DNA of 63,662 nucleotides, filler included, from Stramenopiles sp. TOSAG23-3 (lineage: Eukaryota): the NCBI GenBank assembly GCA_900128585.1. It is 15 parts of 15 records of this genome, joined end to end, with 100 filler letters (N's around TTAATTAATTAA, not from the genome) between each part and the next. Parts side by side here need not be neighbours in the genome. Positions count along the whole stretch, not along the records: positions 34,066 to 38,215 come from LT643933.1; 14 more parts are not named here. One strand, given 5' to 3'. The position numbers and the translations under genes were made by a program. Below the pieces are notes generated by a model. That model had not been told where the DNA came from. It saw only the letters and a list, made by a program, of their open reading frames with translations, and made no database searches. Of this stretch, positions 1 to 63,662 are shown one piece after another (the stretch's first letter is position 1; each line of letters begins with the position of its first letter).

Positions 1-153
1 ACAAAATATATTGAAAAGAAAACGAGTAAGACATAGATGAATCCCTGAAGAATTGAGAAGGTTCATTAGGCAACGTATTATTAATATAGTCCCCGTTATT
101 CCCTGGGGGAAGTCGATTCGCTTGATTGTTTTCTATTTTACATACAGGATATC

Positions 154-3049
154 ATGGAGTGGTCATCGCCATGGAAGACACTGACAAGTGTCGTGGAGAG
201 CACGCAAAAGGCCCTGGACAAGTTGGAAGAGAGTGCGGATGCGACGTTCTTGGAAACGCCTGAAAGCAAATCAAACGATACCGGGAACAACGAGCGAACC
301 ATCTACCAAGCGAACACCCCAGTCGTGGCCGCCGACGGGAACGGGACCGGGCGGGGGATCCGAAGCAAGAAAACACCCGCGTCGAGCTCCAGCAGTGCAC
401 CCCCGCCGTCCCTCAAAATCAATGCAAAAAGCAGCAGTGACGGCGATAAATGGTGGATGGACGATAACACAAGCTCGATACGGCGGTCGTCCTCTTCGAC
501 GCCCAGCCCCACCGTCGCCTCGCCCGTTGTAGAAAATGACGGTTTCACAACCCCAAAGTCCGCGCCATTGTCGAGCACCACCCCCCCGTTGCCACCAAAG
601 TCGAGCGGGCAGCAAGTCGAAAAGCTACGAATAAACCTGAAAAAGGCGATCGCGGCGGCAAAGGACGCGCGCGCCCAAAAGCGCGCGCTGGCAGACGAGC
701 TGAAGATCATTTCCCAGAGCAAAGTTCCCCTGGAAAAACGAATAAAAGAATTAGTAAAAATGAATAGCGACACGGAGCGATCGAACGTTGTAATTGCAAA
801 GGAGCGTGATGCTCTCCGGGAGGAAAACGGTCGATCGAACGAGAGGATCCTGGAGCTGGAAGCGACGATCAAGCAGCTGCAGCAGTCGGCGATAAGGAAC
901 GAGGGCATCGAAGCGAGCCAAACCCAAACAGAACCAAACGAAATCCAAACAAAGACCCAGAATCAGGCTGAAGGCGTGCCAGAGGTGGGGCCGGAAACGC
1001 CCGATCCCGGAACATCAGACGCGACTGCCCCAGTGACGGCACTGAACGAAACCATCGACGCGCTGAACGCCAAAGTGTCCGAGTACGAAACGGGACAGGC
1101 CGAGCACAACGCGACGATGACCTCCGTACAGGAAACGCTGACAAAGCGAGAGTCCCAGCTGGAGCAGGCGGCCGTGCAAATGGCAGAATTGACGACAAAA
1201 GTAGAAACGTTAGAGGACGCTTGCGAGCGCTACCAGGGCGAGCTCGCGGATGCGCAAGCGCAGCTTGCGAGGACCATGAAGGCGTTGGAAGACGCGAACG
1301 CGCAGAACTTGGACGCGCGGCAGCTGCAGGCGGATTTGGAAGAGGAGGTAGAGAAGCGCTCGGCGCTCATGGAAGAGGGTATGGCGCTGTCAAAGAAGCA
1401 GGCAACGATGGAGACGCAGATACGGGAGTTGCAGTCGGCAGCCCATACGAGCAAGAACGCTGCCAACGAGGCAAAGGAAGAGAAGGACGCGATGGAACTG
1501 CAGTACAAAGCGATGCAGAAACGGCTGCAGGGCAACAATTTGAAAATGGCAGAGAGCGAGTCGGCGTCTTACAATGTCCAGCAAAGCCAAAAGTCCATGG
1601 AGAAGAAAATAAAATCTTGTGAAGGGAACATCAAAAAGTTGACGGCGGAGAGGGAGGAACTGAAAGGTGCTGTGTCCGATGCGCTGCAGAACCTGGCACG
1701 GGAAGCGGAGAAGGTGGCAGTTTTGAAGCAGGACATCGCGCGGTTGGAGGCGGAAAAAGACAAGGTCGAGTTGAACAGCAAGGAGTCGGGAAGCGCAGCG
1801 AAGGAATCCAGGGAGCGCGAAGACAAACTGTCGGCACAGGTGGAGACGTTGCAAAAGGCAGCCACCGACATGGTGAGCCTTGGCAACGACCGAGAGAAAC
1901 AGTTCCAGGCCAAAGTGCAGCTTATGCGAACGAAAGCAGAGTTGGCGGAGCAGCGGAACGAGGAGCTTATGCAGGAGGCAACGAACGCAACGAAGCCACT
2001 GCTTCGGCAAATCCGAAGCCTGCAGAAGCTGCACGATGACCGTGCGCTGTCGTGGGACAGCGCGGAGGCGCTTTTGACGGAGCGGTTGGCGACGACAGAG
2101 GCCCAGCTCTCCCGTGCCAAGGAAGCAAAGAGGGCGGTCGAGAAGGACAAAGCGCGCGCAACCCAAAAGTTGTTGCTGGTGGAAGAAGAGCTGGCGCAGA
2201 GCAATGCGGACCTGGAGCAGGAAAGGGCCGCTCGGGCCGCGCTGGAAGAGGAAGCGAAGGAAACCAACCAACGACTTACCAAAGTGCAGGAGGGGCTTGC
2301 CTCCCACGCGCAAACCGTAGAGGGCTTGGAGACCACGGTCCACCGGCTAACCGTGGAGGCGTCGAGCGCAACGGGGACGTTGCATGCCGTGGAAATGGAG
2401 CGAGACTCTCTGGCCGAACAGCTGCGGCGTGCGGAAGGGGCCTTGAAGGAGCAGGTGGAACGACGGAACGAACTGGCCCAAATCCACGCCGCCGCTGCGT
2501 CGATCGCCGAGAGCGTCGTCGACAGCGAGGGGGGTAGGACGAGCGCCGCGGGGAGTTTCAGTGGAGAGCCCAGATTGAGCGACAGCTCTTCGTTGCTTTC
2601 TTCGGTGCTGCTTGGGGGGGGGGGGGCCGGAAGATGCCACGGACGAGCCCGACGCCGACCTGGCCTTTATTGCAAAAAACAGCGGGAACAGCCTGCGAGT
2701 CCCAGTGAGCCGGTTGGAGCGGACGATGGCCCATCTCCGCCGTCAAATCCGGCAGCTTCGAGGCTCCATCAGGTCCCTGGAGAGCGACAGACGGGACATG
2801 GCAGAGAAAGTGTTGGAGCTCGAATCGGCGAAGCAAGCCCTTCATGATGCCCAGAAAAATGCGACGGCAGAGAAGCAGAAGCTCCAGGCGGTTACCCAGA
2901 AGCAGAATGTGCTTTTGGAACTTTTAGGGGAGAAAGAGGAGGCGATCGAATGTTTGGAGGATAACATAGCGACAATGAAGACCATGTACAGACAGCAGAC
3001 GACCGATTTGTTGACTCGGATTGAAACGCTGGAAGGGGGTGGACGGTGA
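154..3049 (+). CDS. TMF1: TATA element modulatory factor / golgin (TMF1/Sgm1-like); apparent +1 frameshift at G13 run 2614-2626
   Basis: Long coiled coil with LMEEGMALSKKQ and ATKPLLRQIRSLQ motifs. The C-terminal TMF-type motif LLELLGEKEEAIECLEDNIATMKTMYRQQ lies in the next frame (ORF 2612-3049), joined across the G run. Confidence 0.8.
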
Positions 3050-3293
3050 CGAGGAGGAGGGTAAGCGGGTTCTGGTGAAATAAAACATTTCAATCGAGAG
3101 TATTTGTTTTGTACTACTACACTTGGTTCAGTTCTTACGTAAGCGTATATCGTACTGCACTGATAAAACTGTAAAAATGCATCATAGTTGTAATTACAAT
3201 TTTCAGAACAGCCAATTTTCTTGTTTTTATTTTAATTACTCACCCGCCGCGCGTCTCCAATTTTAATAAAATATGCTTACTCCCCAATGGCAA

Positions 3294-4118
3294 TCATCCC
3301 TTTGTCAGCTCCTTCCGTGCTGCGACAACAATCCCCATGCTTGAACTTCCTTTGAACTCACCAGGGAACCGCCCAGGACTAATTTCTGTCACGTCAAACT
3401 GTTCTTTGAAGATTTTCCAAAACGTGGACTCGGACTCTTGGCGACGTTTGTAGGAAATGATTATGTTCAGGCCAGGGTTTACGTCGGAAAAGTGGACGAA
3501 CGTTTGGAGCAAGGCCTCGTACGCCTCGGCGTACGGGCAAGCGACGACATCCGAGGCAATGATGACATCAAACCGCAAATCGTCGCCCAAGGCTGCATAA
3601 TCATCCTTGCAGTCCCACAGAAGCCGTCGAACCTTCAACTTTCTAATCTCCCGTGCATTCAGGTTTGCCTCCGCGTTTTCGCGTATCAATTCGAGCAGGG
3701 TCCCGTCTCCGTCCGTTGCGAAGACTTCCTTTGCCCCGGACAGGACGCACCCGACCCCCCCCAATCCCAACCCACACCCGAGTTCCAGCACACGCTTTCC
3801 TTCCACGTACCCCTTACCACCATACTCGTTCGTCTCAAGAAATGCCGTTAACAGAATACACGCCGGGTAAATAGACGCTCCAAACCCAATGTCGCTCCCC
3901 CCTTTCCCGTCCGGTTTCCACCGCTGCCGAAACTTCATGTCTTTCCCAAACAGCGTGATTACCCTTACGTCAATCTTCAAAGCCTCCGACCAGTTCGCCT
4001 CATGCTTGAACACAACTATTGCCATGGGAACGAAGTGTAATGAAGCAATGCCACAACACTCCAGTGCAAGCTGGTTCCATGGAACTTTGAACAATTCCTT
4101 ATTGTCTCGTCCAACCAT
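3294..4118 (-). CDS. METTL21/Methyltransf_16-family protein-lysine methyltransferase
   Basis: GASIYPACILL, SAM-binding VLELGCGLGLGG, ATDGD, and FDVIIASDVV motifs. An alternative start lies at 4025. Confidence 0.85.
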   Translation of the reverse strand: MVGRDNKELFKVPWNQLALECCGIASLHFVPMAIVVFKHEANWSEALKIDVRVITLFGKDMKFRQRWKPDGKGGSDIGFGASIYPACILLTAFLETNEYGGKGYVEGKRVLELGCGLGLGGVGCVLSGAKEVFATDGDGTLLELIRENAEANLNAREIRKLKVRRLLWDCKDDYAALGDDLRFDVIIASDVVACPYAEAYEALLQTFVHFSDVNPGLNIIISYKRRQESESTFWKIFKEQFDVTEISPGRFPGEFKGSSSMGIVVAARKELTKG

Positions 4119-4167
4119 CGTCTAGATAAATAATGCCCGTCTGTTCTTTTTGTACATATATATATAT

Positions 4168-4267
4168 NNNNNNNNNNNNNNNNNNNNNNNNNNNNNNNNN
4201 NNNNNNNNNNNTTAATTAATTAANNNNNNNNNNNNNNNNNNNNNNNNNNNNNNNNNNNNNNNNNNNN
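4168..4267. other. Artificial 100-nt contig spacer. Repeated at 8434, 12694, 16954, 21212, 25464, 29715, 33966, 38216, 42464, 46710, 50955, 55197 and 59430.
   Basis: Identical N44-TTAATTAATTAA-N44 linker with stops in all six frames; contig sizes never increase along the window. Confidence 0.99.
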
Positions 4268-4706
4268 CGGTACACCTTCTGCATCAAAATGCGTCCATGG
4301 CGTCTTCAACAGTTATCGACCCAGCGACGAAGAAGGAATATTTCACCAATTATTATTAATCAAACTCTGTATCTCTATCTAGATCTATATGATATTATTA
4401 TCGCATTTTAGACTAATGAGTATTACCAAGGCACCAATCGGATTATTATTTGTTCCCACAAGAAGAAATTATTTATAGTACAAATTGGACCTGCACCAAT
4501 GCAAATATTCATAATTAGTACACAAATTATATTTTCAACCTTGACCTGCCGAACCAACGAATCGGGGGCAACATTTTTCTTCAAGATTCTTTGAACTGTG
4601 TCGCCAACAGCTTAGTGTACGTGCGTGTGCATTGCTAGCATTTATTTGTACAAGCCTCTGCTTCACCGTGCACGTTTATAAGTCTTCGTATTTTTCCGAT
4701 TGAATA

Positions 4707-5163
4707 ATGGGGGGGGGGTGCATCGACACCGCAGCTGTATGGGATAAATTTGCACTTATACGACTTAGTAAAGCGTGATTCGCTTGGTGGTCTGCTGGGC
4801 CATTTGACGGGCATCCATGCGCTGCACTCTGGGGTGGAATTTTTCAAGGCAAAGTTAGATAGGGACGGCAACGTGGTTGCAAAAAAGCAAGGGACAGAGT
4901 ACGCGTTTGGGTCCAGAGGTGTTTGGACGCAGAAGCCAAAAGTGGCACCCAGTTTTGAGAACGAGCGACAAGAAGACGGCAACCCTCTCGGTTTGCAATG
5001 TACATATAAAGAAACTGTAGTTATAGGAGGGTTTGAAATGAAACCAAGAGGAGGAGTGCTTCGCCTGATCGTAATCGGCTGGGCGCTGTGGGGAATGGGG
5101 CCCGGTGTTGATGTGGTTCAATTAGTATTAAGAGGTAATTTAAAAATGCAAGTGTGTAAATAG
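4707..5163 (+). pseudogene. PPPDE/DeSI-family deubiquitinase/desumoylase, frameshifted and lacking the catalytic-Cys motif
   Basis: LHLYDL...GIHALHSGVEF...EYAFG.GVW...P...YKETVVIG matches the PPPDE N-half. ATG 4707 gives MGGGAST (myristoylation-like) only if one G is removed from the run at 4709-4718. No NCNxF motif precedes the stop. Confidence 0.6.
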
Positions 5164-5306
5164 TGGACGTAAAATAAGTATCTAATTAGTAGTAAGAGGC
5201 AATGTAACAATGCAAGTTTTTCTGGTTGCACTGGTACGTTACAGTGAACCTTTTGTAATTGTCCAGGTGTTCTTCCAAAATTGCCGAAACTTTCGCGAAG
5301 TGGGGC

Positions 5307-6554
5307 TTACTTTTTGCAAACTCCAGCGGGGACTCTTTCGTCTTTCCCTCGTTTTCCGTCTGTGCCTAGCCAATCCTTCCAGCCTGCCCAGCCTTCTCTA
5401 GCGTACTTTTGATTAGGGTTCGTAGGGAGCTGCGGTGGAAGCCGCTTACTTTTGCTCCGTGCCTTCCACTCTCTCACGGTGCGAATTTCCAGCTTCCTAG
5501 CGCGCGTGCGGGCGGCGTCAAACGCTAAAACGTCTATGCCTAGCCAATCCTTCCAGCCTGCCCAGCCTTCTCTAGCGTACTTTTGATTAGGGTTCGAAGG
5601 GAGCTGCGGTGGAAGCCGCTTACTTTTGCTCCGTGCCCTCCACTCTCTCATGGTGCGAATTTCCAGCTTCCGAGCGCGCGTGCGGGCGGCGTCAAAAGCT
5701 AAAAATTCTGTGCCTAGCCAATCCTTCCAGCTTACCCAGCCTTCTCCAGCGTACTTTTGATTAGGGTTCGAAGGGATCTGCGGTGGACGCTCCGTACTTT
5801 TGCTCCATGTCTGCCACTCTGCCGCTGTGCCAATGTTCTGCTCCCGAGCGTACGTGCGGGCGGCTTCAAACGCTAAAAATTCTGCGCCTACCCGAGCAAG
5901 CGGTATACACTGATAACAACCATCGGCGGCGTCCTGTGGCAACATCGCGAGTTGATCTTTCACGAAGACGCATAACCTGCTGACAATGTCTTGGAAACCG
6001 TCGATGTTGGGTGTAATGTCGAATGACAGCCTCTTTTCGAACTCCGAAAAACCGTGAAGCAGGTACGCTAAAACCTGGGCCTTGGAGCTTGGATCCGCGT
6101 CCCCCCATCTCAAGCCTGGCATGGCACCCCAACGAGGCATAACGTCCGGCAACGACCTTTCCGCGCGAAACGCCTTCACGAGTTCCCTGGAGACAACTGC
6201 GAGCATTCGGTTGTCCCTCGGCGTCACCCAGAACAGGTTCCACTTCTTGTTGAGAAGAGTTCTCATCCCCGCAACGTCGTCACAGCCGAACTCGTTCATC
6301 AGCTCCGCGCCAAACCAACACTCAAGGTTGTGCTCGACTTGGAGATACTCCAAGGTTTCGCCAGTCACGTCGTTGTTCAGGACCACTCCCTGATCTGTGC
6401 GCTCCACAGAGGTATCGGGGAAGCTAGCCCAGCGCCCGGCCATTAACTTGCACTTGTCTTTCGCGGTGCCAAGTACGCCTCGGCAGTGGTAAGTCGATTC
6501 CCTCAGCATTCTAGCGAAGACCGTTGCCGCTGAGCGGCCCTTACGTTTCGTCAT
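5307..6554 (-). CDS. Protein with a putative HNH-like N-terminal domain and three 58-aa phage-integrase-type repeats (INT_rpt-like)
   Basis: Three copies of LAFxAART...W...SKS.R.P.QxPxNPNQKYA.EGW..WKDWLG. Upstream VEH..E...LN..WNL......N spacing. First ATG at 6554. Confidence 0.65.
   Translation of the reverse strand: MTKRKGRSAATVFARMLRESTYHCRGVLGTAKDKCKLMAGRWASFPDTSVERTDQGVVLNNDVTGETLEYLQVEHNLECWFGAELMNEFGCDDVAGMRTLLNKKWNLFWVTPRDNRMLAVVSRELVKAFRAERSLPDVMPRWGAMPGLRWGDADPSSKAQVLAYLLHGFSEFEKRLSFDITPNIDGFQDIVSRLCVFVKDQLAMLPQDAADGCYQCIPLARVGAEFLAFEAARTYAREQNIGTAAEWQTWSKSTERPPQIPSNPNQKYAGEGWVSWKDWLGTEFLAFDAARTRARKLEIRTMREWRARSKSKRLPPQLPSNPNQKYAREGWAGWKDWLGIDVLAFDAARTRARKLEIRTVREWKARSKSKRLPPQLPTNPNQKYAREGWAGWKDWLGTDGKRGKDERVPAGVCKK
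5363..5884. repeat. Coding tandem repeat, 3 x 174 bp
   Basis: TGCCTAGCCAATCCTTCCAGC recurs at 5363, 5537 and 5711. Confidence 0.95.
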
Positions 6555-6928
6555 CGCGCTGGTAACAAAAGTGGGACTGGGGGCAGGGGCAGGAACGAAC
6601 GAGCTGGTAGATGCAGAGATGCGGTTGATGCGCAAGAACCAGAGGACTCCAACAAAACGGTGGTAATGTTGACGACGACTGAGATTTGGCGAGGGGGCGG
6701 TGGTGGGCGGGACGATGGGGTTGTGATAAATCGGTACAAAAACATTACGGGGAAGGTCTGTTCACCAACTGTTTCAGAATTTCGGTTTCTACGCAACTGA
6801 CTGTCGCAGTAGTACACCAACGAACGCACCCGTTCTTTTTCTGGGCCTTGCCATTTCCCGCGTGGATGGAAAAAACATCCCTGGTGTCGTTCCAGTGCTG
6901 TGTGGGTATACTACCAGAGACTACTTCG

Positions 6929-7165
6929 TAAATGGAATGAATTCTTTTTTTTTGTTTTGCCCCTCCCCCGATGCTGTGAGCATGCTAATAAGAAACACAC
7001 TGAATTTTTTTTCTTCTTACTATTTTTTCTCTTTCTTTTCTTACTTCTTACTTACAGTCCTTACCACAGATTTGCTACCTTACTGTTAAATGGAATGAAT
7101 TCTTTTTTTTTTTGTTTTTACCCTCCCCCGATGCTGTGAGCATGCTAATAAGAAACAGACTGGAT
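6929..7165. repeat. Direct repeat of ~75 bp, two copies ~158 bp apart
   Basis: TAAATGGAATGAATTC(T)n...CCCTCCCCCGATGCTGTGAGCATGCTAATAAGAAACA at ~6929 and ~7087. Confidence 0.9.
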
Positions 7166-8092
7166 TTTTGTTTTCTTCTTATTATTTCATACGAAGCCAC
7201 CTATCTCTCCTAGCTGTGTCGTCCTTTGCCGTAATAAATAGAATAATGAGTTTTTTTTTATTTTTTTTATTTTTTTACCCTTTCCCATCATCATGGTCAT
7301 TTGGTCGCACAGGCCAGTTTCTGATCAGCACAAAAAAACGTTCTAAAGGTTTCGACGGCGTTTTCAACTCGTGGTGTATACGTCTTCGCCATGCATTCTC
7401 GCACCTTAATTGGAAATCGGAACATGACGTTATCGACGAGGTTTCGCGAGACATCTTCGCGGAGGACATTCTTCGCAACGACTAATACAGAGAATGGGGT
7501 CCGTCCTGTCGCCCTGAACTTAAGCGGTTCTCCTGTCGTTAGAGTTCCGAGTACACAGGGCTGAATTAGCTCAAACTTTGTCAGCGATTCATCCCGTCTT
7601 CAAAATCTCCTACCAGTTCCGTCTCGTAAAGATTGTCTCTCGGTGCGGGGAGGACAATGTCTTCGTGTGAACCATCGTCCGCCGCAGAACCATTCGCATG
7701 GCTTCGTCCCCCTCTTCCAACGGAACAGAAACGTCAAGTTCGTCTTTGCTAGTCTTTTTTTGGTATCACCGGCCGTTCCGTTCAGAGTATATCTCGCAAG
7801 CGAATTAATACTCAATGCAATGACACAAACTGCGTTCTTGAACTTCGTTACGCGTTTACAATCGCCGTCAAACTTCAACTTGAAACGTTCGTCTGAAATT
7901 TTATAAACTTCGGTATCCACCGCAGAACTGAAAATACTGTACTTTTAACAATGTCCTATATAATTTGGTATAGTGTAAAATAATAATAATAAATATAAAA
8001 ATAATAAATTTATTACAAAAAAACGGAGAAGAGTCGAACTACTGACCAGTTCGATTCTGTAATAAGGAAACGTTAGCTTGATTTCCGATATT

Positions 8093-8433
8093 TTAAAACT
8101 TTTGTGATGCTCTGTATCTAGTCAATAGGAAGGCACTAAAATTGCAGTAAGGAAACGCAAACTCAATTACAAATTGTTGTAATGCTTTGTATATATTCAA
8201 TATTAAGGCATTGGGTTTACAGGCAGTACCATTTAACTGGCAATAGCCTCGGTTAAGGGCGCGGCGGTTTTCAGATTTTGTCCACCCTAAACGCATGTGG
8301 GCTTTTCTGGTCTGCATTATTTACAGGCAAGAGCGTTCAACAGGCAATAGGCTATTTCTGGATTTAAGAGATCGAAAACGCAACTTTTTTGATATTATTC
8401 CCTTCTAATGTGGCAAGATTTGCATCTTTTTGT
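8093..8433 (-). pseudogene. Possible degraded Sel1-like repeat fragment
   Basis: ~105-bp periodic DNA similarity (tttacaggca at 8216 and 8320) encoding AYCLLNALACK and GYCQLNGTACK in different frames, with stops. Confidence 0.3.
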
Positions 8434-8533
8434 NNNNNNNNNNNNNNNNNNNNNNNNNNNNNNNNNNNNNNNNNNNNTTAATTAATTAANNNNNNNNNNN
8501 NNNNNNNNNNNNNNNNNNNNNNNNNNNNNNNNN

Positions 8534-8573
<40 letters not shown>

Positions 8574-8612
8574 GTCGAAAGAAAGAAAGAAAGAGTCGAA
8601 AGAAAGAAAGAG
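8534..8612. repeat. (GAAA)n microsatellite
   Basis: Direct reading. Confidence 0.95.
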
Positions 8613-9009
8613 GGTGTTTGCTTTCTTTGCTTAGCTTAGTTAATTGTTTTGCTTTTTCAAATTTGCTTTCTTCTTCTTTACAGCTTCATTTATTATGAGG
8701 CAGACGGTTTGGTTATTGTTGGTGCTGTCCTCCCATAATTATTATAATTATATTTTAATCATCTAAGAAAACAGAAACGACATAATAATTTAAACATAAT
8801 TTAAAAAAATAATAATTATTATTAATTATATATTATAAGGATGTCGGGAGAAAATATTGTTCTGCCGGTCGGTCGGGGATATTTTTTGGTCAAAAATTAA
8901 CTCAGCCACAATATTGCTGGTATTTTCTCGTTTTTCACACTTAAACGCGTTTATGCGTACATTTTTTTTGTCGTTGGTACTGTAAGGCATAAAGAGTATA
9001 AATAGAACC

Positions 9010-11646
9010 ATGGGTATCTGGAAGATACGTGTCCCAGTCTTGTTTGCGTATGTGCTCGTCTTTCTCCTGGTTCAAACGCGCGCGTGGAAAGACTGGAGTG
9101 ATTTCAATATACAGGGCACGGGGGCGAAACCTCAGCCAAGAGAGGGGCACTCGGCGTCCATGTGGGGGGACAAAATTGTCATCTTTGGCGGCAGATCGAA
9201 CGACCAGTACAAGTACCATTTGCCGAGAACGTACGACGTTGGGGAACAGAAAGGTGTTTTTGGCGTAAAATCGTACTTCTCTATTCCAGTAAACGAAGGC
9301 TGCGACGAAACGCCAGGGGCGGAACGCGCCGATAATAAAAGTGGTGTTTGCAAGCAGGTGGGCACTGTTAGAATAGGCAACTTCTTTAACGACATATGGT
9401 CGTACGATCTTGCGTGCGACCGTCAGTACGACACGCCGTGCAATAGTGAGGGGTGGACAAATATTCACCCTGGCGGTCAATACGGTGACTGCATTATTAT
9501 AAATTTTGAAGAGGTTTGCCAGCTGCCACAGGAACGCTATGGTCACATGGCCACAGTGCATAAAGACAGACTCTGGGTATACGGGGGGTTTGCTATGTTT
9601 TGTTTGGACTACTGCATCGACATGTGGACCTACAACCTAATAACGGACGAGTGGAAAGTAATGGAGGACTACGATAGTGTCAGCCCACATCCGCACAAGC
9701 GCTGGCGGCAAGGTTCGGTTAATGTAGGGGGGTGGTGGGTCATGTTCGGTGGGTACCGTCTCTGGCACGGGTTCCGCTCCGTGAATTTTTATGAAAACGA
9801 TTGGGATGCATACGATGTGGATTGCACCCCAGAGAATTGGGACTTGTGCAATCCCAATGGGGGGTACATGGATGACCTGTGGATTTTTGAAATATGCAAA
9901 GACGCACATTGCTCTACTGATTTGATCACACTGTGGCGCCGCCTGTTCCAACAGTACACGTATGTAAGCAATCCTGGTATCGCGTGGGATGATAGAAACC
10001 GCATCAAACTGACGTCGCAGTGGCCGATGGGCCGGGCGGGTCACGTAATGACAAGTGTAAATTGCAACGCAACGTACCGAGAGAAAGACTGCCTCGTGTA
10101 CATGTTCGGCGGTTACCGTGTTGTTTTTCCGTACCCAGAGACCACTTCGCCAGGCTACCTGCTGGCCACGAAAGGCCTGAGTAGTGGGCGAGGATTTGTG
10201 TCTTACCCGTCTCTCCCGTATTATTTGAACGATTTGTGGAAACTCGAATTAGACACTGGGCTATGGACTGAAATTGAGATTAGCTCCCCGACCGTTCCTG
10301 CAGGGCGACACTTGCACAGCTTTGTAGCTGCAGGCAAGATTTTGATGCTCTTTGGGGGCTACAACTCCAACAATTACATGTCGGACTTGTGGTCCCATAA
10401 TACTACTACGCGGTACTGGCTGGATAAGAAGAAGCACGTTCACGAAAAGTATCCCAGTGCGTGTGTTGCGGACGCTCCCGGCCAGTTGTCTGTGTTCGGG
10501 GTTCCGACGCGATCAACATCGGTGACCCCTATCAAAGGCTCATTCAACAATACTGACGGGCTGTACGGAAGAGCGACGACCGAGATCAAAGTTTTTCAAC
10601 GTCGGCGGCAAAACCCGGGCTGGGACGGATGCCGGGATAGAAATGATGGTAAGGGAGGCGATTTTTCGCAAGAGCTACTGTACGATCAACCCTTCGGCAG
10701 AGCGGGTCATGCGACCGTTTACCACGCAAAATATCGGGCATTTTACGTGTTCGGCGGCGCCGGGTATGAGGACTACGTGATTCCCACGCTTGGGGAAGCC
10801 ACCCCGTTCCAAAGACTGAACAAGATGTGGCATTGGAAGCAAGACGCTTGCCCCAACAACTGCACTGGAAACGGGCGCTGTGACTATGGCTATTGCACGT
10901 GCTCCAATGGGTTTTACGGTATAGACTGCTCAAACACTACCTGTCCGGGGGATTTCTGCTACTACGACCCAAACACTCATGAACAAATATGTTCTCACTG
11001 CTGTGCTGCGAGCACCTATGAGCGCTACGATGGGGACTTTTACGTTCCGAATGTAAACAAGGTGCCGTGTGATAAAAACCACGAAGGTGAGCGGCACGGT
11101 ATTTGTGACGGTAATGGGAACTGCCAATGTATGCAGCCCTTTGTTGGCGACGATTGTTCCATTCGAGACTGCCCCAACGAATGCAACGGCCACGGCTGGT
11201 GCAGTTTAGAGTTCCCTGTCGCGCGGTGCATGTGCGACCTACCTTATGTCGGGGATGATTGCGCGTTCCTGGAGTGCTTAAACAACTGCTCCTACCCGAA
11301 CGGAGAGTGCCACGAAGGCGTGTGCGTTTGCAATGCCACCTTCAGTCCTTACAACAATACCTTGGTCGTTGAAGGGGTAAAGAATTGGAACGAAGAGGAG
11401 GCCCCAAGGTGGATGAGGGGTATGCGCGAACCGCCCGAACCGCCTCGACTTCTCCCGCGTACCGAGGACGGCAAGTGGGGCGGTACCTATGTCGGTGATT
11501 ACGCGGGGGAAGACTGCAGCTACGTGCTCATTTTTGCAACGGGTGCAACGCTTGGTGTGCCATGGGTTCTGTTGGGGAACATGTTCCTGAGTGTAGTGCT
11601 CCTTCTTGAATCTTGTCACCAGTTTGAGCAAGGGGGCTGGGGTTAG
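9010..11646 (+). CDS. Secreted/membrane Kelch-repeat beta-propeller plus tenascin-type EGF repeat protein (attractin/MEGF8-like architecture)
   Basis: Signal peptide; repeated P.R.GH...IFGG...NDxW kelch units; CPNNCTGNGRC..G.C.C..GFYGIDCS EGF units; hydrophobic C-terminal segment. Confidence 0.85.
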   Translation: MGIWKIRVPVLFAYVLVFLLVQTRAWKDWSDFNIQGTGAKPQPREGHSASMWGDKIVIFGGRSNDQYKYHLPRTYDVGEQKGVFGVKSYFSIPVNEGCDETPGAERADNKSGVCKQVGTVRIGNFFNDIWSYDLACDRQYDTPCNSEGWTNIHPGGQYGDCIIINFEEVCQLPQERYGHMATVHKDRLWVYGGFAMFCLDYCIDMWTYNLITDEWKVMEDYDSVSPHPHKRWRQGSVNVGGWWVMFGGYRLWHGFRSVNFYENDWDAYDVDCTPENWDLCNPNGGYMDDLWIFEICKDAHCSTDLITLWRRLFQQYTYVSNPGIAWDDRNRIKLTSQWPMGRAGHVMTSVNCNATYREKDCLVYMFGGYRVVFPYPETTSPGYLLATKGLSSGRGFVSYPSLPYYLNDLWKLELDTGLWTEIEISSPTVPAGRHLHSFVAAGKILMLFGGYNSNNYMSDLWSHNTTTRYWLDKKKHVHEKYPSACVADAPGQLSVFGVPTRSTSVTPIKGSFNNTDGLYGRATTEIKVFQRRRQNPGWDGCRDRNDGKGGDFSQELLYDQPFGRAGHATVYHAKYRAFYVFGGAGYEDYVIPTLGEATPFQRLNKMWHWKQDACPNNCTGNGRCDYGYCTCSNGFYGIDCSNTTCPGDFCYYDPNTHEQICSHCCAASTYERYDGDFYVPNVNKVPCDKNHEGERHGICDGNGNCQCMQPFVGDDCSIRDCPNECNGHGWCSLEFPVARCMCDLPYVGDDCAFLECLNNCSYPNGECHEGVCVCNATFSPYNNTLVVEGVKNWNEEEAPRWMRGMREPPEPPRLLPRTEDGKWGGTYVGDYAGEDCSYVLIFATGATLGVPWVLLGNMFLSVVLLLESCHQFEQGGWG

Positions 11647-13032
11647 TAATTTTTCGTCTGACTTTCGTAAGTTAACGTACATAAAATACCTATATGTGTC
11701 GGAGTACTCATGATGCCTGTATTTCAACAGAAAAATCAAAAGGGAATTATCACACCATGCCTGGTGTGCCCTCATATACGTAGTCTAATTATTCTCATCT
11801 AGTATAACTTAAATACGCAGTGTCGGTACGTACCATTCGAACGACGAGTCGGCAGCTCTGCAAGGATCTCTCTCTCTCTCTCATTCTATTGCTACTGACC
11901 ATATTTATTAGTCCTATAGACAGACTAAGTGCGTACCAGGTAAGGTAAGGTATTATATATTACGAGGAGTATACCTGTACTGGAGGTGTGCGGTCAAAAG
12001 AACTGTAGTATTTGGGAACAAAAAATGTATTGGAATTATTCTCCCTCGTATTCAATTATACCATTTAATTCGTATTTATTATAAAATTATAAACTATTAT
12101 ATTACATTATACATACAGTAGCTATCACTTGTGCCGTCAAATGCCGAGCAAGACGAGAGAGACAGCCAGGCCAACAAAACCGATTTAAACTAGACGACTA
12201 TCAATTAAGTATTTGTTTTATTTCGCAAATAATAAATTATTGCTCCTCGACGAATATCCTTCTAAATTATATATTAAAATAATATCACAAAATAATATAG
12301 ATGGAATATGGATAAAATATACCTTAAATATAGAAAAAAGACCGAGAGAGAAGTTATAAAGATTATTTTTTTCATTTTGTACGGTAATTAATATTAATTA
12401 ATATTGGATTATACCACCTGGTACTAACTACCTGTATTATTATATCGATTTTTTGTCTTCTTCTCCTCGTTTTCAGGTTTCAGGTTTCTTCAGGTGGGGT
12501 GGGTGTTCCATCCATTTTTTATTTTTTATTTATTATTATTTATTATAAAAAATTACTAGAATTTAATAAAAATACAGACAGAGGTGTTGAGAAATGTTTT
12601 GTTTTTTATGATTCCATATGTTTTTAGATATTTATGACAGGTTTGATATTTTAATTACAGACAGAGAGAAAAGAATCCATTCTGTACCTGGGTNNNNNNN
12701 NNNNNNNNNNNNNNNNNNNNNNNNNNNNNNNNNNNNNTTAATTAATTAANNNNNNNNNNNNNNNNNNNNNNNNNNNNNNNNNNNNNNNNNNNNAAGACGT
12801 CTAATCCTTTGCAAGTCTATCCAGAATATCCCCGCAAATGAAGTGAAGCTGCAAGGATCGCAGGGAAGCCAGCCAAATTATCCCCACAAATATACAGTAC
12901 CGCGAAACTCATTATGGACACATCTCGATCTGATGTCGAGTATGTCTTGCAAAGTCGCGTCTTTGTTCTCCTTGATGGACAAGCCTCCATCTTTCACGTA
13001 GGCGCGTAGCGAGAACTTGATTCCGCCCATGC

Positions 13033-13641
13033 TCATCGCATACACTTTGTAGCCATTCTACGACCGATGTAAGCAGCAATACCGATGCTGCCCAACCGTT
13101 CTACTTGTGATGCAACGTCCAATAAGAACTTAATATTTCCCTCATTTGCGTTCGTTATCATGTCTGACAGCTGTGCTACTTCTTTGGGAAATCTGCCCTG
13201 TCCTGATCTATCAGAGTTCATGTACTTTACGTAGGACCTGCCGTACTGTTTTACAAGAAAACTGTGGGCCCTCTGTTTTTTTGCTGCTAGAATTTTTAAG
13301 TGATCCACACTGATAAGATCATCACTACCCGACCTAAGGGTTGACTCCACTTGTTCAAAGATGAGGTAATCGTTTGCCGTGATACGTGCCCCGGATTGTG
13401 CTGATTGCTGATTTGCTGGCAATGGTGTTCTAGCCCCATTAGAGGATTCGCTTGCCAAATCCACAACGGCCCCTTCTTTGTACGCATCAGCAGTGTCTTG
13501 GGCCACTCTGTCGTGAACTGTCATAGTACGGGTAGTCCTTACTTCTTCTACGGCACGTGCATTCTCCTCAACCAATGTTTTGAGACGTTTCATCATTTGT
13601 TTCTTCTTGTCAGAAGATATCTCTTCGCCAAAATCAACCAA
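13033..13641 (-). CDS. Hypothetical protein, possibly frameshifted near its 3' end
   Basis: 202-aa ORF in coding-like composition; another frame stays open (KVYAMSMGGIKFSLRAY...) to ~12875. Confidence 0.45.
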   Translation of the reverse strand: MVDFGEEISSDKKKQMMKRLKTLVEENARAVEEVRTTRTMTVHDRVAQDTADAYKEGAVVDLASESSNGARTPLPANQQSAQSGARITANDYLIFEQVESTLRSGSDDLISVDHLKILAAKKQRAHSFLVKQYGRSYVKYMNSDRSGQGRFPKEVAQLSDMITNANEGNIKFLLDVASQVERLGSIGIAAYIGRRMATKCMR

Positions 13642-14637
13642 ACATGACTGTATCTCAGCAATAGTTTTCTTATTTCGACTATTTCCTTTTATTATGTAAT
13701 AATATTATTTATGATAAAATGACAAATAATAACACATTCCTTTTCTTAAGAAATTCTTATTACAATGGTATTTCTATATTATATCATTCATTGATTCAAT
13801 TTTTTTCTTCTTATTATTATTAATAGAATGACTATTATATCCCTTCTATGTTATTACTATGTTAATTTCTAAGAAGATAAAAGAAAATGATTTTTTTTTT
13901 GAGGAGATGAAGAAAAAAAAATCCTCCAGTCTATTCTAAGGTTATATTCTTTTTAGTAAAAAGAGAAGTATTAACGAAGGAGATTCCACACCATCTATTT
14001 ACATAGATAAAATCCCTTTATAATTAATATATTTTCCTTAATTACTAGATTATTTCATCGATGCCTTTCTTCTTATTATTGATTCATTTTTTTCTTCTCT
14101 TCTTCTTGTTGGGTAATTTTATAATCCTATGTTTATATTAATAAAAATGGACCTGTATCCCGCGTTGAGACAAGTACTAAATTATTATGTTGTTGTTGTA
14201 TTAAATAATGTGATTGTATAGTCATACTATTATATTGTTGTAAATTGATTAATTTGATTCTTCTTCTTTGTTTTTTATATTTTTAATTGCTTATACTATA
14301 GTAGTAGTAGAGCTCTTCTCTCTCTATTATGATCAATATATCATCATCATCATCTTTTTTTTCTTCTTTCTTCTTCTTCTTCTTCTTATTACTATACTAA
14401 TATAATATAATAATTCCAATACTACTACTACTGAAAAAAAAATCCACAACAGAAAGTATATTTTATTCTTTAATAATATGATTTCGATTTCATACCAAGA
14501 AAGAAATGAAAAAAGGGGAAAATAGTCAGACGATTAGAAAGAAAAGATAAGTCGAAAAGTAGGTTCGATTGTGTTCTGAAACGGTTCTTAAAGTTTAACA
14601 CCCTGATTGTTCGTTTGATTCTTTTTATTGTTTCGCA

Positions 14638-15912
14638 ATGGCTTGCCTTGCTGTTAGCACAATCAGCGAAGCAACGCAGGTCAAGGTTGAAGGGTTGTTG
14701 ACGGACTATTCTGTCCCGGTCAAAACTGAGTTTAATGGGATGAAAGGTTTGCTATCGGTGCCATATAAAAACGGTATGCGTGTTTGTGACCTTGAAAATG
14801 CAGTACGATCGAAATTCGGACTCCACGATCGATCGTTCAAGTGTGACTTCAGAGAGGGAACGGTTCCTAATGGGAAGAAGTATTTTAGTCTGCGGCGTTG
14901 CTTAGAAAAGTATGGATCTCATTGGGGCCCGGACCCGCAACCTGGATTGAAACTTACCAAAACCTCTTCCATGTGGCCTATATCTAAGCTTTTTAAGAAC
15001 AGCTTGGTGTGCGAACGCAACAAAGATGGCACTATTGCTGATATCCGCGTGCAAATTACCACACCACTTTATTCTTGTCTTGCGAATGAAACGACACATT
15101 ATTCCCCAGGCGCTCCTATTCTTTATTGTACAAATTACGTTGCTCATTTTACGTATTGGAATACCAAGAAACGAAAACAACGTGGGGGCGACCAACAAAT
15201 GTTTGTAGAGACTTACGGGAAGAGGATTACCCTTGACGTCGAACCGAGCGACACGATCGAGAACGTGAAGCAAATGATCCAGGACAAGGAAGGCATTCCC
15301 CCGGATCAACAGCGTCTTATCTTTGCCGGGAAGCAGCTGGAAGACGGTCGAACCTTGGGCGACTACAACATCCAGAAAGAGGCCACGTTGAATCTTGTCC
15401 TTCGACTCCGTGGTGGAATGTACCACGCAACTTCCGGGAGAGCCGACAACGGCGACGTTGAGAGTAGCAGCCATGACCAGAGCCTGCCTTTCTCTGTTGA
15501 TTTTTTTGACAGAGCGACGAATAGGAAGGGACGCTTCGACTTTGACTTGTCAAAGGTCAATTCGTACGAAGGTTTGGTGTCGGCAATGGCCGCACAGTTT
15601 AAGAAGTTGGATGCAAGGTATTCAAAGACCGCGAACGTTGACCGACGCCCCCCAGTTTTCCGCCAGCAAGAAGAAGAAATAATCAGTTTATTGAGCGACG
15701 AGGAAGGCGAGAGTTGTAATTATCCACCATCGGCACACGCGCAACGAAGAAGAGTAGTCGCGCCAAAAAAGAAGTCCGCCCCGGCCCCGGCGGCGGCCCC
15801 GGCCCACGCGTCGGACTACGACGAAGTCGTGGATGTGACCGAAGAAGTCAAGGCACACGAGGCCGAAGAGAGGCAACTGGCCATTGCGAACGCCCCGATG
15901 GTGGTCAGATAA
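14638..15912 (+). CDS. Protein with an internal near-canonical ubiquitin domain ([14 protein letters not shown]) and an acidic C-terminal tail
   Basis: Residues at ~15193-15417 align closely with ubiquitin ([55 protein letters not shown]). Confidence 0.85.
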
Positions 15913-16248
15913 TGATGAAGAATAATTTAAATTTATAGTTCGCAGTACATTAATTTTAATTACTTTTGAATAACAGCCAATTTTCCTATTGTAATTTATA
16001 TTTTAATATACCGTACGCACCACGCGAACTAAATTGTAAGAAAGGAGTTTCTGTAGAAGAAGGGCGTAGAAATAGGCAGGACGCTGCTCTACACATAAGA
16101 AAGAATATACGACAGGAGTCGTTGGCGAAGAGGTGAAACATGCGCAAGGAAACCGACGGGAAGAAAATCGGGGCCGCGGCGGCCTCCTCATCCAAGAAGT
16201 CGCCCGTCAAAACGTTTTTGTTTTTTTTAACTCTTACACTTTCTCAAG

Positions 16249-16941
16249 TTATAAGTTTTTCCCTGCTTCTTCCACAATCTTCATAGCTTTGGCAACGTTT
16301 GCACAGTCTTGGTCATCTGCTGCCATCAAAACCGAAAATTCCGCTTGCATAGTGGCCATTCTTGCCTTGCACACCTCCATCTTTTCCGTAAGTTCTTTGT
16401 ATTCAGGCATCTCATGGTAGGCCTTTGTAAAGCTCGACACTTTCTCGGCTTCTTTCTTGAACTCAGCTTCTGTAGCTTCAACTTCTTTGTTGAATCTTGC
16501 CATTTCTTCCCACGGGTCTTTTGTTTCGTCAAGCTCTGTCTTTGGTATCAATTTATCTGCAATATTCCCGATATCCACTCTTACAGAATAAAGTAATTCA
16601 AGTCGTGCTGCAGAGAGACGCAGCCACTCCTTCATTGTTGACTTATCGTCTTCCTGCAATAGATCCCATTTCGCGTGTCTTGGTGCACTAACTGTGGCAT
16701 ATTCTGTGACTGCAGCGCTCATAGCATCCATGGCATCGTGCATGCCGGTTAATCCTTCCCCAAGTTGCGCCCCTCCCTCTTGTTCTTTTAACCGAGATTC
16801 AATCGATGCGATATCGTTGTTTGCTTCTGCATCTTTTGACGCTAAAAACGCCATAATGTTTTCAAGTTCTTCCGATGAAGTTGAACCGTCTGTCATTTTT
16901 GCCATCAACTGTTCGTTACTCATTTCTGCATAGGACGCCAT
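16249..16941 (-). CDS. Hypothetical acidic alpha-helical/coiled-coil protein
   Basis: 230-aa ORF with ATG in an A-rich context; E/K/A-rich. Confidence 0.7.
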   Translation of the reverse strand: MASYAEMSNEQLMAKMTDGSTSSEELENIMAFLASKDAEANNDIASIESRLKEQEGGAQLGEGLTGMHDAMDAMSAAVTEYATVSAPRHAKWDLLQEDDKSTMKEWLRLSAARLELLYSVRVDIGNIADKLIPKTELDETKDPWEEMARFNKEVEATEAEFKKEAEKVSSFTKAYHEMPEYKELTEKMEVCKARMATMQAEFSVLMAADDQDCANVAKAMKIVEEAGKNL

Positions 16942-17661
16942 TTTTCTTTTGTTNNNNNNNNNNNNNNNNNNNNNNNNNNNNNNNNNNNNNNNNNNNNTTA
17001 ATTAATTAANNNNNNNNNNNNNNNNNNNNNNNNNNNNNNNNNNNNNNNNNNNNGGAGGGCTTCTCATGCTGCCGCTTCCACCGCCAGGGGCTAGCATGCT
17101 CCCGCCACCGCCTATTGTCCCGGAAAGGCTAGAATAGAACGTATGAGTTACATAACTCTATGATCTCGTAGATACATTAACAAGCACGTGAAATAATAAA
17201 ACATAAAGATAGTATATATACGTATTCTTTAGTCCAACAATGTTGTTTATTCATTTTGAATTTTACTAGTGTGTAACGTAACATAGTTGAATATTTCATT
17301 CTGATAAAATAATTAAGATAATAAAATGTTCTTTTTTTGTTGTCTTTTCTTTGTTATTTGCCTTTTAATTATAATTTTTTATTTTTCGTTCGTTCGTTCT
17401 TCTTACTTTGATTGATGTCTAGACTATGATGTGTAGTCGTCTAACAACATATTTTATTTTATTTAATCAATTTCACTATGCATGGAGGGGCTGGCTTTCT
17501 TATTACAAACAAAGAAAATTAATTTGCACACTGAACGTGTTGAATATTGATATCCCTCCCAGTTATGTTCGTTTGAAACATGTGATACGGGAAGACGAAC
17601 GACGATTTTGTGTGCGTGTGGACCAACTCAAAGACTACTTCCGCGCCCGCCGCCTGCGCCA

Positions 17662-19627
17662 ATGGCCTCCCTTACCAGCGCCGCCCCCCCCCGCTCCGGC
17701 AGCACCACTGCCGCCGACGCGAAGAAACGGAAGCGGGAGGATGTGCTGCCGGCATCGTTTGCTTGGCATCAATACATTGTCGTGCCGCCCTCGGTGCGCA
17801 AGCTCAGCATGTACCGTTTGAAGGGCTTCAAAGGCTTCACGCCGGAAGCGTTCTACCACTTCCAGGACCACCTCCTTGCGCTGAAAATTGGGCACCTGGT
17901 CGATGGGACCGAAGTCCCCACGTCCCTGGAAGTGTGCAACGTCCCGACCAAGTTTTATGGGTACTTTTGCGGCCGCCTGAAGACGCACCAGTACCTCCAC
18001 CTCCTGATATTCTCGTACTTGAACGAGATCGTGCCCTTCGAAATCATAAAGTCCCTGCCGTTTTTCAAGCAAACGCAGAACGACCGGATACGCTGTCTGA
18101 CCGGGAAGAAGCGGCGCGCGACCATAAAGATCACGAAAACGTACACGACTCCCGTGTACCAGCTGACGCCCACCATAAAGAAGGCCTTCGAGGCATCCGT
18201 GGCGTATTGGGTCCACGGGAAGGACATCGGCGCCCTTGCGGGTCCCCTCCTGTGCCAGGTCAAGTTTGACAACCTGGTCAACTCCGCCCGGGACCTGTTC
18301 GTGGTCTCCCTCATCCGGGCAAAGGTTCCGAAGCAGACCATCGCGCGGTTCTGTGCCTCGCAGTTCCTGGGTGGCCCGATGAAGTCGTGGACGGAGGTCT
18401 TCAACTTTGACGCCGACCGCCAGAACGCTGGTGCGGCGCAACCGGGGCAGGGGGACAGCATGACGTTGGATCTGCACGGGGGGGAAGCAAACGGGTCGGG
18501 CGACGGCTCTGGTTCGTCCGACGGCTCTGGTTCGTCCGACAGCCACGGGCTCCCGATGCGGAACCCCCAGCCCGATGCGGCCGCCGCCCCTGCCCCCTCC
18601 TTTATCTGGTCCATGGACCCGCGCGAGTACATGGTGAAAACGTGGCGGTTCCTCTCCGGCGCCCCGTCCGTGGAACCGGACCCGGCCACCCTTCAAAAAT
18701 TCATGGGCGACGTTGAGCGGGAGTTTCCGGGGTGCAATTACAACGTCAGGGACGTTTGGTCCCACTCGGGGAAGGACGCGGTCGTGTTCGAATCGCCAGG
18801 GTTCCAAGAGATCTTTGGCCCCCGCGAGGGTCGGTGGCAATACCTTGCGAACACGTTTACGACGCAAAACATGTACAGAATATTTTCCTACCTGTTCTCC
18901 CCAACAAAGTACATGATAGTCAGCGGAAGATTGCGAAAGCTGAACGGGGAGATCATCGACCTGAAGGGCACGTTTTACCAGAGCAATGACCGGCGGTACT
19001 TTGCCGTGGTGTTGACAGGGTCGAATAGCAAAGAGACAAACGCCCCGCTTTTGTTAACGGTAGAAGACGACTTCCTCCCGGTCATGGAGGACCGGCGCTC
19101 GCACGTTTGGGAAACCATCCGGTTCGTCCAAGGGTTTCCGACCAAGAGTGGCCCCGACCGGGACTCGTGGGAGGCGTTCGTCGGGGAGATTAGGGGGGGG
19201 GGGGCTGGCACCCCGCACGGACTGCCACTTCGAAATATTCGACTTTCACCAGCCGTACGAGGGTAGCTTGGTGTACTTCTCCCCCGGTATCAACGCACTG
19301 TACGCCCCGTGGTCGGAGAGAATCCACCGCGTGCGGGGCAACGTCTTTTCCGTTAAGAAATTTTTCCATATACTCCAGTGCGTGCTGGCCCAGTCGGCGG
19401 GCATTTCGGTAAAAGTAGAAATTGAGACGACAACGAACGAGGTCGATTACGTGCAACTTCGAATGGTTCGGTCAAAATGCGGCCGGTATTTAGCCCACAT
19501 CATCAACCCAATCTCGAAGAAGACGAAAGAAACGGGCGGCGGATCGCCAACGTTGGCTACGGGCGGCGGCAGTATGATCGATAGCTTAGAAATGTTATGG
19601 GACTATGACGAAAGCCGTGTGAATTAA
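17662..19627 (+). CDS. Putative nuclear protein with two PAS-like domains; +1 frameshift at G12 run 19193-19204
   Basis: NLS-like KKRKR. VVFESPGFQEIFG...RLRKLNGEIIDLKGTF...RYFAVVL is echoed by LVYFSPGINALY...IETTTNEVDYVQLRM...RYLAHII in the next frame (ORF 19148-19627). Confidence 0.6.
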
Positions 19628-19633
19628 TTAAAT

Positions 19634-19912
19634 TTTAGACAGAACAGATTTTAATATATCGTACTATATAATTTTGGTAAAATATTAAAAACAAATTAAT
19701 AATTATAGTATAATGTTTTAATATATCTCGTATGAAGTAGCTGTATTTGATTTAACTATATAATTTTTTTTTTTTTTGTATTTGATTTAAAATGAGAGTC
19801 TTAAAACATACTATATATGATAATTTGTTTTTTTTAATCTCGTAATGATAGTATGTTTAGACGGCTTTTAGACAGAACAGATTTTAATATATCGTATGAT
19901 AGTATGTTTAGA
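19634..19912. repeat. Short intergenic direct repeats
   Basis: TTTAGACAGAACAGATTTTAATATATCGTA at ~19633 and ~19866; TGATAGTATGTTTAGA occurs twice. Confidence 0.8.
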
Positions 19913-20128
19913 CACGGCTTTTTATTAAAACAGCCCGGATATTCATTGAAAAATCGGAGTCAAAGTATAGTTCTCAATCATTTGAACACGTCAATTATGG
20001 AACACAACCAGACAAGATGGTACAAAGTTTTAATATATTTTAAACAAATAACAGCCAATTTTCTTGTTTTAAAAAATGGTTGAAATCGGTGTGTAGGAGT
20101 GCTTTCTTGGGGGGCGCAAGTTGAAGAG

Positions 20129-20380
20129 TTATCGTTCCTCTGGCTCTTCAAGGCCATGTTTTACTCTAAGGTCTTTGCGCACTTGATCGATTCGCCCGAT
20201 CTCAGCGTTCATGTAATGCGTGATTTCAGAGAATTGCTGACGCACGCGGGCTTCAGCTGCAGCCGTGGCCTGGACAACATCCTCGGCCGAAGGCGACTTT
20301 ACTTCCACGCCCTTTGCGTGAACTAGCACCATTGCGGCAAAGCCCAGGAACAGGACAAAAAGGTTGTTGGTGCAATGCAT
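20129..20380 (-). CDS. Small predicted secreted protein
   Basis: 83 aa with a hydrophobic signal peptide (LFVLFLGFAAMVLVHA) and a GC-rich island in AT-rich DNA. Confidence 0.6.
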   Translation of the reverse strand: MHCTNNLFVLFLGFAAMVLVHAKGVEVKSPSAEDVVQATAAAEARVRQQFSEITHYMNAEIGRIDQVRKDLRVKHGLEEPEER

Positions 20381-21044
20381 GCTGCTCGTTCTCTTTCCGT
20401 GAAAAACGCAAACGCAAACGTGGCCTTTCTGTGCAGCGGAAAATGCAATTTATTTATGGTAGTCATGGTACGTTTCCCAGTGTTCGAATTCATTCCATCC
20501 CCCTCTGTCTTAATTGCTGCTACTATTGTAATGAGCAAGCATGTGATTTATATAAGTGAACAACAAAAAAAGTTGGCATCATCATCTTCTCTTTCATCGT
20601 CGTCTTTTCTTACTTATAATATATTTCACCTATATAAATTGATATTGTACATTTACATATTATTATTTCTAAAAACAATTACATAGTATTCGGTTCTATC
20701 ATCTTCTTGTAACATTTTTACCTCTCCCTCTCTGGACTATCCTATCCTATCCTATATCCTGTCCTGATCTTCCTAATAATAAAATCTAAATCCTACTAAG
20801 AAGAAGTTTAAATAAAAAAAGGTATTGAAACTATCATAAGAAGTTCAGGTAAAGCAACTACATTTAATTAATAGATAGGAAAGGGATTTATTAGTATACA
20901 TTTAATACTCTCACTACAAGTACACATTTAATAGTCTCTACACAATCCATGGATTTGATTTAATATTTATTTATATATATATGTAAAAAGGCCTTAGTGT
21001 TATTACATATAACATGAGTTTACCTGACGATAGTTAAGGTATGC

Positions 21045-21126
21045 GCTTTCTTGGCCGAGTGGTCTAAGGCGCTCGATTCAAGCTCGAGTTTGTTCGCAAG
21101 CGTGGGTTCGAACCCCACAGAAAGCA
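21045..21126 (+). tRNA. tRNA-Leu, anticodon CAA
   Basis: Acceptor stem GCTTTCT/AGAAAGC, D-arm GCCGAGTGGTCTAAGGC, anticodon stem CTCGA/TCGAG with loop TTCAAGC, long variable arm, GTTCGAA T-loop, and a downstream T-run terminator at ~21132. Confidence 0.96.
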
Positions 21127-21311
21127 CTTAATTTTTTTATTTTTTACAATGCTATTCCGATGGTATAAATTTATATTTTAAGGCCACTACACGAAAAGAA
21201 GTACTAAATTANNNNNNNNNNNNNNNNNNNNNNNNNNNNNNNNNNNNNNNNNNNNTTAATTAATTAANNNNNNNNNNNNNNNNNNNNNNNNNNNNNNNNN
21301 NNNNNNNNNNN

Positions 21312-21390
21312 TTGTTGTGTTTGTTTTCAAGTGCGATCGTGCGCTGGCGACGTTTCCACGTTGGCTCCCCTTTCAGGATTTTGTTTTTCA
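21312..21390 (+). repeat. Left arm of a 79-bp perfect inverted repeat at the contig termini (right arm 25385-25463)
   Basis: 21312-21390 is the exact reverse complement of 25385-25463. Confidence 0.95.
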
Positions 21391-21946
21391 TTCGCTTCAC
21401 GTCCGCTTCGAACTCTTTGACGTTGTAAAACGCTCGCCCGTTCTTCTGCAACCGTGCTTTGTTGATCTTGTTCTCCTTCTTTATTTTCGCTTTGTTGTTC
21501 TGCCGAAGAATCGTGTACGGGTTGCGCTCCCATTGTGCTTGCATCCGTTTAGTGTCCTTTTCCATTTCCCTCACGTCATATACCGGCTGACAGCTCGCTA
21601 GGTTGCGAGACAGCACCTCGTTGTCTTGTTGGATCCTTCGTCCTTCCCTTTCTTGTACCACCTTGTTCACGCTGTTAAACTTGACACTGACCGTTCGCTT
21701 CTTCTTGTCCGCTGCCGCCATTTCCCTGACTCGACGTTTCAAAATCTTATTTTCCATCTTCATGTACGCCTTCATAGCCTCGTCCTTCATTTCTTTCCGC
21801 CTATCAACGCGACGACCCACTTTACCATTCTTTCCTTTTCGTAGCCCTCGCGGGAGATCGTTGTCGATTGCTTTCTTTGTACTATAAAGCCGTTTAAGCC
21901 GGACAGCCTCCTGCCTTGCAAACTCTTTCGGGTCTCTTCCGTCCAT
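21312..21946 (-). CDS. CFAP97/Hemingway(KIAA1430)-like repeat protein, 3' truncated at contig end
   Basis: AIDNDLP...MENKILKRR...RRIQQDNEVLSRNL....PVYD..EMEKD, an NPY motif, and paralogy to 23406-24617. Confidence 0.55.
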
Positions 21947-22140
21947 AGTACAAAGTATACGTTGTTAGTCAAACAAGCTGGAAGCACTTAACAAAAGTCT
22001 CAACAACAAAACACGCCTTCAAATGATAACGTGGAAACAATTCAAAAAAAATTACGCATCCAATATGTAGTGTAACAAGTTTGGATCCATTTCTTCATCG
22101 TTCGTACAGACAGTTTTTAAAACCCTTTTAAGCGAAGGTT

Positions 22141-22275
22141 TTGCTTCTTCTTCTTTTTTCTTCTTCTTTCTTCTTCTTCTTCTTCTTCTCTTTCTTTTTC
22201 TTCTTTCTTCTTTTTCTTTTTCTTCTTTTTCTTTTTCTTCGTCTTCCTCTTGTTCTTCTTCTTCTTTCTTCTTTG
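22141..22275. repeat. CTT/T-rich microsatellite
   Basis: Direct reading. Confidence 0.9.
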
Positions 22276-22779
22276 CTGATTAAAGCATAAAGCAACAACA
22301 AGGACACAAAGTGCGCCAGCAATGTAAAAACGAGACTCAATATTCAATGCAAGGATGGAAAAGTCGTTTAAAACTAAGGATAAACTAATACCAATTTTAA
22401 TTTTTATGTCGCTCCAATTATATTGTATATAAAGTTAATTATTTTTAATTATAACTTACATTAAAAAACTATATACCTTAATTGATAATTCGATCAAAGG
22501 AGTAGTAAAACAGTTTTTATTGCATTATATGTACTTGTGTTTTAATTTAGAATATAAATATTATATCTATTTATCTTCTACAATATTTTGCCCATTCCAT
22601 TCTCATTCTATTCTCATTCTATTCTGACATTTTCTCTTTATTATTATTTGGTCAATTTAGTATGGAATTCTAAAATTCTAAAATTCTAATAAAAAGGGTC
22701 AATAATTGGTCAAGTAACGGAAGAATAATATAAATACAAGACAACAGAGGGAACGAACCCATTCTTAACCAAAGGAAAG

Positions 22780-23075
22780 ACCAGAGAAAGCAGAGAGAAA
22801 GAAAGGAGAGAAAGAAAGGAAAGAAAGAAAGGAGAGAAAGAAAGGAGAGAAAGAAAGGAGAGAAAGAAAGAAAGCAGAGAGAAGAAAGAAAGAAAGAAAG
22901 AAAGAAAGCAGAGAAAGAAAGGAGAGAAAGGAGTGAAAGAAAGAAAGAAAGAATGAAAGCGAGAAGAAAGAAAGAAAGCAGAGAAAGAAAGGAGAGAAAG
23001 GAGTGAAAGAAAGAAAGAAAGAATGAAAGCGAGAAGAAAGAAGAAAGAAAGCAGAGAAAGAAAGAAAGTGTAGAG
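22780..23075. repeat. GA-rich polypurine minisatellite
   Basis: Near-pure A/G tract with recurring GAGAAAGAAAG units. Confidence 0.9.
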
Positions 23076-23405
23076 AAAGTGGGATACGAAAAGGAGACTC
23101 CTTAATGCTCTTAACAATCCAGTTATCTTTCCTTTATCCCTCAGTTCGTGAAGTAAGGAAAACAATACAACAACATTATTAATACAAATAAATATTAAAT
23201 ACAATTCATTTCTTCTTCTTCTTCTTCTTTTTCTTTCTTCGCAAAACATATTCTTTCTTTCTTTCTTTCTTCTTCTTCAACGAACAAAGTTTTTATGTAT
23301 CAAATGCATCCATCAATTGCAGCTCGATTAAACTGATCTTAGAACTGTACCGGGTTGGAGCTTCCAAGTTTAGGGAAGAGTTTGGGTTTGCGTCGGCTGC
23401 CAACA

Positions 23406-24617
23406 ATGTCGTTTGGGAAGGGGGTAGAGCTTAACCCTATTATTGGGGAACGAATTCGGCGTCGAAAGAAAAAAGAATACCATCATCGCTTGAAACATAT
23501 TTCGCATGCCATCGATGCGTCGTTGCCGCGTGGCTATTCAAACGTTAAGGGAACTGGAGTGAAGCGACGGGTCGATCTCAAAAAGAGATTAACGGAGAAA
23601 GTGGAAGCTCGGTACCGCAAGCGGGAGAACGACATATTAGAGGAACGGATGGGGGCAATGAGCAAGAGTCTTGTCGACCACCGCTTGGAGGAGAAATACA
23701 GGCACTTTTCAACGATCAATGGCCCGGCAAGAAAAAAATTTCAGAAATGGCTCAAAACAGATAACTACCATTTCAAGCGCCGGTTGAAAGAAACCCCGGC
23801 GACATACCAACGAAAAATATGGCGGGAGTGGAGAAATAAAACCAAAGGTGCAATCCTGGCGAACCCCTACACTGCCCGGCGAGTCAACCGGCAGGCGGAA
23901 ATAGATGCCGACAACAGCGTCAATTCGAAACGGGTCGAGTCCACGCCCGCAAACTACCACCTCGACAAATACAATGAGCAATACCTGGTGCAAAAGGAGC
24001 TCAGGGAAGTAAACCCTTACACGGTAAAGCGGAAGAAAGTGTACAAAGAAATAGCATTTGATAACAAAGTCTGCCAGGTCAGGCTTGCCAAAACAACGGC
24101 TGGGTTGACCCCGAGAAAATGGGGAAAAGATAGGAAATGTTTGCGGCACACGGAGAAAACAAACCCGTACACACTGAAACGAAAGAACGACGCAAAGCTC
24201 CTAGACGTAGACAATCATCACTTTTACAGACGAATCAACGACCAAGGCCCGTATTATGTCGTAGGAGATTGGCTGAAGCAGCGAGAGGAAATGGAAAAGA
24301 AAATTATATACATGTGCACGTTGACCAGTGGAAGGAAGGGCTGGACCGTCGCGCCCCTGGTTCCCAGGAACAACGAAAGGTCGTCGCCGCGCGCATCGGA
24401 TGCAGAAATTGCAAACATTGTCATGAGCGCGACAACTTCCCCATCGCGGGACATGCACAAGGCGCTCACGGAAGAGCTCGCAAGCCCTTCACCAAGTTCA
24501 GAGTTTATTCCGCACCCCCCGGCGTCCCCTTCAAGTTTCCGAAACAGAACGCAGGACGTGCCCATGCGCTCACCAAGGACGGGGAAAATACTCCTCCAAG
24601 GAAGTGCATGCTGTTGA
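23406..24617 (+). CDS. CFAP97/Hemingway-like protein with ~50-aa internal repeats
   Basis: HHRLKHISHAIDASLP, RENDILEERM, and repeated NPYT..R.....I..DN.....R units. First ATG at 23406. Confidence 0.6.
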   Translation: MSFGKGVELNPIIGERIRRRKKKEYHHRLKHISHAIDASLPRGYSNVKGTGVKRRVDLKKRLTEKVEARYRKRENDILEERMGAMSKSLVDHRLEEKYRHFSTINGPARKKFQKWLKTDNYHFKRRLKETPATYQRKIWREWRNKTKGAILANPYTARRVNRQAEIDADNSVNSKRVESTPANYHLDKYNEQYLVQKELREVNPYTVKRKKVYKEIAFDNKVCQVRLAKTTAGLTPRKWGKDRKCLRHTEKTNPYTLKRKNDAKLLDVDNHHFYRRINDQGPYYVVGDWLKQREEMEKKIIYMCTLTSGRKGWTVAPLVPRNNERSSPRASDAEIANIVMSATTSPSRDMHKALTEELASPSPSSEFIPHPPASPSSFRNRTQDVPMRSPRTGKILLQGSACC

Positions 24618-24961
24618 TAATTAAAAATTCGAAGACCGGCAAGGCACTGTAATTTTATTATTACAACAGTGCTAACAAAAGACCTTCTGCTTTTAATTCT
24701 AGAGAAGTATTCGTACCAACGTAATGCGAGTATTTTTTGAGTTACTTTTTTAGCCAATTAATGCCGCTGTGTACTTTTAAGACCCAATCAAAATTGGAAT
24801 CTTGACCAGAACTTGGGGAGGATCTGCAATATGATTAGGAGGAGAATATTGTTGTTCTTGAACCGTCACCTTCTTTTTGCAACTGCTTAAATATATATTT
24901 TAATTTACTAAATAAACAGCCAGTTTTCTTGTTTTTAATTGAATCTAACTTAAACTGGGTC

Positions 24962-25390
24962 TCAAAACTTATTCGGGACCGATATCACGTGTTCATGGGT
25001 ATGAAGGGTGATGTAACCCCCAGGCGTCGGGATCTTGGTCGGACCGCGTTTGTACGATTTTGTGACGGCCTGCGCAACGTTTTTATGTTTCCGCTTGTGG
25101 CTTATCCCCGTCTTTTCCGAATGTTCCTTGATAACGACTTGGACGTTTTTTAACCGTTGTAAATACTGCACGATGCCGTTAAAATCGGGACGGGCGAAGG
25201 CGTCCATTGCCCAACAGTGCACCATCAGCGTTTGCAGGTCGTGAGGGCACGTTTCGGGAATCTCAGGGCGCATGTTATGCTCCGACACTGCGTGGGTAAT
25301 TGCCTCGTACCTATCTTTTACTTTTCGCAGCTCTTTGACGTCGCTGTAGGGCACTTTCCTAGTCAACAGTTCCCAAAGCATAATTGAAAA
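24962..25390 (-). CDS. C-terminal fragment of a TKL-family protein kinase, 5' end replaced by an inverted copy of 21312-21390
   Basis: FSIMLWELLTRKVPY, RPEIPETCP, CWAMDAFARPDF (kinase subdomains IX-XI). Confidence 0.8.
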   Translation of the reverse strand, partial: FSIMLWELLTRKVPYSDVKELRKVKDRYEAITHAVSEHNMRPEIPETCPHDLQTLMVHCWAMDAFARPDFNGIVQYLQRLKNVQVVIKEHSEKTGISHKRKHKNVAQAVTKSYKRGPTKIPTPGGYITLHTHEHVISVPNKF

Positions 25391-25573
25391 ACAAAATCCT
25401 GAAAGGGGAGCCAACGTGGAAACGTCGCCAGCGCACGATCGCACTTGAAAACAAACACAACAANNNNNNNNNNNNNNNNNNNNNNNNNNNNNNNNNNNNN
25501 NNNNNNNTTAATTAATTAANNNNNNNNNNNNNNNNNNNNNNNNNNNNNNNNNNNNNNNNNNNNCCCCCCCCCG

Positions 25574-28039
25574 ATGTCGTTTCTTAACTTTGGTTCAAAG
25601 TCCAACAAAGGGGACGACGACGACGAGTACTCGTTCGGGAACGACACGTTCGACCCCAGTTCCCAACATGCGAACCTGGCGCATCTCCAGGTCTCCGGCG
25701 CCCAGAAGGTGGCCAACCCCTACGTTCCGCCCCAGACGGGCCGCGTCGGGGGATTCACCGGGCGGCAGAACACGGGGAGGCTCATGACGGCGCAGGGCAC
25801 CGAGGGCGACGCCCGCCCCATGACGTCGGTCAAAGGGGCAGGGTTCATGTCCACGAAGCCGAAGAAGTCCTTCGACCCCCTGGGGCAGAATCGCGGCCCC
25901 GCCAAACCCCTGGAGGAGAAGAGCGACAGCAGCCCGGAAGAGCAGGCGAAGGGCATGGAGCGCAAGGTCCACAAGCTCGTCGAAGCGAGCGCGCTGGCGA
26001 ACTACAACGGGGACCCCGTCCAGGCCCTCGAACGGGCCAAGGAGGCCGGGAAGAAGGAGCGCGCCCTGTGCAAGTTCCGCGAGCAGAACGGCCTGAGCGA
26101 GCAGATCAACCTGGACCTGACCTACAGCGTCTGCTTCAATTTGGCCAACATGTACCACACCAACAAGATGTACGGGGAGGCGCTGAAGACGTACGCGACG
26201 ATAGTGAAGAACAAGCAGTTCCCGCAGGGGGGGCGCCTTCGGGTCAACATGGGGAACATCTACTACGAGCAGAAGAAGTACATGAACGCCATCAAGATGT
26301 ACCGGATGGCCATGGACCAGGTGCTGAACCCGTCGAAGGAGATCCGCTTCAAGATTAGACGGAACATTGGGAACGCGTTTTTGAAGCTGGAAAAGTTCGC
26401 CGACGCCATCGACAACTTCGAGGCCGTCCTGGAGCACGCCAAGCCGGAGCTGACCGGGTTCCCCGACTTCATCACCCCCTTCAACCTTTTGGTCTGCTAC
26501 TACGCGATCGGGGACGCGAACAAGATGAAGCGCGCCTTTTCCCGCTTGCTCATGGTCCCCAAGCCGGGCACAACGGAGGAGGAAGAGGAGGAGGAGAAGG
26601 CCGCAGAGGAGGAGACGCACGAGCACAAGGAACGGGACCCGCTGCGGGTGGAAGTCGTCTCGAGGGAGAAGGAGGCGACCCGCATGATTTTGACTGGGGC
26701 CAAGCTGATTGCCCCATACATCGACCAGCGGGAGTGGGTGGCCGGGTACGAGTGGGTCATCGAAAGCCTGAAGCAGGACTACGCCGTCATCGCGAGCGAG
26801 ATGGAAATCAAGAAGGCGGTCACGTACCTTCGCAAGAAGCAGTTCGACAAGGCCATCGAAGTCTTCAAGTCGTTCGAGAAGAAGGACCACGCCTTGAAGG
26901 CGAAGGCGGCGACGAACTTGTCGTTCCTTTACTTTCTGGAGCAAAAGATCAACCTGGCCGACAAGTACGCCAACCTCGCGGTGCGCCACGACCGGTACAA
27001 CGCAAAGGCGTTGGTGAACAAGGGAAACTGCCTCTTTGCGTCCGGCGAGTTCGAGAAAGCGAAGGAGCTGTACTTGGAGAGCATCGGCGTGGAGGCAGAC
27101 TGCGTGGAGGCCATCTATAATTTGGGGCTGGTGAACAAGAAGATGGGCATCCTGCACGAGTCGCTGCAGGCGTTCGAGAAGCTGCACACGATTGTGCCGG
27201 ACAGCCCCGAAGTCATTTACCAAATAGCCAACCTGCACGATTTGAACAACAACATCCCGCAAGCGATCAAATGGTTCAACATATTGCTTAGTAGTGTCCC
27301 ATCCGATCCGGGCGCCCAATCGCGCCTTGGGCAAATTTTTACTAAAGACGACGACGAGTCGCAGGCCTTCCACCACCACAACGAGTCGTACCGGTATTAC
27401 CCGGTCAACCTGGACGTCATCTCCTGGCTCGGGGTGTGGTTTGTCAAGAGCGAAATGTATGAAAAGGCGATCCACTTCTTCGAGCAGGCGGCAGAGATAC
27501 AGCCGAAGGAAGTCAAGTGGAGGCTCATGGTAACCAGCTGCTACCGTCGCATGGGGCAGTACCAGCGTGCGCTGGAGTTGTACGAAGAAATTCACAAGGA
27601 CTACCCGGAGAACTTGGAGTGCCTGCGGTACTTGGTTGCGATCTGCAAAGACTTGGGCCAGAAGTACGACCACCACCAGGCAAACTTGGCCAAGCTGGAA
27701 CGTGCCGCGGCCGCAAAGACAGGCGGAGGGCTGGCGGGCGGCATTTTGACCCAAGCTGGGGGCGCCGGCGGCGGCGGCGGGGGTAACTACGGTAGACAGC
27801 CAAGCAGGGCAAACCCTGGGCCGGACCACGGGGCCGGCGGCGGCATGCGCAGGGTGGTGCAGCCGCCTCCCGCCATCCAAGAAGAGGCTGAGAACTCGCC
27901 GTCCCAGGCCAGAGGAAACTACGGGGCCCCAGAAGCCGGGTCGCAGCACGGCGATTTGCAGAGCCAGCGTAGGAAGAACATGATGGACGAGGACGATGAA
28001 TTCGATGATGCTGACATCGACGATCTATTGACGGAATAA
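25574..28039 (+). CDS. IFT88: Intraflagellar transport protein 88
   Basis: ARPMTSVKGAGF, INLDLTYSVCFNLA, GRLRVNMGNIYY, AATNLSFLYFLE, DRYNAKALVNKGN, TPR repeats, and an acidic C-terminus. Confidence 0.97.
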   Translation: MSFLNFGSKSNKGDDDDEYSFGNDTFDPSSQHANLAHLQVSGAQKVANPYVPPQTGRVGGFTGRQNTGRLMTAQGTEGDARPMTSVKGAGFMSTKPKKSFDPLGQNRGPAKPLEEKSDSSPEEQAKGMERKVHKLVEASALANYNGDPVQALERAKEAGKKERALCKFREQNGLSEQINLDLTYSVCFNLANMYHTNKMYGEALKTYATIVKNKQFPQGGRLRVNMGNIYYEQKKYMNAIKMYRMAMDQVLNPSKEIRFKIRRNIGNAFLKLEKFADAIDNFEAVLEHAKPELTGFPDFITPFNLLVCYYAIGDANKMKRAFSRLLMVPKPGTTEEEEEEEKAAEEETHEHKERDPLRVEVVSREKEATRMILTGAKLIAPYIDQREWVAGYEWVIESLKQDYAVIASEMEIKKAVTYLRKKQFDKAIEVFKSFEKKDHALKAKAATNLSFLYFLEQKINLADKYANLAVRHDRYNAKALVNKGNCLFASGEFEKAKELYLESIGVEADCVEAIYNLGLVNKKMGILHESLQAFEKLHTIVPDSPEVIYQIANLHDLNNNIPQAIKWFNILLSSVPSDPGAQSRLGQIFTKDDDESQAFHHHNESYRYYPVNLDVISWLGVWFVKSEMYEKAIHFFEQAAEIQPKEVKWRLMVTSCYRRMGQYQRALELYEEIHKDYPENLECLRYLVAICKDLGQKYDHHQANLAKLERAAAAKTGGGLAGGILTQAGGAGGGGGGNYGRQPSRANPGPDHGAGGGMRRVVQPPPAIQEEAENSPSQARGNYGAPEAGSQHGDLQSQRRKNMMDEDDEFDDADIDDLLTE

Positions 28040-28521
28040 ATTGTGCCTTTTTTTAGATAACCCGGCGTTTTGCCAGCGCGCGAGGTGACAATTTTAAAAA
28101 TTGTGGACGAGAAAGGGAGTACTTTTACCAAATTAATATTTTTTTAAATATAATAAAGAAGAAGCAAGCAGCGGCGCTACTATTTTTTGCTGCTGGGGAC
28201 TGTTACTTCTGCAGCAGTAACGTACATTCGTATGTCCGGTAGTGTAGTAAAAACAAGAAAAATTGGCTGTAGTAGTAAATAAATGTTTAGAGAAATTCAG
28301 GTAAAACCGAAGGAAATAGAAAAACGCTTCTCTCATTTTTCCGTTCTACTGGAAGAGACTCTAGGAGAAAGGTTTCCGTCCGTTGAGAAGTTGAGAAAAT
28401 TAAAATATTTGTTGCGTGCGGAAGACAAAAAATATACAAATAGTGAGGAAGACGAATAAATTAGGAACTTCTCATATTAAAAGTTACACCTTAAAAGACA
28501 TACTGCTTCTTCTTTCCTGGT

Positions 28522-29418
28522 TTACAGACCCGCTCGTTGGTAGCCTGGGTGCCCTGGGAGCGCTGGTCGCGAGTTGCTGGACCCACCGAAGCCCAGTCGC
28601 CCGTCGCGCTTTCGCTGGGTCGGCCTCTTGTTTTCAATTATCTTCTTTGCTGTTGCCATTCTACTGGGCTTCGGCAAGGAAAGAATTTGCCCTCGAAACC
28701 CAGCGTACGGGTCCCCATCAAGGGCATCCTGTACAATATTGCGATTTGCGGGGCAGCGGCGAAGCTTCCCAGATTTTCCCGGCGCAACGTATGTCACGGT
28801 TTCAAACCATGCAATACGCTCGGCTGTTAATTCTTTCAGTGCGTCTTTCCACCCCCCCTTCTGATTCTTCTTGTTTCTACTATTTTGATGCTGGCGGTGC
28901 AGGCGCGGGCGTAGGCTTCCCGCGCTTACACGACTTCTAGACCTATTGGACGCTTTCTTCCCCGTGGTGGGGACTCCGAAAGGAATGTTTTTCTTTGCCC
29001 TCTGCTGGGCAATGGCTATGTCAGCTTGGTTAAGGGCAGAGTATACCTTCTTCTTCACCTTGCTCATTTCGTGCACGGACAGCTGTTTGCTGGAGTGCCG
29101 GGCAACCGACGACGTGCGGCTCGCACCGCCCGTTCGCCTATTACTGACACTGCTTCCACCGGGACCTGCCATAGATTTCTTCAACTCGTTAACGTATTCT
29201 GCCAAGGCCTCCATATCAATCTCCTCATCGCCATTGTCCCCTTTCTTGTTCTGACGCTGCCGACCGTTGCTTCTACTCCGCCTTCGACGGTTCTCTTTCG
29301 CCGTGCCCTTCGTGGCCCCATATGCCGCACCGATAGCGTCCTGCGACCTGCTTCGCTTCATCTTTGCCGTGTTCGGGCCGTTGCTACCATATTTTGCTCC
29401 CAGAACCGATTTTGCCAT
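28522..29418 (-). CDS. Hypothetical basic protein
   Basis: 298-aa R/K/S-rich ORF in a GC-rich island. Confidence 0.7.
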   Translation of the reverse strand: MAKSVLGAKYGSNGPNTAKMKRSRSQDAIGAAYGATKGTAKENRRRRSRSNGRQRQNKKGDNGDEEIDMEALAEYVNELKKSMAGPGGSSVSNRRTGGASRTSSVARHSSKQLSVHEMSKVKKKVYSALNQADIAIAQQRAKKNIPFGVPTTGKKASNRSRSRVSAGSLRPRLHRQHQNSRNKKNQKGGWKDALKELTAERIAWFETVTYVAPGKSGKLRRCPANRNIVQDALDGDPYAGFRGQILSLPKPSRMATAKKIIENKRPTQRKRDGRLGFGGSSNSRPALPGHPGYQRAGL

Positions 29419-29875
29419 CGTGTCAGTTGCAGCGGCGTCTGTTTTATGTCTACTTCAATGATACCGCACTCGACCTTACTGCCTATTTGGGAAAAATTAA
29501 CTTGTATTTATTCATCGTTTTTTTAACAAAATAGTTTCGTGTAGGTACTGACTGACTGCCGTTTCGGCGGTCAGTCCAAAGTGGGCCATGGATGATCCCT
29601 TCATCATCATCTGTAACATTACCACAGCACTGTTTACCCTACCGTACAACCCATCATCATGCTGATATGAAAAAATGCGCGAGCAGCTGGCCCTTGTATA
29701 GGAATAGCTCTCCTNNNNNNNNNNNNNNNNNNNNNNNNNNNNNNNNNNNNNNNNNNNNTTAATTAATTAANNNNNNNNNNNNNNNNNNNNNNNNNNNNNN
29801 NNNNNNNNNNNNNNTTATTGGAGGATGGATTGATTGATGAATGAAATATAATAGAAGAAAAAACCAACCCCACCC

Positions 29876-29985
29876 ACCAGTTTCTCTTAAACTTGAAGCA
29901 GTTCAATGGTTGATGAAGATAATAATAGAAGAACCAACCCTACTAGTTTCTCTTAAACTTGAAGCAGTTCAATTTCAATGGTTGA
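29876..29985. repeat. Two-copy direct repeat, ~66-bp period
   Basis: AGTTTCTCTTAAACTTGAAGCAGTTCAAT occurs twice. Confidence 0.85.
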
Positions 29986-30161
29986 TAATACAAATCACGT
30001 TCTTCATACAGTATTTGAATTAAAAAAGATAGAAACGATCGAACGGGAAGGCTAAAATCAATGCACGGCGCGAGTTAACATTTAAGAAGCACTGTAAGAT
30101 TTACCTGGCATTTATATACAGTTTTTTGGCACAGTATCGTACGGCTTGGCGTTGTGGAACC

Positions 30162-31274
30162 ATGTCGTCGGTAGGTTCACTGAATAGTCTTCCAAACTTG
30201 CCCCGGGAGATCAGTTTGGAACTTGGGCCGATGAAAGAAAGAGTTTTGCAGATGGCAGAGCCCAAGCCGTTGTGGAAAACGGGTCAAGATGGAATACTGT
30301 ATGCATCAAATAGACTCAACAACATGCCATCATACGTTCCCCGTTTCTCGAAAATGAGTAACCAGGCGTCCCAGAAACCGTTTGTCCTTCCCACGGAGTC
30401 AGAAATAATAGCAAACCTTAGCCCAAGGCAGCTGAACCTGCGACGGCTCGCGCGACCACCGACATACCGCACTCGGAAAAAATGCATTACAGCGCAGCAT
30501 AGAATAACAGCCGTTTCAGATTCCCCACGACTGTGTTACTCAACGAGAAAGAAGGGAAAATCTGTAGCGCTGTCAGAGAAGTCGAAGGCGTTAGACGCCT
30601 CCATAGGCGATATGAAAAAAATAGAAAACGAATGCATGGGGTACGCTATGATGGCCAAAGCAAAGCAGATAGTAAAATTTCGAGCGCAGCGGCGCATATC
30701 GCTGGAGACGGCGGCTGCGAGAGCGGAACCGTTTGCTATTAAAAGGTTGAATTCGTACCGCCCAGAGCCTCCCTCTAGCGATCGACTGGGTCGCTCCAAT
30801 GCGTTATTAAAAGTAGCTAAACCAAAGAGAAAAAAACCATTTCGATCTTTGCGCATCCCGGTAAATCAGCGGCAACGAAATAAGGGCCACGAGGGGATAG
30901 AAGACGATACCGTCTGGAGTGCATCGTCCGAGTGGGTGAAGTATGAGTCCACAGGGAATGAAACGGAGGGCGCGTATGTCGCCAACGAATGCGAATGGTT
31001 TGATGACTACGTCGCGTCTACGAAGGGATTGTACTCCCCGAGAACAACGGAAGCCTTCGAACAAGAAGACAAATACGCTAAAGGACTTTTGGCAGAGGCA
31101 ACAGATCCAAGCATCAAACGCATCTTCAAGGCTTACAAACCAAAATTCATCGATGCTCCATATCGGCCAACATTCCTGATTAAGAAAGCAAGCGAAGTGT
31201 ACGCAAAGCGACTAGTCGCGGGGAGGGTCGATAGCAAACCAGTGGAAGTCACTTGGAAAATTCTCGACAATTGA
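30162..31274 (+). CDS. Hypothetical protein
   Basis: ~370-aa ORF, first ATG at 30162, no recognised domain. Confidence 0.7.
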   Translation: MSSVGSLNSLPNLPREISLELGPMKERVLQMAEPKPLWKTGQDGILYASNRLNNMPSYVPRFSKMSNQASQKPFVLPTESEIIANLSPRQLNLRRLARPPTYRTRKKCITAQHRITAVSDSPRLCYSTRKKGKSVALSEKSKALDASIGDMKKIENECMGYAMMAKAKQIVKFRAQRRISLETAAARAEPFAIKRLNSYRPEPPSSDRLGRSNALLKVAKPKRKKPFRSLRIPVNQRQRNKGHEGIEDDTVWSASSEWVKYESTGNETEGAYVANECEWFDDYVASTKGLYSPRTTEAFEQEDKYAKGLLAEATDPSIKRIFKAYKPKFIDAPYRPTFLIKKASEVYAKRLVAGRVDSKPVEVTWKILDN

Positions 31275-31713
31275 AGTAATTTACTAAGGAATACTTGTAC
31301 ACATTGCTTTTTTACACAAAAACGTTATTTTATTTGCTATTGTATTCAATACTATACTTACCGTCGTATAATTTTAATTTTGTTAATATATCCTATAATA
31401 ATTTATAGTAATAAATTGAAACATAAGTATAATAAAGTATCGTTTCAAAATCCGTTATTCCCCTACTAGCTACTATTACTATACTACTATTTATAAGTGC
31501 CAATTATTTGGAGGGCAGTGCAAGAAAGAAAGAAAGAAGAGAAAAAGAATTCAAAAAAGGCCAGGGACAATCTCAGCATGAAAGGTAATAATGCAAAGGT
31601 GAGAAATGTATGAGAGAAACTACACGGTTGAAGGACGAGGTATCAAGGCGATAATAACAAAGAGAGCCTTGTAAGTTTTATAAAGTTTTCCAGGTTTTTG
31701 GGTAATTTCGGAA

Positions 31714-32508
31714 ATGATGTGGTCTGACAACGGTGGGAACCAAAGTGCGGACGTGGCAGTGCAACTAAAGGAAATGCGGGTGAAGTATACGAAAGCAATG
31801 TCTCGGTGTCGAAAGGCTGAATTGGAACTGAAGAATCAGACGCAAGAGCTTGCCATGCTGCGAAGGGAAAACGACACGCTCCGAGTGACTCCGTTGCTAT
31901 CGAAAGGTTCGGGAAGCAGCCAGCAGGGAAACAGAGGGTCACAGTCAAATAGGACGGGAGGTGCAGGAGGCAGTAGGGTTAAGTATTTAGAAAGGGCTTT
32001 GAAAGAACGAGAAGACGAGATTAGAAACCTGAAACGATGCAGTAGCTTTATTAGCGCAAGAGAAGCGAAGGCGAGCAGCAAAGAGTATTTAGCGGAAATT
32101 CAACGACTAAGGAGTGCATTGTATGGAGCCGGGCAGTCCAGTAGTTCCCCGAGCGTACCTGGTGGCGCCCTCTTCCGACTGTTGGAGACTGGATCGGGCC
32201 GGGATGGCGGGGCCAAACCTTCCCGGAAGAAAGCCATTTTGAAAGAAAATAAGCGATTGAGACGTTCCCTAGAATTTGAGAAAGACCGGTATCGGCGGTA
32301 CCTTGTGTCTGAAATATCTGCAGATAAAATGTTGGATGCAGAGATGGAACCATTTCGCCACGGCTACAGTATGGGGGATGTGATAGAAGCGCAACAAGTC
32401 GAAATAAATCGACTTCGCCAACAATGCACGACGTTGAAGGAGAACAACGAGGTGCTTCAGGGCTCATTGGGAAAGGCGCTTGCGTTTCAACGGGTAGAGG
32501 GAATGTAA
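31714..32508 (+). CDS. Coiled-coil protein, weak resemblance to the IQCE N-terminal coiled coil
   Basis: KYLERALKEREDEIRNLK...EYLAEIQRLRSAL pattern. The family call is tentative. Confidence 0.55.
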   Translation: MMWSDNGGNQSADVAVQLKEMRVKYTKAMSRCRKAELELKNQTQELAMLRRENDTLRVTPLLSKGSGSSQQGNRGSQSNRTGGAGGSRVKYLERALKEREDEIRNLKRCSSFISAREAKASSKEYLAEIQRLRSALYGAGQSSSSPSVPGGALFRLLETGSGRDGGAKPSRKKAILKENKRLRRSLEFEKDRYRRYLVSEISADKMLDAEMEPFRHGYSMGDVIEAQQVEINRLRQQCTTLKENNEVLQGSLGKALAFQRVEGM

Positions 32509-32781
32509 CCACTTTAGGCTTGCGTTTAACTTGTCGATTCCTTTACCCATGAAAGTTAGTATTTACTGAGCATATATAAAAACAAAATATTATAGTATGT
32601 TATATAATTTGTTTTTTTTACAGAGAGAGCATATTTTTTATAATGTACGCGACTAAAATACGAGAATACGAATTTAATATATATTTTCTTGATATGAAGA
32701 TTCTTTGAAATCATTAACTCCAGGCGAGACTCTCCAACCTCTTTCTGCACATCCTATGTTTCGATCGCAACACGCCCTTGC

Positions 32782-33843
32782 CTATTTTATATTTTTATTG
32801 ATATACGCGAGCAACCATTTCAGATCTCCAAGCATGCACTTTAGCGCCCTCGTCCAGGCATCACTCGAGCCACCACTTATTTTTATCGGAAGCCCGCCAA
32901 CAGTTATATTTTCATTGTCTATAGCGTGCGGCAGCAAAAACGACGGATCCAACTCGGTTACATACTTGCATATTTCATCTAAGCAGAAGAGAAATGAGCC
33001 CATGCCAGCGTTAAAAGTGCTTCTAGAAAATATACTACCACCACCATTTTTTGAATGCAAGTCGTACGAGGAACGCTCGCGTCCCGTCTTGGCAATCCTA
33101 GATGCGCTGCCCATCGGAATGATACGAAATTTGGAAAAGGTAAAGGACAATTTGTGCGCAATGGTTGCGAGAAGAAGGGCAGTTTGGCCCCACGCCATGT
33201 TGACTTCGCTCCACTCCGTCAAAATGGATGGACAACGCCCCAACCGGAACCCATTGATTGTTCCAAATGGTCCATCGTGCCATATAAAAAATGCAACGTT
33301 GTATACACTAATACTTACCAACGCATCCAAGCGTGCCTTTGCCTGCTCCAAGACATGTTCCTGGGACTGGCGGCGCTGCAAAGCCCGCAAGTCGTCTACC
33401 TTCTTCTTGTTGGTGGAAGCGCGCTGTTCATACTCTAGAGCGTCTATTCGTGTCTCGTTTTCTTTTAATGCCTCGTACTTGGACCGCAATTTCTCCCTGG
33501 AAGTCTGTATAACCATAAGACGTTCGGCAAGGCTATTCTCTTCTGCTCTTAATTTGTTCAACCGGACAGCAGACGGGCTGTCGCCAGCTGCCCTGGTCTC
33601 TTCGACTTTGCTTGAAGGCTCTAAATATCCACGTTCCTCCAAGTATGCATTGCGCTCGCGAGTTACCGTTTTTAGAACAACCATCATATCCTCCATCACA
33701 CTGTCGGCCACTTCTTCCGTAAGCGGCTTATCCGCCAGACGTGATTTCTGTATTACCTTATCAAAGGTACCCTTATCTTCTTGCGTCGGCCCAGTCCCCG
33801 CCCCGGAATTCAGTTCAACTGAAGTTCCTGCTTCCGTTGCCAT
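32782..33843 (-). CDS. ATG6: Beclin-1/ATG6
   Basis: AFFIWHDGPFGTINGFRLGR, WSEVNMAWGQTALLL, WTRALKCMLGDLKW (BARA domain). Confidence 0.96.
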   Translation of the reverse strand: MATEAGTSVELNSGAGTGPTQEDKGTFDKVIQKSRLADKPLTEEVADSVMEDMMVVLKTVTRERNAYLEERGYLEPSSKVEETRAAGDSPSAVRLNKLRAEENSLAERLMVIQTSREKLRSKYEALKENETRIDALEYEQRASTNKKKVDDLRALQRRQSQEHVLEQAKARLDALVSISVYNVAFFIWHDGPFGTINGFRLGRCPSILTEWSEVNMAWGQTALLLATIAHKLSFTFSKFRIIPMGSASRIAKTGRERSSYDLHSKNGGGSIFSRSTFNAGMGSFLFCLDEICKYVTELDPSFLLPHAIDNENITVGGLPIKISGGSSDAWTRALKCMLGDLKWLLAYINKNIK

Positions 33844-34065
33844 TATAATTGTGTGTACAATATATTTCCCAGCAAATCAATGCAACGGAATAATTAATTA
33901 ATACGTCCAGCACGGGCGTCAAGGTGGCATTACATTAGAGTCAAGCATAACTCGTTCCTAATTTTNNNNNNNNNNNNNNNNNNNNNNNNNNNNNNNNNNN
34001 NNNNNNNNNTTAATTAATTAANNNNNNNNNNNNNNNNNNNNNNNNNNNNNNNNNNNNNNNNNNNN

Positions 34066-34345
34066 ATCACAAACATCACAAACATCACAAACATCACAAA
34101 CATCACATCAGGATTTTTTTTAATGACACTACTGGTGTCATAAATTGAACTATATTCCTGCATTCTTCCTGCATGACACCTTAGGTGTCATCAAACATCA
34201 CAAACATCACAAACATCACAAACATCACAAACATTACAAACAAACTAACCCTAACCCTAACATTACATTTTTTATGACACTGCTGGTGTCTTAAATTGAA
34301 CTATATTCCTGCATTCTTCCTGCATGACACCTTAGGTGTCATCCC
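34066..34345. repeat. Composite repeat: (AAACATCAC)n, a 151-bp duplication carrying four ATGACAC-N5-GTGTCAT-type palindromes, and (CCCTAA)-type repeats at ~34246-34261
   Basis: Palindromes at 34123, 34173, 34274 and 34324; ctaaccctaaccctaac. Confidence 0.9.
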
Positions 34346-34404
34346 AATCCTATATAAAAAAAGTACAATAAACGTATACTTTTATGTACATTATTATAAA
34401 ATAT

Positions 34405-35118
34405 TTATATTCTCCCAATTTGACGGTTTTTAGATCTGGTCCGGGACGAACGCCGAACCCACTCATCTTTTTTCGTCGTTCGTTTGTCATCAACGTCGAA
34501 ACTTAAACTTTTTGTGCAGGCGAAGCAAAGCCCTTTATCGGTTAACGCACGGTCAATTTTCGTTTCCATCCATGTTTCTCGGTATTCCTTGGAGAGATTT
34601 TTTACCGTTTTAACCCAAGAACGTGGAGTTTTCAAGGTTTTACACAATTTACACATTTCCTTTGCCGTCTTCGCCTTCCCCTTCGCCGCCTTCACCTTCG
34701 CCGCCACTTTCGCCGCCGCCTTCGCCTTCGCCGTCTTCGGCTTTGCCGTCTTCGGCTTCGGCGTCTTCGCCTTCGCCGTCGTGGCCTTCTTCTTTGAGTT
34801 CTTTCCGCTATTCGATCCCTCGCCACACCGGTGTGTTCTGCACTGTTTTCTATATGAAAGAAAAGGTTAGTTATCATGTTTTAGAAAAAGAAAAGAAATA
34901 CTTACCAGAAATACTTACCCGCACATGGTGCAAAGGGATGCCGTCATCACCTGGCACCCCTTTTTCCCACAGTGAGATTTCACTGCCTTCCCTTCATAGT
35001 ACATGGCAAAAATCATACCTTGGCATGGAAGCTCTTTTGGTATCAACAGGGAGGCGTGAACCTTCTTCCCCTCCACCGAAACATATAAATCTTTGTTGAT
35101 TTTATAATTTCGATTCAT
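34405..35118 (-). CDS. Two-exon Cys/His zinc-finger plus Lys/Ala-rich (histone-H1-like) protein; exons 35118-34919 and 34849-34405
   Basis: A 69-nt intron (34918-34850) with GTAAGT donor, CTAAC branch point, pyrimidine tract and TAG acceptor joins two ORFs in frame: HCGKKGC..CTMCGKQCRTHRC...KAKTPKPKTAK...CKLC...CFAC. Confidence 0.75.
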
Positions 35119-36018
35119 TTTGGATTCCTCAATTTTGTAACTTCTTTAAATTTCTTTCATGTTCAATTTGTATATGTATTTGTATTCATACTAGTAAAGT
35201 AACACGTTTCTTTGTGTAAATTAGACGTACATGTAATAAAACTATAATAAATAAATAATTGTAATATTTATACAATAATTAAAATAGTCTGAGTAGCGCG
35301 GCGAGAAGCGAGGCAAGTAGCGTGTACGCGTACTATTTATTTTTAATTATAATAGTTGCTCAATGGTATTGCGTGTAATATAAAAGCGTAATAGTTGGAA
35401 TACTATATATATATACGATAGTGCGGAGAGCTTCTTTTTTTGTTTTTGTTTTGCCCTGCTATGACGCTGCAGCTACTATTTTTTAAAATTTGCTGGGGAT
35501 ACTAACGGTAGCACTACCAGCACAAAAATTCAAAAAAACATATATATAAATTATAACGACAAAATGTATACTATGGCAATGTATTCTTTCAATTCGATTA
35601 AATGTATTTCTCGTGGAGTGCTCTCGCGTTACAGGTTGCGCTGTAACATTTACATCCACACACCATTATATGTTTGGGAGTTATATTTTTCAGAGTCGGT
35701 TGGTGTAGTGTCGTACATCGATCTAGTACGTGTACACTATCACAGGTGTCATTGGCTTTCAATTCGCCTGCTCTGTCATTGTACTGTGGTACAAATTCTC
35801 TTCCCCTCGACTCTTCTCTACGTCCATGCTATTCCTTGTCTCTATTCTATTTCCCTGTTATTGCATTTTATTGAATATACTGATGACACTACAGGTGTCA
35901 TTACACGCGTGTATATATACATAACTGATGACACTACAGGTGTCATTACACGCATGTGTGTGTATATATATATATAAGAACTGAGTCGGTATACACACGA
36001 AAAGTTATAAACGTCAGG

Positions 36019-38215
36019 CTAAAAGATAATATTATCAATACTTATAGAAAAAAGACTGCAAAACTCACCTAAACACATCCCAATGGGTTCAAATATTCCA
36101 TTCCTCAACATTTCGATTTTGTGATTTACAAGCACCCCTTTGATACAAACTACTGAAATTGCACTATTAACATCTACCATTCCTGCCCCAGCTTGATCCA
36201 ATATAGATAATTTGTGCAAAATTCCTGGCTGCTCCTGTACTATTTTCACTCCGTAAAATTCTCTGCAAATTTGGACATAAAAATGTTCACCAATAAACAG
36301 CATGGAAACAATGTCAGTGAGTGCAAGGTCGGCATCCTCCTGCGACCTGTAATTGACGCATTGATACTTCTTTTCTTTCTTGTCACCTCTTGGTTCACAT
36401 GGAATATAATTTGCAGCATAGAATCGCTTTAAAATATTCAATGGCCTCTTCTTGCCCCATTCTGTATTTGACATTTGGTGTTTTAAGTTTTGAATGAATG
36501 CTTCACCATGAAAATCATCAACAGCCATATCCCCCAGCTCTTCGGATAAATTAAGAAGGCAATGTAAAGCAGGTTTCGTTTCAAACCAACATCTGTTATT
36601 AGTGCCACCATTGGTGTCACCATTCATGGCTTGTACACGGCTGCTTCTTCTGAGGCTGCTTACACCAGCACTGGTTGTGCTACCAGGGGTGTCACGTTTT
36701 CGTTTATGAAGAACATCTTGTTTTGGGAATACTTTTTCATATAACACAATGAACAATTTAACAATGGAGTTTAACAACACAGGCCGCTTGTTGACCATTG
36801 AGCTCCAAATCGAGGCAAAAAGAAAAAATATCAAACGTTCTGCTTGTTCCAGACCATCACACAAAAACATCACCTTCGATATACCCTTCAGATGGCAGCC
36901 TTGCATCTTCCGGTACCCATTTTTCTGTATTGCAATTTCAACACAATTTACCATTTTTACTTTTAATTGTGCCAATCTGTTAACAAACCCAAAAACGGTT
37001 CTATAATACTTTGCTTGGTTGTTCCTTTTTTTCATCTCTAAAGCCAAAAAAATTCCATCCTTGAATACATTGAAAAATAACGTATGGTTGAACCCTGCTA
37101 TCGCCATGCTAGGTTTCAGAACCATGTTCTTACCTTTTGTGATTGCTTCAATAGATGTTTTTGAAAATCCATACCCCCCCAAAAACTTTTTTACCATAGA
37201 AGTCTGCTGTTGTTGTACCCTTCTGCCATTCAGTGTTTGTATTTCTTGTAGACGGTCATGTGCCTTTTTTTGCACGGTATCAAACAATGTATCAGTAAAA
37301 CGTTCTCCATGTCGCTCTACTAAAGTACCGAAAATGTCTTCTGCATACCAAACAACTTTTTCATAATTGAAATCGTAGCAGTCTTTGCACGTGACACCAT
37401 TGGTAGCACAAACTGTATTGTCACATAGGTTGTTAAACCTTCTCTTGGTACAAGTCATGCACGTCAGCAGTTTCTTAAAATGAACGGCTTTTGTGTTTAT
37501 AATCCACCCTGGTCTTTTTGTCAGGTTGCTAAAGGGAGAACGCGTGTCTTTCAACCCCAATAGCTTTGAATATGCTGGTTTGTCCAATATACACCTTTTC
37601 AAGGTAAACAATTTTTTAAAATCCGAAATTAGATCCTGCATTTTCTGATATCCATTTTGGTGTGCGAGACACACTGGGTACCACCTTGAGTAATCCACTC
37701 TTTTTCCAATGACAAACACCACAAAAAGTTGAAGTAAATTATGATTCTGGAGCTGGGTGTACGAGCTGAAATCGTCACCCCAGATTCCAATTTCACATTT
37801 CTGTCCAATATAGAGATTCAGCGCCGCAGGTGATACAAATGCTGCCCCATCCTCCCACCCTATGTTTGGTGTTGGAAGGTGTTCTGGAATTTTGTTATAG
37901 AACGTGTACCTTATAAACGCGTCATCTTCTGGCAGTTTGTCCATGCGCCCAATGTTGAAGATTTCTAAAGCTGTCAGTATTTCCGTTTTTGACCACCGGT
38001 GGCTGCATTTTGCCATCCATATACCAAGCAGACCATCAATGAAAATTTCGTCATTTTTTAATTGTTTTTGGATCAGAATCCACTTGATTATTTTTTTCAA
38101 AACCAATATTCTGTTGCTTTTAACACAACTGCCAACAGTACCTGCTGGTGAAAATGAACATTCTTCTAGTGACACCCCTGGTGGCATAGTACCTGCTGGT
38201 GAAAATGAACATTCT
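36019..38215 (-). CDS. Putative DDE transposase (CMC/Plavaka-like), 5' partial
   Basis: Ordered motifs IWGDDFS, YPVCLA, LDKPA, CxxC pairs, HTLFFNV, LHCLLNL and GEAFIQ. The ORF is open to the contig edge through a 51-bp repeat. Confidence 0.6.
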
Positions 38216-38315
38216 NNNNNNNNNNNNNNNNNNNNNNNNNNNNNNNNNNNNNNNNNNNNTTAATTAATTAANNNNNNNNNNNNNNNNNNNNNNNNNNNNN
38301 NNNNNNNNNNNNNNN

Positions 38316-41300
38316 ATCTTCTGGTTTCTGGGGTGTATTTCAGTCTTGTGAACAAATTTTGCCAGAGATTGTGAGTGTGCTCGTGTCGTACGTGGAGACA
38401 ATAACGACGGCAAAGAAAGCTTTGGGGGGAACCTACATTCTAGATGGGGTTGTGCCCTTGCCTTTGAACCGACGCAGTTGGTTTTGCTTTACTTCGGAGG
38501 CGCGGCCATTTAGCGGGAAAAAATTATCCGACGCAATTGCAGTGCACTATCGAACTCTTATTATTACTGTTCCAAATTGGGAAATGGTTCTGCACACTCT
38601 CCTTGCAACATACGATTTTTATGACAATAATTTATTGCCAGATCAGATTCGATCGTTTGTTGCAATTTACAATAACAATTTTGCATTTGAATCAGTGGGG
38701 AGAACGTGCATGTCTGACTTTTACAGAGAGATTAAAAGATACATTTTTGATAGTTTTGACAAAAAATTGTCCTCTAACGACGGCAAGAGTCTTGTTGCAG
38801 TTATTAAAGAGTACGTTAGAAAACGTTTCTTGTTTCTCCTTGAAACCGAAGAGAGCCAACAGGCGTTACTTGATCTGGTTGACAAATTGTTCAAGGGACA
38901 AGATGCACCAAAACCAATCCTTGAAGCTGCGAGTCCGGATGTAGATACTGCATATGAAGCGCATCAATTGGTGGCATTCCAAGCATCTCAGTTTGCTGTA
39001 AAGGCCCTGCAATCATTTCTTACCATGCAAAAGCCCATAATCGTGTACGGGAATCCTGGCAGTGGGAAATCGACAATCCAAAAATTAGCTACTTACAAAG
39101 ATCACAGTATTGATCGCATATATCCGGACTCTTTGAATTACGAAGACTTAGTCGGAACTTATTCCCCAAAATCCGGAAGCTGGCAGCATGGTTATATTAT
39201 TTCCATGTTGACAAAAGCAGACCATGGTATTCACGATAAATCCGTTTTAGCCATAGACATCTGCAACCAATCTTCTTTTATTGATACGTTTTTAAAGTCA
39301 TTTGAACTGGAGAACAAATTATACTGCGTTCCAGACGGTGGATTTGTGGATTCTCAAAAATGTCTTATTTTTGAAACAACAAATGTATCGCATTTATCAC
39401 CAACAACATTCGCTAGCACTTGCATGCTGTACGTTACAAGCCCATCAAGTCTTTGGCAAGGTGTGTGCCGATCGTGGCTTTCAAAGCAACAAAAGAGATT
39501 TTTGTTTATTGATAAGTTTGAGCAAAGATCTATCATTTTGATGGAGTGGATTATTCCACCGTTGATTGAGAACCTTCAGGAGCATTTAAGTGCGACCGTC
39601 CTCCATATTGTTGATTCAGTCTTGTGTATTTTTGAAGGCTTGATATTATCGGCTCGTACAGCACATGTATCAAATTCTTCAAACAACAAGGACATGGGAA
39701 AAAAGGCGAAAAAGTTTCAAGGTCTAGACGAGAAATTTATCTATGCAGTCATATGGGGATTTGCCCCTAATCTTAATGCGGCTGGGTCACAAATCTTTGA
39801 AAAGCTGGTGCGAGATCTTACTTCTGGCTCTCTCAGCGGTGGGTTCAGCGATGGTCATCTAGCAACTACTCTTTTAGACCAAGGTATGGATTCTTTATCG
39901 TTAGGAAAAGGCGTTAGTATTTCTAAAAAATTGAAGTCTCAGATTCCAAATTTGGGGTCAATATTTGACTACGTATTTAATGATGACAAGGGAAAATGGG
40001 TTCCTCACAAGATGGATTTAGAAATGATGGCCAGCCTGGACGTTCCAGCAGGGATTTTTGTTCCGACAAAAGATACTGCCAGACTTTACACAATTGTGGA
40101 GGCTAGCTTATTGACGGGGAAAAGTACCCTTTTGACGGGTTCGAGTGCAACTGGCAAGTCAACTATGATGAAAACTCTTCTGAAACTTGCCTCGAAGCCA
40201 TCAGAAAGACCGCTTTTGACTGTACCCTTCGCACAGTCGAATATGACCAGAGGCAACGACATGTTTAAAATGGTAGTGCAAAGAGATTTAAGGATCAATG
40301 GGCGGACGCGATGTGCTCCTAAATCCTTCCTTGGAATGACTGTATTTATAGATGATATTGCTATCGGAGCTAGTACAAATCGGACCACTGAAATAGTAAG
40401 ACAGGCGCTAGATGCACACGCGTGGTTTCATTCGAGTCTTAACCTCAGTCTTCATATTTCTGACATCTCATTTGCTAGCACCGTTCGCTCGCAATCAAAC
40501 GGGCAGGCATTAGAAGACGGTCGCTTTGCACGGCACTTTTTAATTCTAAACAGTTTTGGTGTTTGTGACGATGACTTACTGTCCATCATAACAGGGCACG
40601 TAGGGTCTAGTTTGCTTGTTGATAAAAGGATGATCAGTTCACTGTGCCATGCTTCCGTAGATTTATACAGATCGCTTCAAGCACAAACGAGTGCGCATCC
40701 CCCATCAATGCTATCACTTCATTCTTTTTGCAGCTACGCTGCCGCATTTTCCATCAACATATCTGAGTCCATGGTAAATGCACCTAAAAGTTTGTGGCAG
40801 ATGTGGTCCCACCAATCTGCTCGGGCATTTCGTGACGGAGCGAACGATAAGAATTTTCGCGCAAAATATGACAAACTCTTTTTTTCTATTGCTGGAAAGT
40901 ATGCGGCCAGTACCTCGTTTGAGCATTGCTTTTTGGATCCTTACCCTATGTTTTCGAATAAGATAGATGATCAAACGACAGATTGCCGAGTTGTTTCTAA
41001 ACAAGGAGCGTATGCAAAGTGTTCTTCCTTGCTTCAAGATGAAGATGACACATTCGTAGCCTTGTGTGTCACTGAGTCCTGCTGTTACAACTCACTTCGA
41101 TTATGTCATGCGCTAGAGAACACTGACGGAACCATAATATTGCAAGGAAAGAAAAGTGCTGAAACAGTGAACGTACTGAATCTGACAGGAAAACTCTGCA
41201 ACTACACTATTGTCGAGCCTCTGTCAGTTGATGAGTTAGTGCGTTTGCATTCGGTAGACCAAGATAAGAAAAAGATTGTGTTGATTCGCCATCTAGATCA

Positions 41301-42463
41301 AACGAGAACAAAGTTCCTGTCCAATTTTCTTGATCGTTGCTCTCTCTTGTCTGCTGCCCTGCATGTAGTTTCCAACGATTACTCCAAAGCGAAAGACCTA
41401 CTTGAAAATTTAATCAATAATTGTCGTGTGGTTATACTTACGGAATTCGGTAGTCTTAAAACTTTGCACGATATTTACAACCGCTGTTCGGTATTTCATT
41501 GCATCTGCATTGCGGAAAGCAACCCCATTCATCTTGACGATGAAAACGAAGCTTTTGCTCAGAAAATCATGGAGAACAAGCTGTCAGACGGGAGGTTTTC
41601 GATTGTTTTGTCGGCTGCAAAAATAGCGGAAGCGGCTGCAACAGGATTGCCTACTGGGGTTACAAATCGAAAACAGTTCTTCCATTTCTTTGACCACTTC
41701 AAGAATATTACTGGAGTCAGAGAGTACAACATCAAGAAATCTTTGCCCAATGTCGATATGTGCATTGACACTCTTGATTGCATTCAACAAGAGTTTGATT
41801 TGTCGACAGAAACTATGGATCAATTGGAACAAAGTATTGTACTGGCCCAGGACAGGATAAAGGTCGTAGTAAACGAACGGGCAGAACATGAAAAGTCTTT
41901 GGTCGAGTTGGACCACCAGCTTGCAAAGATAAACGTAAATAAAAAGGTTTTTGAAGACAAAAAAGAAGAGCTTTCGAAAACAATTCAAACTCATCTTGAT
42001 GGTGTCATTCCCATTCTTCAAAAATCCCAATCAAGCCTAACATTGATCACCACTGACGAAGTGAAAGCACTTCGTAGTATTGACAAACCTTCGCCTCAGA
42101 TCGTTCTGGTAGTAGAGGCTACTTGCATCCTTCTTGGCGTACGCCCGCAAAACCAGAGCGACGGGGGTAACGAAGTATTGGATTACTTTGAAGTAGCGAA
42201 ACGGAAATTGTTTAACAATGCAAAAGGGTTCATTCAGAAACTAACGGACTTCGACAAAGACAGTATTACCGATAGCGAGTTGTCGATTTTGGTACATTTT
42301 CTTGAGAAGAAGAACTTTACCCCGAAGGCAGTGAAGCGACAATCTGCTCTGTGCGCGATCTTGTGCGAATGGGCAACGGGGCTCACAATGTTTGCAAAAG
42401 TTTCGAGACTGATTGCGCCAATACAGCAGGAGTTATCTGAAATCGAGCACAACATGAAGGTGG
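38316..42463 (+). CDS. Divergent dynein heavy chain fragment (end of AAA1 to the stalk/microtubule-binding domain), partial at both ends
   Basis: P-loops GNPGSGKST and GSSATGKST, IFETTNVSHLSP, FVPTKDTAR, and stalk motifs KPSPQIVLVVEATCILLG, LTDFDKD, LCEWA. Confidence 0.88.
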
Positions 42464-42563
42464 NNNNNNNNNNNNNNNNNNNNNNNNNNNNNNNNNNNNN
42501 NNNNNNNTTAATTAATTAANNNNNNNNNNNNNNNNNNNNNNNNNNNNNNNNNNNNNNNNNNNN

Positions 42564-43428
42564 CAAGGGTAAACGCCATTTCGATCTTCGCATCGGCGCC
42601 CGCCTCTTGCATGTGGTAGCCCGAGATGGATATGGAGTTGAATTTAGGCATGTTGCGGGCCGTGTAGCCCATGATGTCGCCGATCAGTCGCAGGGACGGC
42701 TCAGGGGGGTAGATGAACGTGTTCCGGACCATGTACTCCTTCAGAATGTCGTTCTGGATAGTCCCCGCAAGTTTCTCTGGGGTGATGCCCTGCTCCTCCG
42801 CGGCAACAATGTAGAACGCAAGCACTGGGAGCACGGCGCCATTCATAGTCATGGAAACGCTCATTTTGTCCAAGGGGATGCCGTCGAAAAGTATTTTCAT
42901 GTCCTCGACGCTGTCAATGGCCACGCCGGCCATCCCAACGTCGCCAACTACGCGGTCGTGGTCCGAGTCAAAGCCACGGTGGGTTGCTAGATCGAACGCC
43001 ACACTGAGGCCCTGCTGCCCCGCCGCCATGTTTTTCTTGTAAAACTTATTGCTCTCCTCTGCTGTGCTAAACCCGGCGTACTGGCGAATTGTCCAAGGGC
43101 GCTGGGTGTACATGGAGGCATAGGGCCCGCGAGAGAATGGAAAGACGCCGGGCGGCGTGGGCTCCTCTAACCCTTCGGTATCTTTCGCAGTGTAGAGCGG
43201 TTTCAAAACAATTCCTTCCGGGGTCTCCGTCAGCAGGCTATCCGGACCCTTCCCCTTCGTTTCTTTGTCGCAAAGAGGCTTCCATGATTCGGGGTACTCC
43301 GCACCCATATCAGCTGGGGGATTCCCCACCGACCATGCAAGCGTCCGTTTTGTCCCGGAAAACACTTGGGGCCGTCGGGCAGAGGCGGCAGCCACCCGCT
43401 GAACGAGAAACCGTCGTGCGGAGAGCAT
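42564..43428 (-). CDS. MUT: Mitochondrial methylmalonyl-CoA mutase, 3' partial
   Basis: Arg-rich presequence; [62 protein letters not shown]. Confidence 0.97.
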
Positions 43429-44761
43429 GGGAAAGGTTATGCTAAGGTACCGTAAGTAACAACTAAAAATAATGCAGCTCAATAATAAATCAAGGATCAA
43501 GGATGGGAGGTGTATAAAAATGGTGAAAAACGAAAAGAAAACATTTTTTTTCTTAGCACTCGATTGAAGGTAAAAGTGATAGATGACTTTGTTTTGTGGC
43601 CTTCTTCTTCCTTTTTTTTATTTGTTTATTTTTTTTTGTTTATTTTAATTATTATTATTATTACTACCATTATTATATATAATAATATAATAATAATATA
43701 GTGTTGATCGGCGTGCGGCTGTGTGTTGTTGTTGGTTGTGTTGGTCGTTCGAAGAATAGAAGAAGAAAAAAAAGAATAAAATATAATAGTTAGTCTAGTA
43801 ATAATAAACGACATAGATAATAAATAGCCTATCTACGAGGTACGAGGATACGAGGAGTTATAATAAATGTTTTTAATTTATTCTCGTGCTGATAGTGTGT
43901 ATGGTATAGTATAATAGTATTAATACATATACACACAATACAAAATTAATTGACTTGTGAACGAATTGGTTAGTCGTCTACGAGGTATAAATACATAATA
44001 CAAGTACACGATTAAAATAACTGTTGGTTTGAACAAAGCAACTTCAATTTGCTTTCCTTTTCCTTTTTATCTCTCCATTTATTTATTATTATATAGTACT
44101 ACTATTGGATTTAATATATATCAGTTTTTGCTAGTCTAGTAGTTCTATATATTTAATTCATAATTTAAATTAGAATTATCTTATTACACTACAGCTTATA
44201 TAGGTAACTACCTTTTTTCATCTTTTAATCTATTCAATAATTATGCAGCTGTCTTCTTGTTCTTCTTGTTCTTCTTGTTCTTCTTCTTCGTTTCGTCATT
44301 TTATTTGATCTTTTTTTTTTATTCATTCTAAGAAGAGTTATTATAACTGACGAAATAAAAAAGAAACAAATAAATATATATGGTATTATTATATAAAAAT
44401 AGAAGATAATTATTAAAGAAGAGCTTTAGAGTATAGAATACGGTACTACAAAATATAGTATTTTTTTTCTCTCTTTTTTCTTGTTGTTGTTCCTCCTTGG
44501 TAGTAGTAGTACTGGTTGTTACTACTGGTAGTAGTGGCAAAGAACGGACGAATTTTATTATTAATTTATTAAAACAGGAACTATAAAATTAAAATGGAAA
44601 GTCAATTTATAATAACAATAAAGAAAGAAAGGAAGACGCATCTTACCATCACACGGATAGCCAGGGATAGCGGTAAGGAGGCAGTTTCTTCTATTTTAGT
44701 GCGAAACTAGCAGTAGTTTTTTCTTCTTACTATTTTTTCCTTCGTTTTGTCGGGCAACAGA

Positions 44762-45346
44762 ATGACGTCGTTAGCAGAGCAAGCTGGTGTGCGGACCGTG
44801 TCAAGGAAATTAATACTAATAGGCTTTCGTGGCGTTGGGAAAACGAGCCTGGTGAGGCAGTTTGTGGAAAAAGATTTTACGCCGGAGGATGCGTACGTTC
44901 CTACCATCGAGCAATCGTTTAAGAAGACGGTTCGAATTAGCAACGCTATTTTTAAGACGGAAATCATTGATACTGCTGGGAAGGACGAATATGCGACCTT
45001 TTCGAGGCAAGCCTCTGTGGGGGCACACGGCTACATATTTGTGTACTCTGTTGCCTCCCAAAGCTCATTAGACCAACTTATAAAAGTGCGCGAGAACCTT
45101 CTCAATTTAATTGGGAATGATACGGTTCCGATTGTGCTCGTTGCCCAGAAATGTGACTTGAAGGAACGGGAAATTTCCGACCAGACGGGCGTCGCGCTGG
45201 CGAAGAGCTGGAACTGCCCGCTATTGAACGTGTCCGCAAAAATGAACATAAATATCGATGTGGTGTTTGACACCATGCTGCGCCTAATAGAGAAAGATTC
45301 AGGACTTTTGCAGCCAGAGCCGAAGCGTGGGTGTTCTATTTTGTAA
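44762..45346 (+). CDS. RHEB: Rheb small GTPase
   Basis: G1 GFRGVGKTS with the Rheb-typical Arg, effector YVPTIEQSF, and CAAX box CSIL. Confidence 0.88.
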   Translation: MTSLAEQAGVRTVSRKLILIGFRGVGKTSLVRQFVEKDFTPEDAYVPTIEQSFKKTVRISNAIFKTEIIDTAGKDEYATFSRQASVGAHGYIFVYSVASQSSLDQLIKVRENLLNLIGNDTVPIVLVAQKCDLKEREISDQTGVALAKSWNCPLLNVSAKMNINIDVVFDTMLRLIEKDSGLLQPEPKRGCSIL

Positions 45347-45598
45347 TATCTGAATATCAAGGGCTGAAGAAGGGGTTTGAATAACATGCATAACAATTTT
45401 CCAACATGGTTTTCACACCCAGTGTCGAAGTTCTTATGATACTTCGTAAATTTTCTCTTCACTCCAAGGCTCTCTAAGGGTAACACTAAAATAATGAATA
45501 AAAACATAAATCGCGTTATGGATTAATGCAATGTAAGATGTTTATTCGTACGCATATACAAACAACACAATTTTCAAAAAACGAAAGCCTTTTGAGCT

Positions 45599-46186
45599 TT
45601 AGTAACCTTCCATATCAAAAATTCTCCACCCTACCACATCCTGGCTGTAACTGTAATTGTTCAGGTTAAATCCAGGGTCGTTTACGAACAAGGTGTCCTC
45701 GTTTTCTTGCTCCCATCCAGTAACAAGGACAAAATGTGATCCGTTCATGACGTTGGCGATCATAACACGGCCTTTCTCCAAGTACAGTTGAACCGTCTGC
45801 AACTTTAAATCGTTTGTCTTATGCATGCCATCTTTTGGCCAAACAACATTTCCTGGGGAACTTATTTTCGGCAATACTTCTTCGTAAAAGTCGTTCGTGC
45901 CGTCATACCCGTTGTTGTTGCGCAACCAAGTGTTCAGAGACCCCGGGTTCACAGGGGTGGAGCTATTTATATTTATCCCGTTTCCATTCAGCGCCATTGA
46001 TGTGCTAGACATGAGACAACCCACTGCGCATATAGTCTTTGTCACCATAAGGTGGGAGCCCCAAGTATCATTGCACTGCTTGAAGAGCGGGTAATGGTAC
46101 GGAATGACAGGGGTCCCGGTGGCTTCCGTCGCCAAAAGGCAAGAGAAGGCTAGAACAACTGCGTACAAACCGTATCGGTGCTCCAT
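45599..46186 (-). CDS. Secreted peptidase C39-like cysteine protease
   Basis: Signal peptide; FKQC...W...TICAVGCLMSS, HFVLVTG and VNDPG (Q, C, H, D residues). Confidence 0.8.
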   Translation of the reverse strand: MEHRYGLYAVVLAFSCLLATEATGTPVIPYHYPLFKQCNDTWGSHLMVTKTICAVGCLMSSTSMALNGNGININSSTPVNPGSLNTWLRNNNGYDGTNDFYEEVLPKISSPGNVVWPKDGMHKTNDLKLQTVQLYLEKGRVMIANVMNGSHFVLVTGWEQENEDTLFVNDPGFNLNNYSYSQDVVGWRIFDMEGY

Positions 46187-46559
46187 AGTGAACTCACAAG
46201 TACAGCTTTTAACAATAAAAAAGACAGAAAATTTATGACTTCTTTTCACCTATTCCTGTTCTCTTCGTTGAATTTATTCCTTTTCGTGTAAATACATAAG
46301 TATGTGTAATGTACATGCCGATGTAGTAAGTATAATAATATATTTTTTTTTTCGGGGGAGGGGGAAGGAGGGAGAGTAATAAGAAAGAGTTGTTGTTATT
46401 TTAATAATAATATTATTATTTAAAAAATTATTATATTATACTATAATACAGTACTGTATTATTTAATTATTTTTTATTTTTTTATTATTATATTTACTTG
46501 TATGTTGTAAATAATAATATTATTATTATTATTTAACAACATTATTATATTAATTATTT

Positions 46560-46709
46560 TTTCTTTCTTCTTCTTTCTTCTTCTTCTTCTTCTTCTTCTT
46601 TCTTCTTCTTCTTCTTCTTCTTCTTCTTTTATTTCTTCTTCTTCTTCTTCTTCTTCTTCTTCTTCTTTCTTCTTTCTTCTTTCTTCTTCTTCTTCTTCTT
46701 CTTCTTCTT
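46560..46709. repeat. (CTT)n microsatellite
   Basis: Direct reading. Confidence 0.95.
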
Positions 46710-47029
46710 NNNNNNNNNNNNNNNNNNNNNNNNNNNNNNNNNNNNNNNNNNNNTTAATTAATTAANNNNNNNNNNNNNNNNNNNNNNNNNNNNNNNNNNN
46801 NNNNNNNNNTGATGGAATAATAAAAAAAAGGTTTTTTTGTCTGTCTGGACATAAATATTGTATTGTATTTTAATATTTACCTATTAATATTTATACTTAA
46901 TTGCTTATGAATTTGCATAATAAATATTAGTCGATTAATAATAAATCCTCTCTTTTACATATTATGATATGCTCCCAGTAGAATGTGGTGTGATATAAAG
47001 GTTGTTGCTCAAACGTGACAAATACCAAT

Positions 47030-50000
47030 TTACACGCCTATAAAAGGCAGCTCCATTTCCAAGACGTGGAACATTTCACTCATGAGCGACCGTTTGAGGT
47101 CAGGGTCCATGTCCGCAACATCGTCCTCCATATCGAAATCGTCGAGCGAGACCCCTTGGGCTTGCCTCATTTCTTCCGCCGCTTTCTCTTTCATCATCGT
47201 CTTGGCCATGTACGACACGAACTCTTCCTCCTGCAGCAAGTCATCCCCGTCTTCGTCCATAATGTCCATTAGTACGTTCGCGTACACCATGGATGGGTTT
47301 TCACCCGACACTTTCCCCCAGCTTCCTTTGGAAGCATGCTCCTCCCACGGACAAAGTTTACCGTGGTCCCTTGCAATGCCTTCCATCATGAAAATGATAC
47401 CGTCCGTCGAAAGTTCCCCTTTCATTTTCTTGTCGAAACGACGAAACAGGCCGCCCGCAGCAACCCGAAGAACCCGTCGCTGAATTTCTGCCCTGATGAC
47501 GGACAGGAAGGCGGTGATTTCAGACTTGCTCACGTTTCGCTTTGCCATACGTTTGCGCGCTTTAGAACTTTGCATGATGGTCCGTAAAACTGCTTCAATC
47601 AACTCTCCTTGTTGCAGGTTTCCGTCCCCATTCTTGTCCATGAATTCGATGAAATTTTGAACGTCCTCGCTGTCCGCGTTTGACGCCCCTTTTCTCACCT
47701 CTTCCGGCAGCCCTGCCGCATTCAATGAATCCACGCAGTCCTGTATCATCCGGCTTAACTCTGACACGGAGACGGGGCTGTTTTTGTTGTTCTTCTGGTC
47801 CCTTCTAGTCGCTTTTATCATTTTGGTCAGCTCATTGACTGCATACTTAAGAAACCGCTCGAACAGTATGACTTGATTGAAGACGTACTGTTGCAGGATT
47901 GCATAGTGTCCGTACGCGCCTATTCTATCTTCCCGGGAGATTTCCATGGACGAACTCATAAAGTCGACGAATTCGTTGTGGTCAATGGACCCGTCGTGAT
48001 CCTTGTCGAATGCTTTCATAAATTCACTAATTGCGTCCTCGTCTTGCGGGCCCAGCACGTAGGACTCCTTCTTAGCGCACGCCCGCAGGAGTTTCGTAAA
48101 CTCGCTCTTGTCCAACGACTCGTCCTTGTCTCTATCGTGCTCGTGAAACAGCGTGCTTAGCGCTATGGTCCGCATAGGGTTCTGTCCCCCGCCAGAGGCT
48201 TCCGTGGAAGTGACGGCAGGCAGGGCATTCTTCTCCACGAACGCCAACAAACCGCAGAAACTCACCAGCATCGGGTCCGCCCTCATGGCCTGCCTTCGCT
48301 TTTGTGGCCCTTCGGAAAAAATCCGAAGAAGCTGCAGGGCCTCGCACCCCATCTTCTTCGTCAGGACGTGCAGGGTCATCGTAGACGTGGTTTCGACAAC
48401 AATCCTTGGCCGTGCATCGTACGGGATTTTGTCCAGAATCATCTCTATTCCGATGTAAGTCAGCAAAATGGACGTGTCCGCATTGTACTGTGCACTGTCT
48501 TGGTCCTGGGACATCGCCCCGACATTGGAATCATCCACCAAAAATATCACCGCTGCTCTGTGCACACAAGCGCAGAGAAGGGCGCTTTTGGCCGTTGAAG
48601 TTTCACACACGTGATATATCCCTTTAAGCTCCTCGGGTTGAAACTGGTTTGCCATCCAACTGGCTGCGGCCTGGTCATGGGGGGTTTGTGACACTATGAC
48701 CGCGGTCGCTAGGGGCACGGATTCCGAGGATATGTACGAAAACAGTCGGGCTTGCAACTTTCTGTACCGCTGTATTACGTAAATGCTCTGCCGCAAGGAT
48801 CCACAGATTACCAAATGACACCTGCAGTCGGGGACTGCATCGCACACAGAATTGTCGGCGAGGGAGTAGACTTGAACTTTCTCCGCGCTCGTGAGCTGGG
48901 GGTTCTCCGGAGAGGGCGGGTTCAAGTTGGTCTCCATGCGAACGGCAAGGCGCTGCTGGTACGAAAGGTCGGCAACCTGCTCGTCGCGGAGGGTCGTATT
49001 GAAGTTGTTCTTAAGGCTGATGTCGGTCACGTACACCGACTCGTCGGAGATGAGTGTGGCGTCCTCTATGTCCTCCGCAATGACGTACAGACAGCAAGCG
49101 TGCTTTGCGTTTCCCGACGACCGCCTGCGTTTACCCTTTTCATCGGGCGACTTCCACGACGGGCCAGGGTTAGACACGTAAACGCCGTTCGCTTCTGCTG
49201 CGATCAAAATCATGGGCGAGAGATTTTGGTTGTTGATTCGAAAGATCAACAGGGCGATCTCTAAAAACGTTTTCCCCCCGAGAAACAGGGGGCAAGGGAT
49301 GCAGTAAATTTCTTTCGAGGCGCCTTCAAAGTACTCCTCCAACCATTTCGGGCGAGAACGGCTGCGTTCAAAGTCGAACGCGCTGGTTAAGTTGTCGAAA
49401 AACGTTTGAAGCCCCGGGCACGCCAAAGAGCAGCCTATCAGGTTGGTCCGCATTTCGTCGTTGCACAGGAGCATCTGCGGCCGCCCAACGCTTGCGATCT
49501 TCTCCGCGCTTTCGATCAAGTGGCAGTTTGCCATAATGGTAGCGTGGGGGTCGTACTCCCGGACCACCAGGGAATCCACAATGTTTTGGTGGTCGGAATG
49601 CAAGATGCTGCTCGTGATTCCGCTGGCCAATATGAACACGCTCCTTGCGTCTCGCAGTTTTATATCTTCGAGGTCCGAGGTGGACAAGATCGAGCCGACG
49701 TAGTACTGGATTTTTTCCCCGAGGAAGGAGTTCAGCACTTGGTGCTTCATTTCATCGTACGGCTCTTTCTGCCCCAGGATAACGACGTCCTCTGGGTCTG
49801 GCCGGTCGTCCGTGCCAGCATTGTCCGGATGAAAGTGCTCGGCAAGGATATCCACAAGCAGCTTGATGTCGTTTATCCCGTCCCCCATGATGATAATGTG
49901 TCCGTTGCTGCTGTCCAGCCCGCGGTAAGGCTTCCTGTACTTGCTTTGCCGGCTGCATATTTCTGCAATAAGGGTCACGCGGTCGGAGACAACGACGATC

Positions 50001-50932
50001 CCAACGATAACGACGAAGACGACGACCCACATCCCCGAAGCAGTCTTTGGCGAGAAGTCCCCGTAACCGACGGTCGTCATGGTTATCACAGAAAAGTAGA
50101 GGCTGTCCCCAAACGTCATCGGCTTTTCAAACGGGACAAAGGTGCCGTTGGACGGCGCGCTCTGGTGCGAAAGGAAGGCTTTCAAGGCCGGGATTTCGCA
50201 CTCTACGAAATAGACAACACCGGCAGCCAAAAACCAAACAGCAATCAAAAATATTCCCGCGCTGAGAATCTGCGACGTCCCTGCTGACAACTGGGACCGG
50301 AAGAGTTTTTGAAGGCGCATCTCCCTCAGGAACCTGGTGATTTTTAAGACCCTGGCAAACCGAAGAACGGCCATGAACTGGGTGGTGTACACCGCGTACT
50401 GCTCCAGTCGATCCCTCGTCCTCGCGTCGACCCCAGCTTCTCCCGCGACGTTCCCCAATTCTTTTTTGAAGCCAGAGTAGGATGCCGCGAGAATGACGGG
50501 CACCACGGTCACCACGTCAATCGTTCCCCACCCACACAAAAGGTACCGGATTGGCCGCCGGCTTGCAACGACGTTGATGATCAGGTCCACCATAAAGTTG
50601 AGCGCGCAAAAAAATTCTATGTAAAGAGTGATGGTGTACTCCTCCTCGGACAAGGTAATCATCTGGTTTTCTTTCTGGGACTCAGCGTACGTTTGAAGGA
50701 TGTACACTAGGACGGAGACGATGCAGAGGACCATCACGTACATGTCCCACATGATCCCGCCCTCTTTGTGATTGAGCCAAAGCCTAACTTTGACGTGAAT
50801 ATTGGACATTATCTTTTGGCAGCGTTTCCGTTTCCCCCCTGTGGCGATAGAGTTGTACATCGATTTTTTCTTCCACAATTCTGTATTTTTGCAATTACTA
50901 AAAGAAGCGCTTCGGCTGTTCCGCTTTTTCAC
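47030..50932 (-). CDS. BK/Slo-type K+ channel with RCK domains and C-terminal EF-hands; possibly 5' partial
   Basis: Six TM segments, S4 LRFARVLKITRFLR, pore TMTTVGYGD, RCK motifs (HIIIMG, WLEEYFEGASKEIY, HLVICG), and about five DxDxDG-type loops. Confidence 0.9.
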   Translation of the reverse strand: MKKRNSRSASFSNCKNTELWKKKSMYNSIATGGKRKRCQKIMSNIHVKVRLWLNHKEGGIMWDMYVMVLCIVSVLVYILQTYAESQKENQMITLSEEEYTITLYIEFFCALNFMVDLIINVVASRRPIRYLLCGWGTIDVVTVVPVILAASYSGFKKELGNVAGEAGVDARTRDRLEQYAVYTTQFMAVLRFARVLKITRFLREMRLQKLFRSQLSAGTSQILSAGIFLIAVWFLAAGVVYFVECEIPALKAFLSHQSAPSNGTFVPFEKPMTFGDSLYFSVITMTTVGYGDFSPKTASGMWVVVFVVIVGIVVVSDRVTLIAEICSRQSKYRKPYRGLDSSNGHIIIMGDGINDIKLLVDILAEHFHPDNAGTDDRPDPEDVVILGQKEPYDEMKHQVLNSFLGEKIQYYVGSILSTSDLEDIKLRDARSVFILASGITSSILHSDHQNIVDSLVVREYDPHATIMANCHLIESAEKIASVGRPQMLLCNDEMRTNLIGCSLACPGLQTFFDNLTSAFDFERSRSRPKWLEEYFEGASKEIYCIPCPLFLGGKTFLEIALLIFRINNQNLSPMILIAAEANGVYVSNPGPSWKSPDEKGKRRRSSGNAKHACCLYVIAEDIEDATLISDESVYVTDISLKNNFNTTLRDEQVADLSYQQRLAVRMETNLNPPSPENPQLTSAEKVQVYSLADNSVCDAVPDCRCHLVICGSLRQSIYVIQRYRKLQARLFSYISSESVPLATAVIVSQTPHDQAAASWMANQFQPEELKGIYHVCETSTAKSALLCACVHRAAVIFLVDDSNVGAMSQDQDSAQYNADTSILLTYIGIEMILDKIPYDARPRIVVETTSTMTLHVLTKKMGCEALQLLRIFSEGPQKRRQAMRADPMLVSFCGLLAFVEKNALPAVTSTEASGGGQNPMRTIALSTLFHEHDRDKDESLDKSEFTKLLRACAKKESYVLGPQDEDAISEFMKAFDKDHDGSIDHNEFVDFMSSSMEISREDRIGAYGHYAILQQYVFNQVILFERFLKYAVNELTKMIKATRRDQKNNKNSPVSVSELSRMIQDCVDSLNAAGLPEEVRKGASNADSEDVQNFIEFMDKNGDGNLQQGELIEAVLRTIMQSSKARKRMAKRNVSKSEITAFLSVIRAEIQRRVLRVAAGGLFRRFDKKMKGELSTDGIIFMMEGIARDHGKLCPWEEHASKGSWGKVSGENPSMVYANVLMDIMDEDGDDLLQEEEFVSYMAKTMMKEKAAEEMRQAQGVSLDDFDMEDDVADMDPDLKRSLMSEMFHVLEMELPFIGV

Positions 50933-51520
50933 TCGACCCTTTGCCGCCGAACTCNNNNNNNNNNNNNNNNNNNNNNNNNNNNNNNNNNNNNNNNNNNNTT
51001 AATTAATTAANNNNNNNNNNNNNNNNNNNNNNNNNNNNNNNNNNNNNNNNNNNNTATTTCTTCTTCTTCTTTTATTTCTTCTTCTTCTTTTATTTCTTCT
51101 TCTTTCCTTCTTCTGCCTTCTACCTGTAATATTGTAATCGTCTGTCTGGTAGTCTTTAAAAATATTGGAATTGAGAGGCATTTATTTGTATTGTGTTGAT
51201 AGAATATTAATGTATTATACAATGGAGTTATTGCCTTGCTGTGTCCTTGGAAAAACACGAAAGGGAGTACCAACAAATCCCTCTTCTTCCCCCCGCCCCT
51301 ATGCCCCTATTAATACCGTACGGGCTAAGGACTACGGAACAGCTGGAGGATGAGCTGCTTGTACTTGGTAATACCTTCTAACGAACAACGGAAGAGTGAC
51401 GATGTCGATGAAAAATGTAAGTTTTTTTTTTATAAAACAAAATATGCAGTGAGTTAACGTGAGAGTGTACTTGTTACATTCCAGGATGTTTAAAATCAAT
51501 CTCGGTAATGGTGGAGCCAA

Positions 51521-53020
51521 TTACGTTGCGGTCTCCCCTTTCATAATACGGCGAAATTCGTCGAGATCAATCATCCCGTTGTTGTGAAAGTCGGCCTGAG
51601 CCATCATTCGGTCAATTGCTTCTTCAGTGCAGTCATCGCCCAATATTTCGCGTAGGTTATCTTTGGTAATTGTTCCAGTATGGTCCGTATCCATGCGGTT
51701 GAACGCTTCGACTACGCGGCGGTCGTCAAGGTACTGTTTCTCGTCGATGCATGCGGCTAAGAACTCGGAATATTTAATGACACCCCTATGGTCTTGATCG
51801 ATAGTTTGGAAAATCCTTTCGCACTCCGCGTCTTCCATCACCCCATGCTTGTGCATGACCTCCATGAACTCTTCGTGCCCAATAACGCCGTTGTGGTGAG
51901 TATCGACTTGTTGGAACCCCTTGCGGATCTCCCCGATTTGATCCTCCCCGAGGGAGAAAGAAATCGCCAGCAGCGCAGCACGCTTTAAATCGCTGTACTT
52001 CTTAAACTCGCGCATGTGCTGCACCAAGTGATCTTCCCCTTCCTCCGACAATGCATGCGAAAGCCCATTGTCCCCGGCCTGCCCAACAATCCACGGGTGG
52101 TCCAACGCTTCCGTTGCAGTCATCCGATTATCAACCTTTTGAACGAGTAGCTTGGTGACGAAATCTTTGGCTTCGTTCGACACACCCTCCCACGCGGGCT
52201 TTTTGAAGACATACCGTCCTCGGAGTACGTTTTGCTGAATGTCATTATCGCTATGCCCCCCAAAAGGGCACCGCCCACTGAGTAACATGAATACTACAAC
52301 CCCAAAACTCCACATGTCGGCCATCGCCGAGTAATCTCCCTTCAGGACTTCCGGGGCCATGTAGTAACTCGTTCCAGCAACTTTTTTCATATGCTCCCCT
52401 TCCAGGTAAGACCTACTCAAACCAAAGTCGATCAGCTTAATCTCCCCATCGCCCCCCATTTTGGTGAAAATAAAATTTTCTAGTTTTAGGTCACGGTGAA
52501 TAATTTTGTTTTCGTGGAGATAGTTTAGGGCCGATAGCATTTTTGTTGCCAAGTCCTTGGCATCACTTTCCGAAAACTTGTCACCAGGCTGTTCGTATAG
52601 TTTGTCGAATAGCTCCCCCCCAGTGCAACACTCCATGACTATGTAAAGGCGTTTAAAATCGACAAACGTTTCAATGACTTTTATGACGTTCGGGTGGTCT
52701 AAAATTCGCATAATGGAAACTTCTTCGAAGAGAGAAGCAACAACCTCAGGTGGCAGGCGGTAAAGTTCAATAGTCTTCAGTGCGTAGACGGTTTTTGTGA
52801 GCTTGTTGGTACATTGTCGCACAGTGCTAGTTGCACCAGATCCTAGCGCCTTGCTATCATCCCAATTAATATCGTACACATCGTTTATGTTCTCTTTGTT
52901 GTGCTGCTGCACAAGGGCCTGCTGAAAATGAGAGGCTTCCAACCCAGTTTCTTTCCGCTGCGTTACAGAATCCTTGTTGGGAACAATTTTTGCGTTTGCA
53001 GTCGAGGAACCACAACCCAT
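51521..53020 (-). CDS. Calcium-dependent protein kinase (CDPK)
   Basis: MGCGSS acylation motif, kinase motifs HRDLKLEN, DFG and APE, and four EF-hands. Confidence 0.95.
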   Translation of the reverse strand: MGCGSSTANAKIVPNKDSVTQRKETGLEASHFQQALVQQHNKENINDVYDINWDDSKALGSGATSTVRQCTNKLTKTVYALKTIELYRLPPEVVASLFEEVSIMRILDHPNVIKVIETFVDFKRLYIVMECCTGGELFDKLYEQPGDKFSESDAKDLATKMLSALNYLHENKIIHRDLKLENFIFTKMGGDGEIKLIDFGLSRSYLEGEHMKKVAGTSYYMAPEVLKGDYSAMADMWSFGVVVFMLLSGRCPFGGHSDNDIQQNVLRGRYVFKKPAWEGVSNEAKDFVTKLLVQKVDNRMTATEALDHPWIVGQAGDNGLSHALSEEGEDHLVQHMREFKKYSDLKRAALLAISFSLGEDQIGEIRKGFQQVDTHHNGVIGHEEFMEVMHKHGVMEDAECERIFQTIDQDHRGVIKYSEFLAACIDEKQYLDDRRVVEAFNRMDTDHTGTITKDNLREILGDDCTEEAIDRMMAQADFHNNGMIDLDEFRRIMKGETAT

Positions 53021-53848
53021 AGTGCGACGGAGGCTTGGGTCCGAAAGGAGATAGTCTTCAATAAAATCTCTCGACTCCCTCGTGCAAATTTTCAACTCTA
53101 TATGCTGCCAATTTGATTTGATGCTTTGGAAAACGACTAAGTGTGTGAGAAAGAGACAAAGTCTTTGAACAAATCCCACAATGTCTCTGTACTTCGTTCA
53201 ACTCACACCCAATCCCCATACATCCGTCCATCCGATGTCCATGATAATGATGATAGATAATAATTTATTTTTTTTTAATCTATTTTTTTTAAAAAAAAAA
53301 TAATAATGTTTTTTTTTTTTCTTCTTCTTCTTCTTGCTTCGTGCTTCTTCCGGTATAATATTAGAGGTACATTATATAGCGTTATAGTTGGATTAGTTAC
53401 TCATTTTTCAGTACTAGCGAATAGCATTATGAAAAAATCATCAAGGTTGTGAATGCGTTGGAGCAGGAGAGAAAATCTAAGAGACCACACTTTGGATCTT
53501 AAATAATAGTAAAAGGATGAGAAAAAGAAAAAAATGTATTTTATTAAAATAAAGAATACAATTCTATTGTACATGAATAATATTTAATACTATGATTGTG
53601 TTATCTCAATGTACAAAAGGGGATAATTGTACCCTATGATGTGGATGTTGCTTACATTGTATAACAAGGAGATGATGAAACGGAACAAAAAAGGAAGGTG
53701 TAACGCAAAACAGGAGAAGCAGCGCAACAACAAAAAAGAAAACTCAAAAATCAAACAACGACTGATGGTTTTTATTACCGTATGTTACAACTTATCTTTT
53801 CTCGTACTCTTATTTGAACTGGTACACCCGTAAATGCACACCCAGTTA

Positions 53849-55196
53849 TTATACCAGACCTGTCTTGTTGTAACCAAACCCTTCTTCATCGACAGACGTG
53901 GCAGTTTGGGGGACCACGTTACTTCCCCACATCTGTTCCGAATCACCAACAGAAAAGTTTCGGCTGTCTGCACCCCCTCTGTTTGCGCCATCGGATTCCC
54001 CCGACAACATTTGCCCTTGCACGTTATTGATCTTTGCGAACAGCAGCCGCAGCACGCGTTCTCTATCCTCCCACCCTAAGTCGCGCAGGTCAACTTTTTC
54101 GTTCATTCCCACGGGCTTGGAAAGCATACCCGCCCTTGGATCGCTGGTGCTTCTGATGTCTGACCCTGCCTTTGCAAGCATGTGCTGCGGCGCCTTGATG
54201 GATGGGAACTTGATGTCTCCCTTGCTGGTCGTAGCCCGTCGCATCTGTGCATTGTACTCGGCCATAGCTAATTTATATTCATCCTCCCGCTTCTGCCGTA
54301 TTTCCGTTTTTACTTGCTCCAGCGCTTCCAAAAAGTATTGCTCTACTTCTGACCTTTGATCTAAAATTGTCTGTGCCAACTTTCTAATATTTTTCAATTC
54401 CCTATTCTTCAGCTTCAGCAATTGCTTCAAACCGTTATTCGCCATGCTCACTTCCTCCAACTTTTGCTTCGATTTGATCGAGTCCAGCTCCCGTTCTTTT
54501 TCAAAATCACGGACCACTTGGCTAAGGGAACGTTCTAACATTTTCACCTTGGCTTGCAGTTCGCGGGTATCCCTCACCTGGTGGTTTGACTTCGCGGCGT
54601 AGATTTGCTCCTTTTCTGCGTTGATGATGACCTCCCGCTTCAACCGCTTGTTCTCTTCCTTGAGCTTTGACACATCCTCCTGAAGCTCCTCGGTCGTTTG
54701 CAGTTGGAACCGCAGCTCTTCCCCCATCCTCCGGTTGTCCGTAACGATCCGCCTCGTGTCCGCATCCAGCCCTTTCTGCGCCTCCTCTCTTGCGAGACGC
54801 TGGATGTCCGCAATTCGCTGCTCATGCTCCTTGTTGATGCGATTTTTTTCTTCCAGAAACTTGCGCTCTAAGGCGTTCATGGCAATTTCATTGTCGTTTT
54901 TCGTTCTCTCCAGCTCGTCCTCTTTCACCTTCAATTTTTTCTCGACCAACTCCTTGATTTGCTTGAACTCCCCGAGCATTGTCAACTCGTCGTTCGCAAT
55001 TTTCAGCTTCTGCTCCAAGTATTCGATTTTGGAGGAACTGTCATCTTCAAGTTTGGACAACCTGCTCTCGTAATCGTCCACCAATTTCTTTTTTGTGTCT
55101 TGGTACTCCATTTTCCTCTGTATAATCTCATCTTTATACTCCGCTATTTGGTCGTCCTTCTTTTCGAGCTCCTTCTGAAAGTATGCTACAAACTCG
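53849..55196 (-). CDS. BBOF1: Basal body-orientation factor 1 (CCDC176)-like, 5' partial
   Basis: Coiled coil with ILDQRSEVEQYFLEAL and VDLRDLGWEDRERVLRLLFAKIN. Confidence 0.8.
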
Positions 55197-56038
55197 NNNN
55201 NNNNNNNNNNNNNNNNNNNNNNNNNNNNNNNNNNNNNNNNTTAATTAATTAANNNNNNNNNNNNNNNNNNNNNNNNNNNNNNNNNNNNNNNNNNNNACGT
55301 TCCTCGTGCAGGTGAGTGGTTTGGACAACTAATTGGCTCGGCTGTCTCTGGTGGCGTACCAGATGCCATCGTAAAGCAAATTTTGGGCATGGTGGATTCC
55401 AAGCATCATAGCAGTATCCAGAAAGGGGTGTCTTCGCAGTAAACGCACAGAACGGCGCGCCATTGTTGAGATACGATCGCATGCCCCGAAATGTAACATA
55501 AAATATAATAAAAACTATTCGAAAAAACATAATTTTTTTGATTTTTGAAAAAATATATACTTAGCCCTTTTGAGGGAGAGAACGGAGGAGAATAAGCTTA
55601 GTTTTTATCAGCATTTAGTGTTACATGATGATGAATTAACAAACATGATGAAGGAATGTAACGCGAAATTGAATCTGCTCCTTTGGTCCATTCTAATAAA
55701 AAAAATATATATATTCCATTCTAATCAATATACCCGTGTTGATTGAATAGATTATAACTTAAAATAACAGCCAATTTTCTTGTTTTTAAATTATGTGATC
55801 ATAAATAAATTTAACTTCCTTCCCTTTCCATTAAATGTAAATTTATGTGCATAATATAGTTTGTTATCTTTCGGGGTGTCTTTTATTTTAGAACGGGGGG
55901 TACAAACAAAACCCCTCTTACTTTCATGAAAAACAGTGTGTAATAAATTACTTCAAATTAAAAAAATACTTTTTGCTCCGCACACACACACACAATTAAA
56001 GTGTGCACATTACAAAGATCGTGAGCGGGGCATAAAAA

Positions 56039-57229
56039 TCAAAAAACCCTGGCACCCATGGCCGACACGAACAAGCGAAGATCATCCATATGGACTCCGA
56101 CTTTTTCAGCTTCTCCAAACGCCCGCTTCACCTTCTTACTTTTGACTTTGGAAGGTGACAGAAATAGAGAGTGTTTTGCTTGCGATTTACTACTTTTCTT
56201 AGCCTTTTTCGCGCTTCTTGCAACCGTATCCTTACGCTTGCGTGTGGTACCAGCCGCTTTGGATGATTTCTTGCCTCTAGGTGTTTTAATGGCCGTGATT
56301 TTAAGAGCCAAAGATGGTGGAACCAACGAAGCGTCGGCAGGAAGCGGGGCCATTTCAGGGGGAGGGGTTCCTGCCATCGGAGACGATTTTTTGAGTGCCT
56401 TCAAGTATTTTTCTAACGCAACCTCCTCTGAAGTGCGCGGTTTTCTTCGTTTCTGTGGATTCTTTTTCGCGTGCTGCATCGCTTGATGGGCATACTTTGT
56501 ACAGGTTTCCTTGCACAAAATCTGTTTTGGTATGAAAATAGCCTTCCGCGAACGGACAACAATTCCGACAGAAGAAAGGACACTCACAACATCGTAAAGT
56601 CGGCGTTCGACGCCCTTCTGAGTCGGAACTTTCTTGCTATGTTCGCGCTTGATGCGGTCTAGTAATTCTTCGTAAATCTCAGAAGCAGCTGATTTCAAGG
56701 TCAACGTCTTGCCCGGTTTGTTGTAGCACACACGGAGGAACATGTGTGTTATGGTCGAGAGTATCGGCACTTTCGTGTGCTTCAATGCCTTCTCGTATTT
56801 AATACCGCCTTGGCGTGAGATGCCTTTCCACTCGCTCAAACCAGATGCCAGCGACTTTAGGCCTAGCCAGGAATATCCCGCTGTACGCTCATACGACTTT
56901 CTTTTGGCCACACCGGTGTTCTCCAAGACGTGCAGAACGTCGTAAACACGACGCTTTACTACCATGTCAGTGCTTTTCTTCTTTGGGGGGGCAGTAATGA
57001 TGATGGTGGTGGGGCTTGTCGGCTGCCGACTAAGGTCCTTTTCTTGGTTGGAGGGAGGAATTTTTACGCTTTTAGAGATCTCGGCGTAGCATTTTTCAGG
57101 GTCTAGAAGTTGCTTCCAGCTATGTTTCTCCGCATACTCTACAACCTTCACACAGATTTCGGCCAACGAGGTTGACGGATTGGTGAGGGGAGGCTGAGAG
57201 GTGGGGGTTGGTAGTGCCATCGTTTTCAT
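56039..57229 (-). CDS. Atypical E2F (E2F7/8/DEL-like) with two DNA-binding domains
   Basis: Two RRxYD signatures: KRRVYDVLHVLE...YSWLG and ERRLYDVVSVLSSVG. Confidence 0.8.
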   Translation of the reverse strand: MKTMALPTPTSQPPLTNPSTSLAEICVKVVEYAEKHSWKQLLDPEKCYAEISKSVKIPPSNQEKDLSRQPTSPTTIIITAPPKKKSTDMVVKRRVYDVLHVLENTGVAKRKSYERTAGYSWLGLKSLASGLSEWKGISRQGGIKYEKALKHTKVPILSTITHMFLRVCYNKPGKTLTLKSAASEIYEELLDRIKREHSKKVPTQKGVERRLYDVVSVLSSVGIVVRSRKAIFIPKQILCKETCTKYAHQAMQHAKKNPQKRRKPRTSEEVALEKYLKALKKSSPMAGTPPPEMAPLPADASLVPPSLALKITAIKTPRGKKSSKAAGTTRKRKDTVARSAKKAKKSSKSQAKHSLFLSPSKVKSKKVKRAFGEAEKVGVHMDDLRLFVSAMGARVF

Positions 57230-59268
57230 GCTTCGTGTTCGTTGTACAGTGGGGTTAACGTTTATTTGCTGTAAATGTTTTATATAGAAGTCTGTCTCTC
57301 TTGCAATTGGTTTCTTATCGTTTGTGTTATGAAGTATCTATCGCGCACATGAGGTAGTAAAGAGCCCAAACGGGAAGAAAGTTTTTTTTGTTTCATTTGC
57401 CTCTCGGATTGATGATTGATTGTTGATGCGTAAAGAATAGGTACAGGGTCACACCATAAAGAAAAAACAAAAAAAGAATATGTAAAGAAGCAAAAAAAAG
57501 TGCAAAACAACAGCCAACAACAAAAACAAAGATCGAAATTCGCACCATAGTTACATGAACAGAGCAAAGAGATGAGCTTGGAAATCTACCTTGATTCAGA
57601 TAATAGTATTTTTTTTTGATGTTCAGGTGGGATAAATCAATGCTATGACGGTGTAACTCCAGTAATTTCAATGTATATATCGGTAGGTAGGTTTTGCAGA
57701 TTTTACATGCAAGATAAATTAAATTTTCGCATTTCTTATGCTATTCCAATGTATTATAAAACAATATAGTTTTTAAGACATTAACAGGAAGGAATGAAGG
57801 AAGAAAATTTAAACCCGTCAATCCGCCAAAGAGAGATAGATACATCAGAATAGCATTGATTTTGCACGCGAAAATGGCTTTCCTGAGTCGCGAAGTACAA
57901 AATTTATTGGCGGGTGTGGGTTTTGAAATGCGAAAAGGTGGCGCGGGTATAAACTATCACTGCTATGACCCTGTGTTCTTTTTTAGATTAAGTGCGTGTG
58001 TGTGTGTGCGAAAAACAGAAAGAAAATATGGATAATCAACATCCACCATTTTAATTAAAATTACTTTAAGCTTTAAGCAAAGCAGCAAAGCAGCAAGAAG
58101 AAAAAAAAGACGACGACTAGAAAACAATTCTCAAAAAAATTATAAATAAATTATACTGTAGTAGATAGTCAATAAAGTAAAAGAAAGACGAATATTATAT
58201 TTACTGCTGTCGCGTGTCAAATCCAATTTTTTGTAAAACTAATAAGATTCTTTCTTGCTTCTTCTCCCTACTATTTCAATATTATTCAAGCTTAATTTTT
58301 GTCTCTGATCTTGCGAGAAATACGGGTAGTTTACTATTTACATTGCACAGCATTAAAACAGTGTATGGCGGAAACACCTAATCTTAACTCACTGATTGAA
58401 AAACGCGCGTAAATTCGATTTAAAAATCCAAGGAAATGTTCGTATATAATCACAGCATTGCAACTGCCATTTTTAACACAATAGCCAGTACTGGACAGTA
58501 CTGTGTTTATGTAGTATTTATATAGAGTAATATTTCCTTATAATATAGTAATATCTGTAATCGTTTTGATTTAAATATTTTTAGTATATTAGTTAATCAT
58601 ACTATAACCGGAAATCTTTACCAGTACAATAAAAACGGTCAATCAAGCAAGCACCAATTTTTTTCCTGTTTGATGTTGCTGATTGGTCAATGCAGTGCAT
58701 TTTAGTCTACTAGAATGCACCAAGAGTTGTCAGAAAAGCTAGTGCTCGATTCGAAAATCTTCCGACGCTAATTCGATTCTGCTATCGTGCCCATGCATTG
58801 TTCGATAGTTTTCCATTTGCTTCAGTGTACCGAGTTTCTCCGCACGGAAAGAAAAAAATGAATTGTTTGGCGATACCGTCCCAACATCAAAAAAACAACA
58901 TCAGAACACAATCAGAAACAACATTCACACATTCTTCTTCATTCTTCATCGTTTTATATACAACTATTACTACCCAACTCAACAACAACACAGCACAAAC
59001 CAACGCTTCGTTCCTCCTCCTACTTCTTTTTCTTCTCTCATCATCTATCTTCTCCTCTGTCCTCCTCCCCTCTTCTCTCCTACTACTACTTTTTCTATTA
59101 CCAAGTACTCGCATCAATCGCCCAACAGAAGAATTGTTCCATCCCTTTGGATTGTTTTACGTTGATAAGGCAAAATTTTCTGGCCATCAAAGCTTCTCTC
59201 TTCAATAGCAGTAACCGAGAAATAATCGACGGAAGAACACACAATCATTGATTACTCAACTGTTCCAA

Positions 59269-59429
59269 ATGGGGGTGCTTACAGGTCGCTCGCTGCGACT
59301 GGCCGGTTTTTGTTACCTTTTTCTCGCTGCAGGTGCACCGACAGGAGAATCGTTCTCAAGAGGAGGTTCTGCCTATGCGACCGCAAACCGTAATTTAAAC
59401 CTGCGGGTGGCTGACCCCAGGTTGAGCGA
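59269..59429 (+). CDS. Possible 5' end of a secreted protein, cut by the contig end
   Basis: MGVLTGRSLRLAGFCYLFLAAGA, GC shift, open to the gap. Confidence 0.35.
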
Positions 59430-59699
59430 NNNNNNNNNNNNNNNNNNNNNNNNNNNNNNNNNNNNNNNNNNNNTTAATTAATTAANNNNNNNNNNNNNNN
59501 NNNNNNNNNNNNNNNNNNNNNNNNNNNNNTCTTCTTCAAAAAAAAAAAACGACGACGAAGAAGAAAAACAATGATGAAAATGTTCTTTTTTGCACATTAT
59601 TTTACAATTTGCACAATTTTATTATATATTATGTATGTTTATGCACGAAAAGTTGTGAAGAACAACAACGATGACGCTTTGAGATTCTTCTTCTATCAA

Positions 59700-60683
59700 A
59701 TGTCGGAATGTTCACCGGAATTGTCGGAGGAATATGAAGTGGCCCAATTGTTCTTTAACCCGTTGTGTTCAGACGCCGTGAGGGTGCAGTTCTTACCCAC
59801 TTTCAACCGTATGGTGCATTCGGAGGAAGCCGTAGAAACTGATATTGGGGCCGTATTCGCCCTGAGAAAACAGAAAAACCCTACCTTGTTTGATGGTTCA
59901 AAGTTCAGATTCCACAGTTGCACAAGTTCGTCCGGAGATGCTGCCTCCGCTGGGGGGGCAGGCTCTGAGGTAGCCGTCCTGAGCCTCGGTTTGACATCGT
60001 ATGGAACTTTTTTGGGAACAAACTACGGCCGAATACAACAGCGCCTGCGGGAGGATGGCATTCAGGAACACGGGAACCCGCAGGCCTTCTTTTCCGACCC
60101 ACTAGGAGTTGGTGCTATGCTGAGAACCAAAGACAATGTTTATATATGCATCGAGCGAAGCCAGACGGTGGGTGAATTCGCCGGTTATATTGATGGGCCA
60201 GGCGGCCACCCCGAGCCGGGGAAAATTGGAATTGCTCTAGATTATCTTACGCAGTGCGACCCGGGCAGGTACGCTGACGTGGGCGACGAAGTCAGGTGTC
60301 AGCTGGACGATGGGAACGTGGAGAAAATTGCAAAATCGGCGGTTGTAGCGGAACTCTTTGACTCAATCACCAGCGAGGTATGCGATGAAATAAATGTTCC
60401 CCGGGAGTCCCTGTCCGACCCTTTGCTTATGGGAATTGCTAGACAAACCGCGAGCTTTGGCAGGCCAGCGCTATCGTTTTACATTGAGTGCAAGCTAGAC
60501 AGGAAAGAAGTTTTGGAGCTTTACAAGGAAGGTCCCGCCGAAGCAGACGAGTCGGTGAAACTCTTGTTCTTGCCAGCATCTGTGTTGGCAGAAGCGGGGG
60601 GTACGGGGTATAAAGGCGACTTGAAACTCACTCCGGCGTTAAAGGCGGCAGTGTACATTTTGGGCAAAACGGCGATGGGCTGA
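59700..60683 (+). CDS. NUDT22: NUDT22-like UDP-glucose pyrophosphatase (Nudix family)
   Basis: LFDGSKFR, LGLTSYGTFLGTN, DPLGVGA, PGGHPEP, ELFDSITSEVCDEIN. Confidence 0.85.
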   Translation: MSECSPELSEEYEVAQLFFNPLCSDAVRVQFLPTFNRMVHSEEAVETDIGAVFALRKQKNPTLFDGSKFRFHSCTSSSGDAASAGGAGSEVAVLSLGLTSYGTFLGTNYGRIQQRLREDGIQEHGNPQAFFSDPLGVGAMLRTKDNVYICIERSQTVGEFAGYIDGPGGHPEPGKIGIALDYLTQCDPGRYADVGDEVRCQLDDGNVEKIAKSAVVAELFDSITSEVCDEINVPRESLSDPLLMGIARQTASFGRPALSFYIECKLDRKEVLELYKEGPAEADESVKLLFLPASVLAEAGGTGYKGDLKLTPALKAAVYILGKTAMG

Positions 60684-60978
60684 TCATTGAGAGCGAGGAG
60701 TATAGTTAGCAAAGGGCAACGGTAATTTTGCTTGTTTGAAAAGGGCGGGGGCAGAAGCACGGGGTCTTAACATTTACAGTAGGGCGTTTTTATGATTTTC
60801 AGTACAACCTTTAGCAATATAATGTAAGGAGTAAGAAAATTAAGAGTTTAGGCTCTTATCCTAAAACATGTTGGTTTTACGATTGACAAAGAAGATTCCA
60901 CAAAAGTTTTACATACTTTCGGCACCACAGTGTGATATGTATATGTCCACAGCTGCCATCCACTAATTTATTCTTAAT

Positions 60979-61575
60979 TTACTTTTTTGCAGGCCCCTTC
61001 CCGCCCGTAATTGGCAGGACTTCCCCATCTTTTGGTGCAACCTTAGCTTTTTGGGACTGCTTGCAAACTTTCCCTTTTTCTTTTATTTCACACGGGCACG
61101 GTTTACCGAACGAAAGCAGGATGCAGCACTTTGGGCTAGGGGGGCACCGCTTTGGGTTCGCGGCTCCGCACGCCTCTTTTTTTGACTTGAGTTCTAACTC
61201 GGCCCGAACATTTTGTCCAATGGCTTCGCTGTTGAGTTTCTCTATACAGTCGTTCGATTTACTAACATCACCCTGGTTTTCCGAACGGCATTTTGCAACG
61301 GCAACGGCCACCTTCTTCCGTTCTTCTTCCGCCTTCTTCTCTGCTCCTTCCACCGCGCTCGCGACGCAGTTTTCTACTTTTTCCTTTCGTTCGAATTCCT
61401 GGGGATCGTACACGCGACCCCCTTCCAACACTACTTTTTCCCGCGGCCCAGCGTCTACCTCCAAAAAATCTCCCGCCTCCCTCGGCAAGGCGCGAAAGGA
61501 GAAAGCGTCAACCGCCGTCTGAGCACCAAGCGCAAGCACTAAAATTACAGCCACCGCGTTCACAATCTTCGCCAT
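60979..61575 (-). CDS. Secreted Cys-rich, Lys/Glu-rich protein
   Basis: Signal peptide and ten Cys residues. Confidence 0.75.
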   Translation of the reverse strand: MAKIVNAVAVILVLALGAQTAVDAFSFRALPREAGDFLEVDAGPREKVVLEGGRVYDPQEFERKEKVENCVASAVEGAEKKAEEERKKVAVAVAKCRSENQGDVSKSNDCIEKLNSEAIGQNVRAELELKSKKEACGAANPKRCPPSPKCCILLSFGKPCPCEIKEKGKVCKQSQKAKVAPKDGEVLPITGGKGPAKK

Positions 61576-62572
61576 TATTCTTCGACAACAGTATTTTTAC
61601 TCAGCCCAAGAAAAAAAATGCAGGTCCTGGTTAATTTCCTACTAAAAAATCTAGAAGACAAACTTCAAATGGAAAATGTTGAACACACCTCTTTAATATA
61701 AGAAAGGAAACAAACCGTTGCCTACGTTGTATTTTCAATGTGTTGTATAAATCTAATGAAACAAAGAAAGAATATAAAAGAAAGTAAGCAAAAGAAACAA
61801 AACAAGAAAAAAAGAAGAGAAAACCAAGTTAGTATAATAGTAAGGTTGTATATTTTAATATTAAAAAAGAAAAAGAAAGAAGAAGGAGGAAGAAGAAGAA
61901 GAAGAAAGAAAAGCAATAATAAAAGAACGAAGAAAGAAACTACTTCTTCTTCTTCTTTTCCTCTTCTTCTGGACAAGGAGGGAAGAAGGAAGGAAGATGA
62001 TAATAGATGAAAAGTAAATAAAAAAAAAAGGGGGGGGGGGGGATGAAATTGTTATTAGTTTTATAAATAGGGTTTATAACAAGAACAGGACAATAGAAGG
62101 ATGCAACCAATGGGTTGATTTCCATGTATACTTCTATATCATATTATGTATTTAAAAAATATTATGCCTATCGGATAAATTGTTTTGGGCGTTTGTATTC
62201 AATAGAAATACAAACGAATTTAATTGTTTGATGAATGTGTACTATTGTAGTATATTAATATGTTAATTAAATAGGGCACTTCTTCCATTTTAATTATTTG
62301 AAGAACTCAATTGGAGAAAGTGATAAATCCCCATTCGCTTCTATTATTATGTTGAATAACATTGAAATAGTATAACACATCGCTAGAAGAAAATGAACGA
62401 AAAAAGGAGAAAGTCAGTCATTTTAATGTTTGTAAACAAACAATACTCGTTGCACGGTTTCCGATCTATCAATCAATCAAACCAAAATTGCCAACGAACG
62501 ATTCATTCACCATTGCGTAAAGTAAATATTTTGTTGCTGTATCGACCGCGTTGAAGAAAAAATATTAAGAAA

Positions 62573-63292
62573 ATGAAAGCGTCAACTGTGATGGTGAGTG
62601 TCGCTTTTGCTGTTGTGTTTTTGCTGGCGTCGGGAGCAACCGCGTACAGGGGACGAGACTTGCGGCCTGTGGCGCCGCCGGCGTCGCTAACGAACTTTTT
62701 GCGAGCACATGGTAAAGAAGGGATGAATGATATTGTTAGTTTGGTCGAAGTAGAAGAAGTGACAGGTGGCACTGGTGGCGAGGCAGCCGTGGACCCTAGT
62801 GTTCTGAACGAGGACGAGAGAAAGTGTGAACAGAAACAGAAAAACTGCACCAGGGACGGGGAACAGTGGAACGAAGAGGAGACTGAAAAAATTATGAAGG
62901 CCTTCGACGAGAAAATGAACGCCTGCAAAACTAGCAGCAAAGAGAAAAAGGTGGTAGACAATTGCCAAAAGATGGCCGAACTTAACAAAAAGAAAGACAC
63001 CGCCGCCCTAGCTGCGACGTGGGAGCAACGGAAGCAGAACTGCAACGCGGACTGCCAGCCGGTCTGCAAGAACAAGTGCTGGTTAGGAATGTTTTGCCCA
63101 AAGAAGAGAAAAGGTATCGATTGCGATGGAAATAAAATTAAACCAGCTGCTACCGGAGAGGAAGAACCGGATACGAACGAGCAACCTGCCCCAGCGGAGA
63201 GTGGAGCGGAAGCCAGCGGCCCGGAAGACGCCAGCGGGGCGGATGATAGTAGTGGTTCAAGTGGCCCGGAAGATGCTTCAGGACCAAAGTAA
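62573..63292 (+). CDS. Secreted Cys-rich protein with a GPEDASG-repeat tail
   Basis: Signal peptide, spaced Cys residues, and an acidic Ser/Gly tail. Confidence 0.75.
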   Translation: MKASTVMVSVAFAVVFLLASGATAYRGRDLRPVAPPASLTNFLRAHGKEGMNDIVSLVEVEEVTGGTGGEAAVDPSVLNEDERKCEQKQKNCTRDGEQWNEEETEKIMKAFDEKMNACKTSSKEKKVVDNCQKMAELNKKKDTAALAATWEQRKQNCNADCQPVCKNKCWLGMFCPKKRKGIDCDGNKIKPAATGEEEPDTNEQPAPAESGAEASGPEDASGADDSSGSSGPEDASGPK

Positions 63293-63662
63293 ACTCAAAA
63301 ATATATTAGTGACTTAATGACACACATGTAAAAAATGTTTCGTGCAAATACATTCAGGACTTAATAATTATATTTGTCTTTCTAATTCTTATTTACCATG
63401 ACGACGTGATCTAGCCAGTTGGTGCTGGTCAAAATTAAAAAAATAAAACCAACTCCGCGATGGTCCGTTTTATTTTACCAGGTACGGTGCCTTCCCGTAG
63501 ATAGTTCCGAGGACTGGTCTACAATACCATCACAGCAATACAATCATCAACAATAACTTAAATCATACTTAAGAAAACGAGAAATGCCTATCATCATAAA
63601 AAAATACAAATTATCACTCTGACTTTTTTTCTTTTTAATAATAAATGTGATGAAATACTGCA

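Follow-up and report, generated by a model that had tools for sequence, protein, structure and literature searches.

On the whole, our analysis suggests that contig G000:C4047 of the marine single-celled eukaryote Stramenopiles sp. TOSAG23-3 carries the core part of a DNA transposon of the cut-and-paste type, from an unnamed and very divergent lineage working like the CMCT clade (EnSpm/CACTA, Plavaka, Transib/RAG1), a reading to which we assign a probability of about one half. The window, i.e. the whole stretch of DNA analysed (63,662 nucleotides), consists of 15 contigs and 14 N-spacers, so the locus under study is this one contig from end to end (4,150 bp, window positions 34066-38215). Its neighbours in the window are separate contigs, and synteny with them was discarded. 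The contig carries a long open reading frame (ORF) and a small gene in the same orientation (Table 1). For the long ORF, we consider a DDE transposase of the CMCT type (EnSpm/Plavaka/Transib) the likeliest candidate.

Table 1. Features of contig C4047, in positions of the window
Feature	Position	Strand	Remark
9-mer ATCACAAAC in two inward-reading arrays, mirroring the C6771:403-429 array	34066..34242	+	
Duplicated 76-bp unit, downstream of the small gene, with four dyad sites (34124, 34174, 34275, 34325)	34124..34341	.	
Small gene, exon 2: Lys/Ala-rich linker and CxxC...CxxC domain (~34510-34659)	34405..34849	-	
Predicted intron, 69 nt, GTAAGT...CTAAC...AG (GT-AG, CTAAC branch site)	34850..34918	-	
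Small gene, exon 1: Cys/His cluster, extending over the predicted splice	34919..35118	-	
Two dyad sites (35884, 35929) in a 45-bp direct repeat between the genes	35879..35968	.	
Long ORF P0001, candidate CMCT-type DDE transposase	36019..38214	-	stop-free, 731 codons, open at contig end
H551-x3-N555 where H(3-4)H is expected, then E571, candidate catalytic Glu	36502..36564	-	
Four dyad sites within the long ORF (36603, 36678, 37392, 38170)	36603..38186	.	
Two CxxC pairs, C252/C255 and C276/C279, 41 and 65 residues past D211	37378..37461	-	
LDKPA; D211, candidate second catalytic Asp	37573..37587	-	
WGDDF; D147, candidate first catalytic Asp, ends a predicted strand	37768..37782	-	
In-frame tandem repeat of 51 bp (1.5 units in the assembly), one dyad site inside	38137..38215	.	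one stop-free frame per strand

The longest frame across 500 base shuffles of the contig is 203 aa, against the 731 codons of the real one. An earlier note on this DNA had described an ORF of >720 aa with WGDDF, LDKPA, two CxxC, HTLF, LLNL and GEAF, and all of these are recovered near the positions it gave (CMTC starts at 37461, CKDC at 37389, NHTLF at 37089, HCLLNL at 36564 and HGEAF at 36510). The three acidic residues D147, D211 and E571 form, in this order, a candidate catalytic triad, with the role assigned by motif likeness and a D-D distance of 64. Together with H551 they are conserved in relatives at 73-76% identity: D147 is kept in P0003, P0004, P0010 and one stretch of P0009, D211 is kept in P0004, and H-C-L-L-N is common to P0001 and P0002, the latter likewise keeping E571. 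None of the well-aligned relatives spans the CxxC pairs. In CMCT proteins CxxC usually lies ~18-21 residues after D, where the long ORF has S-N-L-T and P0004 has S-N-L-M, and neither H-x3-H nor H-x4-H occurs across all 731 residues. With Asn at the position of the second His, and with CxxC pairs placed farther downstream than is usual, the zinc site would be remodelled. The core of the proposed protein would be of the RNase H type; there D147, D211 and E571 would hold metal, cut the element ends and insert these in new DNA.

The small gene begins with an ATG at 35118 and encodes 214 aa if spliced, vs 67 aa if unspliced. It had been described as a small spliced gene; the co-oriented gene is present, while splicing stays a prediction, as in the one RNA run aligned here the one listed contig spanning the intron (34805-35122, 1 difference) is unspliced and no joint appears among the pieces listed. 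The exon 2 domain has pN/pS of 0.11/0.43 over 48 codons. No library family matches the gene at significance, and the Atlas search with its second domain gives 0.85 at best with no common family, so a ZAD- or Chapa-like reading was rejected as unsupported. Its Cys/His clusters, together with the dyad sites, suggest that the small protein may bind DNA.

The palindromic dyad TGACACY-N3-RGTGTCA, which is new here, has 10 sites on C4047 and 4 on contig C6771, with 7 of these within ORFs. All 10 dyad sites of the window lie on C4047, vs 1.49 expected, a number reached in 0/100 shuffles; in the 28 Mb genome, 7 of the 9 exact sites fall on C4047 or C6771. The search-free positions of the dyad are Y and R in 14/14 sites. 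Four or more sites in the long ORF are obtained in 7/3000 synonymous-codon shuffles and in 0/3000 codon-order shuffles. Beginning 11 bp apart, the half-sites would be separated by one helical turn, and the 214-aa zinc-finger protein, or the transposase, would bind the dyad as a dimer. Such binding would aid the pairing of the element ends, and inside the ORFs it would damp the element's own transcription, in the manner of TnpA in En/Spm. The dyad offers a concrete, testable candidate target for an accessory protein of the transposon, and sites within reading frames would, if confirmed, represent an unusual self-regulation.

At its 5' side the long ORF runs off the contig, and this part is absent from C4047. 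An intact element, as suggested earlier, is no more than a possibility, with the 5' end missing and the repeat block there inverted relative to a homologue (the orientation is opposite to that in P0009 and C6591). The missing 5' end is probably on contig C6771: in P0009, the C6771 peptide and the ORF start are fused in one frame. Since P0009 is chimeric at its C-terminus and the genome has patchwork loci, its N-terminal join may be accidental. The transposase gene would begin on C6771 with a Cys-ribbon peptide and total ~820 aa, so the "two-gene" description, correct for the long ORF and small gene on C4047, may become three genes if C6771 belongs. In addition, a virus-like RING gene scrap is located directly upstream of this inferred start.

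The flanking repeats reported earlier are indeed present at both contig ends. They are the points where the assembly stopped, i.e. contig breakpoints, and are unrelated to each other, so they were rejected as a terminal inverted repeat (TIR) pair; no TIR pair or target site duplication (TSD) bounds C4047. The arrays share their 9-mer with a family of inverted-repeat ends at other places in the genome, in which TA follows 6 of the 8 ends examined and the flanks differ, and this family may supply the element ends. The candidate ends read CTAT...ATAG. As the repeat-family homology stops at the ATAG|TA side, that side is favoured as the real terminus; for the alternative CATCA...TGATG ends, the left side cannot be closed. 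On C6771 TA stands outside both imperfect inverted ends, and C3448 resembles the empty site of a C6771 end (52 bp, 94%). No full-element insertion with both flanks was found. With the TA-flanked 9-mer inverted repeats as probable ends, the unit would be at least 6.2 kb, including a third gene on C6771. A rather unlikely alternative keeps the CMCT-like transposase but sees its surroundings (the small gene, the gene on C6771 and the 9-mer/TA-ended repeats) as separate mobile pieces in a transposon-rich patch, with C6771:387-1919 as an independent 1.5-kb TA-flanked element. The TA pair of C6771 fits this, as do the patchwork loci made of 50-700-bp scraps in the genome and its near relatives, the adjoining RING scrap, and the C-terminal CxxC...CxxC domain of the small gene, which is also found in a KH-domain gene on C4002. 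However, the rare dyad is found in the long ORF, on either side of the small gene and in the gene on C6771, and nearly nowhere else in the 28 Mb, and the one-variant 9-mer arrays read inward, mirrored about the two-gene core; both speak against this alternative.

Slightly less probable is a domesticated or immobilised transposase, a single-copy gene that serves the host or persists as an inactive remnant, in which the lost zinc ligands would mark a loss of cutting. The earlier note had called for a copy-number check, and tblastn finds one full-length match to the long ORF in the assembly, with partial pieces of the element at other loci (C6591, C5748, C5673 and L047/L048). This single match speaks for immobilisation, together with the missing H(3-4)H, the inverted 5' repeat block, and the contigs of two independent sequencing runs (X4 and X6) that match parts of the long ORF with 0 differences. 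On the other side, the assembly is a short-read one of 7,088 contigs in which copies can be collapsed, and the pieces at 96% identity, with changes mostly silent, imply sister copies. By its codon changes the long protein is under purifying selection (9 synonymous and 3 non-synonymous changes over 86 codons against the L047 piece). The three acidic residues are all kept, a relative at 73% identity has the H-to-N change as well, which is thus not a decay of the C4047 copy, and GC3 is 0.38 in the long ORF, vs 0.50-0.69 in 9 of the 10 host ORFs of the window and 0.42 in the other. Among the variant sites of run X6 in the ORF, 8 of the 16 classified (of 20 listed) change a residue, which counts against the transposon reading favoured here; run X15 has coverage gaps over the ORF, which were not counted as silence. 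P0003 and P0009 were also considered as internal-deletion derivatives and rejected, their post-junction DNA being unrelated and matching the patchwork locus C6548.

The database searches give neighbours of the long protein at the level of features. In the ESM Atlas its recognition is 2513 (threshold 2300), and the top clusters are unnamed, with 667-752 aa and 0.94. Among the 30 matches listed, the named families are Plavaka (0.92; 38% of members), DUF1258 (0.92; 51%) and Transposase_21 (0.91; 41% and 15%), and no other. These named matches have 149-165 of 256 features in common with the protein, vs 170 typical of true family members, and the Plavaka match, with 151, is a lead only. Searches of Pfam, NCBIfam, PHROGs and PDB sequences give no match; hmmscan finds no Transposase_21 (PF02992) in the protein, a genome-wide search for this family finds nothing, its control being silent as well, and PF18759 (Plavaka) matches neither the protein nor the genome. 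The published Transposase_21 motif I scores 5/9, a value that 3602/5000 shuffles attain as well, and box A scores 3/6, away from H377 (attained by 4020/5000 shuffles). By phmmer over 1.84 billion representatives, 7 matches are obtained, each a fragment of 63-152 aa; P0008, the weakest of them, is seemingly spurious beyond a short matched stretch and was excluded from all alignments, and alignments A1, A2 and A4, with misplaced fragments, were left out of the searches. The word-index search yields 0/4427 candidates near the same length, 6/1100 at shorter length and, with profile A6 (E<=10), 7/4251, all previously found fragments. The searches of viral contigs and GTDB genomes give no relative, Rfam gives 0 matches, the first metagenome scan shows no full-length relative, and the second gives 2 loci out of 85 candidate stretches.

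For the fold check proposed earlier (RNase H/DDE), AlphaFold2 reaches a pLDDT of 32.7 from the single sequence and 39.9 from 2 sequences. With this low-confidence model (pLDDT ~40), Foldseek finds nothing at E<=0.001, and VIA gives a best Z of 4.5, with P-element (3.6), ISCth4 (3.3) and Tn5 and Hermes (3.0) level with unrelated folds; RAG1/Transib chains are not among the 50 matches listed in either search, which with such a model excludes nothing. Residues 121-250 are modelled, at low confidence, as strand-strand-strand-helix, with D147 closing the first strand. The label of a CMC/Plavaka-like transposase is carried by the Atlas neighbours and the D/D/E kept in relatives, and weakened by the absent H(3-4)H. 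Equally improbable as domestication is that the long protein is no DDE transposase and its motif order a chance likeness in an orphan protein, e.g. of a virus-derived or other mobile-element gene: proof exists at neither sequence nor fold level, the published CACTA motifs are at chance level and shuffled proteins give a first Atlas match of 0.9 in 4-10/100 cases, but the families named in the Atlas list are three of the CMCT clade and no other, a generic pattern of the CMCT layout (made after seeing the sequence) matches 0/20,000 shuffles and, among the window's 17 further long frames, not one, and the searches of viral and prokaryote collections give no relative.

Going beyond the transposon core favoured here, C4047 would represent a new CMCT-related superfamily of marine protists, which we consider a doubtful extension. 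Its active transposase would have lost or rebuilt the ZnC2/ZnH2 zinc site that is universal elsewhere, its ends would be CTAT...ATAG and come with duplications of TA and with 9-mer arrays, nested and inverted, and a dyad operator across the whole body, coding sequences included, would be read by the small zinc-finger protein in a repressor-like self-control. In the literature searched, with most subscription journals and Repbase Reports outside its scope, no account was found of the C4047 transposase family, of CMCT enzymes lacking H(3-4)H, or of a CMCT ORF with dyad sites inside. If confirmed, the clade that gave rise to RAG1 gains a branch without a motif listed as common to all members, and a natural test of the need for the zinc site in transposition. 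Without a confirmed fold or ends, C4047 remains one more orphan transposase-like family.

Finally, we compare C4047 with known systems. According to PMC12730594, the CMCT clade includes EnSpm/CACTA, Mirage, Chapaev, Transib, Plavaka, ESTA as well as Lanisha, together with RAG1, and is characterised by an RNase H-fold, D/D/E, H(3-4)H before E, mostly 5'-CA..TG-3' termini and a 2-5-bp TSD. C4047 resembles it in the order of its candidate motifs, D...D...CxxC...H...H...E, in size (~730-820 aa) and in its Atlas neighbours Plavaka, DUF1258 and Transposase_21. It differs in having H-x3-N without H(3-4)H and CxxC 41 residues past the second D, with no detectable sequence match to members and CA...TG termini not found. 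En/Spm (CACTA), as described in PMC2613891 and PMC1636069, consists of TnpD and TnpA, and C4047 similarly combines a transposase with a small second protein, whose possible target is short motifs repeated near the presumed end. Unlike in En/Spm, the second gene stands apart, is short (214 aa) and does not arise by alternative splicing, the motif forms a near-perfect dyad with half of its sites within ORFs, motif I and box A are no better than chance, and D-D is 64 vs ~80. Plavaka (PF18759) is the top-ranked named Atlas cluster (0.92), although PF18759 has no match here and the repeat family favours the ATAG|TA terminus. PlavakaB has termini 5'-CATCA..TGATG-3' and a 2-3-bp TSD (PMC12730594), and the inward 9-mer arrays around the two-gene core start with CATCA and finish with TGATG, a possible coincidence. 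In RAG1, by PMC7204232, a single zinc ion held jointly by the ZnC2 and ZnH2 domains gives the fold its stability; RAG1/ProtoRAG and Transib would be of the same clade as C4047, where the zinc site looks remodelled, the genes are co-oriented rather than convergent, and the partner is not a kelch protein. ESTA, an EnSpm-like group in fungi with TA duplications (PMC12730594), has one consensus starting with CAC, vs CTAT at the candidate ends here; if the TA-flanked ends belong to the C4047 element, both would combine a CMCT-type enzyme with TA target duplication.

All of the locus lies on one contig of 4,150 bp, C4047, in a window of short contigs strung together with 14 N-spacers between them; the ORFs beside it code for ordinary eukaryotic proteins, among them dynein, APG6 and a BK channel, and are without positional link to it. 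Its main feature is a long ORF (product P0001), whose 731 codons stand against a longest frame of 203 aa in 500 base shuffles, and every motif listed by the earlier note was found in it near the place named. We regard P0001 as a probable transposase. The observation in the earlier note is largely right, and its reading as a CMC/Plavaka-like transposase holds as probable. P0001 is unmatched in Pfam, NCBIfam, PHROGs and PDB sequences, and the relatives found are fragments only, of 63-282 aa. The sole tool-based family signal comes from the ESM Atlas feature search, in which unnamed clusters (667-752 aa) score 0.94, Plavaka 0.92 (38% of members), DUF1258 0.92 (51% of members) and Transposase_21 0.91 (41% and 15% of members). 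Since 149-165 features are shared with the named clusters while true members typically have 170, these matches indicate distant kinship at best.

Features of the locus and of related contigs (positions in the window unless a contig is named)
Feature	Position	Strand	Remarks
Long ORF (P0001)	36019-38214	minus	731 codons, open at contig end
Orphan ORF	C6771 (L009), 663-1487		275 codons; three dyad sites, acidic low-complexity middle, C-terminal Cys/His cluster
Small gene, ATG	35118		69-nt intron, predicted: GTAAGT donor, CTAAC branch site, AG acceptor
Listed X15 contigs	34468-34791; 34805-35122		poly(A) run
9-mer arrays	34066-34242
Mirror image of variant 9-mer array	C6771, 403-429
TTAGGG units, nearly three	34245-34260	minus	adjoin second 9-mer array
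X6 variant piece	37867-38051		12 differences; depth 38 vs ~3-4 for most of ORF
KH-domain gene	C4002 (L018), 2410-3774		455-codon frame; CxxC...CxxC domain plus three KH domains
RING-gene scrap	C6771, 243-330; C4923 (L050), 2061-2130		70 bp, 90% identical
Inverted 79-bp pair	21212-21390; 25385-25563		at both contig ends between spacers; C4002 likewise
174-bp unit, three in tandem	5357-5878		within 484-codon minus-strand frame

The candidate catalytic residues D147, D211 and E571 stand in sequence order with H551 before the last, and all four residues are kept in relatives at 73-76% identity. A generic CMCT layout pattern is matched by none of 20,000 shuffles and, among the 18 long window frames, by P0001 only; the pattern was drawn up with P0001 already seen, and this post hoc match is therefore weak support. 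Motif I of Transposase_21 (PMC1636069) scores 5/9 in P0001, a score that 3602 of 5000 shuffles also attain; box A, too, is at chance level. Neither H-x3-H nor H-x4-H occurs anywhere in P0001, H-C-L-L-N occupying this site in P0001 and in its relative P0002 alike. Of the two CxxC pairs, one is 41 and the other 65 residues past D211, and S-N-L-T stands at the usual CxxC position of the clade. Because the two zinc motifs of RAG1 jointly hold one zinc ion (PMC7204232), both halves of the site look altered together, in P0001 and also in relatives. On these motif tests, for and against, there is a fair probability that P0001 works like a CMCT transposase, and it is not filed as a clade member. With AlphaFold2 the near-whole protein gave a failed model (pLDDT 32.7), while residues 121-250 (pLDDT 39.9) are predicted as strand-strand-strand-helix with the first strand ending at D147. 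Foldseek, suggested earlier as a check, found nothing at E<=0.001 with this latter model; a second fold comparison gave a best Z of 4.5, several RNase H-type transposases scoring 3.0-3.6, level with unrelated folds.

Of the links that tie the long ORF to the small gene and to the orphan ORF of C6771, the strongest is a dyad, TGACAC-N5-GTGTCA. At a limit of 2 mismatches, the 63.7-kb window has 10 sites, every one on C4047, against 1.49 expected and with 0 of 100 shuffles reaching this count; C6771 has four such sites. Exact sites number nine genome-wide, five on C4047 and two on C6771. The bases flanking the half-sites, unconstrained in the search, are pyrimidine/purine in 14 of 14 sites, giving TGACACY-N3-RGTGTCA. 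Seven of the sites fall within coding sequence; when the protein is kept unchanged, synonymous shuffles reach the four of the long ORF in 7 of 3000 cases and the three of the C6771 ORF in 29 of 3000, and no codon-order shuffle reaches either count. This element-wide dyad and the altered zinc motifs are notable additions to the earlier note.

For the small gene, described previously as spliced, the frame and intron signals stand, but the listed RNA across the intron is unspliced: the second of the listed X15 contigs runs through it, with no splice joint among those listed, giving a weak hint of transcription. The product would have 214 aa if spliced and 67 aa, then a stop, if unspliced. In the spliced form it has a Cys/His cluster that spans the predicted junction, a linker rich in Lys and Ala, and a CxxC...CxxC domain; family libraries and the Atlas search yielded no nameable family. 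The domain has one further occurrence in the genome, in the KH-domain gene of C4002, and the pN/pS of 0.11/0.43 between the two copies (48 codons) shows it to be under selection. The C4002 frame is possibly a chimeric gene by capture, in either direction.

The relative P0009 reads in a single frame from a Cys-ribbon peptide through three repeats of 17 residues into residues 27-158 of P0001. This peptide is also found at the end of C6771 (minus strand, plausible ATG at ~152), and together with the repeat on C6591. As it joins P0001 in P0009, C6771 is likely the upstream neighbour of C4047, and the complete protein would have ~820 aa and start on C6771. The join needs care, since the opposite end of P0009 is a chimera: beyond that junction its DNA is that of the patchwork locus C6548, with scraps presumably helicase-like and Harbinger-like by their motifs. 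The 51-bp repeat block of the window is oriented opposite to P0009 and C6591; having one stop-free frame per strand, its inversion need not break the gene. The joint is crossed by a single listed contig, from the possible source sample, reaching 30 bases past it, and the inversion is either real or an amplification chimera. The RING-gene scrap sits upstream of the inferred start of the protein; C4923, which carries the RING-type gene, is gene-dense and virus-like, and this gene has relatives at 33% identity on two large viral contigs. The orphan ORF has pieces on C5748 and C5673 (68-75% protein identity), and its family search gave none.

The 9-mer arrays are part of a family of repeats; its copies terminate in CATCCAGGTCCCCATAG on seven contigs, with a degenerate eighth end on C2350; TA and then unrelated flank follow six of the eight ends. 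C3448 matches the flank of the C6771 end over 52 bp starting at TA, with different DNA before, and looks like an empty site, checkable on one side only. The 9-mer depth in run X3 (~6,700 vs ~10 for the gene) is not copy number, though it suggests that long arrays were collapsed, and these would account for the contig breaks. At the left end of the window an array of a variant type reads inward, and its mirror image lies on C6771, the two flanking the two-gene core. On one reading the whole is a single composite element, 6.2 kb or longer, that has nested ends and three genes; on the other, C6771:387-1919 forms a TA-flanked unit of its own. Units of ~75-85 bp on C3218 (L051) and C380 (L046) have the same inverted-repeat end, the left side matching weakly, and are possible miniature derivatives. 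The TTAGGG units may be a repair patch of telomere-like sequence or may mark a subtelomeric position.

GC3 is 0.38 in the long ORF, against 0.50-0.69 in nine of ten host ORFs and 0.42 in the tenth. The proposed copy number check (tblastn; assembly of 28.4 Mb, 7,088 contigs) found one full-length copy, collapsed copies being possible. The same search matched P0001 to no other genome locus, so it looks like a family of its own. A 257-bp piece of the ORF recurs in L047 and L048 at 96% identity and differs at 9 silent and 3 replacement positions (pS 0.165, pN 0.015). The 16 X6 variants classified, of 20 listed inside the ORF, are 8 silent and 8 replacement. The X6 variant piece may be a multi-copy scrap. 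Patchwork loci (L047, L048, C6548 or L055, C6591 or L026, C5748 or L025, C5673 or L027) consist of 50-700-bp scraps of several genes, and L047 and C6548 combine common blocks (95-99% identity) differently. The 20 public runs listed, from 11 studies, are marine metagenomes, with the exception of three runs from the possible source and a single run without a label; our comparisons draw on four, and listed X4 and X6 contigs match parts of the long ORF and intergenic region with 0-2 differences. Elsewhere, the inverted 79-bp contig ends are probably an assembly overlap effect, and the 484-codon frame has no Pfam match at E<=0.0001.

Compared with known systems, the candidate terminus is CTAT...ATAG where CMCT elements usually have CA...TG, and the two motifs holding the one zinc of RAG1 (PMC7204232) both appear changed in P0001. 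In En/Spm, TnpA binds the subterminal repeats; transposition depends on it, and it is able to block RNA polymerase (PMC2613891). By analogy, a predicted dimeric protein would here bind the dyad, may help to pair the element ends, and might also repress the element.
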